Shown piece after piece: positions 1 to 64,000 of a stretch of DNA of 64,000 nt; within the stretch, counting starts at the first letter, position 1; each line of letters begins with the position of its first letter. This DNA comes from Octopus bimaculoides. Its lineage: Eukaryota. The notes below the pieces were generated by a model that was given only the letters and a program-made list of their open reading frames with translations, was not told where the DNA came from and made no database searches. The DNA lies in the NCBI RefSeq assembly GCF_001194135.2, contig NC_068981.1:172137800-172201799 (forward strand). The letters run 5' to 3'. The translations under genes and the position numbers were made by a program.

Positions 1-618
1 AATGGCTTTTTTTTTTTGATGTGGTTGAATATGTATAATAGTAGCACTCCTCATATAAGCAAGCAGTAATCTAATGTGGGTTCTAGTTACATGCTATTCG
101 ATTTTTATGGTTGGTAGGATAACAATATTGTTTTCTTTGTGTGTGTAATGATGGTATCTGTTAAAAGAAATAAGATCGGCATGATCCCACTGGATAATTT
201 TTTAGAGATTTCTGCCCATGGAATCAGTGAATGTCTGGTGTGAAGTATCTAGATTGCATATGGTTGACACTGGGGAATGGAAGGGATAGCCTCTGTGCAG
301 GCGTTGTTCGAAGTAACAACAAAAACGTTACTGTATAGAAGGAAGAATATGGGAACGAAATCGATCCCTGGTGGTCATTATATTTGACAGACTGTGTCAG
401 AACTCCATCAACACACGCCGTAGCTATGATACTGATAGGAATCTGATACTGATAGAAGCGTGTAGTTTTGTGAAGAGATGTTTATATCAGATAGGATCCA
501 ATGATTGCTGATGTCAAATAAGAACGACGGGATCGTAGTTAGCAGTGTGGAGGAGGTTTAGGTTTTTTAGGAATGGGACGCATTATCACATGTTTCCAAA
601 GATTTGGATTAAATTCCT

Positions 619-678
<60 letters not shown>

Positions 679-1700
679 AGGCGTTTGGGTGGATATGAGT
701 TAACTCTAGAGTGCATTGCTTGAGTGTCACGAAGGCCTGGTCGCCTTGTGAGACTGGAACAATCCGAGTAGCTTTCGCGCTTGTTGACTATGTGCATGTG
801 AGGCCGTGAAACAAGAGGAATGAAGGAAAGCTTGGAACGATTTTACTGATCGACAGTTAAATGTGTTTGCTAGTTTGTTTGTTTGTTTGTTTTCTGCAGG
901 ATTAAATATATTTGAGCAGTTTTAGTTGCTGAAAGGATTCAACAAAATAGAAATTCTTTTTACAAGGAACCAGCAATTTTTCTTGCAGCAGTCTTAGTGA
1001 CTATTTCCAAGAGTTTAATGAATTGTTCTTTAATCATACCGCTACGAGCAAAACCGTTTAGTGCATTTAGTGTTATGAGTTTTGGCTGTGTGGGGATTGT
1101 GAAGTTACATGTATGGAATATTGTTTCGATCACTTGCCTAGCTATCTCAAATGGCTCAGTGGTGAAATACATTTGCTGTCAGTGTGTGTTAAGTACCAGA
1201 GAGTACATAGTGAAGACGCTCGGATAATTATAGGCGTGTTGCTTTGAGTGGTAATGATCTGATGATGATGTTGACGCAACAGTTATTCTTGTTTACAGAT
1301 GGATAAGATATGGAGATAATTTTGTAAATTGCTGTTTATGAAAGATATAGGTAGGTACGGGTACTTATTGTTGCATACGGGTCAGAGTGGAAAAGGCATG
1401 TACACCTTGAGTATCAGTAAGAGAGAAGTTAAAGAACCAGGAGCTGTTCTGTTTCATTATAGTTTCTAGGTGCGTTAACTTCATAGATGTGTGATATAAG
1501 ATATTTTTGCAATGTAAGAAGTCGGTCAAATAGGTGACTGTTTGTGGAGAACGTTGGTAAGTGGTAGCAACAGCAGATGAACTTAGAAGAATAGGAAAGA
1601 GAAAATGTGTGCCAGAGTTAATGTTGTTGAAATCCATGTAGCATAAATGAATGCTGTAATGACTAAATTCTACGTATGCAGACATCACTTTTCGAAGCAT
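1..1700 (-). mobile_element. Decayed Jockey/CR1-group LINE (endonuclease + RT remnants)
   Basis: Frameshifted minus-strand motifs lie in the expected order: endonuclease-like MDFNN (~1630), LKQCTLELTHI (~720; cf. LKxCAPELAP), WKHVIMRPIPKK (~590), FDISN (~510; cf. LDISKAFD), HLFTKLHA, QGSI..PIFFLLYSN (~350-370; cf. QGSILGPILFLLYIND). Confidence 0.75.
619..678. repeat. (TAG)n microsatellite inside the LINE RT region
   Basis: About 20 perfect TAG units, seen directly. Confidence 0.95.
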
Positions 1701-2057
1701 ATTTAAAAACCAGTACCAGTTTCTATATGACTGTAGAAACTATATTCTTGTATGTGAATATATATTTACTTACGACTAGTAGTCGGTTGAATAGCAAAAA
1801 TGTTGTTATGGACAAAAACTTCTATTTTGATTTTAAGAAATGTTGTAAAAGGAACGCTCAATTCGTAGCTTATTTTCTAGACTGTCTATACTGCGTAAAA
1901 CATTGCTACAATCACAAAAAAAAACTATACGTATATATATAAATATATATATATATATATANNNNNNNNNNGCTCAATTCGTAGCTTATTTTCTAGACTG
2001 TCTATACTGCGTAAAACATTGCTACAATCACAAAAAAAAACTATACGTATATATATA

Positions 2058-2184
2058 AATGGGTGTGTGTGTATATAGAGAGACAGAGAAAGAGAGTGAG
2101 ATTTGTGTGTGTGTGTACATACGTGTGTATGTGCGTGTGTGTGTGCGTTCATGCATGTATGTATGTATGTATGTAAATCCGCAT

Positions 2185-2216
<32 letters not shown>

Positions 2217-2272
2217 ACACACACACAGAGACAGACAGACAGACAGATAGATAAATACATACATACATAAAT
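2058..2272. repeat. Compound (TG)/(TATG)/(CA)/(GACA)/(GATA) microsatellite
   Basis: Seen directly. Confidence 0.9.
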
Positions 2273-2413
2273 GAAGCATACAGGAATAGTGGACTCTCCT
2301 CTCCAATACGATTAGATAACATTGAAGACACTAAAAGAAACATGAGTGGAAATATTTTAAGATACAAGCCAGCATTTAATTTAGTAATAAGAACTATTAT
2401 AGTTATTCCTTAA

Positions 2414-2806
2414 CCCCTTCAATCACAGATAAAAAAAGTAAAACAGTTTTTAAAATTTTCATTTTCTATTTATACCAAAATAGAGGTCAATAATACATAT
2501 TAAGTAAATTTTCAAAGAATTCAGTATTCAATATGCTTAATTTTTGTCATGGATATAGAAAGATTTTGCTAACACTAGGTAAAAAAAAAAATACCAATTT
2601 ACTTACATTTGTGAGATTTACGAGAAGACGCAGCCATCCTCTATGACTTGTGAGCAAACACGGAGTCAGAATCACGTGGTCTTGGTTATATATGCGTTTT
2701 AGAGGTGTTTAATTAATTGGTAGCTGTGACTCAATTACAAATTTTATCTTTTTGGTAATTTAAACTGAAAAATTGTCCAATACATTGGATAAAGTGACTG
2801 AAGGGG
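2414..2806. mobile_element. piggyBac-like MITE with TTAA target duplication
   Basis: Left TTAA|CCCCTTCAATCAC (2410-2426), right GTGACTGAAGGGG|TTAA (2794-2810): a 13-bp TIR with 1 mismatch, CCC termini, TTAA on both sides, no ORF. Confidence 0.8.
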
Positions 2807-3059
2807 TTAATTTTGCCGGAACACATGCATAGTAAGATATTGAATAGGAACTCTGTTAAGATTAGTTAAGGTTCAGCCCAAAAAGATTTCGAGTGATATA
2901 TCAGAGGTTATAATGCAGCAAGGCTGAATGAAGCAGTGCAGCTGACCAACTACAATCATCAATCTTCAAAATTCATGGGTTGGTAACAGTTTAGCAAACT
3001 CGGCAGTAGAGTCGCTAAATTAGAAACAAACAAGAGAGATGAATCAAAACTGTAAATTG

Positions 3060-3252
3060 GAGCAACTAAATTGAAGTTCAATAATGTATTTTATAAACGC
3101 ATATATTCACTTCTCGGCTAAAAAGTAAATATTCGCTACTTTCTGTCGAAATTTATACGCTTTTTACCTGATACAAGTTTTTGCGAACAGACAGACAGTC
3201 AGGCGGACAAACCAACGCCCGCAAAAACATAACATCTTTGACGAAGGTAATA
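3060..3252. mobile_element. Possible Helentron-associated (DINE/HINE-like) element end
   Basis: A GACA microsatellite is followed by aaaacataacatctttgacgaaggtaataa, which resembles the ...ggcggaggtaat terminus of such elements. The family assignment is inference. Confidence 0.35.
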
Positions 3253-3354
3253 ACGCGAATTGTAAGAGAAAACTATGCTGCCATTGTTGAAAGTCCATGT
3301 TCCAAGGAAAAAAAACAAAAATATAGGAAATAACACATGTTGTACTGTATATTT

Positions 3355-3775
3355 CCTAGCAGTGCCGTATGGCACCGTAAAATAATTCAACAAAACAAAT
3401 ATCATTGCAATAGATCTTATGGATTATTTTCATTTGTCCCTATCTCTAACGAAGTATTTAGATATTATTCTAATAAAATACAAGATATTTTGACCATATT
3501 CCTGAATAAGCAAACAAATAGTAACTCACCTGTTTAGAGAAGTCATCTCCGCAGAGGATGTTTTTTCACATTAGCTGACAAACACACATGCTCACTCTCC
3601 CAAAGTCACACAGCTTCTAAACTATTGCATCATACATTGAGGCAAGAACCATTCCTGACATGTTCAATACATGTTCCATGGAAATTACTGTTCCTGTCGT
3701 TGTTATAGAGCTTTGTTTTTCTTTATACCTAATTTTTACGGTACCGTATGGCACCGCTAGGATTAAATGGGTTAA
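3355..3775. mobile_element. piggyBac-like MITE, left end truncated
   Basis: Right end ttttacggtaccgtatggcaccgctaggattaaatGGG|TTAA. An imperfect inverted counterpart cctagcagtgccgtatggcaccgtaaaa lies at 3355-3382 but lacks the outermost TTAACCC. Confidence 0.6.
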
Positions 3776-6448
3776 GATAATACTGGAAATAATGTACATC
3801 GAAAAATATATGATATAAGACTAGTATTTATTTTATATTAATAAACAGGTCACACAATCAGCAGTGACAATGCGTCAATGGAGATAAAGTATTTAATGAG
3901 AAGTTTGCGTCTCTGTAATTATATATCACGTTTGTAGTTTAAAAGAAAAAGAAATTACAACAATGCAACTTCAGAATATATCACTCGAATATAATTGTTT
4001 CCAATTCATTATTTCCATATTATGTTCTCGATCCAATCATAAACAAAATTAAATTTAAAAAGCTGTTTCATATATTCCACAAATTCAATGCTTTTAATTA
4101 ATTTCTTTTCGTTATTACTGTAGTTTTTTTTTTAATGTCGTCCTTTATTGCTGCTGCAACACAATACCTTACACTGGCTTCGATGCTAGATATAAACCCA
4201 CACAGTAATATAATAAAAGTAATATAATAAAAGATCGGTGTATTTTTTTCTGCTTGTCTAGTATGCAATCAACAGTTCATAATATTCATAACAAACTAAA
4301 AATACCAACGATCCTTCAAACTAAAAATGAAAAACAAAAGAACCTTTTTTTATTGCATGCAGTTCACTATCAGCAATACATTATGGCAGAGATTGACCGA
4401 AACGGTGAAGCGACAAATTAGTTGTGATGCAATATGTAGTTACCTCCTTTCACGTTCTCTAGACAATCCCGTCGAGAGTTAAGTTTATCTTTCAACATTC
4501 CACTCGATTTGATCGATAGTTTCATTCCCATAATACGTGGTCGTATGCTAAAGTTAGTACACAATAATCAGCAAGAAAGTTGTGCCATCTATGGCATCAT
4601 AGTACTTTTCCAATTCAAGCAAGTTTGCTTCATCACCCGTAAAATATAAGGTTCTTTTAGAAAATCAAATTTGCTTCCTGTAAAATATAGAATGTTTAAG
4701 CCTTTTTTATAACGAAATGAATAGTTTTGTCCTATAATTAAGATACAGCTCACAGATAATTAAGATAAAGCATACAGATATACATTTTCACCCGCTTCGC
4801 AACCTCTTAGTTTCGGGTTCATTCCCACTACGAAGCACCATGGACAAATAATATTATAACCCCGCGCCGAACAATGCTTTTATTAGTAAATTTTGTAGGC
4901 AGAAATTATTTGGAAGCCTCTTATATTTATATGTATGCGTCTGTGTGCGTGCGCGTCTTTGTATTTGCTATCACACTGTTTGATAAACCGGTGTTGGTTT
5001 GCTTACTTCCCTGTAGCTTAGCGTTTCGGCAAAGGCCGATAGAATATTTCCACACTTTAAGAAATAGGTATTAGGGTCGATTTGTTTCAGTAAAAATGTA
5101 TGGCTTAGTCGTCCATAGTCTTCCATCATAGCCGACTGAATCAGGTCATGTGTTCTTGTACCAACGTAAGAGATGACTGTTATGAAGAATGATAGAATCA
5201 TTGGATAGATTGACAATATGCCTCAAGTATTTATTTAGTCAGCGTCAACTCTTTATCCTTTCTGGTCCGATAAAATAAGTACCAGTTAAGTTCTGGAACG
5301 ATTTAATTAGCTAGCCTCTCCCAAAAGTTAGAAATTTGTAATACCAAGAGCACTACCTACGGTTGTATAAATGTCAAAGTCTCATACCCTACTACGTAAA
5401 ACATGGGAATTTTGTGACTAATTAAAAGGTATTAATAATATCTGGAGATATCTTGGGATTATTTGATTGAATTTATTTTGCTTTTCATCCCACTGGGTTA
5501 GATAGAATAGCTACCAGCAATGGCTTACAGTTAGATCTCGTATTCAGCTTCAAGCCTGTGACGTCAATCGTTTTAGTCAACCTAACCACTTGGTTTACGA
5601 TCTAGTTCAGATCATGAACTGTGAGTGATATTTTGTGTATAGCAGTCCATTCTATGTAAAACTAATCAAGGACATGCATCAATGGTTGCATGAATGTTTT
5701 ATTCAATTATAGAGATTATATTATGGTGATGCCACAACATTATTCTACAGTGAAATAAAATTATAACCGATATCTCCGAGTTATGAGTAGATGTAGGATA
5801 CTGTAATATATGAAATATCTCTGTTGCTGAACACTTACTGCAATACGGTAAAAACTGAATGTTATAAAGGGTTAAGAAACTGAAGGAAGAAAATTGTATC
5901 GACACGAATTTCGAATACAAATACGATAATAAAAAACAGATCGTTAAATGTAAAAAAAAAAAAGATATTGAAGAAACTGTATAAGCCTATCATTAAGGAA
6001 CCAAAGAGTAGAAACATATATTGTGACTTTGCATTGAATGCATATTAAGGGGTTTAAAAGTGAAACATTTTGACATTTACAGCACTATCATCGGATATAA
6101 TCCAACCACAAATTGATGGGTCCAGCTAATTGGCATGTTTTGTTTCCTTCTGATCCTTCTGTCACAACCATAGTGGTTTCTGTTCCTCCGAACCACAAGC
6201 TACATACCATGTTCACACAGTCTAAATCAATGTTGTCACCGATCAGTAAGCCTTTTGAACTTCACCAGTCAATAATAACTTACAAAGTTCATAAACGCCT
6301 CTTTTTTTCCTTCCAAATAAGTTCATGAAACTTAGAACATTATCGACTGAAATGCCAACCGAAATTATCATTTCTGACAAAAATACTTGTACAATAATGA
6401 TTCTAGAATATTCCTCAATATACCAATATACTAGAAGATAACTTCCCT

Positions 6449-7392
6449 GTCATACATTATTCCCTCCCTCTCACATCCATGACACCAACCACGCGCTTCG
6501 GTTTGTTCAGCTCTTTCTCCTTCCTTCCTGTCCCCTCTAAACTTCTCTTCCTCCTCGACATCCAGAGCCTTTACACAGTGATCCCTCACCACGAGGGCTG
6601 CGTGCACTCCAACATTTCCTTGATCTTTGATCCAACCCCCAACCCGACACATCCACACTCGTTTGTCTAGGCGAACTTGTCCTCTCACTCAACTGCTTCT
6701 CGTTCGTTGGTGATTTTTACCAGGAAATCTCGGAAGTGGCCATGGGAACGAGAATGAGCCCCAACTATGCGAACCAGTTCGTTGGCTACGTTGAGGCCCA
6801 AATATTCTCAACTTTCACTGGTCCCACTCCCGAACTATACGGCCGTTATATTGACGACTGTATCGGTGCAACCTCACTCTCCCGTGAACATCTAGACTCC
6901 TCCCCTCTTTTGTCAAATCTTTCCATCCTGCCCTCCACTTCTCCTGCACTACCTTTGACACCTCTGTCTCCTTTCTTGGCATTTCGGTCAGCATTCATCA
7001 CTCCACTCTTACCACCTCTATCCACTACAAACACACAGACTCACACTCATACCTCAACTTCTCCTCCTCCCACCCTAAACATGCCAAGCTTTCCATCCAC
7101 TCTTCCCAATTCCTCTGTCTACGCAGGCTCTGTAGTGACAACCATGACTTTGAGACTCAGTTTCAACTCATGGCTCGCCACTTCATCCTACGTGGATATC
7201 CCCTCACCACTATCCACACCGCCCTTGCCAGAGCACTTCCGTGGACCGTGCATCTGCTCTCTCCCCCACTACATATTCTTTGCTTTCTCTCTTTGTTTCC
7301 TTCTGTGTTCCTTTCTGTAGAAGAGCGTAGGCTCGAAACGTTAAAGACTTTTTCACTTCCCGAGCGTTAAACTAATACATCTGTTTGTTGTC
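6449..7392 (+). mobile_element. Penelope-like element: RT fragment plus 3' pLTR-like tail, 5'-truncated and frameshifted
   Basis: Motifs LDIQSLYTVIPHHEG, AMGTRMSPNYANQFVGYVE, YGRYIDDCIG and RHFILRGYPLTTIHTALARA are typical of Penelope RT. The tail gaagagcgtaggctcgaaacg follows. The element ends in an N gap. Confidence 0.9.
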
Positions 7393-7571
7393 NNNNNNNN
7401 NNNNNNNNNNNNNNNNNNNNNNNNNNNNNNNNNNNNNNNNNNNNNNNNNNNNNNNNNNNNNNNNNNNNNNNNNNNNNNNNNNNNNNNNNNNNNNNNNNNN
7501 NNNNNNNNNNNNNNNNNNNNNNNNNNNNNNNNNNNNNNNNNNNNNNNNNNNNNNNNNNNNATATATATATA

Positions 7572-7961
7572 TATACATAGATGGGTACAAGACGTCGCCA
7601 ACTGTAAACAACATGAAGTACGAAAACAAACGAGTTAATACGCATACAACGAGGGAGAAAAATGGAAAAAAGAATGACCCTTCATCAGTTGTCAGCTATG
7701 ATGTATTTCCAAAGTATTTAAGATCTCAATTGATAAAACATCGCACTTTTAAATTAATTATGTATGCTAATTACGATATTATATAAGTAATGATGTTTTT
7801 TTTCTACCGAAACAGCTGTTGAGCATAATTATGAATTATATATGAAATTCATGTTTTCTACTTATTGGTGTATTTATATGTGCGTATGTGTGAGTATGTG
7901 TGTATGTGTCTGTATGTGTCTCTGTGTGTCTCCCCCGATATACATGCATATGTATATGTAT

Positions 7962-8016
<55 letters not shown>

Positions 8017-8130
8017 CATGCATATATGGGTACAGGACGTCACCAATGGTGCAAATAACATGAAATATGTAAACAAACGTGGGAAAGACGAGTGAAATAC
8101 GTAAACAACGAGAAAAATGGAAAACAGGAC
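7572..8130 (-). repeat. Two diverged copies of an interspersed repeat (7572-7665 and 8030-8130) around a (GATA)n tract
   Basis: Both begin atgggtaca(a/g)gacgtc(g/a)ccaa and continue aca...aacatgaa...aaacaaacg. They may be retroelement tails. Confidence 0.55.
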
Positions 8131-8253
8131 TATATATATGTGTGTGTGAGTGTGTGTGTATTCTGTAAATAATAATAATTGTATTTTATAATCTTAAAGC
8201 TTATAACTGGTCACTGCGCAATGACTAAAAAAAATAGTCTAATAATGGGGCAT

Positions 8254-8428
8254 ATAAGCCCTCGGCGGAAAAAAGTAGATTTTCCCGTACGCATGGGACT
8301 CGAACCCACACCTCTTTGTTTTCGTGACAAGTACTTTTCACATCAATACTTGTCGCGAAAACAAAGAGGTGTGCGTTCGAGTCCCACGCGTACGGGAAAA
8401 CCTACTTTTTTTTTTGTCGAGGGCTTAT
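8254..8428. repeat. 175-bp foldback (imperfect palindrome) built from a tRNA-like 3' half
   Basis: Arms of about 80 bp with a few mismatches flank the 13-nt loop cttttcacatcaa. The right arm carries the B-box-like GTTCGAGTCCC followed by a T9 run. Confidence 0.9.
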
Positions 8429-9573
8429 TGTAAAAATCGACACACACACACACACACACACANNNNNNNNNNNNNNNNNNNNNNNNNNNNNNNNNNNNNN
8501 NNNNNNNNNNNNNNNNNNNNNNNNNNNNNNNNNNNNNNNNNNNNNNNNNNNNNNNNNNNNNNNNNNNNNNNNNNNNNNNNNNNNNNNNNNNNNNNNNNNN
8601 NNNNNNNNNNNNNNNNNNNNNNNNNNNNNNNNNNNNNNNNNNNNNNNNNNNNNNNNNNNNNNNNNNNNNNNNNNNNNNNNNNNNNNNNNNNNNNNNNNNN
8701 NNNNNNNNNNNNNNNNNNNNNNNNNNNNNNNNNNNNNNNNNNNNNNNNNNNNNNNNNNNNNNNNNNNNNNNNNNNNNNNNNNNNNNNNNNNNNNNNNNNN
8801 NNNNNNNNNNNNNNNNNNNNNNNNNNNNNNNNNNNNNNNNNNNNNNNNNNNNNNNNNNTGTGTGTGTGTGTGTGTGTGTATGTGTGTATGTGCGTGTGTT
8901 CGGGGAGTAACAATAGCATTATTATGACAGCATCAGGAAAGGCATTTGAGTTAACGCTTTGCAGTAATTTCAGTCTTTTTATGTTTTGCGTAATATTCCC
9001 GCTGAGATCGATTTTACCTTTCATCCTTTTGTGGTCGATGAAATAAAAATAACAGTCAAGAACTGAAATGATTTAATCGACTATAACCTTTTCCCAAAAT
9101 TTGTGATCTCGTACCCATTGTAGTTGTAGTAATGGTGGTGGTGGTGGTGGTGGTGTCATTCTAAATACATTTTGACTCCATTCAGGTTAGATGCAGAAAA
9201 TATGATTTGATATATATTAACTGTCGTATGTTTGATTTTGTGTTGTTTTGTTTTGCAAGACGCAAATCTTCGCTGGTTTCCTCTGGCTCTAGGTTTATTC
9301 TTATAGAAAATAAGAAATTCCTTCAAAGGAATTGATCACTGAAGGAGAATTCCGGACCTGTAAAGTGGTTGCAATAGGTTAAAGGGTCGTACTATGACCC
9401 GTTACTGATTCTCCATAATTAAAACCGATGTTTTTTCAATGTAGAGCTATAGTCAGATACTCTATGATGTGTTTAGTTTGTAGAGATGTACAAATTAGTG
9501 TTAAATTATCTAACACGCAAAACATTAAAAATAAATTAGAAATATACAGCGAGGAAAGACATTATTTTTGTGC

Positions 9574-9951
9574 GGCACTCCATCGGTTACGACGACGAGG
9601 GTTCACAGTTGATCCGATCAACGGAACAGCCTGCTCGTGAAATTAACGTGCAAGTGGCTGCGCACTCCACAGACACGTGTACTCTTAACATAGTTGTCAG
9701 GGGGATTCAGCGTGACACAGAGTGTGACGAGGCTGGTCCTTTGAAATACAAGTACAACATAACAGAAAGAAAGAGTGAGAGAAATTCGTGGTGAAAGTGT
9801 ACAGCAGGATTCGCCACCCCCACCCTTTCGGAGCCTCGTGGAGCTTTAGGTGTTTTCGCTCAATAAACACTCACAATGCTCGGTCTGGAAATTGAAACCG
9901 CCATCTAACAAACGCGAGTCTGGTGCCCTAACCACTGGGCCATTGCGCCTT
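9574..9951 (-). mobile_element. tRNA-derived SINE, full length (type A)
   Basis: Reverse complement of the 10321-10684 copy, with A- and B-box-like head. Confidence 0.9.
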
Positions 9952-9961
9952 CACAATAGGA

Positions 9962-10255
9962 GCACTCCGTCCCAGCTGATACGATCAGCGGAACAGCTTG
10001 CTCGTGAAATTAACGTGCAAGAGGCTGAGCACTCCACAGACACGTGTACCCTTAACGTAGTTCTCAGGGAGATTCAGCGTGACACAGAGTGTGGCAAGGC
10101 TGGCCCTTTGAAATACAGGTACCACTCATTTTTGTCAGCTGAGTGGACTGGAGCAATGTGAAATAAAGTGTCATGCTAAAGGACACAACACGTCGCGGGG
10201 AATTGAACTCACGATCGTGAGCCGAATGTCCTAACCACTAAGCCACGTGCCTTCA
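9962..10255 (-). mobile_element. tRNA-derived SINE with CORE-like middle and the type A 3' tail
   Basis: Shares the tail cggaacagc.tgctcgtgaaattaacgtgc...tttgaaatacaggtac with its neighbours, then switches to a CORE-like segment (aaagtgtcatgctaaaggacacaac) and a different head. Confidence 0.8.
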
Positions 10256-10320
10256 CTAAAGACATTATTGGTCAATGACTAATATTATTTTCATTTTATC
10301 TGTAAATACAAGAAACGGTG

Positions 10321-10684
10321 GAGGCGCAATGGCCCAGTGGTTAGGGCAGCGGACTCGCGGTCATAGGATCGCGTTTTCGATTCCCAGACCGGGCGTTGTG
10401 AGTGTTTATTGAGCGAAAACACGTAGCTCCGGCAGGGGATGGTGGCGAACCCTGCTGTATTCTTCCACCACAACTTTCTCTCACTCTTACTTCCTGTTTC
10501 TGTTGTACCTGTATTTCAAAGGGCCAGCCTTGTCACACTGTGTCACGCTGAATATCCCCGAGAACTACGTTAAAGGTACACGTGTCTGTGGAGTGCTCAG
10601 CCACTTGCACGTTAATTTCACGAGCAGGCTGTTCCGTTGATCGGATCAATTGAAACCCTCGACGTCGTAAGCGACGGAGTGCCA
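10321..10684 (+). mobile_element. tRNA-derived SINE, full length (type A)
   Basis: Head gaggcgcaatggcccagtggttagggcagcggactcgcgg...tttcgattcccagacc has A- and B-box-like motifs; body matches 9574-9951 in inverted orientation. Confidence 0.9.
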
Positions 10685-12255
10685 ACAACAAGAAACGACT
10701 CTGGAGATGTTTCGGTCTTATTTTGCTTTCTTCAGCAAAAGATGCCTTAACTTTCACTTTATTGCTAAAGTAGATGTTAGCAAAAGAAAATTAAAATATT
10801 TAGAAATTATTCAAGAACATCATCCACAAGAAATATATTTACGTTAGTGTTAATATATCTAGTGTATGTCTTAGTTATGACGTACAATTTTGACGTACTC
10901 TCTCTCTTCTTATTTCTTTCTGCCTTGCCTTCTATCTCGAAGTAATTTTACTGAATACGTTAAAACATTTGTAATTCAAACGTGAAGATATAAATCCTCA
11001 GTAGAATTCCATCATCGGTTCCAGTGGTTTGCTAGACAACAATTATCATCATCATGAACTTTCACCTAAAAATTCAATTTATTTTTCTCTCTCCTCATTA
11101 TTCAACATCACGCATGTCTCTTTGCACTTTATAAATAACTGTTGACTGTTGTATCAAGAAACGAATCATTAATATAATTTTAAAACCTTCTGCAATCCAT
11201 GTCTTTTAATTAACATACAAGAAAACAATTGATTGAAACAAAATTCCTTGGTATCTAACAATATTTTATTGTAGTTGTTATTTTTCAGAATCTTTATTTT
11301 ATTTATTATTTTTCATTTTTTACATAATTAACGATATTCAATAAGCAATGTCTCTATCTCTATTACTGATGTACAAAATCTTGAATAGTTATCTAAGTCT
11401 CAGAATTGAACCAAATTCTGAAACTCTGCAATGGAAATTCAGATATATCAATGATGTTATAAATTATCATTAAATTTGAAGATTAAATGTCCGAGTGTGT
11501 TTAGTTAGACCCTTTTACATTCCAGATTTATTCACCTTCGGTTTTCATTCGTTATTCATGACTGATAAAATAAATATCAGTCAAGTACTAGAATCGATTC
11601 AGCATACTATTCCCATCCGCCAGCAGAATCGATAGATTTGCGCCATTGTTACAAATCAAATCAACAAGGGAGTGGTAGAGTGATAAAGTAGATAGAGCGT
11701 TATACAAAATGTTTTTTGGTATTTAGTTGCATTCCTTTACATTCTAATTCCAAATCCTACAGATTGACAAAACCACTAACATTTCTCTACTGGATGTCGA
11801 TATATTCGATAGTTCCTACCTTATGCCTAAGATCCTATATTGAAAGATATGGCAGAAATAGTATACATTGCGTGTGGGGTGGCCGACAATCAGACATTTT
11901 AAAGTGAATTTCATTTCAATCAGTCATTTTAAAGTGAAAGTTTATTCTTCGGTATCGCATCTTGCATTAAAGAGAAGAATCTAAATTACATCAGACAAAT
12001 TATACAAGCCGAGTGAAATATGACCCCGTTTTTCGAGAGAAGTGACAATATTTAAGCAGCTTTAACATTTGGTTTGTGATCAAAACTGAAGATATTTTGT
12101 ATCTTTTGCTTTCAAATAATCTGCAATCGTACTTAGAACTATTGATGTGAGCATAAATACTTTAACATCAGGAAATGCATAGGAATAAGTCATCCTCAAA
12201 TCGTCAAAGACCTCAAATGAATAAAATTTAATGACAAAGATTAAATTAAATAAAC

Positions 12256-12504
12256 CAGTGGTTCTTGTGGTCGAGGACGATGGCAGACTTCCTTCGCGAC
12301 GGCTGTGAAAATTGAAAACGGGCGGAGGAATTGCTATGCTTTAATAAAATCAAGCTGGTTCTAAGCATTTGAATTTGTGGAAGAAAGAATTATATAGGTG
12401 CAAATTCCATTGTGCTCTAATTAATATAGAAGGGGAGATAATAGAATTTGACTAATATTCTTTTAGGGAGAGAAGGCAAACATTTGTCAGTTTGAGGACC
12501 ACTG
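12256..12504. mobile_element. hAT (Charlie-like) MITE, degenerate
   Basis: Termini CAGTGGTTCT / TTTGAGGACCACTG. The 8-bp flanks aaataaac and cattaaac form a partly matching target duplication. Confidence 0.5.
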
Positions 12505-13351
12505 CATTAAACGGAAAAGAACCTGACAAAATATTTCGTGCATTTAGTTTCAAATGTTTTCATTTTAGGTTCAGATACCGCCGTAGTTCACTTTACTTTC
12601 CAAATCAACAAAATAAACGGCAGTCAAGTTCTGGATAATACAAATTATATAATCTCTTTGTGACTTAGTGCTAAAATTAGGAATTTTTTTTTTTTCACTC
12701 TTTTTATTATTTTTGTTATTAAGCCCAGGTTAAATCTTATCGAGTGTTTCACATCAGGACGGAAATGACATTTTTCTGTGGAAGTACTAGCTTCGTACAA
12801 AATTTTTAAATCATTCTGTATTCAGGTAGAATTTTTAATATACTGAACAATGATAGGTATAGATATAATCAAATAATAGAATAAATTATTTATACTATTT
12901 AGTTTCAACCTTCTTGATTTTATTAAGATAGCAATTTCTCGTCCCTATTCAATTTTACTCTCCCCCGCTACAACCCTATTCCCACTGAAACAATAAATAA
13001 AATAATAAATAAAACAATATATAAAATCAATAAATATGCCGACTAATATCTGACAAAACTTGTTCAGGCTTTAAAATTAGGCACACGTGGTGGGTGGATC
13101 TTTTGAAAAATTAGGTTTGAAATTTGGAGTAAACTATCGATGAGCCAAACGCTCAACAAAGTTTCTATTTGAGATCATTGTTGTCATCTCTCTTTAAATA
13201 TATAATCAACATATCTTTAAATTCGGAGTCCGCAAGCATATCTAAAAAGCAATCATGCGGCGAGAAACAACGAACAAGATTTACTTACACAGCTAATTCT
13301 CTTCTAAAGACACGAGTGTTACAAATTCCCATTGTTTTCCTTTAGAATAAT

Positions 13352-13746
13352 CCTTTCTATAACAGGCACAAAGCCTGAAATTTGAGGGAGGAGGATAGTC
13401 GATTACATCAACCCCAGTACTCAACAGGTACTTAATTTATCGACCCCGAAAGGATGAAAAGCAAAGTCGACCTCAGCGGAATTTGAACTCAGAACGTAGC
13501 GACGCGCGAAATACCTATTTCTTTACTGCCCACAAGGGGCTAGACACAGAGGGGACAAACAAGGACAGACAAACGGATTAAATCGATTATATCGACCCCA
13601 GTGCGTAACTGGTACTTAATTTATCGACCCCGAAAGGATGAAAGGCAAAGTCGACCTCGGCGGAATTTGAACTCAGAACGCAGTGGCAGACGAAATACCG
13701 CTAAGCATTTCGCCCGGCGTGCTAACGCTTCTGCCAGCTCGCCGCC
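13352..13746 (-). mobile_element. tRNA-derived SINE (type B) carrying an internal 184-bp module
   Basis: Head ggcggcgagctggcagaagcgttagcacgccggg and central ggtcgactttgcctttcatcctttcggggtcgataa. Flanked by the 13-bp repeat CCTTTAGAATAAT (13339-13351 and 13754-13766). The internal module spans 13516-13699. Confidence 0.9.
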
Positions 13747-15399
13747 TTTTTTGCCTTTAGAATAATGGATGCCCGAGATTAATGCTATCGCACTTTTCAC
13801 TGATGTCATTGTGGAGACTTAATCAGGTCGGTTTGTGCTGACAATTGACACGTAATTAACTGGTCAAAAATATGAGTGCACCCCAGGTATTCACACTTCA
13901 TATAATCTATTCATCGGTGTGACTGAAGACCGCATTGCACTATCTGACTCGCAGTAGGTTGTTGTACTTGTTGTTGTTAAGCAGCATGTCAGCGCTGATT
14001 AATCAGACTTATTACCAAGAGAGTTCCATCTGTGACTATTTCATTTTCTTAGTGCTTTCTGGGAAGAACTATCATCACCTTTTGAAACAGAATCGCAAAT
14101 GCAGAAATAATCAAGTGAAACGAATCAAAACTATTGCAAAAAAAATCGGGATGCTGCATTAGTCTCCCTTAGTAAGTCAGTTTTTATGCCTGTCAGCCAC
14201 TCGGTATTCAAAGGATGCAATGATGGAAAGCCTGGAAAAATGGAAAACTATAAAGAGGTAAACCTAAAGACAGTTGAAGCCGGGCATTGAACTACTTGAA
14301 CAGGAGCTAAGAAAACAACGTTAGATTGACCACGTTAGTGGATGCTTGTTGCCTTATGCGTTGAGGATCTAAGACTAAGAACTATCTTAATTAAGATGGT
14401 AAGGGAGATCTGCAGTGATTTGGTTGTCATTTCTACCATCACAAGTGAACATGTGATTGTTCCCTCGTTTATCAAATGACATGCAGTGTGGAAACTTGAG
14501 CATCTTGCATTTCCTTCGCGTTTTAGTCTGCTCTTGTATGTCTATAGCTTCTGGTGTTGTCTACAACCAAGACAAGCGAGGTGAACACTGACGTACTTAG
14601 TGCTTATGTTGTTAGCATTGTTATTTTTATTTTTCTACTTCTGAAATCCAAGTCATTTCACGACTAAAGAAAAAAAATATAGAAAACAATTTTCTATGGT
14701 AATGTTACTGCGTTTACCTTATCTTCCGTTCTTTTATTTTCGTATTCAATATTTTGTATTTTGTAAAGAATGTTTTTATTTTATTTTCGTGAAAAATATT
14801 CAACAATTATAATCACTCTCTTATAGTTCTGAAGTCTAATCCTGTTGAGGATTTACTTTTATCTTTCCGGAGTCAAAAACTAAATGTAGAAAGCTAGAGT
14901 GTGCTTCATAAGTTGGAGTGATCTTTTTCTTCTTCTTCTTCTTCTTGTAGACACTACTACAACAAAGATAGCATTGTTGTAAACAGATGTTAAGCTTCAT
15001 AATGAAGTATGGAATTATATTTTATTGCCTTTAATGTTTATGAAATTCTTATTTCATGGCACATTTCATACTTCCAATGTTTTCCTCGTCATATTAGAGC
15101 AGAAAATATAACTTTGTTATTTACCTTACGTACGCGAACTACTTTTAGTGAAAGAGTCGAAGAGAAGAAGAGACAGCATCGGCATAATTTTTATTTATCA
15201 AAAATGTGACACTTTCCTCATTCATTTCTTCCCAGAAAAGTGCTTTTCTAAAATTCCTTTTTTTTTTTTTTTTTACTGACTCACAAACTTCTGTCATCAA
15301 CATTTCAAACAAAACATCGACCACATGGATTTCATCAACCAGGAGATATCTTTTAAAGGCCATAGTCTCTGTTTAATATTCTAATTAAATAAATCCACA

Positions 15400-16770
15400 A
15401 ACTTTTTTATAACAATATCAGTTGAGTAACAGATTAATCAACTTCCACAAATGTTTGGTAGTTATTGTGTCAATAATGCGTTGAAGCTATGACTTCTGCA
15501 TAGATTCTTAGACTGCGAGCAATTGTGGTCTTTTCTTGTTAAGTATCTTTTACCATAGCTCTTTTCTTTAAGTGGGTTACAATCTTAAGTCAAGCGTAGA
15601 TCGAGAATAAACGGTCAGCCATCTACCGACTGTGCAAATCGGTCGATGAAACATCAGGTCTTGACTTTTTTAGAATGTTACTGGAAGGTTTAAATGCCGG
15701 TGTCCATAAGGATAATATAGTCACCGATGAGAACGTTCTGAATGACTTTTCTGGAGAACTTTCAGACTGGAAATTACGAACAATTTTCAAAATTCCTACT
15801 CGCATCTATTCAGTAAGTAATGACTGCTGACTTGTGGAATAATATTATGCAGTTGTCATTACTTATAGAACGATTCCTATCTGTCTGAGTCTACTAAGGA
15901 GAAGTGAGAGTATATATCTTTCCTATGAAAAAAGTTATAGTAATATGAGGTACGTTAAAATGACTAGAGACAGGGTCTTCCTCTCTGATTAAACCATCCT
16001 TAACTTCTTCAAGCACTTTTTGAACAGAAAAGTGTTGGTGAGAATGGCCAACTTGGTTTGGATGAGATTATTAGCCCTTCAATTTCACCTGGGATTTTGA
16101 ATGAAGACGGAGTATATATCCAAAGTCAAAGATGGTCATGGTTTTGCAGAGTCTTGATCATCTTTGTGGAATTATTTGCCACATTTGAAGACATTCCATG
16201 TTAGTTCTACATTAAACGTTAATTGAATATGTTTCAAACCTATACACATTTAGCAAGTGTCTTCATCTGAGATGTTGAAATCTAAACAGTCAAGTATTGA
16301 GATCAGTATACTCGAACAAACTTCTGAAATTGTGGTGAGTAGCAATGGTTGGCTGTACGACATGTAAATCGTTTGTTTACCCCTCCATGTTATTTCTGCA
16401 TTTTTCATATATTTTGCTGAATGGTTCACAAGTTTGTTTCACAATTATGTTATTCCGCGATCGGTCCTTATTCTCGACACCTTAGGCAAGTGTCATCAAC
16501 ATTAGCCTTGGATCGGCTGAAACTTTGTGGTTAAGATTAAGTATACAGAAGGTGTGCAGAAGCCCATCGGATGGACAACATCAATCCGATGAGAAATCCA
16601 TCACGGTGTTCAACGCCATCTGGAACTTGTGTGCTTTTAGTGGTGAGGTCGATCTTGTCCCAATGATATGGATGGACCAGTTCTCCTTTTTGAGGATAAG
16701 TGGATATCGTGAAGTGCTGCTCTGTTTCAACAATTCATCGGTGATGGTTTCTTCCTCTTCAGACTAAACA
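15400..16770 (-). mobile_element. Decayed RTE-clade LINE remnant
   Basis: Degenerate minus-strand motifs: SVFIQNP (cf. SVFITLPKK), SRPDVSSTDL (cf. GVRQGCVLSPDLF), LRIYAEVIA (cf. LRYADDTVLIA). Many stops. Confidence 0.55.
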
Positions 16771-16774
16771 GTAA

Positions 16775-16846
<72 letters not shown>

Positions 16847-16886
16847 GTGTGTGAGTGTGTGTGTGTGTGTGTGCGCGTGTGTGTGC
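16775..16886. repeat. (TG)n microsatellite
   Basis: Seen directly. Confidence 0.95.
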
Positions 16887-19800
16887 ATAGAAAAATTGTT
16901 ACCAACTTCATGCTAACAATAAACTGGTGGACACTGAATAATAGATGTAAACCTCATTTTCTAGTCAACCGACATCTTTGCAAATTCGTTGAATTGCACC
17001 ATTCTACCTGTCAATACACCTCATAGTAGCGTGAATTTTTGAAGCATTTCCATAAATTTGGATGGCCATCAGTAAAAGAAAATTAAGCATTTGTTTCTCA
17101 TCGGTGCCCAGAATCTTCCCAGCGACATCAATGCTTTTCCTCTCTATTTCTCCTCCCCCAACACACATCATCAATGAACATTCTATTGGCGCCTTTCTCC
17201 AGTTGCCATTAGACAAACCGCTAACAAGACAATAATACTTTTCAATGTGATATGTAATAGATTCGTTGTAATTCCTGTCATAGGAAAACCTCGGACATAT
17301 ATTAAATAGACATCATTTCAAATGCTTCTGTCGCTCAACTTAATTTCAGCTGTATCAAATGGAATGTAATGTATTCCTTGTACGGTTCCAAACGCCTCAC
17401 TAATTGCATAGACACTTATTAAATAGTATTTTTCTCCTTCATCGTCTTCTCTGAAATTTTTTAATTTTTTTTTTTTGCTTTTATTCCTGTTTTTATTTGA
17501 TATCCTTTCTTTTTCAGTCATTATTATTGTTGCAATTGGTGTTTTTGTTGTTGTTGTTGCTGTTGCAAATGATGTTGTTTCGTTCATATTGTTCAAAGTG
17601 TTCAAGGTCGTTCACTGCTTTTTTTTTTCTTCTTCTTGTTAACTGAAAACAGTAGCAGATATTTGAATGTTGTTGCGTTCTAGAATATATCCAAGTTTTC
17701 TGTTCCCAAACAGAGAGAAATTCCAATGGGAGCGATTTTTTTCTTACTTACTGGTATCGCTATCAAATAAAGCAGAGAAAAAAGGAGACAAAAACCGAGT
17801 GAACCAGTCACCTTTTATGTAATTTGTTTTAGAGTGGCAAGTGAAGAAATGCATGTATAGAGTTTTCTGGTAATGCTGCACTTGGCAAACACCCCAGTCA
17901 GAGACAAACCGTGTTTATTTCGTTAGGTACAAAAACAAAAATTGCAGAAAATGTTGCACTTACAACAATAGACTTAATTGCAGTAATGTATGCGCAGTAG
18001 TAAGAATGACAACTGCACCAAGAACAGTATCAGTAGCAAAGATGAAATGACTGAATTCCCACCAAAAGAACAATACCACATTAGCATCCATTAAAGCATG
18101 AAAATCATTTCAAAAATTTTGTCTATCATTCCACAGTGCATTACTTTAACATTCCTACAATACACTGTCTTACCACAACTAAACCATTGCAGTTTCTCAA
18201 AATTCATATTCTTTATGATATTCCAGTAGAAGTAACGACATTAAATGCAAGCAGATAAAGGGCGCTTTACTAAGGGGTTCGACCTGCAAGAAAAAGCAGT
18301 CATATTCCCCTAAATCACACTACCACCCACCTTCTTTTAAAAAAAGATGAGATGTTCGTGACTGGAATACATTTTATCTTAGTTCTGCTCAGTCACAGCA
18401 GACGTAGCTGTAAACAAAATAACAACAATATCAGTAGAAAGAATACTATATCGACAATTGTAAAAAGAAGACCAATGGCAGGGAATGTAACAGCAGAAGC
18501 CAAATCTACGTTAATAACAACAACAATAACAGCACCATGAACGTGTCATTCAACCATTTTAGTGAAAATACTGTTTTACCCAAAACTAATCTCTAACCAA
18601 GCATTCTTATGATCAAAGGCGTTCCAGCCATGACCATTTAGTGTGTTGCTTTTTAGACGGCAGGCATGAAGATTTAACTGTTGCTTCTTACAGGTCAAGC
18701 GATCGCATAAAACCTTCCTCATTTGAATGCTAGTCTGAAAGGCATGAAGCGCACTTTAATTATACACCACTTCTGCGAATTACTGTGGTAAATTACACCT
18801 TTTCTGCCTTGACTAATTTTCATCGAGATGTGAACAATTGAGATCTAAGTGCACCATCCAAGAACGCAATGGTGTGAAAAGGATTTTGGTCTGGTATAAA
18901 AAATGATATTTCATAACTACTCTTATGACTAAAGCTTTAATTTTACAAATGGCCTGGAGTGATAGCTCTCAGAAATTATCTTTTTTCATTTTCTCGTGTA
19001 CAAATACGTTTGAAATTTTAAAGAAGGTTGTCATGTAACCAAACGTCGATAAATGCATAAAACTATAGTTTGGCAACCAGAATTATAGGCCTCGATAAGA
19101 ACGAGATGTAGGTCATGAAATTGCCAGGAGAAATCTCACTAATTAGTATAATGACATTTTCCATAGATGGATATATTGACATTTCTTTTATAACCATACT
19201 TTTGTGGGTACGAAACAGATCAGGTCATCATCACTGTTAGATTCTAAATCTGAAAGTGCATTAAAGAGCTTGTTTTGTCGTTAAACGATCTCTCTTTTGT
19301 TGTTAAATAAATTTGTCCTAAAATTCGCAAAGGTCAAAGTTATTCCATACTAATCCAAATACTGGGTATCCATTAATTTATAAACAAATTCACTCCATTG
19401 TTTTTAGCTGCTTCTTGCAGTTTGTGTATGTTTTCTAATGCACGAGTTGTTTTTGTTTTTTTCTCTGCAGGAAATAATTTTTTTGCTTTTACCTGGTAGA
19501 ACTTTTATTTTAAGAAAAGTACTTGTCAAATCTCAGTAGTAGGTAACATTTCCATTGTTTGTCGAACCAATTTTGGAGCCTCTTTAATGAAACATGTTTC
19601 TGTTGTATCAACATAAAGTACTACTGGTACTACAGTACTTTGTTTTAAAAAAACACAATTGAGTAGTTTTGTTGCTATTTTGGAACCTCTAATCTGTCGA
19701 GTCTTTTTTTTTTTACCTCACACAAAACTTTAGTTTCATGAAAAATTTTTAGAAAGGAGTCAACCGAAAGAAAACCATTCTTCTCAAGCTAACTCTGTGC

Positions 19801-20449
19801 GATAACTTGAGTACATTTGTTGTCTTGTCCCTAATAATCTCTAACTGACCATATTTATGACCAAAGGCGTTCCAACCATGGTTATCCAGTATATTTTGCA
19901 CTACATTAAGCAATAAGTCTCTCGTTTTCAAGACACTGGTTGTGTGATATAAAGATTAGGCTGTTGTTTCTAACAAGCCAAGTGACTACATAAAATCTCT
20001 TCAAATACAATTGTACAAGGCATGGAGTGTACTTTAATCATACAGTTTTCCTACAAATTGCTGCGGTGAATTACACTCTTTCTAACTTGATACTGTTTTT
20101 CATTTAGATGTGAACTTTCGAGAGTTAAGTGTATTTTACAAGAACACATCAATGATAAAAGGATAAAATATGCCTTTTCTTTGATCATTCAGCCGAAATC
20201 TTATCTCAAATTTTCATCAATAATCTTGATAAACGTTACCTTCTCTTTGCGTTATCTGTTTTTCACTTTAGTTGTACGAGATTCTGAGAAGGTTTTTAAA
20301 GGATATATTGCTTCTCGCAATACAATAATCAAACAAACATTCAGTACTTCTAAAAGCACAAAATAAGTTCACATCACCTATAATTTATGTATACAGTGAT
20401 ACAATGTAATATATACCAAATTCGATACGTTGGTGTAACTGTGTCAATT

Positions 20450-21120
20450 ACTCGCACAGCTTTCCAATTTACTGAAACTGCGATAGTATTTGCTTGACAC
20501 AGCATTCTGAGAGAAGCAGAAATTTAGATTATTTTACCAAAACAATGATGACAAAGTACACATGGTCAAGTGTCATAATCTAAGTCAGCACATACATTGA
20601 AATAGCCAAAATAATTCATTTATCTTCATAAAATAATCTTACTGTAGTTAGAGTAAAACTATTCTGTCATATCTTCAGAATTAGCCATAATGGAGACATC
20701 TACGTTTATTAGAATAGCATGACGTATAAGTGAAGAATTATTATCTTGTCAATAGTACCATGGAGAAGAGACTCTAAACAATGTCCAGTTGGCTGTTAGA
20801 TTGACGTGTTTCATTATCGGGTTTCCTAATTCAATAGTGAATATAACCGCCTCCAACTTCTAAATAAGATTTGCCTGCAAGCCTTCCATCCATAAGAGCA
20901 GTGATGTCAATTTTGTAATTTTTTTTTAATATCCGGACAATTATAGATTTTCGTTCCAACGGGGAGTTGCTGTCAATCAATTCTCTTACTCTACAATGTC
21001 CAATTATTCGATTTGCTAGATTTTTGAAAATTGTTTTAACATCCTCACTTGGAAAAGTTCTTTGACTGTTCTGAGTTTTTATATTGTTCTTCTTTAGGAT
21101 TATATGTCGATGAGAATACT
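20450..21120 (-). mobile_element. RTE-clade LINE endonuclease remnant
   Basis: The minus frame reads NRIIGHCRVRELIDSNSPLERKSIIVRILKKNYKIDITALMDGRLAGKSYLEVGGGYIHY, matching the RTE endonuclease N-terminus (IGTWNVRTL...YKIDIAALSETRLAG..LTEVGAGYTF). EDKxIIL (cf. DKLIILGDFN) lies downstream. Confidence 0.75.
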
Positions 21121-21541
21121 GTATGTAGGTGAGAAAACCAGTACAGTACTTAATATTAACTTATCTATCATACACGAATCACAAGAATAGCGTACTTAAT
21201 AAATATTTGGCCGTGGACTGGGAAAAACAATAGTGCATCAAGCTAAATGCCTTATAATATTTGGTTTCTTCTCTCTGTGTTCTGAGTTCAAGTCATGCCA
21301 GGATGATTTTGAATTCATTCTGCTAAGGACGATAAAATGAATTCCAGTCACGCATTGAGGTAGATTTAATCGACTATACCTCACTCGCCTGCAAATGTGT
21401 GGCCTTTTACCAATGATAAATCAATATTAAATACAAAACTGTTATCGCCCAGATATTGACTATCTGTGCAATTTGGACCTGATAAAGAAATAACAGAAGA
21501 GCCTGGTGATAGACAGAGATAAGAGTAGTGTGTTGAGGGAG

Positions 21542-21628
<87 letters not shown>

Positions 21629-21643
21629 ATGTGTGTGTGTGTG
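21542..21643. repeat. (TG)n microsatellite
   Basis: Seen directly. Confidence 0.95.
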
Positions 21644-22326
21644 CTGAATGGGAAGGAAGAAATCAAATCTTATTCGCTTTCTTTACAAATGAAAAGTATA
21701 ATTTATCATAAATTATCGAAAATGAAAGCATTTCGTGACACAGAGTTTAACATGCTCACCATTAGAACATTCTAGTCACTATCAGATTAGTGCAAACAAG
21801 TAATCTTTAAAATTCTCTCTTTGGTCACAACTCCAATTCTCTACACATTTTCTGAAGTATGTTGAGAATACAGTGACTTTTTTTATTACATTTCGAAATA
21901 AATATTTTGCCTAGGTGTATTCTGCCCCCACCACACCACCTGTACAATTTTCATGATAATTTAATAACAGAAACTCGGTCTCTCGCGTTTAACACGTTTA
22001 AAGCAACTGCATACTTCTACGTAACATGTTAATATTCATTCTCATTCTAAACATTCTTTTTGAACTAAGAAAATCTCGAAACTCTCCTTTTTCACGCCAC
22101 TAGGCTCACCACACACACTTACACACACACACACACATACACACACACACACACACACACCTTTACGAAGGCACTTTAATAACTTGAAACAAGACCGTAA
22201 ACTCTGACGAGGGCCTTTCCGCTACCTTCAAACAACGCCCGCCTCTCTCTATCTCTTTCTCTCTCTCTCGTTCTCTCTTTTTCTCTTTCTCTCTCTCCTT
22301 GTCTTTCACTATGTGTGTGTGTAAGT

Positions 22327-22362
<36 letters not shown>

Positions 22363-22761
22363 NNNNNNNNNNNNNNNNNNNNNNNNNNNNNNNNNNNNNN
22401 NNNNNNNNNNNNNNNNNNNNNNNNNNNNNNNNNNNNNNNNNNNNNNNNNNNNNNNNNNNNNNNNNNNNNNNNNNNNNNNNNNNNNNNNNNNNNNNNNNNN
22501 NNNNNNNNNNNNNNNNNNNNNNNNNNNNNNNNNNNNNNNNNNNNNNNNNNNNNNNNNNNNNNNNNNNNNNNNNNNNNNNNNNNNNNNNNNNNNNNNNNNN
22601 NNNNNNNNNNNNNNNNNNNNNNNNNNNNNNNNNNNNNNNNNNNNNNNNNNNNNNNNNNNNNNNNNNNNNNNNNNNNNNNNNNNNNNNNNNNNNNNNNNNN
22701 NNNNNNNNNNNNNNNNNNNNNNNNNNNNNNNNNNNNNNNNNNNNNNNNNNNNNNNNNNNNN

Positions 22762-23124
22762 GGTACAAGACCAGCAAGTTCGGGGTAGGAGTTAAGTCGA
22801 TTACATCGATCCCAGTATCCACTGGTACTTATTTTATTGACTCTGATTGGATGAAAAGCATTTGAATTCAGAACGTAAAGACGGACAAAATACCTATTTC
22901 TTTACTGCCCACAAGGGGCTACACACAGAGGGGACAAACAAGGACAGACAAACGGATTAAGTCGATTAAATCGGCCCCAGTGCGTAACTGGTACTTAATT
23001 TATCGACCCCGAAAGGATGAAAGGCAAAGTCGACCTCGGCGGAATTTGAACTCAGAACGCAGTGGCAGACAAAATACCGCTAAGCATTTTTCCGGCGTGC
23101 TAACGATTCTGCCAGCTCGCCGCC
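22762..23124 (-). mobile_element. tRNA-derived SINE (type B) carrying the same internal 184-bp module
   Basis: Same architecture as 13352-13746. Module at 22895-23078, with GACAAAATACC duplicated (22884-22894 and 23068-23078). Confidence 0.9.
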
Positions 23125-23316
23125 TTACTCATATTCATTATATTCAGTCAACTTTGTTTCTCAGAAGGCTTAAGCAACTATGAAATATAAACAAGAGGCA
23201 AAGAAAACAAATAAATTCTAGGGGATTAAAAAAAAATCGACTCTGTGACAGTAACATGGACCTACCTGGGGAGAACAGAAGAGAATAGAAAACAACATTA
23301 TTAATGTTGTTTTGAG

Positions 23317-23397
23317 TTCATGGTTGCTGGATTTACCTCAACAATTCTAAGAATTCAAAGCATGATGCACCACATGCATTATCCTATCTGCTGCTGG
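23317..23397 (+). CDS. Candidate internal exon (phase 1 to 1), xHGCWIYLNNSKNSKHDAPHALSYLLL
   Basis: ttgttttgag acceptor, G|gtaaga donor, 81 nt, open frame. No recognised homology. Confidence 0.3.
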
Positions 23398-23624
23398 GTA
23401 AGACTTCCCTTCGAGGTATCTTACTTAGTATTTACAATCATTGTAATAATGACGCGTAACAGCAAGAAACGGATGATAAAGCAATAATAGAGACTAGCAG
23501 CCAGCTGAGTTCATAAACACCGGGCTACCAGCCAAAATAATGGCAGATTATATCCTGTTTGTTGTTATGTACTGTGCCTGGAAAAGTCGATATTTAATTA
23601 CACAACTGTAAACATGTATTGCAG

Positions 23625-23761
23625 GCTTGTATGATTCGCCTCTGCAAGAAACGGAAACATTGTACTTTCGTAACTCGAATTCAGGTTCACCTGACGATAC
23701 GGCTCGAAGATTGGCGGGCCAAGATGATGTGTCCAAAAGTGTTCTCTCGTTATGCATATGA
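23625..23761 (+). CDS. Candidate exon, GLYDSPLQETETLYFRNSNSGSPDDTARRLAGQDDVSKSVLSLCI*
   Basis: gtattgcag acceptor, CpG-rich island in AT-rich DNA, phase-compatible with 23317-23397. Homology unknown. Confidence 0.33.
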
Positions 23762-23979
23762 ACGCGGTAGTTGTATAAGATTACGAAACCTAAGTTATTA
23801 GGGCTTAATATAGTATGAGAAGTTACAAATCCCTGTAGTCGGGAATTAGCAAAGTTATATGCAGCCATAAAGTAGATGACAATTAGTTTAGACATATATA
23901 GTTATAAGTCACTTAAATTGCACAAGTTATAATAATAATTGAATAATTGTTTCGAATTTCCGCACAAGGCCAGCTGACT

Positions 23980-24125
23980 TAATCGAGCCCAGTTCTCGAC
24001 GGGTACTTTATATAATCGATCTCGAAAAGGCGAATGGCAAAGTCGACCTCGGTTGAATTTGAACGGGAAGATAAGTCGAGAAGCATTGTGTCTGATGCGC
24101 TAACGATTCCACCAGTTTGCCGTCG
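23980..24125 (-). mobile_element. Older type B SINE copy without the module
   Basis: Degenerate ggcaaagtcgacctcgg...gctaacgattccaccagtttgccg. Confidence 0.7.
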
Positions 24126-24699
24126 TATTGAAACTATGATAATTAAAACTATATAGATTGAATAACGCATCCGTAACCATAACAACATAAGTAAGTCGTT
24201 ATTGTTTAAGGCTAGACAAATAGTAAAAACATTTGTAAAGCTTTCCATCTGCTGTCACTAAAGCTATCTTTTAATAACGAACAACTAATATATATTGAGA
24301 TGTCGCGTTAAATATAGATATTTACATAATACAAGTCAACTTTTCGGATATTTTTCTTGCTATTTTCTGTTCTTGTTGTCACCGTCGGTTTTGTCATTAT
24401 GATTGTTGTTGCTGCTATTATAATTGCTGATGATGTTGTTGTTGATACTGTATATTTTGTTGCTTTTTTTATTCCCTTTAAAATTGCAAGCTTAAATCAG
24501 TGCACTTGGAACAAAACAATTTTTCCTTTCTTTTTCTTGTACAGACATCTCGACATATCGTCTTTTGCAATAACATGCTGCGTTTCAACTAAAAATGCGA
24601 TAACAAATGCCACCACAAATGAAAAGAAAAAATAAGTGCACTGGCTTAGTAGAAACCGAATAACAAGCTGGCCTAGATTGCATGCGTGCATACGTAAGT

Positions 24700-24703
24700 A
24701 CAC

Positions 24704-24771
<68 letters not shown>

Positions 24772-24987
24772 GCATACATACATACACACACACACACATA
24801 CATACGTACGTACGTACGTAGGCAGACAGGCAGACAGACAGACAGACACACAGACAGACAGACAGACACACAGACAGACAGACACACAGACAGACACACA
24901 CACAGACAAACAGACAGACAGACACACAGACAGACACACACACAGACAAACAGACAGACAGACACACAGACACACAGACAGACAGAC

Positions 24988-25020
<33 letters not shown>

Positions 25021-25410
25021 CATACATACATACATACATACATACATACATACACACACACACATACATACATACGTACGTACGTACATAGGCAGGCAGG
25101 CAGACAGACAGACAGACACACAGACAGACAGACACACAGACAGACAGACAGACAGATAGATAGATAGATAGATAGATAGATATACATACACACATACATA
25201 CATGCATACATACATACATGCATACACACATACATACATACATACATACATGCATGCATGCATACACACACATACATACATACATACATACATGCATGCA
25301 TGCATACACACACATACATACATGCATGCATACATACATATATGCATGCATACATACATACATACATACATACATACATACATGTTGCATGCGTGCATAC
25401 ATACATGTAT
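24700..25410. repeat. Compound (GATA)/(CATA)/(GACA)/(CA) microsatellite with a higher-order duplicated block
   Basis: The block acacacacatacatacgtacgtacgtac.taggcag.caggcagacagacagacagacacacag occurs at ~24785 and again at ~25055. Confidence 0.9.
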
Positions 25411-25512
25411 TGTTGCTGGTGCATAAAAGAAGAATATACCATATTTTAAACTCTCTTTGTTTCTCTGACCTTTTACAAACAGTAATTGACATTTTCTTCT
25501 TTCTCTTTTCAG

Positions 25513-25543
25513 AATTGGAAAATTTTGTTGTAATTCCACTAAA
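25513..25543 (+). CDS. Candidate 31-nt micro-exon (phase 1 to 2), xLENFVVIPLx
   Basis: Branch-like ttgac, long polypyrimidine tract attttcttctttctcttttcag, donor AAA|gtatga. Confidence 0.45.
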
Positions 25544-25744
25544 GTATGATACTAAAATGAAGTATTTACTAAGATCCCATAATTTTGCTTAATGTTTCCA
25601 TAAAATGAAAATTTATGGGAAATAATTTCAGCAGTGAAACCGCACAAACGCTATGTTTGTTTCTGAGTTACGTTAATCTTTTTTTTCTTTTAACGCTGCA
25701 TCCGAAAATTGTGTTGCTTCAGAGAATACTAGGATATTGTCAGG

Positions 25745-25879
25745 TAGAGAGAAGAAGAAGAAGAAGAAGAAGAAGAAGAAGAAGAAGAAGAAGAAGAAGA
25801 AGAAGAAAAGTAGGAGGATGGGGAGGGTGGAGGTGAGTGGGGATGGAGGGGGGAGAAGAAGAACAACAACAAGAAGAAC

Positions 25880-25913
<34 letters not shown>

Positions 25914-26510
25914 ACAACAACAACAATAACAACAATAACAACAACAAGACGGTGTGAGGAGGAGTGGTGTGGCGGGAGATGTGACGAGAGAGATGTGGCG
26001 GGAGGTGTGGCGGGAGAGGTNNNNNNNNNNNNNNNNNNNNNNNNNNNNNNNNNNNNNNNNNNNNNNNNNNNNNNNNNNNNNNNNNNNNNNNNNNNNNNNN
26101 NNNNNNNNNNNNNNNNNNNNNNNNNNNNNNNNNNNNNNNNNNNNNNNNNNNNNNNNNNNNNNNNNNNNNNNNNNNNNNNNNNNNNNNNNNNNNNNNNNNN
26201 NNNNNNNNNNNNNNNNNNNNNNNNNNNNNNNNNNNNNNNNNNNNAGGAAAAGGAGGAGGAGCAAGCGGAGAAAGAACAAGAGGAGCAAGAGCAGGAGGAG
26301 CAGGAAGAGGAGGGGAGAAGGGGTGGAAGGGAGAAGTGACGTGAAAGGGGGAGATGGAGGGACAGGAAGGGAGGGAGAGGGAGATGTAGAATGGAGGAGA
26401 AGAGAGGGGATGGTAGGGAGGGAAGGAGGGGAAGGAGTAAGAAAAGGAGGAGGGGGGGAGAAGAAGATTTTGGTTAGAAGAAAGAAAGAAAGAAAGAAAA
26501 AAAGACGAAG
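25745..26510. repeat. (GAA)n plus degenerate polypurine tract, interrupted by a gap
   Basis: Seen directly. Confidence 0.9.
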
Positions 26511-27303
26511 TAATGTTAACGTATGGACAACATAATTTGTCAGTTAAAACGAATTTAACAAGATAGACTCTTACAATTCTTTTCAGGATGTCAAGAAGGG
26601 TGAAGCCTGCATCATGATAGAAACTATTGATTTCCTTCTTTGATATAAAACAACAAATTTACAAGAGTAGGAAATGAGTTTGTACGCCAGATTGTATTCC
26701 AGTAAGATACACGTAAGGTAAGGGGAAATGAGTTTGTTGTGATCGGGAAGTGAAACGTGATCGTAAGCCCAATAGATAAGACTTGCATAGTTCCACCCTA
26801 GGTAGAGAAGTATTTTAATTCATCACTGCACGCTAACGAAACCCTTATTGGTTTAATTTAAGTTGACATACACACCCGTACACACAGACACGGAGACACG
26901 AGCACGCACTCATACATATGTGTGTATGTGTGTTAGTGTATAAGGTTCTCCGTTGATTTCGTTAGTCGCTCAATCAAGTGAATTATGTTAAATTCAGTGG
27001 GTGAGTATTCCAGAGATATATGTAACTTTAACGCAATTCTCAGGCAGAATCAATGTGATATGGTATGTGACTAGACTGTGGCTTAGGATTACAGGTACAA
27101 TCCATCCGACAAGTTTCTGTACAGCTTTAGTCCACCCAGTTTCACTTACAAGATATGGGTCAACCCGAGGTTATAGAAGAGACCATTTGCCCGGGTCCTC
27201 GTGGTGATTCCAAAGCACACTTCTTAATCATTCGACCATACTATACCTATGTGTGTGTGCGCGCGTGTGTATATATGTATGTATATCTATAGAAATGTGT
27301 GTG

Positions 27304-28180
27304 TGTTGGCAAGAAAGTAATTTCGATATTTTAGTGTGAAATAAAAGTCATTTTGTTTTTTCATTCAAAGAATGAACTTTAATCAGTTATATATTTTCCA
27401 TTTTGTTCGATACTTGTTACCATCTCTCTGGCAACTTCATGATTCCGCGCTCATAGAACTTCTGGTCCTTATCAGCCAAAAACTGAAGCAAGTGCGATTT
27501 CAGGTCATCATCATTATTGAAATTTTTACCATTCAAAGAATTTTATAAACTTCGAAATAAATGATAATCTGATGGTGCAAGGTTAGGGCTATATGCTGGA
27601 TGTGACATCACTTTCCACCCAAGCTCCAACAATTTTTCACAAGTTAGCAAAGACGTGTGTGGTCTGGTGTTGTCATAGTGGAACACGATTCCTTTACGAT
27701 CTGCCAATTCTGGCCCGTTTTTTTTTTTTTTTTTTTTCTTTTTTTTCATTGCTACCCCTGGTTTCATTAGTTGTTGACTTTAAACATCTGAATTGATCGC
27801 TTGGTTCCTCGGAAGCAGCTCAAAATACACAAGACTTTAGTAATCCTACCAAACTGACAGCATGACCTTTTTTTGATGCAATTCAGCTTTCGATGTGGCT
27901 TGTTCTCTGCATATGAAATTATATGACAATCAAATTCAATTATGGTTTTGATTCGGTCATCATCAACTTCAGTAGTTCGACCAGAACGTTGGTTGACTTT
28001 GGTAAAAATAGCAGCTAAATCTTCTTTAAATTGCACTCTATTGTCTTTAAAATCGTTGGGCACATTGGACAATCTTAGATACACAGGGCCTGAGACAGAA
28101 GCATGATGAGCACAGCTGCAAAGCTTCTGATGATGTCTGTTTACTCAGTGATGACCTGAGAAATAAGAACGTCGAAAATA
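27304..28180 (-). mobile_element. Mariner (DD34D-type) transposase remnant, internally deleted
   Basis: SGRTTEVDDDRIKTII...; RKGIVFHYDNTRPHTSLLTCEKLLELGWKVMSHPAYSPNLAPSDYHLFRSL. TIR-like gttggcaagaaagtaatttcg at ~27305; no second TIR seen. Confidence 0.9.
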
Positions 28181-28279
28181 ACAACAACAGCCGTAATGGT
28201 TGAAGCTTTTCACTCATTTCGCGATTGTCTTTTTACTTTCGTGCAAAGGTATTTTCTTTTCTCTCGGACAGTTTTCTTC

Positions 28280-28461
28280 TTTTCTCTCTCTCTCTCTCCC
28301 TCTCTCACTCTCTCTCTCTCTATCTATCTATCTCTCTCACTCTATCTCTTTCTCTCTCTCTCTCTTACTCTCTCTCTCCCTCTCTCTCTCTTTCTCCCTC
28401 CATCTCTATCTCCCTCTCTCTCTCTTTCTCCCTCCATCTCTATCTCTCTCTCTCTCTCTCT
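28280..28461. repeat. (CT)n/(CTAT) microsatellite
   Basis: Seen directly. Confidence 0.9.
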
Positions 28462-29499
28462 GATTGAAATAACGATTTCCAACTTACACAAGGCTATATA
28501 ATTTATAAGAGGAAAAAGATAATGTATGGCTTTCGTGCCATTGGCAGCATAAGTAGAAGAAAATTGGTTACAAGTGAGGAATTTTGATACCTTGCCATAC
28601 GGAGTGAGTTCTCCAGGAGCTTAATCTCTTGCTGTGAGACTCTCTTTGAATCCGAAAGAAAACGCCGATACTGAAAATAAGAAATTTAACCCAATTTACT
28701 CGATATCTTTTGAATATGCACTGCGAGTATTGTAGTTCTAAGAAAACTGCTTGGCACACTATACCAAAGAAATATTCTTAGGATTTTAATATCTTTATAA
28801 TAGCGTTTTTCTTTCTCTATCGTCAAAAATGATCGGAGTTTGAAAAGCTATTTTTTGTTGTTGTTTTAGCTTTGGGTTTGTTTTTTTGTTCATTTTAAGA
28901 CAATCGATATATCTATTGTGGAGGCCCAAGTCAATGTTTGTGACTGTTTTGTGTGGTTTTTGTTATGGTTTTGTTTCTTTGCTTCTCATTTCTTTTTTTT
29001 TTTTCTCTCTCTATTTCTTTATTCAATGGGAAAATATGAATACTTCTCACGGTTGAAAAATAAAATTGAAAATATCAGGTGTGTATTTAAGAAACAAAAA
29101 ATGAAAATGAATTAGAAATTAGAGGCCACCACTTAATTCGGAAGCTGGGGAAAAGTAGGGTAGGGATTAGTTAAGTCATAGTCAATCGATAACCACCTGC
29201 CTAAAAATGATCATTGCTTATATAAAGTTTCAAAAACAAAGCCCCAGTTCAGCAATAGCTTTGACCCATATAAAGAACATTACAATGCATTAAATAAATA
29301 TAGTCTGATTTGTTGAAGCAGTATAAAGGATATTGATTAAAATGTACTGGCTCAGTTTTCAAAAGCACAGATACCGGTGTTTTTGTAAACATTTCTGATC
29401 ATGTGATGCAGTTGCTGTTGTAATTGTTGTTGTTGTTGACGTTGTCGGTATTGCTGCTGTTCTTGGTATAACTTCGCCACCATATGCTGGCCCTGACTA

Positions 29500-29793
29500 A
29501 ACAGACCTATTCTTTTCGTTAACTCGTTTCAGTTCATTGGAAGGCGGCCGTGCCGAAGAACCATCTTGATAGGTTTAGTCGGTCAAATTGACCCCGATAC
29601 ATATTTCAAGTGTGCTACTTCTATCAGCATCCCTTTTGCCGAACCGCTAAGGTAAGAGGGCGTAAGCATTCCGACACCAATGAGGCGAGAGCCGAACAAA
29701 AACAAAAAGACGCACATGTACACACAAGCATACACAGAGAAACGGACAGACAGACAGAAAGACAGGCGAACGGACGGACAGACAAACAGACAA

Positions 29794-29861
<68 letters not shown>

Positions 29862-30062
29862 TTGTCAAAATTAAAATAAACAATATATGTCATCACCTGA
29901 CAAAATGAAGCAAACATCATTATGTATGCACGTAAGACGGTCTTTTGTATAGTTTCCATCTATCAGGCTTCACTCATAAAGATACTTGCCCAAGGTACTG
30001 CACAGTGCGACTGAACTTGAGAACACGTGGTTGTGAAGCAAGCTGTTCAACCACATAACATG
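29500..30062 (-). mobile_element. Degenerate bipartite CORE-like SINE (type C) with internal microsatellite
   Basis: CORE-like acttgcccaaggt at ~29985. The 3' half (cttttgccgaaccgctaag...) lies on the other side of a (GACA)/(GATA) tract. Confidence 0.6.
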
Positions 30063-30327
30063 CTTATCTCTTGTTCGAACATTCTGGCCAACTTATTGAA
30101 ATACTGTACCGATGATATGTCCCTCTCGTTTTAAGACGATGGGTAGAGTAGCCACGTAGTGACAGGTCTTATTGGCTGATTGTTGTAATTACTTTTGCAG
30201 AAGTTTTCGTCTTCGCTGTTGTTGTTTAGCTCCAGACCAGCTCTAATAGACTTATAACCAAAGGTACATTTCAACCATTAGCATTCCCTTTTGTTTACAT
30301 GTGTGTGTGTGTGTGCTCGTGTTATTT

Positions 30328-30726
30328 TTTATCTTTTACTTGTTTCAGTCAATGGACTGCGGCCATACTTGGGCACCGCCTCGAAGGGTTAATCGAACAA
30401 ACCGACATCAGTACTAATTTTTTAAAGTCTGATAATTATTCTAGCAGTCCCTTTTACCAAACCGTTAAGTTACGGGGACATAGACAAACCAACACACCAG
30501 CTGTCGAACGGTGATGTGGACAAACATAAGCACAAAGACAAACACAACACATATTGATATATACGACAAGCTTCTTTCAGTTTCCGTCTACCAAATTCAC
30601 TCATAAGGCTTTGGTTGGCCCTGAGCTAGAGTAGAAGACACTTGTCCAAGGTGCCTCTCAGTGGGACTGAACCAGAAACCGTGTGGTTCAGAAGAAAACT
30701 CCTTACTACACAGTCACGCCTGCACC
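30328..30726 (-). mobile_element. Bipartite CORE-like SINE (type C)
   Basis: ttttacttgtttcagtc..actgcggccat tail; cagtttccgtctaccaaat.cactca.aaggctttgg...gacacttgtccaaggtgcc 5' half. Confidence 0.85.
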
Positions 30727-30823
30727 TAACAAACCATACCTGTGCCTATGTGTGCGTCTGTGTGTGTGTGTGTGTGTATGTGTGTGTGTGTGTGTCTGTC
30801 TGTCTGTCTGTGTATGTGTCTGT

Positions 30824-30865
<42 letters not shown>

Positions 30866-31078
30866 TGGTATGACTTTAAACTGCATCTGGTAGTGGGGCC
30901 GTGAGTTCCATGATTTTGAGGATCATGGAACCACCTCTTAGCCACTAGTGTTCCCAGGTCTACTCTGATCCGGAGCAGTAGTGTCTGTTAGGGAGTGAAG
31001 GACTCCTACTTCTCGTTAGCACTTCCTTCTAGAAGAAAGTAAACTCATATACGAACCTGAAGTGTAATCGGTTTCTAG

Positions 31079-31145
31079 TTGTCACAGCCTCTGTTATGAC
31101 ACTGGTATAGTAGCTGATTGCGCTGAAAAGTGGGATCAGTGCTAT
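31079..31145 (+). CDS. Candidate Cys-rich exon (phase 2 to 0), xCHSLCYDTGIVADCAEKWDQCY
   Basis: gtaatcggtttctag acceptor, consensus donor TAT|gtaagt. Only one frame is open, and it is phase-compatible with 25513-25543. Confidence 0.5.
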
Positions 31146-31298
31146 GTAAGTTTATCCATTCATAACAAATTCGCACACATGAACTTCTTGGACTCTCGGA
31201 ACAATGCATAGACTTACTGAGTTTAGGAAGTGGTCTTACTCAGACACAAGTTGACTTCCACCATATACAGGGTCTTGCAGATAAATTGAGACAAATTT

Positions 31299-31680
31299 TA
31301 AGCAGTTGGCTCAACCACATGGCTCCAGGTTCAGTCCCACTGTGTCGCACCTTGTGTCTTCTACTAGCCTCGGGTCAACCAAAGTTTTTGAATGGATTTG
31401 GTAGAGGGAAACTGAAAGAAGCCCGTCGTATGTATATATATATATATGCAATATTTGTGTGTGTCTGTGTTTGTCCCCCATCATCGCTTGACAACCGAAG
31501 CTGGTGTGTTTACGTCCCCGTAACTTAGCGGTTTGGCAAAAGAACCGATAGAATAAGTACTAGGCTTACGAAGTATAAGTCCTGGGGTCGATTTCTCTGA
31601 CTAACACCCTTTAAGGTGGTGCTCCTACATGGCCGCAGTCAAATGGCTGAAACAAGTAAAAGAATAAAAGAATAAAAGAA
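31299..31680 (+). mobile_element. Bipartite CORE-like SINE (type C)
   Basis: Same family as 30328-30726 in the opposite orientation, with an internal (TA)/(TG) tract. Confidence 0.85.
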
Positions 31681-31682
31681 TA

Positions 31683-31736
<54 letters not shown>

Positions 31737-31769
31737 GAGAGAGATGGGGGGAGATGTATGCATATTCGT

Positions 31770-32150
31770 CGTCGGCTGTTCGCCGTTCGTCGACATTGAC
31801 AATTCTATTCAGAACTCTAGACAAAACGCCTTGGACTGTGAGTAAGGCAGTTGGCGTCGTCTCTTCATGAGATTGCTTCTTCGCGCCTCCACACCAGGTA
31901 CCAAGTGGTGTACAAGAGTTCAACGAGTATAGTCTATGATGTGGCTGTCCCACAGTAGCAGCTCAATAGCTAGTTGAAGCCCAACCGTTGTCTGACGACA
32001 CAGGTCTTCCGTTTGGCCGCAATAACCTTCAAGTCGTTGGTCAGGGACCTTCTCAGTTATCCAATGTTCTACTGCCGGTGCTTTCATCTAAGGTATTGCT
32101 GACCCTTGCCCAAGATGTCACTCCAATCTACGAATTGAAGGGACGACTTA
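31770..32150 (-). mobile_element. Possible RTE LINE 3' end remnant
   Basis: GC-richer block with minus-strand KGQQYLR*K (cf. RGRPQLRYKD) ending in a gacgacga-type tail. The match is weak. Confidence 0.35.
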
Positions 32151-32434
32151 CTTTCCCTTTTAAAGCCTGCCACTGATGTGGGTGTGTGTGTGTTATAATT
32201 ACTCAATGTTCCCTTTCTTTTTAATCAGGAGTGCCTTATTTAAGGAACATTTTGGTTGGCACTGTTTTGGTTTTTGCTTTTGTTTCTTTTTCTGGCTGAA
32301 GAGCGATTACATTATTGTCGTTTGAGTCATTGTCATCGTCCTTGCTGTTGTAGTTGTTCTTAATCACCTACGCTTGAGCAAATGCATGATATGTCGGATT
32401 AACTGAGGCATTTTGTCGACATTTCAAGCTGTAA

Positions 32435-32442
32435 TTCTCTCC

Positions 32443-32482
<40 letters not shown>

Positions 32483-32505
32483 CTCTCTCTCTCTCTCGCT
32501 CTCTC

Positions 32506-32536
<31 letters not shown>

Positions 32537-32635
32537 CTATCTCTTTCTCTCTCTCTCTCTCTCTCTCGCTCTCTCTCTATCTATCTATCTATCTCTATCT
32601 CTTTCTCTCTCTCTCTCTCTCTCTCTCGCTCTCTC

Positions 32636-32666
<31 letters not shown>
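32435..32666. repeat. (CT)n/(CTAT)n microsatellite with a repeated higher-order unit
   Basis: The unit ...ctctcgctctctctatctatctatct... recurs three times. Confidence 0.9.
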
Positions 32667-32667
<1 letters not shown>

Positions 32668-32749
32668 AAAAAAAAATCCAAAAAAGAAACAAAAAGGCAA
32701 AAGAGAGTCACTTACTGTTATAGTATCTTCAATAACAATGACAATATTG

Positions 32750-33050
32750 ACCAAGGTTACCGTGGTTTTTTCCGTAGGCTTTTTTTTTCCACGGTTAAAC
32801 CCAAACTGTCCTCCCCTTTTTACACGAGAACATTACTGTGATACACGATCCCTATTGATCGCTATTTCTTTTTTTTTTCTCGATCCCTTTTGATCGAACT
32901 CCCCCCTTTTTCCTTCCTACGATCCCTTTTGATCGACACCCCCCTACTTCCCTTTTTCCCTTCCTCCTCCCCAAAAGAAAAGCTCTACATTGTATTTGTC
33001 CCATCTTTGTTGAGCCCTGTGTGGCTAATAAAAGAACTGTATCTATCTAT
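32750..33050 (+). mobile_element. Probable 5'-truncated retroelement 3' end whose tail resembles the 184-bp module tail
   Basis: Three gatccc(t/.)ttgatcg motifs, then ttgtatttgtcccatctttgttgagccctgtgtggctaataaaagaa, running into (TATC)n. Confidence 0.5.
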
Positions 33051-34168
33051 CTGTCTGTCCGCCTGTCTGTTTATCTGTTTATCAATCTGCCTCGCTAGCT
33101 ATCCATCTATCTCTACTTATCTAGCTTTTTTATCTATTTATGTCTCATCTTTTATTCTTGGACATCTTGTACTGTAATTTTGAAATTTAAGACCCGTTAT
33201 TCTACACAATAAAGCTGACTAAACTGTTGCATAGCATGTTCTCACCACTATTTGTTATTTAGCATCCGTATCAGCTCGAGTCGAACAAATTCGTGATCAC
33301 TGGTGTTCCAGTCGTGACTATCCAGCGTTTTATTCATACGAAATGTAAATGGGACTGCATTACATAACGTATCTTTCGTGTTCATGCTTAATTTCAGGTT
33401 AACACTGACTGTGTAGACTTATCATCAAAGACTTTCAGCATTTCGTCCTTCTCTCAGGCATTTTCTGTTTAGGACTCCATTATTCAAAACTGCCAGGTTG
33501 TGATTTGGGGATTTTTTTTTTGTTGTTATTTCCTGTAAGTCAAGTGACAATGTAAATGTTCCCTCGTTGACTCATTATATCCATAGGTTTGTTTATTTCA
33601 AATACCTCCATGTTTGATTTTTGCTTTTTATTTTTATTTTATTTTATTTTATTCATTTTTTTTTTTTTTTAATGATGAAAGAAACAGCAGCAATAGCAAA
33701 GGGAGTTATTAAGTTACTTAGCTACAACTTTTGGATAATTTTTATACATAATAAACCAGTCTGTGTATCAAACTTAATGCAGACATATCATTGAAAGTCG
33801 AATTAACTGTCCTGGAATAGTATCTCTTACAGATGTACAGTGTTAAAAAAACATAGAAAAATATATCAGTAATTGACAAAAATCTTCCAGCAGCTGTGGT
33901 GGCTTTACTAATTACGAATTTCTACCTCTTTGAGCTTCGTCAATAGCAAGTATCCATTGACAGCAGCATGCTAAGGCAAAATCTGTTGGCTAATTACAGC
34001 ATCAGTAGTTTTTCGGTCACTGTTTTACTATATCATTAAAGGTGACTTTTATTTTAGCAAGCAGTTACCAGTGGATAATTGCTACTGACGAAGTGAAAGA
34101 TGCGGAAATACGCATCTAGCAATACCACCGCCGCTGCTGGACGTCTTTCGTAAGTTACTGATATATAT

Positions 34169-35079
34169 ATTACTCTTTTACTTGTTTCAGTCATTTGAAT
34201 GCGGCCATGCTAGAATACTACCTTAAAGGGTTTTAGTCGAAGCAATCGACCCTAGGATTTATTCTTTCTAAGCCAAGTACTTATTCAATCGGTCACTTTT
34301 TGTCAAACCGCTAATTTACGGGGACGTAAACACACCAGCATCGGTTGTCAAGCAGTGGAGGTGGGAACAGACGCAGACACAAAGACACACTCACANNNNN
34401 NNNNNNNNNNNNNNNNNNNNNNNNNNNNNNNNNNNNNNNNNNNNNNNNNNNNNNNNNNNNNNNNNNNNNNNNNNNNNNNNNNNNNNNNNNNNNNNNNNNN
34501 NNNNNNNNNNNNNNNNNNNNNNNNNNNNNNNNNNNNNNNNNNNNNNNNNNNNNNNNNNNNNNNNNNNNNTATATGTATATATATGTATATATATATATAA
34601 AGTGTAGTATATTGCCACTTAAGTGTGGCTGACCCCTAGGGGTGGATGTTACTGTTGCTTTTAGCCCCAGGAGGACATCTCCTCCAGCTGGCTTATCGAC
34701 ACACGACTGTGTCCTGTTTGCCAAGGGTAGTTATCCCTCTCACCAACGTTCGTGCTGCAGATGTTGGTGAGAGGGATAACTACCCTTGGCAAACAGGACA
34801 CAGTCGTGTGTCGATAAGCCAGCTGGAGGAGATGTCCTCCTGGGGCTAAAAGCAACAGTAACATCCACCCCTAGGGGTCAGCCACACTTAAGTGGCAATA
34901 TACTACACTTTATATATATATATACACATGTATATATGCAGATTCCGTCTACCAAATCCACTCACAAGGCTTTGGTCGGCACGGGGCTATGGTAGAAGGC
35001 ACTTGTCCACGGTGCCACGCAGTGGGACTGAACCTAGAACCATGTGGTTAGGAAGCAAGCTTCTTACCACACAGTCACG
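34169..35079 (-). mobile_element. Bipartite CORE-like SINE (type C) hosting the foldback element in its internal microsatellite
   Basis: 3' half at 34169-34395, 5' half at 34940-35079. Confidence 0.85.
34600..34910. mobile_element. 311-bp perfect foldback element in (TA)n
   Basis: Arms 34600-34747 and 34763-34910 are exact reverse complements (148 bp). Loop gttcgtgctgcagat; TA on both sides. Confidence 0.92.
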
Positions 35080-35095
35080 ATATATATACATGTGT

Positions 35096-35172
<77 letters not shown>

Positions 35173-35444
35173 TGTATGTGTTTAACACTGTACATCTGTA
35201 AAAGATACCCTCTCAAGACGAATATGACAGTTAATTAGGCTTTCAATGATATGCCTGCCTTAAGTATGACACAAATTGCTATTTCAAATTAATGCTGCTT
35301 CTGCCGCACGTAACGAATTAATACTTGTAAAGTTATGCCATTGGAAAGAATGTTATCAAAATATGATATAGGAATGTATTTTTATATGTAGCAAAATCAT
35401 ACATGAGGTTACTTAGAACAAAATAGTGCTTTCAAATTTTTGGC

Positions 35445-35652
35445 ACAAGGCTAGCAATTTCGGGAGAAGGGTTAAGTTGATTACATCGCCCCCAGTGCTT
35501 AACTGGTATTTATTTTATCGACCTCGAAAGGATGAAAGGCAAAGTTGACTTCGGCAGTATTTGAATTCATGGTGGGGGGAGAAGTAAATACGGGCGAAAT
35601 GCCGCTGAGAATTTTGCCCGATGTGCTAACGATTCATCCAGCTTGCTGCCTC
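35445..35652 (-). mobile_element. Type B SINE without the module (empty site)
   Basis: Continuous gggcgaaatgcc|gctgagaatt at the position where the module sits in the two filled copies. Confidence 0.8.
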
Positions 35653-36532
35653 GCCCAGCAGTGAGTATTAACTTGAATAAAGTTAAAAAGTGGAGCAGAT
35701 CAAAGCAATGTAATTATGTTCAAGCAACTGATTACCGTTTGTTCAACATGTGTTCAGCACATGAGTATAGGCGGTTCGTTAACTAGCTATGTTTTATTTG
35801 TTTTGATTTTTTAAAATTTATTCAAGGTTAGATCCTAGAGAACTAAATAGTTCGAGGACTGAATACTTTATCGTTCATGATGTAAGGAAGTTGTTGAAGC
35901 TGTTGTCATTGTTGTCGTCATCACTGCTGTTACTGCAGTTGTTATTGTTGTTACTACTGCTGTTATTTCTGTTGTTTAGTTGATTCACAATACTGATTTA
36001 CAAGACTTTATAATCAAAGACGTTCCAACCATAACAATATTATACAGTATGTACTTAATTTTTTTTTCTTTGAGGCGGGTGCGGAGGGATGGTAGAGTAT
36101 GATTTATAGGAATTTCGACTATAATTTCTAACACACCGAGCGACCGCGTAGAGCTTCTTTCTTTGGCAAGACGGTATTCTGGTGTAGTACGTGTGGTACA
36201 TGTTCTTATATATGATGCAAAGTCACCAGTCGGGCGAGGGCAGATAAAGGTTTTGGGTGTTGCCTTAAGTAGTTAAAATAAAGTAAAACACCCAAAAATA
36301 TGACCAAATAACCAACCAACCAAACAAACAAACAAACAAACAAACAAACAGATGAATGATAATGTGAAAGAAAATAAACGGGTCGAACAGGTTTTTATAT
36401 TTATTGGGAGATCATCTTCAGAAACACGAATTATATACTATTTCGTTCACTAAGTGAATAACTGCGCAACACAGGAAAACCAGTAAATCGTTAAACTTCC
36501 CTATACATCAACAAAACACAAAGAAAATAAAC

Positions 36533-36554
36533 GAAAGAAAGAAAGAAAGAACGA

Positions 36555-36613
<59 letters not shown>

Positions 36614-36623
36614 GAAGAAAGAG

Positions 36624-36654
<31 letters not shown>

Positions 36655-36655
36655 A
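36533..36655. repeat. (GAAA)n microsatellite
   Basis: Seen directly. Confidence 0.95.
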
Positions 36656-38645
36656 GTACGAACGAACAAAGACTGATAAAGAACGGGTAATCATATCGAC
36701 TCAATTATAACTGTCGAAGAAAAAGACCACTTGAATGGAATTACTTTTTTGTATAGCGGCGATTATTGCAAAATATTGCTGTGCACTCTACGAGTCTGAA
36801 GCACTCAGGTTGGCAACAGGAATGAAGATTTCTGTAGGAAAATGTGAAAAGTGTTTATCTCATCACTTCAAGAATATATTAAATGAGAAAACAACAATAA
36901 CAAGAGGAAAATATCGACGATGGTTTTGATTGCGTCCGCACAGAGAAGGACGAATAAATATTTCTTATAATAAATCCGTCTATATTCAGGTCGTCGTTGT
37001 GCAAGAGAAAATTTCCCATTGTGCAGATGCAGAAGCAGACTGTAAAGCCTTTTCTCTCGATTATCGAACGAATTCACCCAGAACCTAACATAAAAAAAAG
37101 TGTGTGTGTGTATACATATACACTAAAAACATATATACACATATACGTGCACATACACGTATGTATACACATACATATATATACACATATATACATGTAT
37201 AAATACATATTCATACATACAATATATATGTAAACACATAATATANNNNNNNNNNATTTATATATATATATATATATATACATATAAATATATGTATATG
37301 TGTGTGTCTGTATACATATACGTATATACATGTAGACATAAATCTATCTATGTATATATATGTATGTATGTATGTATGTATATATGTATGTATATATATG
37401 TATGTATTCATGTATGTATGTATGTATGTATGTATGTATGTACGACACAAGAGCAAGAAAGGTGATAGGAAGAGGTTTTTATTGTTGCGGTAATCATCAA
37501 ACCTTTCTCGCTCAATTTATAACATGTCTACAGATATTTTTGCCAGAGTTTCCTTGTTTCCATGTTCAACACATTTACCTACATTTTCCCCTTTTTCTTT
37601 CTGTCTTATAGTTTAGATAACATTTATGCTGCTTCGTTTCTTCTCAGAAATTTCCCCATGTATCATTCTTTATTCTAACTTAATGGTCTGATTTTATTAT
37701 TTAAAGATCTGATTTGCATTATACAAATTCCAAGCAATTTTTTAAAATAATTTTTACCTATTCAAATTATACACACAAACACATATACATAAATATACGT
37801 ATTTCTGTGTGCGTGGGTGCCAGCATGCAATCGTTTATATATGTAGATTTGTCAAACGGTTGACTTCATTACCATCAGGTCCTTTTAATAAAATTGGGTA
37901 AACAGATACTATGTAGAAATAGATAAGAAGTAAAGTTTATCAGTGTATTTGCGTTTGTGTGAATGTGCTTTTTTAGTTTTGCGTGAGTGTGAGTTTGTGT
38001 CTACGGTGTTGCATGTATTGACTCATATCATTATTATATAAGGCTACACGACCTACTAAATAAACTATAATAACTTTCAGTTTATTATTGTTTGTCAAAA
38101 AGCAAATATCAACGGCAGATATTTTCTTTATGGTGTATAGCCCTGGTCCACTTGGTCGAGCAAAACTAGAAGATGATAGTATGTTAGAAATATTTAGTAG
38201 CTAATTCCAGTCGGTCGAGTGACTACATAAACGCTACCTCGTTTGCTTGTAAATAAAATTCCACGTATAGACTTCATGAGATTCAAATTCGGCTGGCTGA
38301 ACACAGAGTTTAGGGTGCTAACCAGTACACCATAATACTAATTGAAGGTACTTCATTGTTTCCATATAAGAAAGCTTTATTGTACATGGTTTAGTTCACC
38401 TAGTATCGAAACAATAAATAGAAGCCAAGCAGGTATGTGTTAAAGTCATGTTAGACAATGGCAGGGTCGGCAGTGCACTATTGTTTGGTTGTGCTTAGAA
38501 AATCAATTGACTTTAATCCGACTCAGGTACTCCATCAATGGGATAATAGGGCGTAACTAAAAGTCTCTTTGTGTTGTGTGTTTCAACGAAGACTGACAAC
38601 TGATTAGAAACTTGAGAACTGTAAGCGATATATTTTTGCGTTTAG

Positions 38646-38742
38646 ATTCAATTTCAACAATACTTCTCCGATACCGAAGAGCGGCGGAAGTGAAATGCGA
38701 ACGGTGAAGAGAGATTCGAATGTGTTCGAGGCAATTCCTTAA
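38646..38742 (+). other. CpG-rich exon-like island (possible FNFNNTSPIPKSGGSEMRTVKRDSNVFEAIP*)
   Basis: tttttgcgtttag acceptor; TAA immediately before gtatat. No homology recognised. Confidence 0.28.
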
Positions 38743-38841
38743 GTATATACCTCCTATTTTACCAGTAACACACATTTATCTAGTAAAAATTAAGCACAAC
38801 GATGCAAACATATATATGCGTGTGTGTGTATGTAATTGTAC

Positions 38842-40704
38842 TAGGGTTATGAATTTTTGGTAATCTAATAACCCTATACTGTACATCGATGAATAAGTTC
38901 CTAAAAATCAGGAAACTAACATTTAGCTTGCTTTATTTGAAATAAATTTCACCCCCAACTTAAGAAATCGATCACCACTTTTGACCCATATTATGAAAAA
39001 TTCTAGTCGGGGAGCATAACACCTGCTCAAATTTTTACCAAATTTGGTGTACTGACACAGTGCAACGCAGAAATAGTATGTTTAAAATTTCAGCTTTCTA
39101 GTCGAAGTAGTTTCAGAGTTGTGGGCTTTTTAAATTATAATCACTATGGCACTAGATTCACACTTTAATATTTCCGCTGCCTAAATCCTTGTAAACGCAA
39201 GAGAGATGTAGAATAAGAGTGTATTTATACATTTTTAAGATTACTGAATTGAAATTGCTCTATGCAAAGGTTCAAAACTAGGCTATTTTAAGACAGAGGT
39301 CATTACAAGCATTCGATAACATACAAAATCAAAAACAATACATATTTTTAACTTTATAGGTTTAATTCCAATTTTAAATAACTGTATAAGAAAAAGGGTG
39401 CTGAATGTTAGCAAATTTTTAAACATAACAGAATTAATATGTTTTGTTAGAAAAAATTAATCGAAGCTGAAGTTTCACCTTTCTACAAACATCATAAAGA
39501 TCTTGAAGCCATTTGAGTGCCCGTTCTGCACTCTGGTTTGTTCTGGGAATTTCCAGTTTTGGTGGTTTTCGATTCCAAAAGCTTTTTACAAAGTTCAATG
39601 TTTTTTTATGAACTTGCAGGCTACCACATAACTTCTGAGAATAATGTGCATTGAACATTCGGTCAGTAAACCAAAACTCTGCTCAGAAACAAAACTCATT
39701 TCCCTGGTAGAAGAAATGCCAAAAGAGCTAGTATTGCTCGAGAATTCCATCTTGTATTACTTAAGTTGGGTATTTTTTGAAATTTTACAGTAGGAAATTT
39801 GTCGGTTTCTTCAAAGAAACGAAAGCTCTGGTCAAATGAAATAAAAATTTCATGTCATCTCGTCATCCTGCTAATTCAGTAATCTTTTCTTCACCATTGT
39901 TGAAATTAGTCATTCACCGTTTTCCTTTGTGATGTCAAAAATTCCTTTCAATGAATTGTATTTTCCTTGTTTTATACATTTATCGTAAGTATTCAGCACT
40001 TTTTCTACTTTTGCTTGTACATTTTGAATTTCTAAATATGGGAAATTTACTTTCTTTTGCCACAAAAAGATTACTTCTTTCGAAATCTCCTTTGTTCTTT
40101 CTTTCCTTCCATGATGGTACCTTCAAGAAACAAAAAGGGACCGACAATTTGAAGTTTCATTAGTATCCTGCAGTTGTTTTCCAAAGAATGCTTTTCTAGA
40201 GGAACACGTCTTCTTTTCCTATGTAAGTTCTGAAATCTGGATTCTTCGTCCAGATTTTTTTGTTTATTTGAGTGACACAAGCACTTCTCTTATGAGACAT
40301 TATTTTAGATACTGTAATTGGATAAGCCCACTATTCTGAAAAACAGTTAATATAATGAGAGTTTTAGCGTCACAGAAATAAAAAGGAGACGAAGTGGATA
40401 TTTCCTAAAGTAGGGCCCACGTGGTAACAAATTAAAAACTCTATAACTCCTAAACTACTTAAACTTGAAACTGAAATTTGAGATATACTCCAAGTTTGGT
40501 AAAAACCTGAGTAGACATTATGAAACCCCTTAGAATTTTGCATGATTTGGGTTAAAAGTGGTGTTAGATTTCTTCAGTTTGGGGTGACGTTTTTTTTTAA
40601 AAAAACTTAAAATAAAGGCTATTTTCCCTACTTATAAAATTGCTCATCGATTTTTAATACAGAAAATTGTTTACTTCCCAAAAAATCAAAAAGTCATAAC
40701 CCTA
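38842..40704 (-). mobile_element. Decayed hAT-superfamily (hATm/hATx-like) DNA transposon with long imperfect TIRs
   Basis: Both ends read TAGGGTTATGA inward, and similarity extends about 300 bp. Transposase remnants: WRDDMKF, IPNLSNTRWNSRAILALLAF, PRTNQSAERALKWLQDLY. No clear TSD. Confidence 0.75.
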
Positions 40705-40782
40705 CATATCATGTATACGGTAATGTATCTATGTGTCTTTTATGTCCTTATATGTATGTATATGTGTATGTATATGTGTGTG

Positions 40783-40823
<41 letters not shown>

Positions 40824-40999
40824 CTATGTCTGTATGTTTCTATGTATCTATGTTTCTATGTATCTATGTATCTATGTATCTATGCATGTCTGCACGTATA
40901 TATGTGCGTTTGAATGAGCGTGTTTGTGTCATTTCGTTGTTTAATCTTTCTGTGTTTATACACATGTATATAGTTCATAAGAGAAGAGGAAGGTACGGA

Positions 41000-42250
41000 T
41001 GACATTTACAAGCCTTCTCTAAACTGGTTTGTCTGATGCGGTTGACATTCAGCTTAAACGTCTATAGATCGATATGCGTAGATAAAACGTGGGTGAGGAA
41101 AGAATTCTAGAGGATTAGAGTTCTGTGGGGAAGGACTTGACCGGAGTGTTTAGTATGGAGTCTGTAAGGTAATACACGATAAACGTGATGAGACGGCGAA
41201 ATACAAGTTCTCCTGGATCGCAAGGATACACAGAGGGCTGGTTCGGAAGGGTATTATCTATTGTAGTAGTGATAGAAGTATCAGAGAGAAGTAACAGAGC
41301 ACGTCGATGAACTCTTCGTTTGAAGAATCTTAAGGGAATGAACTTAAGTCAATTTATTGAATAGTCTTCTTTTGGGTGTGGTTCAGGATGGTTGCATGTC
41401 TAGCAGTAGCATTATCCCGTATACGTGATCCAGTTTGAGTTTTATTTGATCTTGGTGGAACAATGGATTAGAACCTGGTACTGAAGATCAATCTTAGTTT
41501 CTTTAACGCAGTTTTGGAAGTGTTTCGTGTACAGAGGTCACCATGAGAGATCAGAGATTGAGAGACTTAAGATTTTGTAACAGCTCTGAAGGTTTTGTAA
41601 ACTGTTCATGATTGGAGAGGAAGTAAAAGTTCCTTTCTTTGACATCTGGAGTAAGACTCTGCACACTGTTAAAAGGAAATAAATTGACATGTCATTATTG
41701 AAAGATAATAGCAAGGTCTCTGCTTATAAAGTCAAAGTATATTTGGCATCAGGTATTTAGGTTACTAGTGAATGACACCTGTGTGCGGATGATTAATGAG
41801 AAATTAAAGAGTACTATAATCGGCTCGGGAGTGTGTGTGGTTAGTTGAGACAGTTTGTAGATCGTAATATACGGAGTAAATATACAAGTTTGAAAAATAC
41901 TGCCACTTAGTGGATTGGACAGTCTCACCATCATATGCTCCAGTGATACAGTTTAACAAGAATTTTCCGTTCCAGAAAATGACAGACAGATGACAACCAT
42001 ATTCGAGCAACTTAGCTATAAAGTTTTAGTGCCTTAGATACAATTGAAGATTTTCTTCGAAGTTCACAATGGTGAAGGAGCATTGGGGAATCAGTAAGTT
42101 GAACGAGTTTCCGGTAGATTTTATTCCTATGTAGCAGTAGTTAGTAAGGACTAACGAAGGAGAAACCGATGGGAATGAAGGTAATTGTAAAATATTTCCG
42201 TCACTTTCAAAATGCTGGAAGTAAGAGCGACGAGTTGTTAGCAGGTAGGG
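41000..42250 (-). mobile_element. Decayed Jockey/CR1-group LINE RT and C-terminus
   Basis: SGSIFQTCIFTPYI (cf. QGSILSPTLFLLYI), DNATARHATILNHTQKKTIQ, FYHYYNRxYPSEPA (cf. FYRYYNGxCSSELA). Confidence 0.6.
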
Positions 42251-42299
42251 ACAGAAAGGTTAACTTTTATGGAGGTAAGTGATGCACGGAAGCATGTCT

Positions 42300-43151
42300 C
42301 CATAGCTTCGTGCACATGTTTAGAGATTAAAGTTGTTGTCCAACCCTCATTGAACTGACTAATGATCAAGAAGGAAGCTATTTCTTGGACCAGCCAATAA
42401 CAAACGGAGAAAAGATTGGGCCAGTGAGACTGTGAAGAGGCCACTAGCATTTTGGGACTATCATATTCTCCATTGAGTCCAGATTTGCTGTATTTTCTGA
42501 CAATGGTCGAGTCTGGGTCTGGAGACTGTGATCAAGAATTTGACGTGAAAAGATTTCAGCCAACAATGAAACATGACAGCTATTCTATGATGGTTTGGGG
42601 GAGCAATTTGGAGCAATGGTCAATCAGTGCTGGTGGAGTGTGAGGGAAACATAAACTCAGATAAATATATGTCCATATTGCAGGAAATACTCCTTCCAAT
42701 TTTTTCCAGTGGTGAAATGATTAAAGAAGACTCTTTATTTATGGAAGATAGGTCTCCTTGTCACACGGCTAAAATGATCCAAGATTTGTTGGATGGCATT
42801 GGCATTAAAAAGCTTCTATAGCCAAGCCAGTCACCAGATATGAACCCTATTGAACACCTCTGGAACATAATGGACAGGACACTTCATAAAAGAACAAGAA
42901 AGCATCTTCAAAGCCAGATCTTTTGAGATTACTGCATGAAACTTGACAAGAAATTCCGCAAGAGAATATTCGTCATCTGATCATTAACATGCCTAATCGG
43001 GTCCTTGCATTGAAAAATGCAAAGGGCATGTCTACTAAATATTGAATATTCACATTATAACAATTAATAAATAATTCGAATGTATAATTTCAGATTTAAA
43101 TAAATTTTAACGATTATAAGGATGTCTATTTAGTTCTATTTTGTCTGTGTA
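42300..43151 (+). mobile_element. Tc1-family (DD34E) transposase remnant
   Basis: FQPTMKH..SMMVWG; EGNINSDKYMSIL; FMEDRSPCHTAK; PSQSPDMNPIEHLW; MPNRVLALKNAKGMSTKY*. Putative end at ...tgtctgtgta. Confidence 0.9.
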
Positions 43152-43711
43152 TATATCGTTGCTCTTATGTTAAACTGTCGGATATCCAAATCTGGCCAAA
43201 ATGCGTTTTTTTTTTTCTTGTTTTCAATATTTAATTTTGCTTGCAATAGCCGGTTCTTTTTGTCAAACTATCGTATTTCCAGTTGCTTCAGATGCCAAGA
43301 TATGAAGATTGTCAAAGTGTAGTACAACAGTTTAGCATTTTCCAAAAGTGTAATAATAAGTCTCACACACGACAGTTTTCAAAACTATTTTGACTGAAAA
43401 TATCATACATGCATGGAGGTCCGATTTTATGCACCCATCAAAGTATTATTGCTAAGTTGAAGCTGTTGGTAATGTAAAAAGAAATAGAATGGTGAAACTA
43501 TTTTTTTTCTTTTTTGTTTTCTGAAAAAAACAACGTTTTAGACTTACGACACTTTTGCAACGATATATATATATNNNNNNNNNNNNNNNNNNNNNNNNNN
43601 NNNNNNNNNNNNNNNNNNNNNNNNNNNNNNNNNNNNNNNNNNNNNNNNNNNNNNNNNNNNNNNNNNTACATACATACATACATACATACATACATACATA
43701 CATACATACAT

Positions 43712-43778
<67 letters not shown>

Positions 43779-44080
43779 TACATATATATTATTTCCTTTT
43801 GGGGGAATTGAATGCCGAACTACATATAAACCAATTATTTACAGTTTATAGCTTCAGATGTACTTCGAGATCCAATTCAAAAATTATCCTACGTTCTCTC
43901 GAAAGTTTATAAATTTTCATGACATCAGTAATGTATATCTGTGTGTGTGTATGTATGTGTGTGTGCGTGTGTGTATGTGTGCCTACTATTAGTCTCACCC
44001 CAGCAGAAGTGTCACGAATAGTGAGAGAGGGTCAAGATGTGACACACTGACACACAGAAATTCGTTTTGGCATCTATTAG

Positions 44081-44166
<86 letters not shown>

Positions 44167-44169
44167 ACA

Positions 44170-44214
<45 letters not shown>

Positions 44215-45073
44215 ATGTATGTATGTACATATTTGTGTGTGTGTATTATGCGGTAAGGCTTCAACATGTAGAAAAGCACTCGATCAGCTAAGAGAGTAAT
44301 GATAATGTTATAATAAAAACCACAAATCATGTTAAATACACATACATAAACATGCACACAAAGTTATCAGTATCAATATATCATTATATCAGCAAACGAT
44401 CATACAATTATTTTTTCTTCAACTTCTTTCTCTTCTTGTTTCCCCCTTTTCTTCATATTTTTCTTCATTTAATCATTGTAGTATAACTTATAATTTCATG
44501 TTCTTTATCCAACCAAATGATCCATAAAAATGCTCCTTTATACTTTTCAATCCAACCTTCATTTACTTTTGAAAATACTCCTTTATAAACTATGCGTATA
44601 TTGGTTTATAGTTGAGCATGAGCATATAGATTAAAGATTGCTATTGTCTGATGAAACCAATCCATGGTAGAACCTCAAACCCGATGTTTAACCTTTTCCC
44701 TCTAGAAATAAATTTTATAATGGTGATTTGCATATTTCTCCTTAATACGTGCCAACAGACGTTGTTGTGTACCTCAAATGTGAACAACTCTCTTTTACGA
44801 CGATAATGTGTTCATAACACTCGTCTCATTCTTGCCAGGGATTCTGGGACACCAGTGACATGTATCTCGTCACTCAGAAATACCCTGATCTTTGAGCCTA
44901 AACAAGCCATTTGCTTTGCTTATAATTTCAGCGAACAAACTATTTTCTCACCAATGTTTATATTTGCCAGTCGATACAAAAGTCGTTATTTGCACTATCT
45001 ACAGCGAATTCTGAAACAATGCAAATCGCATTTTATTTTTACTAAATTTTATGCTGTAGGCGCATTTGTGGAT

Positions 45074-45222
45074 GTGTGATAAGAAGTTTGCCTCCCAACC
45101 ACATGGTTCCAATTTCAGTCCCACTCTCTGGCCCATTAGACAAGTGTATTCAACTACAGCTCCGGTTTGACCAAACCCTTGTAAGTGAATCTGGTAAAGG
45201 AAACTAAAAGAAGCCCGTGGTG

Positions 45223-45268
<46 letters not shown>

Positions 45269-45472
45269 TTTATGCTTGTCTCGCCACCACCGCTTGACAA
45301 CTGATATTGGTTTGTTTACACACCTACTCCCCTAACTTAGCCGTTCGGTGAAAGAGGCCGATAAAATAAGTACTAGATTTTTAAATTAGTACTAGGTTCG
45401 ATTCGTTCGACTGAAACCCTTCAGGACGGTGCCCCACCAGTCCACTGAGGGAAACAAGTAAAAGATAAAAGA
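45074..45472 (+). mobile_element. Bipartite CORE-like SINE (type C)
   Basis: Same 5' half, (TG)n core and 3' half as the other copies. Confidence 0.85.
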
Positions 45473-46272
45473 TACACTTAAATACTTTGAACGATCCTCA
45501 GGTAATGTTTGACACTTTTAGTGAGTGATTTTACATAAAAGACTCAGTAGAGATATTTTCTAGCCACTTTAATGGGATAGACCTGCACGAAGTAGGCGCA
45601 AACTATATCAGTGTTATTTTTTAATTATTTAGAAAAAATACTCATGTCATACTGAATACGAAAGCGTAAAAGTTCAGGTAAATAACCTGCTTTTAACAAA
45701 TAAATTCTCACCAGTTGTTATAATGTGTATGTGTGTGTGTGTGTGAACGTAACTAAAAAGGTCACGAAGCACAGAAAAATAACTCTTGGTATTTTCGCTG
45801 ACCTGACAATCGTCCATTGTAGCAGAAATCACGTGATTCTAAGAAGCACAAGTAAATAATAGCTTGGGTAGGAGTTATATTTCTAGATAGGGCGACAGAG
45901 AGAGAGTGGGGGAGGAAGACAGAGACACTTTTCTTGTAGGTATATAGCATTGAAAACATTACTGTGTTCTTGTTTTTATCTTTCTATCAAGGTTTTATAT
46001 TTTTGTTTGTGCTACTTGCAGTTTGGAACAGTAAAGTTCAGCATTTCTGATCCTTCATAATGAAGTAATATTGGCATGTTACTACTTCTTTATTGTCGCC
46101 AAAGCCAATTTGACTAGTGTAGCTATTACTGCTACAATTAAAACTTTTAGTGTTAAGTTTATACATCATTAGTCAGATGATCACTTTTTCCTGTGACAAG
46201 TGCATGTTGTCTATGCATCTATTTCCGCGCTGTTCCATTTATGTCTGTTCTATTCCTTTCATAAATGTCTAC

Positions 46273-46395
46273 TTGGGGTGGGGCGTTTTTGTGGAATATA
46301 AATGTGTTGTCTACTAAGATTCTTCTACATAATTTTCTTCTAATTTGTGTTGTGCAGTGCTTTTCAATTGCTTCTTGTTCTAAGTGTGTCGTTAG
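46273..46395 (-). CDS. Candidate exon (phase 0), LTTHLEQEAIEKHCTTQIRRKLCRRILVDNTFIFHKNAPPQ
   Basis: Strong pyrimidine tract ctctctttctctttcgccag; only frame 0 is open; weak donor CAA|gtagac. Alternatively it reads on to the stop at 46219. Confidence 0.35.
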
Positions 46396-46689
46396 CTGGC
46401 GAAAGAGAAAGAGAGATAAAGACAGAGAGAGAGTCACGCTTACATGAACAATATATCGGTTCGCAGCTTCCAATTTTACAATAGTATACATCGCTTTGGT
46501 CGTTTGTAGCTTCTTCGAAAGTTTACATACTTATCGATTGTTACTGATACAATTTTTTTAAATTTTAGTGCTTTTACGTAAAATATTCAAAACCAAAAAA
46601 AAATCGAAAAAATAGATCTTACCATCATAAAAGTTTGATCCTTAATTTCTTAAATTAATAGAAGAGACCTTATGGAATATCCTACGGAA

Positions 46690-47580
46690 CTATAAGGTTT
46701 CCGAGAAGCATGTCGACATCATGAAGAATCTCTACTTAAATTCAAAATATTGTCTACGAGCAGAAGCAGGTGACACTGACTTCCTTTCATTCAACAGAGA
46801 TGTGAGATAGGGTTGTGTGCTCTCATCTTTCTCATCATATTGGACTCACATGGACAAATGACAAGACCACCGAACTGAACTTCGTAGATGACCAGCCCTG
46901 TTTTTGCTGAAGAGAAGTGAAAAATTAAGAAATGGCCAACAGCTCATACAGTATCAGTGGAAATAGTATTGACGTTGATAAAAACTAAAGTAATTGTTAT
47001 TTAAGAACTTGATCTATGTACACATAGAAGAATGTGAATACTTCAAGTACTTTGGCAGTAATATCAGATGTAAAGATGTGGAAAAAGAAATTAGTATCAG
47101 GATTGGTAGAGCTGATAGTGCTTTTCTCAAATTAAGAAGAATCTGAAAAGCTTACAGCATCAGTATGAAGATCAAACTCCAGCTATTGTCAAACATCGTC
47201 GTCTCTAATCTTCTCTGTAGTTTCTGATTAAGGAAATTGAATAAAGAAGACGTTGAACATCTAACAAAAATGCATGCGTAAAACATACCATATTTGGTAC
47301 TGTGACTGATTCACCTTCCTGGGATACTAAGTTCAAGGCTCCCATTCACGCTAAGTTAGTTACAGGTCAACAAGAGGATGAAGTGGCTTAGGCATGTAAT
47401 CAGCATAGATTCCTTCCCTCTCGAGCGGTTTTCACAGAGTACCATGAAGAAAGGACATCCAAAGAAGTGGCTGACAGTAGTGAAAAGAGATCTCCCGAAT
47501 AATGGCAAGAGCTGTAATAAAGCTTGTAATCTGACACTTGACTGTATGACTGGAAAGCTCTGGTAGCCCCATGTTCTTTA
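46690..47580 (+). mobile_element. Decayed RTE-clade LINE RT remnant
   Basis: DVR*GCVLSSFL (cf. GVRQGCVLSPFL), LNFVDD (cf. LDFADD), FKYFGS, EISIRIGRADSAFLKL, KWLRHVI. Confidence 0.85.
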
Positions 47581-47754
47581 AACAGAAGAACAAAACCAAC
47601 TAAGTAACTAACTATAATAAATTTTTATTGTCTATTATGGCCTGAAGTAATGCACTTTGTGTTCTATTTTATGAGCATTTTGATAAATTGTTCGTCTGTC
47701 TATAGTTAGTATGCTTGTCATTTATATACTGCTATTTATATAAGGTTTAATGTG

Positions 47755-47910
47755 GTTAGCTGGCAAAATTGTTAACGCGTCGGACAAAATGCTTAGCAAC
47801 ATTTTTTCTGGTTCTTTAAGTTCTGAGTTCAAATTTCACCATGGTCAACTTCGTCTTTCATCATTTCAAGATTGATAAAACAAGTACCAGTTGAACATAG
47901 GAGTCGCTGT
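47755..47910 (+). mobile_element. Older type B SINE copy without the module
   Basis: agctggcaaaattgttaacgcgtcggacaaaatgcttagc...ttctgagttcaaatt...ctttcatc. Confidence 0.75.
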
Positions 47911-48038
47911 AATTGGTTATTGGTGACAGGAGTGGTATTAGTTCAAAATAGCAATTTGTGTAGCATACTTTAAGCAAATACTGCTCCTGTCGCTAATAAC
48001 GAAATTTCATCCACCCTATAGGCTAATTACAACACCAG

Positions 48039-48075
<37 letters not shown>

Positions 48076-48239
48076 CAACCATACTGGGAGCCATTCCTGA
48101 CTGAGGTATGTGGTGTGTTAGCCATACGAGGTGATTGAGTTAAATTTTATATTTATGTATACGTGTGTTTGCGCGTGCGTATGTGTATATACGTAATATA
48201 TGCGTGTAAATATATGTGTATGTGCATGTTTGTTTGTTT

Positions 48240-48326
<87 letters not shown>

Positions 48327-48688
48327 TACACATACAACCACGCACATACATACAGGCACATATTTATACACGTCTGTATTACGTATACACACACACAATA
48401 AAGGAGTGGTATTTCAGACAGTACATTTGTCCGAGCTTCAACAAGTTTTAATGCAGTCATCTAACTCGTAAATATTTTTCTACCATCTTATTTCTCTTAT
48501 AAGTAGATACACGTCTTATTTTTTTTGGTACTTATTCTTTTATATTTTGTTTTACTTCCGTTCTTTCTTTTGGTAATGTCAGGATTTTGTTTTTACAAAA
48601 CTACGATTTTATTATTCATTGTTTTTAAATTGTCTGTAATTATCGTCATAAATCATCGATTCTTTAGACCGGCCAACGCATTATTATT

Positions 48689-48699
<11 letters not shown>

Positions 48700-48763
<64 letters not shown>

Positions 48764-48773
48764 TTTATTATTG

Positions 48774-48835
<62 letters not shown>

Positions 48836-48836
48836 G
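48700..48836. repeat. (ATT)n microsatellite
   Basis: Seen directly. Confidence 0.95.
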
Positions 48837-50680
48837 TCTCTTTCACTATATCTTACGGTAATTCTTTCGGAAATGATTACGCACTTCATTGAAATTCAAT
48901 TCTCCACCACCTTCCACAGCTAGCATTCTGTTTAATTCATTTGTCTCTTTGAAGCCATAAGCATTTCTATATAAATAGATTCATTGGTGTTTTATGATAC
49001 GAAATTAAATCACTTCCTTTTATCATATTTTGCACATAAATATTCTCGAACTTTTTCGGGGTTTTTTTAAAAACCTTTCTGAAGATGAGCAACTTCAATT
49101 TTAGACTCAGTAACAATTGAGTTTACATAAACAAACTACGGGCCCAGAGACTAATTGTCGAACATAGTTCAATTTGAGATATAGGATAGCCAATACTGGA
49201 AAATTATTTCTTGCTTTCATAATTCGTTGATTTATTATGTTGATGTGTTCTTTGTCCTATTGATTATTTTTATGTTCAAATATTATCACCTGTTTAGTGT
49301 TGGGCATTGTCGTATAGGCCTCCTACCGAAAATGTTATCAGATGTTAGAGATGAAATATCTTTTAACCTGAAAACAGTTGCTGTTATCGTTGTTGTTGTT
49401 GTTTAACCCCCAAGTCATCCCCGACTGAGAAAGCTTACGATCAAAAGCATTCTATGCATGACCATTTTTTCCTTTTTTTTTTTTTTCAGGGATAGTGTAC
49501 TCGAACTACACATTCGAGCGTGTGTGATATGAGGCCACTATTTCTAACAAGTCGAAGGACTGGCAGCGGTTCCTTCATTGATTCATGTGGTTTGTATTTC
49601 TCCATTCACTGACGCTGTGTTTGCTTGGAAAGTGTTAAAACTGCATGCGAATGATGCCTATATGTTGCAAATGAGGAAAAGTGCAAGGTTATTTCATGTT
49701 TGTAAGATTAATTGGATTGAAATGAAAGTAGATTGTTAATCGATGAGTACGCGATAAATAAACGGGTTCTAAGACACTCGCAATTTGAGAGAGTTAACAG
49801 CATCAAACATTGTAGTGATTAGGTGTCTGGTCAGAAAACGTCCTATGCAATGGTCTAATGACACGCAGACATGATAGGCTAGCAGCATTGTCAGAAAATT
49901 CACACGTTAGATACAGCGAGACTTCGTTATTGCTAATGACCATAACTTTTTCCGACAAAGTTTTGGTAAACAGGAGACCGGTAAGGGAAGATGTATGCGA
50001 GGTGTCTTGCAGATTTCCAGAAGCAAGTTAATTTCGCGATGAAAAAGAAAGGATATTCAAGCTGTTATTTAGCTATATCTACATATCTTTAAGTAGGTAC
50101 TGGTATAAATTGTTAGCCTGCTGTACCAAGTTTAGTTTCTTCTTTAATAAAACTAGAGAAAAAACATATCAGTGCCCTATTCAGGAAAGGAGTTGTCTTT
50201 CACCTGTTTAGAACAAGCAAAATTGGGAATAAGTACTAGTTCTAGCGATCACTGTGATTCGGGAGAAAAATGTCCTCAATATGTTGTGATAAGGCCCACA
50301 TTAAAAGATAGGAACGCCACATGATTGACTGAAAAGTTCATGTTATTCTGTTTTTTTGGTGTCCACAACTTTCAGAAATATGATCTAATTTTATTTGGTT
50401 TGTCTTCTACCAAGCAAGATTAATCTTGATCACATTTAGTACTGAAGATAAAGAAAGAATTCAACGTCATTGTATCGGAGAAATATGAGAATTAGTACGT
50501 TTAACTGTCAATAGGTTTCACTAAAGTTCACAAGCCTGGATCCAATATTACATAGAAAATTCTAAGATCTACGAAACTTTATTACAACAACAAGTATCAG
50601 ATAAAGCAGCTAGCCCCTTTCTGCTTCTCTGACTTACAAGTAATGCCGTATCGTTTAAAAAAAAATGGTGGAAAAATTAC

Positions 50681-50870
50681 ATTGAATAATGTGGTCCTAG
50701 AAACATGACTGACAGGATGAGCCTGGCTGCAATATTTTTTATCATTGATGTGCTCAGTCAACACCGTACTTAGCTGGGCAATGTTATCATTGTTTAATTC
50801 AACCACTTTGTTGTGCCGAGTTAGATTTGCTTCAAACAGGGTTGCAATGTGGATCGTAGGAGGATTTGAA
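50681..50870 (-). CDS. Candidate exon (phase 2 to 0), SNPPTIHIATLFEANLTRHNKVVELNNDNIAQLSTVLTEHINDKKYCSQAHPVSHVSRTTLFN
   Basis: Stop-free frame of about 97 codons; gttatgtttacattgatag acceptor, AAT|gtaatt donor. No recognised homology. Confidence 0.3.
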
Positions 50871-52271
50871 CTATCAATGTAAACATAACGAAGCTCTCGT
50901 TAATTATATATGGCATCTGCTAGTAACTGTTCTACATGTTCTGGGACATATTTATACATTTTAGGCTGGCTTGCAAGGGGAAGTTAAATTGTATTTTGCA
51001 CATTATTACAAACAAATTGCATGGTGTGATATGAACCCTAGACCAGTTAGCCATTGTTCCAAGACTTCTCTTTCTCGTACACTCAGTTTTTCTCTCTCAC
51101 TCACTCTCCCTTTTGTCTTCCACAGCCCTTTCTCTCTAAACTTGACACATTCTAAAGTATTAGATAAAGTAAGAAAAATGCAGCCCACGGATAATGGTAG
51201 GAAGAGTTAGAAGTGTATTAGTTTCTTATGTAGAGATACCTACATAAACAATAAGGACTGATCAAATTTAAATCGTATTTAGAAATGTTTCGTGCAATAA
51301 TGATAAATTCAAATATTGGTTTCAAATTTTGGCACAATACCAGTAATTTTGGAAGAAGCGGTAGGTGGCGTGGGGGTAGTTGGGGTGTCGGCTTAATTTG
51401 TTGACCGCTTCCTTCCTCCTCTGCTCGAAGTTATGAAATACAAAATCGACTCTGTCGCGACTTTTGTGTGTGTGAAGTTTGGCAGGTGGAAACTAGAAAT
51501 GTGTTGTATATGATATATTTATCAGTCTTTGTGTCTTTGTTTAACGATGTAAAGCCGATGTTGTGTCAAAAGGACAACATAACAATTCAATAAATATAGA
51601 TTGAACAAATAAATACAAACGGAAATAAATACTGGGTAGATATGATCGCCAAAATAACTTGAAGTAGATGTCCCAGTAAAAGAAGTAAATCATAAAAAGA
51701 AAACATATGCGCGCGCGCGTGTGTGTGTGTATGTATTGCACACCTAACAATTCTGTCAATTCATTGCCTTTGGTCGGTTGTTTATATATCGATTCTGAAA
51801 GAATGGAAAATGAAGTTGATCTCGGCTGGATTTGAATTCACTGTGCCGACAAAACAAATGCCGTAAAACATTCTAACGCGACGTTCAAAACCACACTCCA
51901 AATTCGCCGGCATGTGTGTGTGTGTGCGCGCGTTTGTATGTGTGCTATACACAGGACTTCACAGTAGCTATCAGATCCACTGAATGTAATACAGGCAACC
52001 TTCGCATCACGGAGACACTCTTTACTACTTAACTGAGACAGTTTTAAACAATAGAAAACAGCTACACGAAGCAGACAGACTTGTGCCACCTCTCATTTTT
52101 CCACGTGTCATGAGAAAGGAGTCATAACATCGAAATATCGAAATACAAAAATACAAAGCAAGACTTCAACTGTTGTTCTCGTTTCAATTCATAGTTCACT
52201 TTGTGTTCATTTCGCATTTTTTCGGCCTTATCAAAAAAGTTTTATCTATACTTCACCCTTACTACTCTCTC

Positions 52272-52402
<131 letters not shown>

Positions 52403-54603
52403 GTTTCCCATAATACTATTTATGTGCAAAATGTAAGTTCAAAAGTTATTGTTTCAAGATAATTTATGCAACCTAATATGGAGGAGCCAATATTGCTTAG
52501 TCGTCATTTATTTCATTTCTATTTTTATTTCATTTACTTATTTATTGTTCGTGGAACTTGTGTTTACTATTAATCTCGCTATACTAGATTATTTTGCCCA
52601 ATTAAAACACACGCATTATTAAGCACAATCCTTTATTCTTTTTAAATTTTAATAGCATCAAAATCTTTTGTTGTACAATCAGAACCTGATCGATTTATCA
52701 TTCTGCATTTGATTCTTTTATAGAAAGGATTTAAAAAAACAACAGAAACCTCATTTAAAAATGAAAACTCTGTTAGTGGGAGCAGATGTTCGGCAACGTA
52801 ATGCACCAGGCTGCTGTATCAAAGTGCCAGATCAAAGAAACGCTTGATTTGGTTCATTAATTTGGTAATCTTCATGGTCTGTTCTTTCAACCGGCGTACA
52901 TGACCAGTAATTTAGCTATCATTAATCATTGCTTTGAAAGCCTTTATTCTTCTATGCTGCCTTCATATTTCGTATTTTGCATTACAGCTGCCTTTCGGCA
53001 TTTTTTTTTCTCTCCGTTTAACTTCAGACATACAAAACAAAGAAATTATGAAAGTACAGCAAACTACAGTCAGCCGTCATTTGTGAGCGAGTATGGTTTG
53101 GCAAGATGTACTATGCTTTTACTAATTGCTTTAAGCGTCTATGTCGTCGTGAGCTGACATAGGTACCCTCTCAACCCTATCAGTCTTGACCCAGCGGAAC
53201 ATTCAGGATGTAACATCAGCAGGGAAATAAGGCAGCACCAGCGCCCGACTTGTGATTATTGCAGTTGAATAGATTGGAGCAATGTAAAATGAGGTGATTT
53301 GCTCAAGAACACAACGTGCTATCAGGTCCAAGAATTGAACTCATTATCTTATGTTCAGGAGACATAACAGCAAGGCCCCGAAACAAAGTCAAAATGTTAA
53401 TTGGATAGTATTTATTATCTAGCGTTCCACTCAGTTCTGTATTAAAATCTTGTTTGCATTGGTTTTGTTTTTTATTCTCCATGGCGTATAAAATAAATTT
53501 CTGTTATAAACTGAAGTCGATTCAATTAACTTTAACCCGATCTCTTGCAAAGATTGACTTATGCCTAGTCTAAAGCAAAAAGCAAAAAGCTCAAAACTTA
53601 TAAGAGCTGAAAACTAATTAAAAGTTTTCTGCAGCATTTCCTTGGATGCGTTTTTAATCCGTACAGAAACAAGTAGCGTATGAAAGCAGGTATAATTGTA
53701 ACAGATTTTGTTCTGACTCTCTACGCTCTGAGTTCAAATTCTGTCGCGGTCATCTTCGCCTTTCATCCTTTCGGGGTCGATAAAACAGTATCAATCGAAG
53801 GCCGTGGACTGGCGGAACTGTAAGAACGTCGGGCTGAATGCCTTGTAGAATTTGTTCCTGCTCTTTGTGAGATCAAATACTACCATAGCATTCATTGGAT
53901 GGTAGACTTCACCTGTCGCTTGGTTTAACACTATCTTGGGTGCCTTTAGCAGAGTCCACTCTGTTACAAGCATTCGAGTCAGATTTCTTTCCTCTCTCCC
54001 TTCCTCCCACTAGTCCCGGATACCGGGTACTACCTCGCTTACGAGTAAAAGATAAAAAAATTAACGTCAGTTTGCTAAATAAATTTGCTTTGTTTTTTGT
54101 TTTTTTATTTACGTTATTGTTGTTGTTTAATCCCACGTGAGTTCTGATTTAGCAGACCTATATGATCAAGTGCATTCCAGCCATAACCGACCCATCATCT
54201 CGCAAAGCAGCGGAGCGTGATTTAAGGGAAAATTAATTTCTCTTTGGGTAAGTCGATTGATCACGTAAAGGATCCCAATGAGGGAACTCTTTCACGGTCA
54301 ATCTTCCCTTGTTTGTAGACCGTAGATCTGATAAAATTTTATAAATTTTCATGTTTTTAAAGAGATATATAAATAACGAATTCCATTGTGTTGAGGATTT
54401 TTGAAGCAAGACGCCAAGTTCTGATCTAGTTTGCCTGGCTGGACACAATCACGAGCATCTAACACACTGCTTTGTTTAACAAGGTCCTAGATGAGCTTAA
54501 GCAGAGTTCACTCTGTTTCCAAGTATTCAATTTTCCCTACAGATATTGGCCTGTAGATGTTCAGGTTGAGTATCAAAAGTGACAGTCTTACTAGTCTGGT
54601 GAA

Positions 54604-54651
54604 GGTCTGCAAAGTTCATGGTCTGCAAAGTTCATGGTCTGCAAAGTTCAT
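54604..54651. repeat. Three perfect tandem copies of GGTCTGCAAAGTTCAT
   Basis: Seen directly. Confidence 0.95.
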
Positions 54652-54786
54652 GAGCCCTGCCCTTCTTATTTTGGTTAATTTAGTCAATTTGGTTGGTGGT
54701 TCACTTTATATTATCGGAGCTGAGCTTTATCTATGACTGTCTCGAGGGTATGGTCATTTTTTTTGTTTTGTTTTTTTTTTCACCAG

Positions 54787-54881
54787 GAGCAGGTGCCGCG
54801 AGGGTGTCAAGAATGGAAATGACGAGCGAGCTAAGAAAACGATCTCTACGTGATGCAAAACTCTCCTTCTGCTTCTGATTC
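54787..54881 (+). CDS. Candidate 95-nt exon: either contains a stop (GAGAARVSRMEMTSELRKRSLRDAKLSFCF*) or is a first coding exon (MQNSPSASD...)
   Basis: Very strong acceptor (long T tract + caccag), donor TTC|gtaagg, CpG-rich. Confidence 0.5.
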
Positions 54882-54969
54882 GTAAGGAGGAATAGTTTTT
54901 TTCTCTCGATTCATCTAATTCTTGCTACTATATATACCTTATATTCCACTTTTTAAAAAATTTATTTAT

Positions 54970-55144
54970 GGCGCTGGAGTGGCTGTGTGGTAAGTAGCTT
55001 GCTTACGAACCACATGGCTCCGGGTTCATTCCCACTGCGTGGCACCTTGGGCAAGTGTCTTCTACTATAGCCTCAGGCCGACCAAAGCCTTGTGAGTGGA
55101 TTTGGTAGACGGAAACTGAAAGAAGCCCGTCGTATATATGTATC

Positions 55145-55194
<50 letters not shown>

Positions 55195-55573
55195 TGTAAA
55201 TGTTTGTGTGTCTGTGTTTGCCCCCCCCCCCCCNNNNNNNNNNNNNNNNNNNNNNNNNNNNNNNNNNNNNNNNNNNNNNNNNNNNNNNNNNNNNNNNNNN
55301 NNNNNNNNNNNNNNNNNNNNNNNNNNNNNNNNNNNNNNNNNNNNNNNNNNNNNNNNNNNNNNNNNNNNNNNNNNNNNNNNNNNNNNNNNNNNNNNNNNNN
55401 NNNNNNCCGATGGTGGTGTCCCCGTAACTTAGCGGTTCGGCAAAAGAGAACGATAGAATAAGTACCAGGCTTCCAAAGAATAAGTCCTGGGGTCGATTTG
55501 CTCGACTAAAAGGCGGTGCTCCAGCATGGCCGCAGTCAAATGACTGAAACAAGTAAAAGAGAATAAAAGAGAA
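54970..55573 (+). mobile_element. Bipartite CORE-like SINE (type C), young copy with a gap in its microsatellite
   Basis: Head ggcgctggagtggctgtgtggtaagtagcttgc; CORE-like caccttgggcaagtgtc; tail ...tgactgaaacaagtaaaagag. Confidence 0.9.
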
Positions 55574-56137
55574 TGACGTAATTTTCTACATTTTGAAAAT
55601 CTATATCTCTATATATACATACATTTGCATTAATTTTATATAAACTTATATACAGATGTTTATGGTACTCCCGTCTATCGTTTTACTTGCTAAAAGTAAA
55701 TGAATATGGAATAACTGTGTGTAAAAAGAAAGAACATTGTCGTTGCTGTTTTGTCCCAGGTCATCCATCATAGAACAAACCTATGACAAAGAATTAAAGT
55801 TGTGATAATTCCGTCATTTTTAAAGATACAATGTACATGGTATGAAGTGATCTTTTCTCTCGCCTTCCCCCCCCCCTTATAAGATGCAATTTGAGAGAAA
55901 ACAGGCTTCTATTGCTAGCAAGTTGTGTGACCCGTAGTGGATCTCTTGTTCAGATAAATGACACTTGTGACACATGGGTGATACATCACCAGTACTTGGC
56001 AGAGGAATTCAAAATTTCTACTTAAATTCAATCCTGCTCGGGCTTGTCCTTGCTTATGAATAAATATAGTCCATATATGTATGTCCGGGTGCGAGTGTGT
56101 ATGCGTGTGGCAAAGAATACAGAACGCTGATGAATTA

Positions 56138-56364
56138 CAGTAATCCCTTGCCATATTACGGTTCATCTATCGCGATTTATTATTTAAGCTTACGTCAATT
56201 CCTCCATAGTTTTGTTTTGCATTTATGATAAAATAAATATATACAAATTATAAACATTTTTTTTTAAATATACAGTACAGTACAGTACTGTTTCTACTTC
56301 GCGTATTTTCACTTATCGCGCGGGATTTTGGAACGTAACACCCGCGATAAGTGAGGGATTACTG
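56138..56364. mobile_element. Tigger/pogo-like MITE with TA target duplication
   Basis: TA|CAGTAATCCCT ... AGGGATTACTG|TA: an 11-bp perfect TIR with imperfect extension. Confidence 0.8.
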
Positions 56365-56699
56365 TATATCTATTATATGGAGGTTATGAGCGGTAGTGGT
56401 GTTAGTTAGACCCAGAGGTTTCAGCTAATACTAAGTAAGTGCTATGGATAGACCATAGTTGAGCTCCAGGTTCGGTGATTATGCAAACAAGGGGCCCAAC
56501 GTAGGTCATATATCAGCGTGTGTATAACTATTAACTATTGCTTAACCATCCTCTCACACCGTCTCCAATGAAGGGACATTATAAATATCCTGGAAACAGC
56601 TGTAAGACCTATTTATAAACGTTCTAAAATATACACAGCCTTGGTTTTTTATCTCATTACGAAAAGTAAATCCTTGTATATCTATTATATACATCTAAT

Positions 56700-56890
56700 T
56701 AGGGCGGTCAGCTGGTAGAAGTATCAACGCGTCGGATAAAGTGCTGAGCAGCATTTCTTCCGGTTCTTTACGTTCTGGATTTAAATTCCGCCGAGGTCGA
56801 CTAGGGCTATCATTCTTTCGGATGAACACTGGGATACATGACTTCCCCTTCCCCTTAAGATCGGTGGTCCTGCGTCAAAATTTGAAACCA
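56700..56890 (+). mobile_element. Older type B SINE copy without the module
   Basis: gggcggtcagctggtagaag...ttacgttctggatttaaattccgccgaggtcgact. Confidence 0.75.
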
Positions 56891-56912
56891 TTATAGATAG
56901 AAAGAGAGACAG

Positions 56913-56987
<75 letters not shown>

Positions 56988-57069
56988 AAATGAAACAAAT
57001 ACGCTTGGGCTTTATATATAAAATATACATCGGTATATACATGTAAATNNNNNNNNNNACACACACACA

Positions 57070-57404
57070 TCTAATTCTCCAGATCTCAATCCATTGGACT
57101 ATTACATGTGGAGCGTTGTTGAGAGAGAGGTCAATGGACACGCCCAAAGATTCTTTGAAATCTGCCATAGTCAGTGTAATGTCCAAAATGAACCAGGACC
57201 ACTTGATTCGAGCATGTAGATGATTTAGATCTCATATAGACGTAGCTGTTGAAGCTAAAGGTGGCTTTATTGATTAACGTTATAGAAAAGAAGGTATATT
57301 TTAATCCTCATAGCACTTTTTGATAAATAAAGTTATTATTTGTTATTATATATGTTTTTTTTTATAAACATAAATCTGTCCTCAAATATCTTACGCACCC
57401 TGTA
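57070..57404 (+). mobile_element. Tc1/mariner maT (DD37D-like) transposase C-terminal remnant and right end
   Basis: SPDLNPLDYYMWSVVEREVN..., DSLKSAIVSVMSKMNQDHLIRAC, AVEAKGGFID*; terminus tcttacgcaccctg|ta. Confidence 0.85.
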
Positions 57405-57406
57405 TG

Positions 57407-57438
<32 letters not shown>

Positions 57439-57879
57439 ACTTAACGCTTGCCTCCAGCGCTCGCAACCATGTGTAGTTTTGCTGGATAGGGTATTGCTGT
57501 TATTAGTAAGTTATTGTTCTAATGCTTTGAAATCTCTTTTGGTTTTCATTATCAGTAAATCGATTAGGTTTTGCTTGTATTTCCTTCTTGTTTTTGTTTA
57601 TATTAATTTATCACTGTTTTTATAATTTAATGACCTTTAGTTTCGTTTTCTCTCGTCTGGAATTATTTAAGTCTTTAATCATACATTAATTTGACCCATT
57701 CACCCTGTTAATTTCAGCCAATTTCATCATTGCCGTAAGATAGTAATTATGAAATCTTGTGAAATTAGTATTTAAACAGGTAAAATGATTATTGTATTCA
57801 TTTCCTAACAAACAATAAACTATACTTTCATAGTTGAACTCACCTGCCTATCTGACTTCCCCTTTTTAATAATGTCGTT

Positions 57880-58260
57880 GATTTTGTTTGATCCTCAGAC
57901 CAGCTTTGATATTATGGTCCTGCGGCCAGAGACATTCCAGCCTTGAACATCTCGTCTTTTATTCATACACAGTGTATCAGAGACTGCATTACCAAATACA
58001 ACTTTTTAAAAAACACCGTAGGCTGTGTTTGAGGAAGACTTAACTGCTTTTTCTAGCTTGTCGAGCGACCGCGCAGAGGCTTCCTCGTTAACTCGAAAAG
58101 TATCACACAGGTGAAAAAGGATTAACAGGTACCATTCTTTCAATAAAATTGCTTTTACATCTTTGTCCAACATTTTCAGAGCCCTCCGGTCATTTTCTTT
58201 CATTCCTCAAGTGATATTCAACCTTGAATTGCCAATAATTTCAAACTTCATTCCCTGTTC
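57880..58260 (-). mobile_element. Possible RTE LINE fragment
   Basis: RVNEEASARSLDKL..KAV is weakly like EINARIAKASAAF; downstream cgcaggaccataatatcaaagctgg is like LRxIxxIxW. Confidence 0.35.
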
Positions 58261-59537
58261 TAATTGATTTGTTTTTCTTTCTACTTATTCAGATTTGTTA
58301 TTGTAGAGTTTCAAGAGACACTGTTTCGTTTTCCTATCATTTCATGACTCCTATTTCATTAAAGAATAAATAAAATCCAGTGATGGTTAGATCCTTTTCT
58401 ACCAATTACTACAGTTTATCATCTTATTCTGTTTTATTTTATATTGTATACAGTTCACAGGGATATGCTCAACACCCCTATCTTGCAGACCTCACTTTTT
58501 ACGGAGTGTAGTAACGAGATGCCTTCTAAAGGTTGTAAAAGATATACAACGAATTCGTAACCAAGAATTTAAACCACAATTTTCATGTTCGCTTCGATTG
58601 TTGTTGGAACTTGCACTTAGAATTTATTTGTTTAACCTGTCAGTACTCTATACGATTTACCACTGCATAACTGAATGTGTGGTATGGATCTCAACCAAGT
58701 AGGACATGTAATATATCAAGAACAACATATCTGTGGGTCGTACGTTGTCTTTCGGTGAACTACCTACATGCCTTAAGTTGCTCAATCAAAGTCTGTTTAT
58801 TACTGACGTAAATTTTCTGTTTTGTTATGCATAAAATATTTTATTCAAATTAACGATGAAAATTTCCAACAGTGGTGTGAAAGTAGAATATAATTCTGTA
58901 TAACTGTACGGATTTGAAAATTAAATACCTGAAGAAATTGTAGCCGAAGAGCTGTCGTTTGTTTTTGCGAAAAATTGCCTTCATGCATTACTTTTCCATT
59001 TGGGTTTGCTCATTTGTCACTTGATTTATTGCCATCTCTTTGTCATTGGATGTTAAACCAGTTCTATTATGAAGCATTGAATGTTACGTAATTAAGTTGA
59101 TAATTTATTAATCGACTGCTACATCACGTTCTGAAATATCACTAAATGTTAATCCAAACTCTTGAGAATATTATCTCTATCACTGGCTCGGGAGTGATAA
59201 AGTATTGTTGATTTGGGCATGAAATACTGTCTCGGAATCTCCTTAGAGAGCTGTACCAGTCAGCAGATTGAATAGGAAAAAAAAAACATAATAGCTGTGT
59301 AACATAGGACAGATCACATTGTTGTATCATGGTATTTATTTTTTGTTGGATAGTTCTTGCCAGCAATCCAAGCTTTGTGACATGAATACGAATCTGCAAT
59401 CATTTAACTGATTCCAGTGCAATTCTCAACAAACCAGTCCCATTACTTATTGATAACGATGCCTAACATTTCTGAAAATAATTTGTAGAGATTCTCTTCA
59501 GTATTTCCCAAAATCTTCAATCTTATCAAATACGCAT

Positions 59538-60958
59538 ATGGTAAGCAACGTTGCAACAAATAAACATGATGAACCATGCCCCCATGATCCCGGAGCACGG
59601 GGGGAGAATTCACCAAGGGAAGGTGTGTCAGAGGAAAGTGATTCAACAGGCGTGAAGAAGCCAAAGATTAAGTGGCCGAAGGCAAATGATGCAGTGAGCT
59701 ATAAAAAATTCGACGACAACGTAGTAAGAATGACCACCAAATTCAAAGGAGACAACGAACAAAAGCTCCAGAAGGTTAATATAATCTATCAGGAAGGAGA
59801 GATAAGATTTGAACTTGAAACAACAGGGAATGGAGAATCATCGGCAAAGGGCGGACCATCGAGGAGAGAAAGACGGATCGCAAAGATACGAGAAGAGAAG
59901 ACAAAACTCAGAACCAGATTGAGGAATTCAAAGGAGGAGGTACGAACAGGGAGGGAAAAAAAAGCGGACGAGGCAGTTAACAGGACGATCGGAAAGCCAA
60001 GGCACGCTGACATAATTGGAGCGACGCAAGAAGCAAGAGCCGGTCTAGGGTTGCACAATTTCAAGCCATTTTGCATGAGCAGTGTAAACGAGATGAAAGA
60101 GGCAGTGGTACATGAAGTGGGAAAGAAGGAAGAAGAAAGGCGAAATGTACATTTGGTGTAATGTAGTCAACAGGAACAGTGCCTGAGATGGGAGGAATAT
60201 GTAGTCAGTCGTAGAATCTCATGGAAGAAACTTTGGGCTTGGGAACAAGCAAGAACATCCTTCCTGATCAAGTCTACCTTCGACGTTTTACCTTCACCGG
60301 CGAATTTAGTCCGGTGGAACATACAAACAACCGATGAATGTAGATGCGGAGAGAAAGCAGGCTTGCACTAGACAGATGCGGAGAGAAAGCAAGCTTGCAC
60401 TAGACAGATATATATGGCGTCACAATCAAGTCCTCGGCGTCATAAGCGCAGCACTCAAGGAGTAGATCGAGGGATATAATAAGGGAGAATACCTAAAAGT
60501 GGAAAAGAGCGGAAAAATATACATCCAGAAGGAGGGAAAAGGACAAATAAAATATACAAGACAGACTAAAGGTGGCAGGGATACTGGGATCTGGCAGCGG
60601 ATTTGGAAAGACTGTTAATATTTCCACTCATAGAAACAACAAGACTGAACTTAATCCTATGAAACACAAAACGGAGAATTGGAATTTTCCCAGAGCTGAC
60701 AGTGCCATGGAAAGAGAACATCGCTAATACAGAGCAACGGAAGGAGAAGAGGTATGAGAAATTAATCGAAGAGTACGGAGAACAGGGATGGACTGTCGAG
60801 GAAGAAGAAACGCACTCAACACCAGAGCTGAAGACCCCTCCGAAAGGGGGGCCCCGCCACGTCGAAAACGGTAGAGGAGTAGGGGGCGAAACCGGATGTG
60901 GTTCCTCTTGATGATGTCTTTAGCCACTGGATCCTATAAAGAAGCTGTTGAGGTAGCA
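59538..60958 (+). mobile_element. HERO-like (restriction-like endonuclease) non-LTR retrotransposon, RT domain deleted
   Basis: N-terminal KIKWPKANDAVSYKKFDDNV...SRRERRIAKIR is fused directly to post-RT motifs VRTGR...RHADIIGATQEARAGLG, SFLIKSTFDVLPSPANLVRW, YIWRHNQVL and ELTVPWKENIANTEQRKEKRYEKL. Confidence 0.85.
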
Positions 60959-62533
60959 NNNNNNNNNNNNNNNNNNNNNNNNNNNNNNNNNNNNNNNNNN
61001 NNNNNNNNNNNNNNNNNNNNNNNNNNNNNNNNNNNNNNNNNNNNNNNNNNNNNNNNNNNNNNNNNNNNNNNNNNNNNNNNNNNNNNNNNNNNNNNNNNNN
61101 NNNNNNNNNNNNNNNNNNNNNNNNNNNNNNNNNNNNNNNNNNNNNNNNNNNNNNNNNNNNNNNNNNNNNNNNNNNNNNNNNNNNNNNNNNNNNNNNNNNN
61201 NNNNNNNNNNNNNNNNNNNNNNNNNNNNNNNNNNNNNNNNNNNNNNNNNNNNNNNNNNNNNNNNNNNNNNNNNNNNNNNNNNNNNNNNNNNNNNNNNNNN
61301 NNNNNNNNNNNNNNNNNNNNNNNNNNNNNNNNNNNNNNNNNNNNNNNNNNNNNNNNNNNNNNNNNNNNNNNNNNNNNNNNNNNNNNNNNNNNNNNNNNNN
61401 NNNNNNNNNNNNNNNNNNNNNNNNNNNNNNNNNNNNNNNNNNNNNNNNNNNNNNNNNNNNNNNNNNNNNNNNNNNNNNNNNNNNNNNNNNNNNNNNNNNN
61501 NNNNNNNNNNNNNNNNNNNNNNNNNNNNNNNNNNNNNNNNNNNNNNNNNNNNNNNNNNNNNNNNNNNNNACAATTCATAATTTCAAATTTAACTTCCAAT
61601 TTTTATTTTTTTTTTACATTTAAAACAGGTTGACTTTTTAGTGGAAGATCTTGTTTTCATGAAAATTACTTACGAGTTAAATTTTTTTTTTTTTAACTAA
61701 TCATTATTAATTTCGTGTTTCGTTTCTAAATTATTCCAATTTCATTTTCTGAAAATCTATCACATATTTACAGGTGATAATTTTTAAAATTCTAAACATG
61801 TTTAAACTGAACAGTAGTCGTTAACATCAGTTAACCATTCAGCACTCTATTGCAACAGCATATTTATACCAATATTTACTTCATTCAAAGTCTATGCGAT
61901 GCTGTGATCATTTTGCCGTTAATTGAAAAGCTTCGTTTGATAAAGTAAGGAAAAGAAAATTATTGACCTACTTTCTAAGTTGGCGGTTATGAAATAGTGA
62001 TTTATGAACTATATACTTCTATTTAGGACACTTCAATTTATTTTAAAGCATACAAACAAATGGTCGAGGTTAGTATGCGACAATGGTAGTATTCCTTCAT
62101 TGACCCATTTTATTTCCACTGTCACCATTGTTCCCGCACATTTCATGTTATAATCAATGTCCTCAAAAGGGATGGGCTATAACACATTGAAGCTCTTAAC
62201 GGTGGTGGTGTTAGTGGTGGCGGTAGTAAACATCTATGACTTATTTTATGAAAACAATAATGAGATAAAACCAAAAGTTAGATAATTATCATGTTTTACT
62301 TATCAATGAATTAATATTATATTCACCTTACACAAAGTAAAGTAACTATATTCATTTGTCTTATTTTTTGAAATTAGAGATTCATAGCAATAAATGGTGA
62401 TTAAACTCTATTTTGTGTAAACAGATGGATGTAGTGCCTATAGCATTTGCATTGCCTCTGTAAATTAAGTAAAAAGACTACATCCAAGAAGTTAAACCAG
62501 TTCGCGATCACAGAACGCTGAAGGTTTACATTC

Positions 62534-62571
<38 letters not shown>

Positions 62572-63084
62572 NNNNNNNNNNNNNNNNNNNNNNNNNNNNN
62601 NNNNNNNNNNNNNNNNNNNNNNNNNNNNNNNNNNNNNNNNNNNNNNNNNNNNNNNNNNNNNNNNNNNNNNNNNNNNNNNNNNNNNNNNNNNNNNNNNNNN
62701 NNNNNNNNNNNNNNNNNNNNNNNNNNNNNNNNNNNNNNNNNNNNNNNNNNNNNNNNNNNNNNNNNNNNNNNNNNNNNNNNNNNNNNNNNNNNNNNNNNNN
62801 NNNNNNNNNNNNNNNNNNNNNNNNNNNNNNNNNNNNNNNNNNNNNNNNNNNNNNNNNNNNNNNNNNNNNNNNNNNNNNNNNNNNNNNNNNNNNNNNNNNN
62901 NNNNNNNNNNNNNNNNNNNNNNNNNNNNNNNNNNNNNNNNNNNNNNNNNNNNNNNNNNNNNNNNNNNNNNNNNNNNNNNNNNNNNNNNNNNNNNNNNNNN
63001 NNNNNNNNNNNNNNNNNNNNNNNNNNNNNNNNNNNNNNNNNNNNNNNNNNNNNNNNNNNNNNAGAGAGAGAGAGAGAGAAAGAA

Positions 63085-63122
<38 letters not shown>

Positions 63123-63129
63123 TTTCTTA

Positions 63130-63335
63130 GTGCTTCTGTCCCCCAACTACAGCTTGACAACCAGTGTTGGTGTGTTTATGTGTCCGTAGCTTAGCAGTTT
63201 GGCAAAATAGACCAATAAAATAATTACCAGGTTTAGATGAAGAAAATAGGTACTGGGGTCGATTCATTCGACTAAAATCCTATAAGGCGGTGCCTCAATA
63301 TGGCCGCAGTCTAATGAATGAAACAAGTAAAAAAG
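63130..63335 (+). mobile_element. 3' half of a type C SINE
   Basis: gcttgacaaccagtgttggtgtgtttatg...ggggtcgattcattcgactaa...tggccgcagtc..atgaaacaagtaaaa. Confidence 0.8.
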
Positions 63336-63663
63336 CAAGAGCTAAAAATAGAAAAACTATATGACATCTTCAGGCTAACCAATGATTGGTATGCAAAAAT
63401 GGGCGCTGTGCGGAAGCCTGCAAGATGGATTGTACATCTAATTCAAATGTATTTCACACACAATACCGTGCTGAGTCTGCCTGGGTATATGTTATTGGTG
63501 CACATATCTGTAATATACTCGCTCACTTACACGTGAATTCGAGGAGCGGATTAAATTGCAGAAACCACAGATCACTCATTGTCCAAACTGATGGATATCC
63601 ATTTACTCATGAACGATAGACAGCGGGTAGAAAACGTGATGCGTGTTTCCATAAATTTCCCGA

Positions 63664-64000
63664 AAGTGTGGTTATGTGGTAAGAAGCTTGATTCTCAACT
63701 ACATGGTTCCGGGTTCAATCCCACTGCGTGACAACTTGGGCAAAAGTCTCGGGCCGACCAAAGCCTTGTGAGTGGATTTGGCAGACGGAAACAGAAAGAA
63801 GCCCGTCGTATATATAATATGTGTGTGTGTGTGTGTGTGTGTGTGTTTGTATGTATGTACGTATATATATGTGTGTGTGTGTGGCTGTCTGTCTGTCTTT
63901 TTGTCTGTACTTTCATTCACCACTGCTTGACAAATGGTGTTGGTGTGTTTTTATGTCCTCGTAATACAGCGGTTCAGCAAAAGATATCGATAAAATAAGT
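63664..64000 (+). mobile_element. Bipartite CORE-like SINE (type C), running off the window
   Basis: Same head, CORE-like segment and microsatellite core as the other copies. Confidence 0.85.

What the first reader, a model, noticed from the sequence alone, without database searches (positions are those of the whole stretch)
13507..13699. A 184-bp headless module sits at the same internal site of two separate SINE copies: possible SINE-targeting parasite
Seen: type B SINEs at 13352-13746 and 22762-23124 are both interrupted at exactly the same point (sense ...gcttagc|GGTATTT...). Both inserts are 184 bp (13516-13699; 22895-23078) and differ by about 4 substitutions by eye. The surrounding host halves are much more diverged, and one has a deletion. 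The junction is duplicated with a locus-specific variant on both sides: CGAAATACC twice here, GACAAAATACC twice at the second locus, as expected for a target-site duplication made from each host. The insert is the SINE body starting just after the A box, with a new 3' tail (...ttgtgggcagtaaagaaata). Other type B copies (23980, 35445, 47755, 56700) lack it. Inference: a promoter-incomplete retroposon inserts sequence-specifically into old SINE copies, using the host A box with its own B box to rebuild a Pol III unit. This implies a target-specific LINE endonuclease or homology-guided target-primed reverse transcription. I do not know of this being described, but could not search.
Basis: partly seen in the sequence, partly recalled or inferred. 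Interest (0 to 1): 0.88.

Follow-up and report, generated by a model that had tools for sequence, protein, structure and literature searches.

The report
Young SINE joined to older SINE
Two octopus SINE copies carry the same nearly identical 184-bp extra SINE body at exactly the same internal point; this is real and not a simple amplified dimer, but two copies cannot show whether it is targeted insertion into old SINEs, and the "headless parasite" idea is not needed.

Summary
On the minus strand, composites at 13352-13746 and 22762-23124 have the order head (47 nt), 184-nt module, then a SINE body and tail starting again at GGTATTT. The modules differ at 5 of 184 positions (2.7%). The 3' parts differ at 27 of 132 (20.5%) plus three indels (p = 2.5e-7). 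The divergence change-point falls on the 3' junction.

Three points weaken the interpretation:
- The head is not clearly "old host". It differs by 3 substitutions and 1 indel in 47 nt and groups slightly better with the module (likelihood ratio about 3.5).
- The 9-nt "TSD" is SINE-internal sequence. It is duplicated automatically when any SINE is joined in register to position 48 of another. Its locus-specific variant is one C/T at a CpG.
- Head plus module is a complete 231-bp SINE, so no headless RNA is required.

Locus 1 has a 20-bp outer TSD (18/20). The junction lies at the loop edge of a predicted 13-bp hairpin.

Best reading (about 0.45): a younger subfamily inserted at a fixed site into resident older copies, with its 5' end resolved by homology. 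Rivals are an RNA-level chimera, a unit-amplified dimer, and conversion or artefact.

No further octopus sequence was reachable, so n = 2.

The parts
13700..13746 (-). Locus 1 head: the first 47 nt of the SINE (GGCGGCGAGCTGGCAGAAGCG...GCTTAGC), with an A-box-like TGGCAGA at element position 11
13516..13699 (-). Locus 1 184-nt module: SINE positions 48-231. It contains GGTATTTCG, a B-box-like GAGTTCAAATTCC, the body, and its own tail ending GTGGGCAGTAAAGAAATA
13507..13515 (-). Second copy of GGTATTTCG, directly after the module's tail. It is either a target-site duplication or simply position 48-56 of the second SINE body
13352..13506 (-). Locus 1 3' part: the rest of an older, related SINE body and tail (...GTGCCTGTTATAGAAAGG). 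It is 88% identical to the module body over 117 nt
13747..13766 (-). Outer target-site duplication, 5' copy in element sense. The + strand reads TTTTTTGCCTTTAGAATAAT
   Evidence: 18 of 20 identical to 13332-13351
13332..13351 (-). Outer target-site duplication, 3' copy in element sense. The + strand reads TTGTTTTCCTTTAGAATAAT
23079..23124 (-). Locus 2 head (46 nt)
22895..23078 (-). Locus 2 184-nt module, 97.3% identical to the locus 1 module
22762..22894 (-). Locus 2 3' part. It starts GGTATTTTG and is a decayed SINE body (18-bp deletion removing part of the B-box region, CpG-poor). It is cut by the assembly gap 22363-22761

Best explanation
The window is octopus DNA, rich in one tRNA-type SINE family. 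At both loci a young SINE subfamily (here 'A': head + body + tail ...GTGGGCAGTAAAGAAATA) has been placed by LINE-driven, target-primed reverse transcription into a resident, older copy of a related subfamily ('B').

**Proposed steps**
1. The bottom strand is opened between SINE positions 47 and 48. This is the 3' edge of the loop of the element's strongest predicted hairpin.
2. The A RNA is copied from its tail.
3. The second nick falls 9 nt downstream.
4. The incoming cDNA is itself a SINE, so its 5' side is joined through the homologous 9 nt (GGTATTTYG), or through the whole homologous head.
5. The product is resident or replaced head, then A body and tail, then the resident body from position 48.

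The insert therefore looks 'headless' without any headless RNA or rebuilt promoter.

**Shown**
- The identical junction at two unrelated loci.
- A young unit next to old 3' parts that are unalike each other.
- A divergence change-point at the junction.
- Empty copies of the same family.
- An outer TSD at locus 1.

**Inferred**
- That the B copies were there first.
- The nick position and the 9-nt stagger.
- The homology-mediated 5' joining.
- The reason for site choice (endonuclease specificity, or a structure-prone inverted repeat).
For: - **Same junction, unequal divergence.** The modules are 97.3% identical. The 3' parts are 79.5% identical with 3 indels, p = 2.5e-7.
- **Change-point on the junction.** The maximum-likelihood change-point in L1-L2 divergence is after composite position 238 (support 230-240). 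The junction is 231|232. The rates are 3.8% and 24%.
- **The two 3' parts look like independent copies.** They are as unlike each other (80%) as unrelated copies of the family in the window, which are 62-82% identical. The locus 2 part is CpG-poor (3.8 per 100 nt against 5.4-6.0 in the modules) and has lost 18 bp.
- **Occurrence.** Both occurrences of the A tail in the window lie in this context. At least 4 other copies are uninterrupted at the site.
- **Too common for rare accidents.** 2 of about 11 copies that include the site are filled.
- **The one variable site agrees with a TSD.** Within the duplicated 9 nt it is C/C at locus 1 and T/T at locus 2.
- **Structural position.** The junction is at the loop/stem boundary of a predicted 13-bp hairpin, 31-43 paired with 48-60.
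- **Not a duplication.** The flanks are unrelated.
- **Target-specific LINEs exist in octopus.** Clades that elsewhere include target-specific members (Dong-R4, L1-Tx1) are among the recently active octopus LINEs (PMC13282606).
Against: - Only two copies are available, and one abuts an assembly gap.
- The head at locus 2 carries about 1 private change, where 4-6 would be expected from its own 3' part (p about 0.02-0.06, my estimate). If it is old host this is unexpected. It needs either replacement of the head by homology or an inflated divergence at the contig end.
- The 9-nt 'TSD' is automatic for any in-register SINE-SINE joint. Its co-variation is one CpG transition, which could also be a paired change in the hairpin (G36-C55 at locus 1, A36-U55 at locus 2).
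- The two 3' parts share three states that no other copy in the window shows together: GG[T]ATTT, GC[T]TTTC and [T]ACTGG. A single origin of the whole composite would also explain this.
- There is no complementarity between the A RNA 3' end and the nicked target.
- No partner LINE was identified and no orthologous empty site was seen.
Confidence: 0.45

Rival explanations
1. Dimeric (composite) SINE family amplified as a unit. The joint between a complete A monomer and a B monomer lacking its first 47 nt arose once, by any accident. Both loci are retroposed copies of such dimers. The unequal divergence comes from different master lineages with a constrained left monomer, from exchange of the 3' monomer by homologous template switching, or from later gene conversion of the left monomer.
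For: - The joint is identical on both sides at both loci, which a single origin explains most simply.
- A 20-bp TSD encloses the whole composite at locus 1 and abuts the head directly.
- The two 3' parts share derived states absent from the other copies.
- The heads are 93% alike, whereas other heads are 80% alike or less.
- Dimers, and module exchange by template switching or non-allelic recombination, are standard in SINE evolution (PMC4758252).
Against: - Left and right parts differ six-fold in divergence between the two copies (3.8% against 24%), with the shift exactly at the joint. A unit diverging neutrally cannot give this without an added event in each locus.
- 5 of the first 21 nt after the joint already differ.
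- On the sense strand, a T4 run 56 nt into the right monomer (position 287 at locus 1; position 268 at locus 2) would stop many Pol III transcripts before the B tail.
Confidence: 0.2
2. RNA-level chimera made anew each time. The LINE reverse transcriptase starts on a B-type SINE RNA whose 5' end lies at position 48, for example after cleavage in the hairpin loop. It then jumps to, or the fragment was already ligated to, the 3' end of a full-length A RNA. The fused cDNA inserts at a new site with one TSD. This resembles U6/L1 and other bipartite retrocopies.
For: - The left 231 nt is a complete SINE, and the head groups slightly better with the module (LR about 3.5).
- One TSD encloses the whole at locus 1.
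- The breakpoint is at the 3' edge of a hairpin loop, a plausible RNA cleavage site.
- Precedents exist: U6/L1 chimeras by template switching (PMC4476161), RtcB ligation before retrotransposition (PMC6789731), and multi-part chimeras in a fungus (PMC2104539).
Against: - Known chimeras have variable breakpoints in the 3' partner and are rare. Here both ends of the joint are identical in 2 of 2 cases, and composites make up about 2 of 11 family copies in the window.
- The A part ends at exactly the same base, with no terminator U-run.
- The decayed 3' part at locus 2 would have to be copied from the RNA of an old, damaged copy.
- The C/C against T/T agreement would be coincidence (rough chance 3-10%).
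Confidence: 0.13
3. Secondary event or artefact. Either one true composite spread its left part into another resident SINE by gene conversion (DNA- or cDNA-mediated), or the locus 2 joint or its 3' part is a misassembly at a contig end in a high-copy repeat.
For: - The locus 2 3' part lies within 133 nt of a 399-N gap.
- Conversion would explain a young head plus module next to an old 3' part, and the shared T in GGTATTT.
Against: - A conversion tract ending exactly at the joint, with only 47 nt of left homology, is unlikely.
- Locus 1 also shows a right part with more private changes than its left part.
- The 20-30 nt spanning the joint at locus 2 must exist in reads for a k-mer assembler to have built it.
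Confidence: 0.1

Closest known systems
Target-specific non-LTR retroposons that insert into other repeats (Tx1L in the Tx1D transposon of Xenopus; R1/R2 in rDNA; Dong/R4; Tx1-clade elements in snRNA, tRNA and 5S genes). From my own knowledge of the literature.
   Same: The insertion point is the same in independent copies of a multicopy target. The insert is younger than the target. Empty target copies coexist with filled ones.
   Different: Here the insert is a SINE and the target is a related SINE, so insert and target are homologous and the 5' joint is hidden by homology. No partner LINE or endonuclease was identified. Specificity rests on two cases.
Dimeric and composite SINEs (Alu, tRNA-dimer and tRNA-trimer SINEs; module exchange, PMC4758252)
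   Same: Two SINE-derived monomers lie head to tail. The left one carries the promoter and the right one lacks a head. One TSD encloses the whole at locus 1.
   Different: The two monomers are of very different apparent age within each locus, and the right monomers of the two copies are as unalike as unrelated copies. This is not expected for a dimer amplified as a unit.
Bipartite chimeric retrocopies (U6/L1 and similar; PMC4476161, PMC6789731, PMC2104539)
   Same: A complete small Pol III RNA copy is fused to a 5'-truncated retroelement, possibly with one TSD.
   Different: The breakpoint is fixed in both partners. The composites appear abundant. The 3' partner is a SINE of the same family.
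Microhomology-mediated 5' joining of truncated LINE-1 insertions, and preferred Alu-in-Alu insertion sites. From my own knowledge.
   Same: The 5' end of a new insertion is set by short homology between cDNA and target. Nested insertions recur at preferred points of resident SINEs.
   Different: The homology here is 9 nt or more because insert and target are the same kind of element. The site is not an A-rich L1-type target.

Membership tests
tRNA-type SINE (Pol III, LINE-dependent retroposon) | Internal A and B box promoter in a tRNA-related head | tested here: inconclusive
   An A-box-like TGGCAGA lies at position 11. GAGTTCAAATTCC at 72-84 resembles a B box but has one extra base, so a strict pattern failed. 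ARAGORN found no tRNA and Rfam gave no tRNA match.
tRNA-type SINE (Pol III, LINE-dependent retroposon) | Short, multicopy, dispersed, flanked by target-site duplications | tested here: met
   About 11-13 copies or fragments lie in 64 kb, on both strands. Locus 1 has a 20-bp TSD, 18/20 identical.
tRNA-type SINE (Pol III, LINE-dependent retroposon) | 3' tail shared with a partner LINE | not testable with these tools
   No LINE 3' end with the A or B tail is present in the window, and no octopus genome was reachable. B-type copies end ...GAAAC(C/A)ATTAT..., read.
Dimeric SINE amplified as a unit | Same monomer-monomer joint in all copies | tested here: met
   2 of 2
Dimeric SINE amplified as a unit | Both monomers equally diverged between copies | tested here: not met
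   8/230 against 27/132, p = 3.4e-7. The change-point lies at the joint.
Target-specific retroposon insertion | Identical insertion point in independent target copies, with empty targets also present | tested here: met
   Two loci with unrelated flanks and different 3' parts. At least 4 copies are empty. n = 2 only.
Target-specific retroposon insertion | Target-site duplication made of target sequence on both sides of the insert | tested here: inconclusive
   GGTATTTCG occurs twice at locus 1 and GGTATTTTG(TC) twice at locus 2. These bases belong to the SINE consensus, so they are duplicated by any in-register joint. One informative CpG site.
Target-specific retroposon insertion | Target older than insert on both sides | tested here: inconclusive
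   The 3' side is clearly older. The 5' side (head) has 4 differences in 47 nt and is intermediate. lnL favours grouping it with the insert by 1.24.
Target-specific retroposon insertion | Filled and empty orthologous sites; a partner LINE with a site-specific endonuclease | not testable with these tools
   All collection scans and look-ups returned nothing for this genome.
Template-switch or ligation chimeric retrocopy (U6/L1 type) | Variable breakpoint in the 3' partner; rare | tested here: not met
   The breakpoint is the same in 2 of 2. Composites are about 2 of 11 family copies in the window.
Template-switch or ligation chimeric retrocopy (U6/L1 type) | One TSD around the whole chimera | tested here: met
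   Locus 1 only. Locus 2 is cut by a gap. A nested insertion into a resident copy predicts the same thing.
Known octopus SINEs (OR1, OR2, OK of Ohshima and Okada 1994) and conserved SINE cores (Nin-DC/Deu, CORE, Ceph) | Sequence match to the published consensus | not tested
A full-text search for sequence words found nothing. I recall a resemblance of ...TTTCATCCTTTCGGGGTCGATAAA..TAAGTACCAG to the Nin-DC/Deu core, but this is from memory only.

The most novel reading that the evidence does not exclude
A SINE subfamily, and therefore its LINE partner's machinery, integrates site-specifically into older copies of its own family. The site is the loop/stem boundary of a conserved inverted repeat. 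Homology with the resident element completes the insertion, so each event rebuilds an intact promoter-bearing unit on top of a dead copy. This would be a SINE that targets SINEs.
Probability: 0.3. Interest if true: 0.7.

Novelty: new variant of a known kind. Interest (0 to 1): 0.42.

Why it matters
If genome-wide data confirm a fixed insertion point in resident SINEs, this would be a rare case of a non-autonomous retroposon with a repeat-specific "safe harbour". It would imply a target-specific LINE activity in octopus, a genome where SINEs make up several per cent of the DNA (11.6% reported for O. vulgaris, PMC13282606). It would also show how homology between insert and target shapes the products. 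If it turns out to be a dimeric subfamily, it is routine repeat annotation. Either way, automated repeat libraries are likely to split or mis-merge these composites.

Tried and rejected
**More copies from outside the window: all attempts failed**
- Exact-pattern scans for the module tail and for conserved SINE core strings found nothing in viral contigs, metagenome contigs or prokaryote genome contigs.
- Protein searches with the antisense ORF spanning the joint and with a concatenated multi-frame translation of the A tail and joint found nothing.
- Look-ups of a window TE ORF and of its octopus homologue found no contig. One ENA hit was a 788-bp contig of no use.
- Sequence words were absent from paper full texts and from the one supplement held for the O. 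vulgaris repeat paper.
- The Albertin 2015 genome paper is not held.

**tRNA origin of the head**
- ARAGORN and Rfam gave nothing.

**Hairpin covariation across the old copies**
- Too decayed to be informative: 8 pairs, 1 compensatory.

**Hypotheses rejected**
- Segmental duplication of one locus: the flanks are unrelated.
- Random independent insertions: two hits at the same base of elements covering about 4% of the window.
- A young SINE landing next to a pre-truncated copy: no TSD of GGTATTTYG lies upstream of either head.
- A reverse-transcriptase block at a modified tRNA base: position 47/48 does not map to a known hard-stop position. This is my own reasoning.

**Pfam**
- It recognised none of the short TE-like ORFs.

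Full report
**What is there**

The window is draft eukaryotic sequence with 12 N gaps. Its best protein match is an uncharacterised Octopus bimaculoides protein, 80% identical to a TE-like ORF at 59538-60161.

It holds about a dozen copies or fragments of one SINE family on both strands. Two of them, both on the minus strand, are composites. In element sense the order is:
- a 47-nt head (GGCGGCGAGCTGGCAG...GCTTAGC);
- a 184-nt module running from GGTATTTYG through a B-box-like GAGTTCAAATTCC and the SINE body to its own tail ...CCCCTTGTGGGCAGTAAAGAAATA;
- a second SINE body that starts again at GGTATTTYG and ends in the tail typical of the other copies.

The coordinates are 13352-13746 and 22762-23124. 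The second composite is cut by the gap 22363-22761. The module's tail occurs nowhere else in the window. The flanks of the two loci are unrelated. At least four other copies are uninterrupted at the site.

**Divergence by segment**

| Segment | Differences between the two loci |
|---|---|
| Module | 5 of 184 (2.7%), no indel |
| 3' part | 27 of 132 (20.5%), plus three indel events including an 18-bp deletion |
| Head | 3 of 46, plus one 1-nt indel |

Module against 3' part gives p = 2.5e-7. Head against 3' part gives p = 0.038. Head against module gives p = 0.20.

A likelihood scan puts the single change-point after composite position 238, with support 230-240. The 3' junction is 231|232. The rates are 3.8% to the left and 24% to the right. 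No second change-point appears at the head/module boundary.

Computed by hand from the counts, grouping the head with the module beats grouping it with the 3' part by 1.24 lnL units (likelihood ratio about 3.5). This is a preference, not a demonstration.

The two 3' parts are 80% alike, no closer than unrelated copies of the family in the window, which are 62-82% alike. The locus 2 part is CpG-poor. The two heads are 93% alike, whereas all other pairs of heads are 80% alike or less.

Three elements of the interpretation do not hold up as stated.

1. Only the 3' half is clearly old, so "host halves much more diverged" is half true. At locus 2 the head carries about one private change. I would expect 4-6 from the decay of its own 3' part (rough p 0.02-0.06).
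2. The duplicated 9-11 nt are SINE positions 48-56(58). They are present in every copy, so any in-register joint of a SINE to position 48 of another SINE duplicates them.
   - The locus-specific variant is one C/T at a CpG.
   - I estimate roughly a ten-fold likelihood in favour of a host-derived duplication over coincidence. That about cancels the evidence from the head.
   - The same site pairs with head position 36 in a predicted hairpin (G-C at locus 1, A-U at locus 2). This offers a second, non-TSD explanation.
3. Head plus module is a complete 231-nt SINE. Its tail end (GCCCCTTGTGGGCAGTAAAGAAATA) loosely resembles the B tail end (GGCCTTGTGCCAAAATTTGAAACC). No headless RNA and no promoter reconstitution need be postulated.

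**Further anatomy**

- Locus 1 is bounded by a 20-bp direct repeat, 18/20 identical, that abuts the head directly (13747-13766 and 13332-13351). This is an outer TSD. Both a resident B copy and a composite inserted as a unit predict it.
- B-type copies end ...GAAAC(C/A)ATTAT....
- The junction 47|48 lies exactly at the 3' edge of the 4-nt loop of a predicted 13-bp hairpin (31-43 paired with 48-60) in the young units. The old copies are too decayed to test covariation.
- On the sense strand the locus 1 left unit has no T4 run. The first one is 56 nt into the right part, at position 287. Locus 2 has T4 runs at positions 51, 235 and 268.
- The two 3' parts share GG[T]ATTT, GC[T]TTTC and [T]ACTGG, a combination seen in no other copy. 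They therefore come from one B sub-lineage or from one ancestral composite.

**Mechanism**

I commit, at about 0.45, to nested insertion by target-primed reverse transcription of the younger subfamily into resident older copies at a fixed site. The 5' end is resolved through homology with the resident element.

This accounts for:
- the fixed joint;
- the sharp change in divergence;
- the unlike 3' parts;
- the empty copies;
- the abundance, 2 of about 11;
- the agreement of the 9 nt within each locus.

The weakly "young" head then requires partial replacement through the homologous heteroduplex, or inflated error at the contig end of locus 2.

Site choice could reflect a specific endonuclease. 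Clades with target-specific members, Dong-R4 and L1-Tx1, are among the recently active LINEs reported for O. vulgaris (PMC13282606). It could also reflect nicking at the inverted repeat. Both are inference.

The rivals are:
- **A unit-amplified dimer with added events (0.2).** It is favoured by the identical joint and the shared states. It is disfavoured by the six-fold divergence contrast.
- **A chimera made at the RNA level by template switching or ligation (0.13).** Precedents are PMC4476161, PMC6789731 and PMC2104539. It is disfavoured by the fixed breakpoints and the abundance.
- **Conversion or misassembly (0.1).**

**Comparison and novelty**

The thing works most like target-specific non-LTR insertion into a multicopy target, with a SINE as both insert and target. 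It resembles dimeric SINEs in architecture but fails their uniform-divergence expectation. It resembles U6/L1-type chimeras in having a complete small RNA copy at the 5' side but fails their variable-breakpoint pattern.

Module exchange, dimers and template switching are accepted SINE biology (PMC4758252). I found no description of this composite. However, the papers searched give no octopus SINE consensus sequences, and no repeat library was available.

**Limits**

Every attempt to reach more octopus sequence failed. All inference therefore rests on two copies, one of them beside a gap.

Noticed in passing
window 59457-60158 (+), also 60663-60908 (+): A long open frame (234 codons stop to stop; 207 aa from the first Met) has its best database match to an uncharacterised Octopus bimaculoides protein (UniRef A0A0L8IE92, 80% identity over 45% of the query). 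No Pfam domain was found. It is probably part of an octopus-specific transposable element, and it identifies the window as octopus.
   Followed up: partly
window 9603-10652: Three copies of another repeat of about 120-160 bp lie within 1.1 kb. Two are direct (9603-9758 and 9970-10125, 90% identical) and one is inverted (10534-10652, 92-93% complementary). Further inverted arms are also present. The family is unidentified.
   Followed up: partly
window 6631-7317 (+): An open frame contains ...MGTRMSPNYANQFVGYVE...YGRYIDDCIG..., which reads like a reverse-transcriptase motif region (YxDD) of a decayed retroelement. Pfam found nothing at E <= 0.01.
   Followed up: partly
window 27546-28144 (-) and 42428-42818 (+): Short open frames (...DNTRPHTSL...HPAYSPNLAPSDYHLF... 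and ...MEDRSPCHTAK...) look by eye like remnants of mariner/Tc1-type transposases. Pfam did not confirm this.
   Followed up: partly
window 53660-53913 (+): Two fragments of the same SINE family lie directly end to end. A body fragment (model positions about 15-132) is followed by a head-containing fragment (about 2-90). This is another SINE-SINE juxtaposition, with a joint different from the one studied.
   Followed up: no
window 13332-13351 / 13747-13766; 3' ends of copies at 35405-35480, 56825-56900, 23925-23995: B-type copies end ...GAAAC(C/A)ATTAT(T)..., and the locus 1 target begins ATTATT. The SINE tail may end in ATT repeats and prime on ATT/TAA-like target sequence, which would fit a LINE partner with a preference for TAA-type repeats.
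   Followed up: no
window 24500-25590, 29650-29850, 32413-32841 and next to most N gaps: Long microsatellite and minisatellite tracts, (CA)n, (GT)n and TATC/TCTA-type repeats, flank most of the 12 assembly gaps. This is typical of a short-read draft. Sequence next to gaps, including the locus 2 3' part, deserves caution.
   Followed up: no

What the first reader, a model, noticed from the sequence alone, without database searches (positions are those of the whole stretch)
34600..34910. Perfect 148-bp-arm foldback whose arms are chains of small hairpins, inserted in the (TA)n core of a SINE
Seen: no mismatches between the arms, a 15-nt loop and TA flanks. Each arm contains nested mini inverted repeats: GCCAC/GTGGC around TTAAGT (34614-34629), CCCCTAGGGG (34633-34642), GGAGGA/TCCTCC (34670-34685), CCAGCTGG, GACAC/GTGTC (34698-34713) and AGGG/CCCT (34724-34738). 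It is GC-rich in an AT-rich background. The termini (AAGTGTAG...CTACACTT) do not match a superfamily I recognise. Inference: a very young or homogenised microsatellite-targeting foldback MITE, analogous to (TA)n-targeting plant MITEs such as rice Micron. It could extrude a cruciform, fold two ways as ssDNA/RNA, and give perfect dsRNA for ADAR or Dicer.
Basis: partly seen in the sequence, partly recalled or inferred. Interest (0 to 1): 0.72.

Follow-up and report, generated by a model that had tools for sequence, protein, structure and literature searches.

The report
Perfect hairpin insertion in octopod SINE
A 311-base stretch that is an exact mirror-image hairpin sits inside the TA-repeat core of a common octopod repeat; it is most likely a young foldback-type mobile element, but with one copy seen and an assembly gap 30 bases away its reality and mobility remain unproven.

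Summary
Window 34600-34747 and 34763-34910 are exact reverse complements (148 nt, 0 mismatches) around an asymmetric 15-nt loop. The element is 51% GC in a 36.5% GC window. It splits a SINE-like repeat at its (CA)n(TA)n core, which is 30-60 nt and uninterrupted in four paralogues in the window and in one copy from another sample. The small hairpins inside each arm exceed chance (6 perfect stems of at least 5 bp versus 1.2 expected, P about 0.0005). They are energetically trivial beside the full hairpin (about -49 versus -332 kcal/mol as RNA).

An insertion of foreign sequence into the TA core is shown. "MITE family" and "microsatellite-targeting" are not: I found no second copy in the window or in any collection I could reach, none of which holds octopod genomes. 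The TA flanks hide any target-site duplication.

An assembly or library artefact is not excluded, because an N gap lies 30 nt to the left and the mirror symmetry runs 16 nt into the flanks. The asymmetric non-adaptor loop and two different flank variants argue against a simple fold-back artefact.

Verdict: probably an ordinary, young foldback/MITE-like insertion. Low to moderate interest.

The parts
34160..34395 (-). 3' (tail) half of the host SINE-like repeat, ending in the CA-rich part of its core at the gap edge
   Evidence: blastn finds 70-83% identical copies elsewhere in the window. Alignment A1 with four paralogues. 79% identity to the ENA contig L002.
34396..34569 (.). Assembly gap of 174 N. 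It hides the junction between the CA-rich core and the left TA flank.
34570..34599 (.). Left TA-rich flank, (TATATGTATA)3. Its inner 16 nt mirror the right flank.
   Evidence: TRF period 10, 95% matches; mismatch map
34600..34747 (+). Left arm of the foldback, 148 nt, 50.7% GC. It carries small hairpins at 34614-34629, 34632-34643, 34669-34685 and 34698-34713, plus the weaker CCAGCTGG at 34684-34691 and AGGG/CCCT at 34724-34738. It also has a T4 run at 34659-34662.
34748..34762 (+). Asymmetric 15-nt loop GTTCGTGCTGCAGAT, containing CTGCAG
34763..34910 (+). Right arm, the exact reverse complement of the left arm
34911..34939 (.). Right TA-rich flank, (TA)7 followed by CACATGTATATATGC. This is a different microsatellite variant from the left flank.
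34940..35085 (-). 5' (head) half of the same SINE-like repeat. It lacks about 14 nt (CGACGGGCTTCTTT) next to the core compared with paralogues.
   Evidence: 77-89% identity to other window copies; alignment A1; 87% identity to a locus of Argonauta hians

Best explanation
This is a real, evolutionarily young, non-autonomous foldback (MITE-like) DNA element of 311 bp. It consists almost entirely of two perfect 148-bp terminal inverted repeats around a 15-nt spacer. It inserted into the (TA)n tract in the core of an older octopod SINE copy.

Inferred mechanism: a transposase supplied in trans recognises the identical ends, excises the element and reintegrates it at a TA-containing target. A TA duplication (Tc1/mariner type) or a 9-10-bp (TA)n duplication (Mutator type) would both be invisible in these flanks. 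The short internal palindromes would be protein-binding or structure-forming subterminal motifs.

The element itself has no shown cellular function. As by-products it is a potential cruciform or fragile site, and, if read through by Pol II, a source of perfect 148-bp dsRNA.

Shown here: the perfect inverted repeat, the insertion relative to paralogous empty cores, and the non-coding, non-contaminant nature of the sequence. Inferred: mobility, superfamily, target preference, and any RNA or chromatin effect.
For: The arms are exact and the loop asymmetric. The element has sharp boundaries where the TA periodicity stops. The two SINE halves on either side are collinear and in the same orientation. 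Four paralogues in the window and one copy in an independent ENA contig carry only 30-60 nt of uninterrupted (CA)n(TA)n at that point. The insert is foreign in composition, 51% against 36.5% GC. It matches nothing in phage, plasmid or E. coli records, so it is not vector or PhiX contamination. It has no protein similarity in any frame. The host SINE copy is 12-30% diverged from its paralogues, whereas the arms have 0 differences, so the insert is much younger than its host repeat. The left and right flanks are different microsatellite variants, (TATATGTATA)3 against (TA)7CACATG..., so two distinct TA-to-arm junctions exist in the data, as a true two-armed insertion predicts. The local hairpin motifs exceed chance. 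Microsatellite-flanked MITEs with long TIRs are a documented kind (PMC5907723, PMC8449440), and Mutator/Foldback elements exist in animals (PMC3169594).
Against: Only one copy is known. There is none elsewhere in the 64-kb window and none in any collection I could scan, although those collections hold no octopod genomes. No target-site duplication can be read. The termini match no superfamily I can test. An N gap lies 30 nt from the left arm. Both flanks carry exactly (TA)7 plus a complementary G/C and T/A, a symmetry that an insertion does not predict but a fold-back duplication does. Perfect palindromes of this size are unstable in vivo and are also a known form of assembly or library error.
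Confidence: 0.5

Rival explanations
1. Assembly or library artefact. The genome holds a foreign insert with only one arm (arm', plus the loop sequence continuing into something else). The left 178 nt of the contig (34570-34747) were generated by a fold-back during contig extension or gap filling, or from chimeric snap-back fragments.
For: The contig starts only 30 nt left of the palindrome, right after an N gap. The mirror symmetry extends 16 nt beyond the element into the flank, including one G:C and one T:A position outside the pure TA run. (TA)n is self-complementary, so a fold-back automatically produces 'TA flanks on both sides'. Gaps in this assembly commonly sit in SINE cores and microsatellites, which shows that the assembler struggles exactly here.
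Against: The loop is 15 nt and asymmetric, so the turn is not a palindromic k-mer. It must be spelled out in the sequenced molecules. From memory, it resembles no common adaptor or junction sequence, and it has no hit in plasmid, phage or E. coli records. The outer 14 nt of the left flank differ from the reverse complement of the right flank at 5 positions and have their own period-10 structure. A pure fold-back would not produce that; it would need a second junction, allele or locus. No other contig end in the window shows such a palindrome. The split SINE still requires a real insertion of roughly 0.3-0.5 kb here.
Confidence: 0.3
2. A real palindrome that is not a transposon. A break in the fragile (TA)n tract was repaired by copying about 160 nt from elsewhere in the genome. 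Snap-back (hairpin-primed) synthesis or template switching then produced a one-off inverted duplication that includes a little of the TA flank.
For: The symmetry includes 16 nt of flank, with equal (TA)7 on both sides. A short asymmetric spacer is typical of snap-back priming. Only a single copy is known. A ~14-nt deletion lies in the SINE about 30 nt away, which hints at local repair.
Against: I found no microhomology at the turn that would prime a snap-back (reading). The boundaries coincide exactly with the end of TA periodicity on both sides, as expected for an element. The excess of internal palindromic motifs is not predicted for a random genomic donor.
Confidence: 0.15
3. A functional hairpin-RNA or miRNA-like gene. 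This does not exclude a transposon origin.
For: The element would form a perfect long hairpin. There are sub-threshold structural matches to long-hairpin miRNA precursor families in Rfam, with E-values from 0.003 down to about 1e-15.
Against: All the Rfam matches are far below their gathering scores (for example 74.6 against 171 bits) and reflect hairpin shape only. A 148-bp perfect stem is unlike animal pre-miRNAs. A T4 run in the first-transcribed arm would stop Pol III coming from the SINE head. I have no conservation or expression evidence.
Confidence: 0.05

Closest known systems
Microsatellite-targeting Mutator-derived MITEs of plants (rice Micron/rSaTar2, guayule SaTars, pineapple mt-MITEs, Medicago MuTAnT)
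   Same: It is a small non-coding element defined by terminal inverted repeats, flanked on both sides by a dinucleotide (TA)n microsatellite with no readable target-site duplication (PMC5907723, PMC8449440).
   Different: Those are families of hundreds to thousands of copies whose TIRs are traceable to autonomous Mutator-like elements. Here one copy is known, in an animal, no autonomous partner is known, and the arms make up 95% of the element.
Foldback elements (Drosophila FB; Tm1 Mutator/Foldback family of root-knot nematodes)
   Same: These are animal elements consisting largely of long inverted repeats able to form extensive hairpins. Some members are MITE-like and non-coding (PMC3169594).
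   Different: FB and Tm1 TIRs are composite, variable in length and built from subrepeats, and Tm1 has 9-bp target-site duplications. Here the arms contain no tandem subrepeats but a chain of short palindromes, and the duplication is unreadable.
Stowaway-like / Tc1-mariner MITEs
   Same: The flanks are compatible with a TA target. The element is small and forms a hairpin.
   Different: Those have short TIRs (tens of bp) with family-specific consensus ends. The ends here, AAGTGTAG...CTACACTT, were not matched to any such consensus, and I had no library to test them against.
Palindromic fold-back errors at contig ends in draft assemblies
   Same: It is a perfect inverted duplication that starts a contig next to a gap, in low-complexity sequence.
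   Different: The loop is an asymmetric 15-nt non-adaptor sequence, and the outer flank is not the reverse complement of the other side.

Membership tests
MITE (generic) | Terminal inverted repeats at both ends | tested here: met
   148-nt arms, 100% complementary
MITE (generic) | Small and non-coding | tested here: met
   311 bp. It holds only palindrome-spanning ORFs of 67 aa or less. No protein similarity in any frame.
MITE (generic) | Target-site duplication flanking the TIRs | tested here: inconclusive
   Both flanks are (TA)7, so any duplication made of TA units (2-14 bp) fits
MITE (generic) | Multi-copy family with conserved ends at unrelated loci | not testable with these tools
   There is no second copy in 64 kb. 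The collections that can be scanned hold no octopod genomes. The protein route is nearly blind to octopod repeats, as the control shows: a SINE present 6 or more times in the window gave only 2 hits.
MITE (generic) | Insertion shown by an empty (paralogous or orthologous) site | tested here: met
   Four paralogous SINE copies and one ENA contig have an uninterrupted 30-60-nt core at this point. The orthologous empty site was not available.
Microsatellite-targeting MULE-derived MITEs (Micron/SaTar/mt-MITE) | Dinucleotide microsatellite on both sides of the element | tested here: met
   TA-rich flanks at 34570-34599 and 34911-34939. This is a single instance only.
Microsatellite-targeting MULE-derived MITEs (Micron/SaTar/mt-MITE) | Most family members lie in microsatellites (target preference) | not testable with these tools
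   No other copies are available
Microsatellite-targeting MULE-derived MITEs (Micron/SaTar/mt-MITE) | TIRs similar to those of an autonomous Mutator-like element | not testable with these tools
   No octopod transposon library or genome was reachable, and none lies in the window
Foldback (FB-like) elements | Long inverted repeats make up most of the element | tested here: met
   296 of 311 bp are arms
Foldback (FB-like) elements | Arms built from tandem subrepeats, variable in length | tested here: not met
   TRF finds no tandem array inside 34600-34910 apart from one weak period-20 row that straddles the right boundary into the TA flank (34898-34937, 2 copies). The arms carry dispersed short palindromes instead.
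Helitron | 5'-TC ... CTRR-3' ends with a 3' subterminal hairpin, inserted between A and T | tested here: not met
   The ends are AAGTGTAG ... CTACACTT
Rfam miRNA precursor families (MIR6224, MIR5512, MIR9471, MIR6234 and others) | Score at or above the family's gathering threshold | tested here: not met
   The best match scores 74.6 bits against a threshold of 171. There are no matches at gathering level.
Contig-end fold-back artefact | The palindrome runs to the contig end, with the flank an exact reverse complement of the other side | tested here: not met
   5 mismatches in the outermost 14 nt, and the left flank has its own period-10 structure
Contig-end fold-back artefact | Only one arm present in the raw or long reads | not testable with these tools
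   No read data were available

The most novel reading that the evidence does not exclude
This is one member of a recently active, (TA)n-microsatellite-targeting foldback transposon family in an octopod. That would be the first animal counterpart of the plant Micron/SaTar Mutator-derived MITEs. It would home to the TA cores of the hugely abundant octopod SINEs and seed the genome with perfect ~150-bp dsRNA hairpins that could feed the cephalopod ADAR/RNAi machinery.
Probability: 0.1. Interest if true: 0.55.

Novelty: new member of a known kind. Interest (0 to 1): 0.25.

Why it matters
If real, it marks very recent DNA-transposon activity in an octopod genome. It also gives a concrete, testable locus for three questions. 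Do animal MITEs target microsatellites, here the TA cores supplied in vast numbers by SINEs? Do perfect long palindromes persist in cephalopod germlines? Do such hairpins contribute dsRNA substrates in a lineage famous for RNA editing? If it is an artefact, it is a useful warning that perfect palindromes beside gaps in short-read cephalopod assemblies should not be fed into repeat or dsRNA catalogues. Either way, nothing here departs from known kinds of element or error.

Tried and rejected
1. Contamination or vector: arm plus loop against phage, plasmid and E. coli records gave no match. Rejected.

2. Known RNA: Rfam at gathering level and ARAGORN found nothing. The permissive scan gave only shape-driven, sub-threshold miRNA-precursor matches. 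Rejected as membership.

3. Coding fragment, or copies visible in protein space: a concatenated six-frame translation of the arm against 5.8 billion proteins gave no hit. The control with SINE-derived ORFs returned only 2 proteins. The negative therefore says 'not a recognisable coding fragment' but nothing about copy number.

4. Exact look-ups of the two 67-aa palindrome-spanning ORFs and of a 207-aa window ORF in public assemblies: not on record.

5. Exact 25-32-mers of the arm in the viral, JGI metagenome and prokaryote genome collections: 0 matches. This was expected for a eukaryotic element and exhausted those caps.

6. Longer element with the same ends in the window: none.

7. Route to the orthologous locus in another assembly through a host gene: no Pfam-recognisable exon among the long ORFs. 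Abandoned.

8. I left the third protein search unused. Seven remaining look-ups would have sampled only about 0.2 Mb of octopod DNA, too little to bound the copy number.

9. 'Folds two ways': the arm-local folds (-48 to -51 kcal/mol) are negligible beside the full hairpin (-332 kcal/mol). I rejected this as an equilibrium alternative; at most it has a kinetic role.

Full report
**1. The observation**

Reading the sequence and comparing the arms base by base confirms that 34600-34747 and 34763-34910 are exact reverse complements (148 nt, 0 mismatches). They are separated by the 15-nt loop GTTCGTGCTGCAGAT. The repeat finder reports the same pair as 175-nt arms at 98%, because the symmetry continues into the flanks. 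The continuation is (TA)7, then a G:C and a T:A, so each side is perfect for 164 nt. It then breaks, with 5 mismatches in the remaining 14 nt before the N gap at 34396-34569. This is the only genuine long palindrome in the window; the longer pairs are runs of N matched against N.

The arm is 50.7% GC against 36.5% for the window. As a single strand the element folds into one uninterrupted hairpin: -332 kcal/mol as RNA and -208 kcal/mol as DNA, with z-scores of about -45.

**2. The small hairpins**

Counting perfect stems of at least 5 bp with loops of 8 nt or less gives 6, at four sites: 34614-34629, 34632-34643, 34669-34685 and 34698-34713. Dinucleotide shuffles give 1.17 +/- 1.06 (P about 0.0005). 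Only 0.6% of window chunks with GC above 0.45 reach that number. The enrichment is therefore real.

It does not amount to a competing fold. An arm alone reaches -48 to -51 kcal/mol as RNA, only 1.7-2.3 sd better than shuffles, against -332 kcal/mol for the full hairpin. Palindromic hexamers are not enriched (3 observed, 1.8 expected).

**3. Context**

The flanks are two halves of one interspersed repeat lying on the minus strand. Its tail is at 34160-34395 and its head at 34940-35085. The window holds at least five further copies at 70-89% identity.

Aligned, the paralogues show tail, then (CA)n(TA)n of 30-60 nt, then TACGACGGGCTTCTTTCAGTTTCCGTCTACC and the head. An independent 538-nt ENA contig (L002) shows the same uninterrupted core. 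The head is also found in the genome of the octopod Argonauta hians, so the host is an octopod.

In our copy the tail and head are collinear and in the same orientation but about 545 nt apart: 174 N, 30 nt of TA, the 311-nt foldback, and 29 nt of TA. Whatever the truth about the second arm, foreign sequence has entered the TA part of this SINE core. Our copy also lacks about 14 nt (CGACGGGCTTCTTT) just right of the core.

**4. What the insert is not**

- It is not vector, PhiX or E. coli contamination.
- It matches no Rfam family at gathering level and is not a tRNA.
- The permissive Rfam scan returns only long-hairpin miRNA precursor models, far below threshold (for example 74.6 against 171 bits). 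These are shape matches, not homology.
- A concatenation of all open frames of the arm finds no protein among 5.8 billion, so it is not a recognisable coding fragment.

**5. Is it a repeated family?**

This is the test that matters for 'MITE', and I could not run it.

- There is no other copy, not even of the 19-nt terminus with 3 mismatches allowed, in the 64 kb.
- The collections that can be scanned are viral, metagenomic or prokaryotic, and gave no exact match.
- I tried to reach octopod DNA through protein space. As a control I searched SINE-derived ORFs. That repeat occurs six or more times in this window alone, yet it returned only two proteins. The route is therefore nearly blind to octopod non-coding repeats, and the negative result says nothing about copy number.
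- Exact-product look-ups of window ORFs were not on record.

**6. Real or artefact?**

For an artefact:
- The contig begins 30 nt left of the palindrome, straight after a gap.
- (TA)n is self-complementary, so any fold-back would give TA on both sides.
- The symmetry includes exactly (TA)7 plus two further complementary positions on each side. An insertion does not predict this.

Against a simple artefact:
- The turn is a 15-nt asymmetric sequence rather than a self-complementary k-mer. Sequenced molecules must therefore have contained arm, loop and arm' at least at k-mer scale.
- From my own knowledge, the loop is not a common adaptor or junction sequence, and it has no hit in plasmid, phage or E. 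coli records.
- The left flank is (TATATGTATA)3, whereas the reverse complement of the right flank would read ...ATACATGTG(TA)7. Two different TA-to-arm junctions therefore exist in the data. That requires a true two-armed insert, a second copy elsewhere in a TA tract, or an allelic microsatellite difference.

My weights are: real mobile-element insertion 0.50; artefact with one real arm 0.30; real but one-off fold-back repair product 0.15; functional hairpin-RNA gene 0.05.

**7. How it most likely works**

The best-supported reading is a young, non-autonomous foldback or MITE-like DNA element. Its identical ends would be bound by a transposase supplied in trans, and it integrated at a TA-containing target.

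Zero differences over 148 nt, inside a SINE copy that is 12-30% diverged from its paralogues, means the insertion is much younger than its host repeat. Alternatively, the arms are kept identical by intramolecular conversion. Both a TA duplication (Tc1/mariner type) and a 9-10-bp (TA)n duplication (Mutator type) would be hidden in these flanks.

The short palindromes would be subterminal binding or structural motifs. That is inference only.

As for consequences, cruciform extrusion is possible, though a 15-nt spacer and a GC-moderate centre slow it (established knowledge of inverted-repeat extrusion).

Perfect dsRNA would require Pol II read-through. A Pol III transcript starting at the SINE head on the minus strand meets a T4 run (GCTTTTAGC) about 60 nt into the first arm. 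By the general rule that T runs terminate Pol III, it would probably stop there, before the hairpin is complete. I have no expression, editing or small-RNA data.

**8. Comparison with known kinds**

The closest in behaviour are the plant microsatellite-targeting Mutator-derived MITEs: Micron/rSaTar2, the SaTars, pineapple mt-MITEs and MuTAnT (PMC5907723, PMC8449440). These are flanked by dinucleotide repeats on both sides without a readable duplication.

The closest in architecture among animals are Foldback-type elements such as Tm1 of root-knot nematodes (PMC3169594). FB-type arms, however, are built from subrepeats, and these arms are not.

A recent curated annotation of Octopus vulgaris lists MITE, Tc1-Mariner, hAT, piggyBac and Mutator families among recently active elements (PMC13282606), so a young MITE in an octopod is unsurprising. 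Membership in any named family is untested, because the defining multi-copy and TIR-homology features need a genome that I could not reach.

**9. Verdict**

The object is most likely an ordinary new member of a known kind, with a substantial chance that the second arm is an assembly product. Interest is 0.25. The most novel reading still open is an animal (TA)n-targeting foldback family that exploits SINE cores. I give that about 0.1.

Noticed in passing
window 9606-9724 and 9977-10091 (+) versus 10534-10652 (-); tRNA-like head near 10320-10400: A second interspersed repeat family occurs as an inverted pair, 92-93% complementary over 115-119 nt and 440-810 nt apart. This is an ordinary inverted-SINE arrangement that could itself give imperfect dsRNA.
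   Followed up: partly
window 34937-34941: The host SINE copy lacks about 14 nt (CGACGGGCTTCTTT) immediately right of its core compared with four paralogues and with L002. Whether this relates to the insertion event is unknown.
   Followed up: partly
window 34396-34569 and 55234-55406: Assembly gaps fall inside SINE copies at or next to their microsatellite cores. The assembler fails systematically in this repeat, which bears on trust in neighbouring sequence.
   Followed up: partly
window 6736-7320 (+): A 194-aa ORF carries a reverse-transcriptase-like YIDD motif (…GRYIDDCIG…) but has no Pfam hit at E<=0.01. It is probably a decayed retroelement fragment ending at a gap.
   Followed up: partly
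window 24500-25540: A roughly 1-kb compound microsatellite or minisatellite produces pseudo-ORFs of 285-331 aa made of repeated CMYV/LSIY motifs.
   Followed up: no
window 25737-26535: Purine-rich low-complexity sequence flanks a 224-N gap and gives K/R/E/G-rich pseudo-ORFs of about 200 aa.
   Followed up: no
L002 (ENA ERZ1023377, NODE_107229, 538 nt), 92-401: A metagenome assembly contig carries a near-full copy of the same octopod SINE, 75-79% identical over the tail and full length and 92% over a 49-nt head segment. That sample therefore contains octopod host DNA.
   Followed up: partly
window 35091-35181: A (TG)45 microsatellite directly abuts the 5' end of the host SINE head.
   Followed up: no
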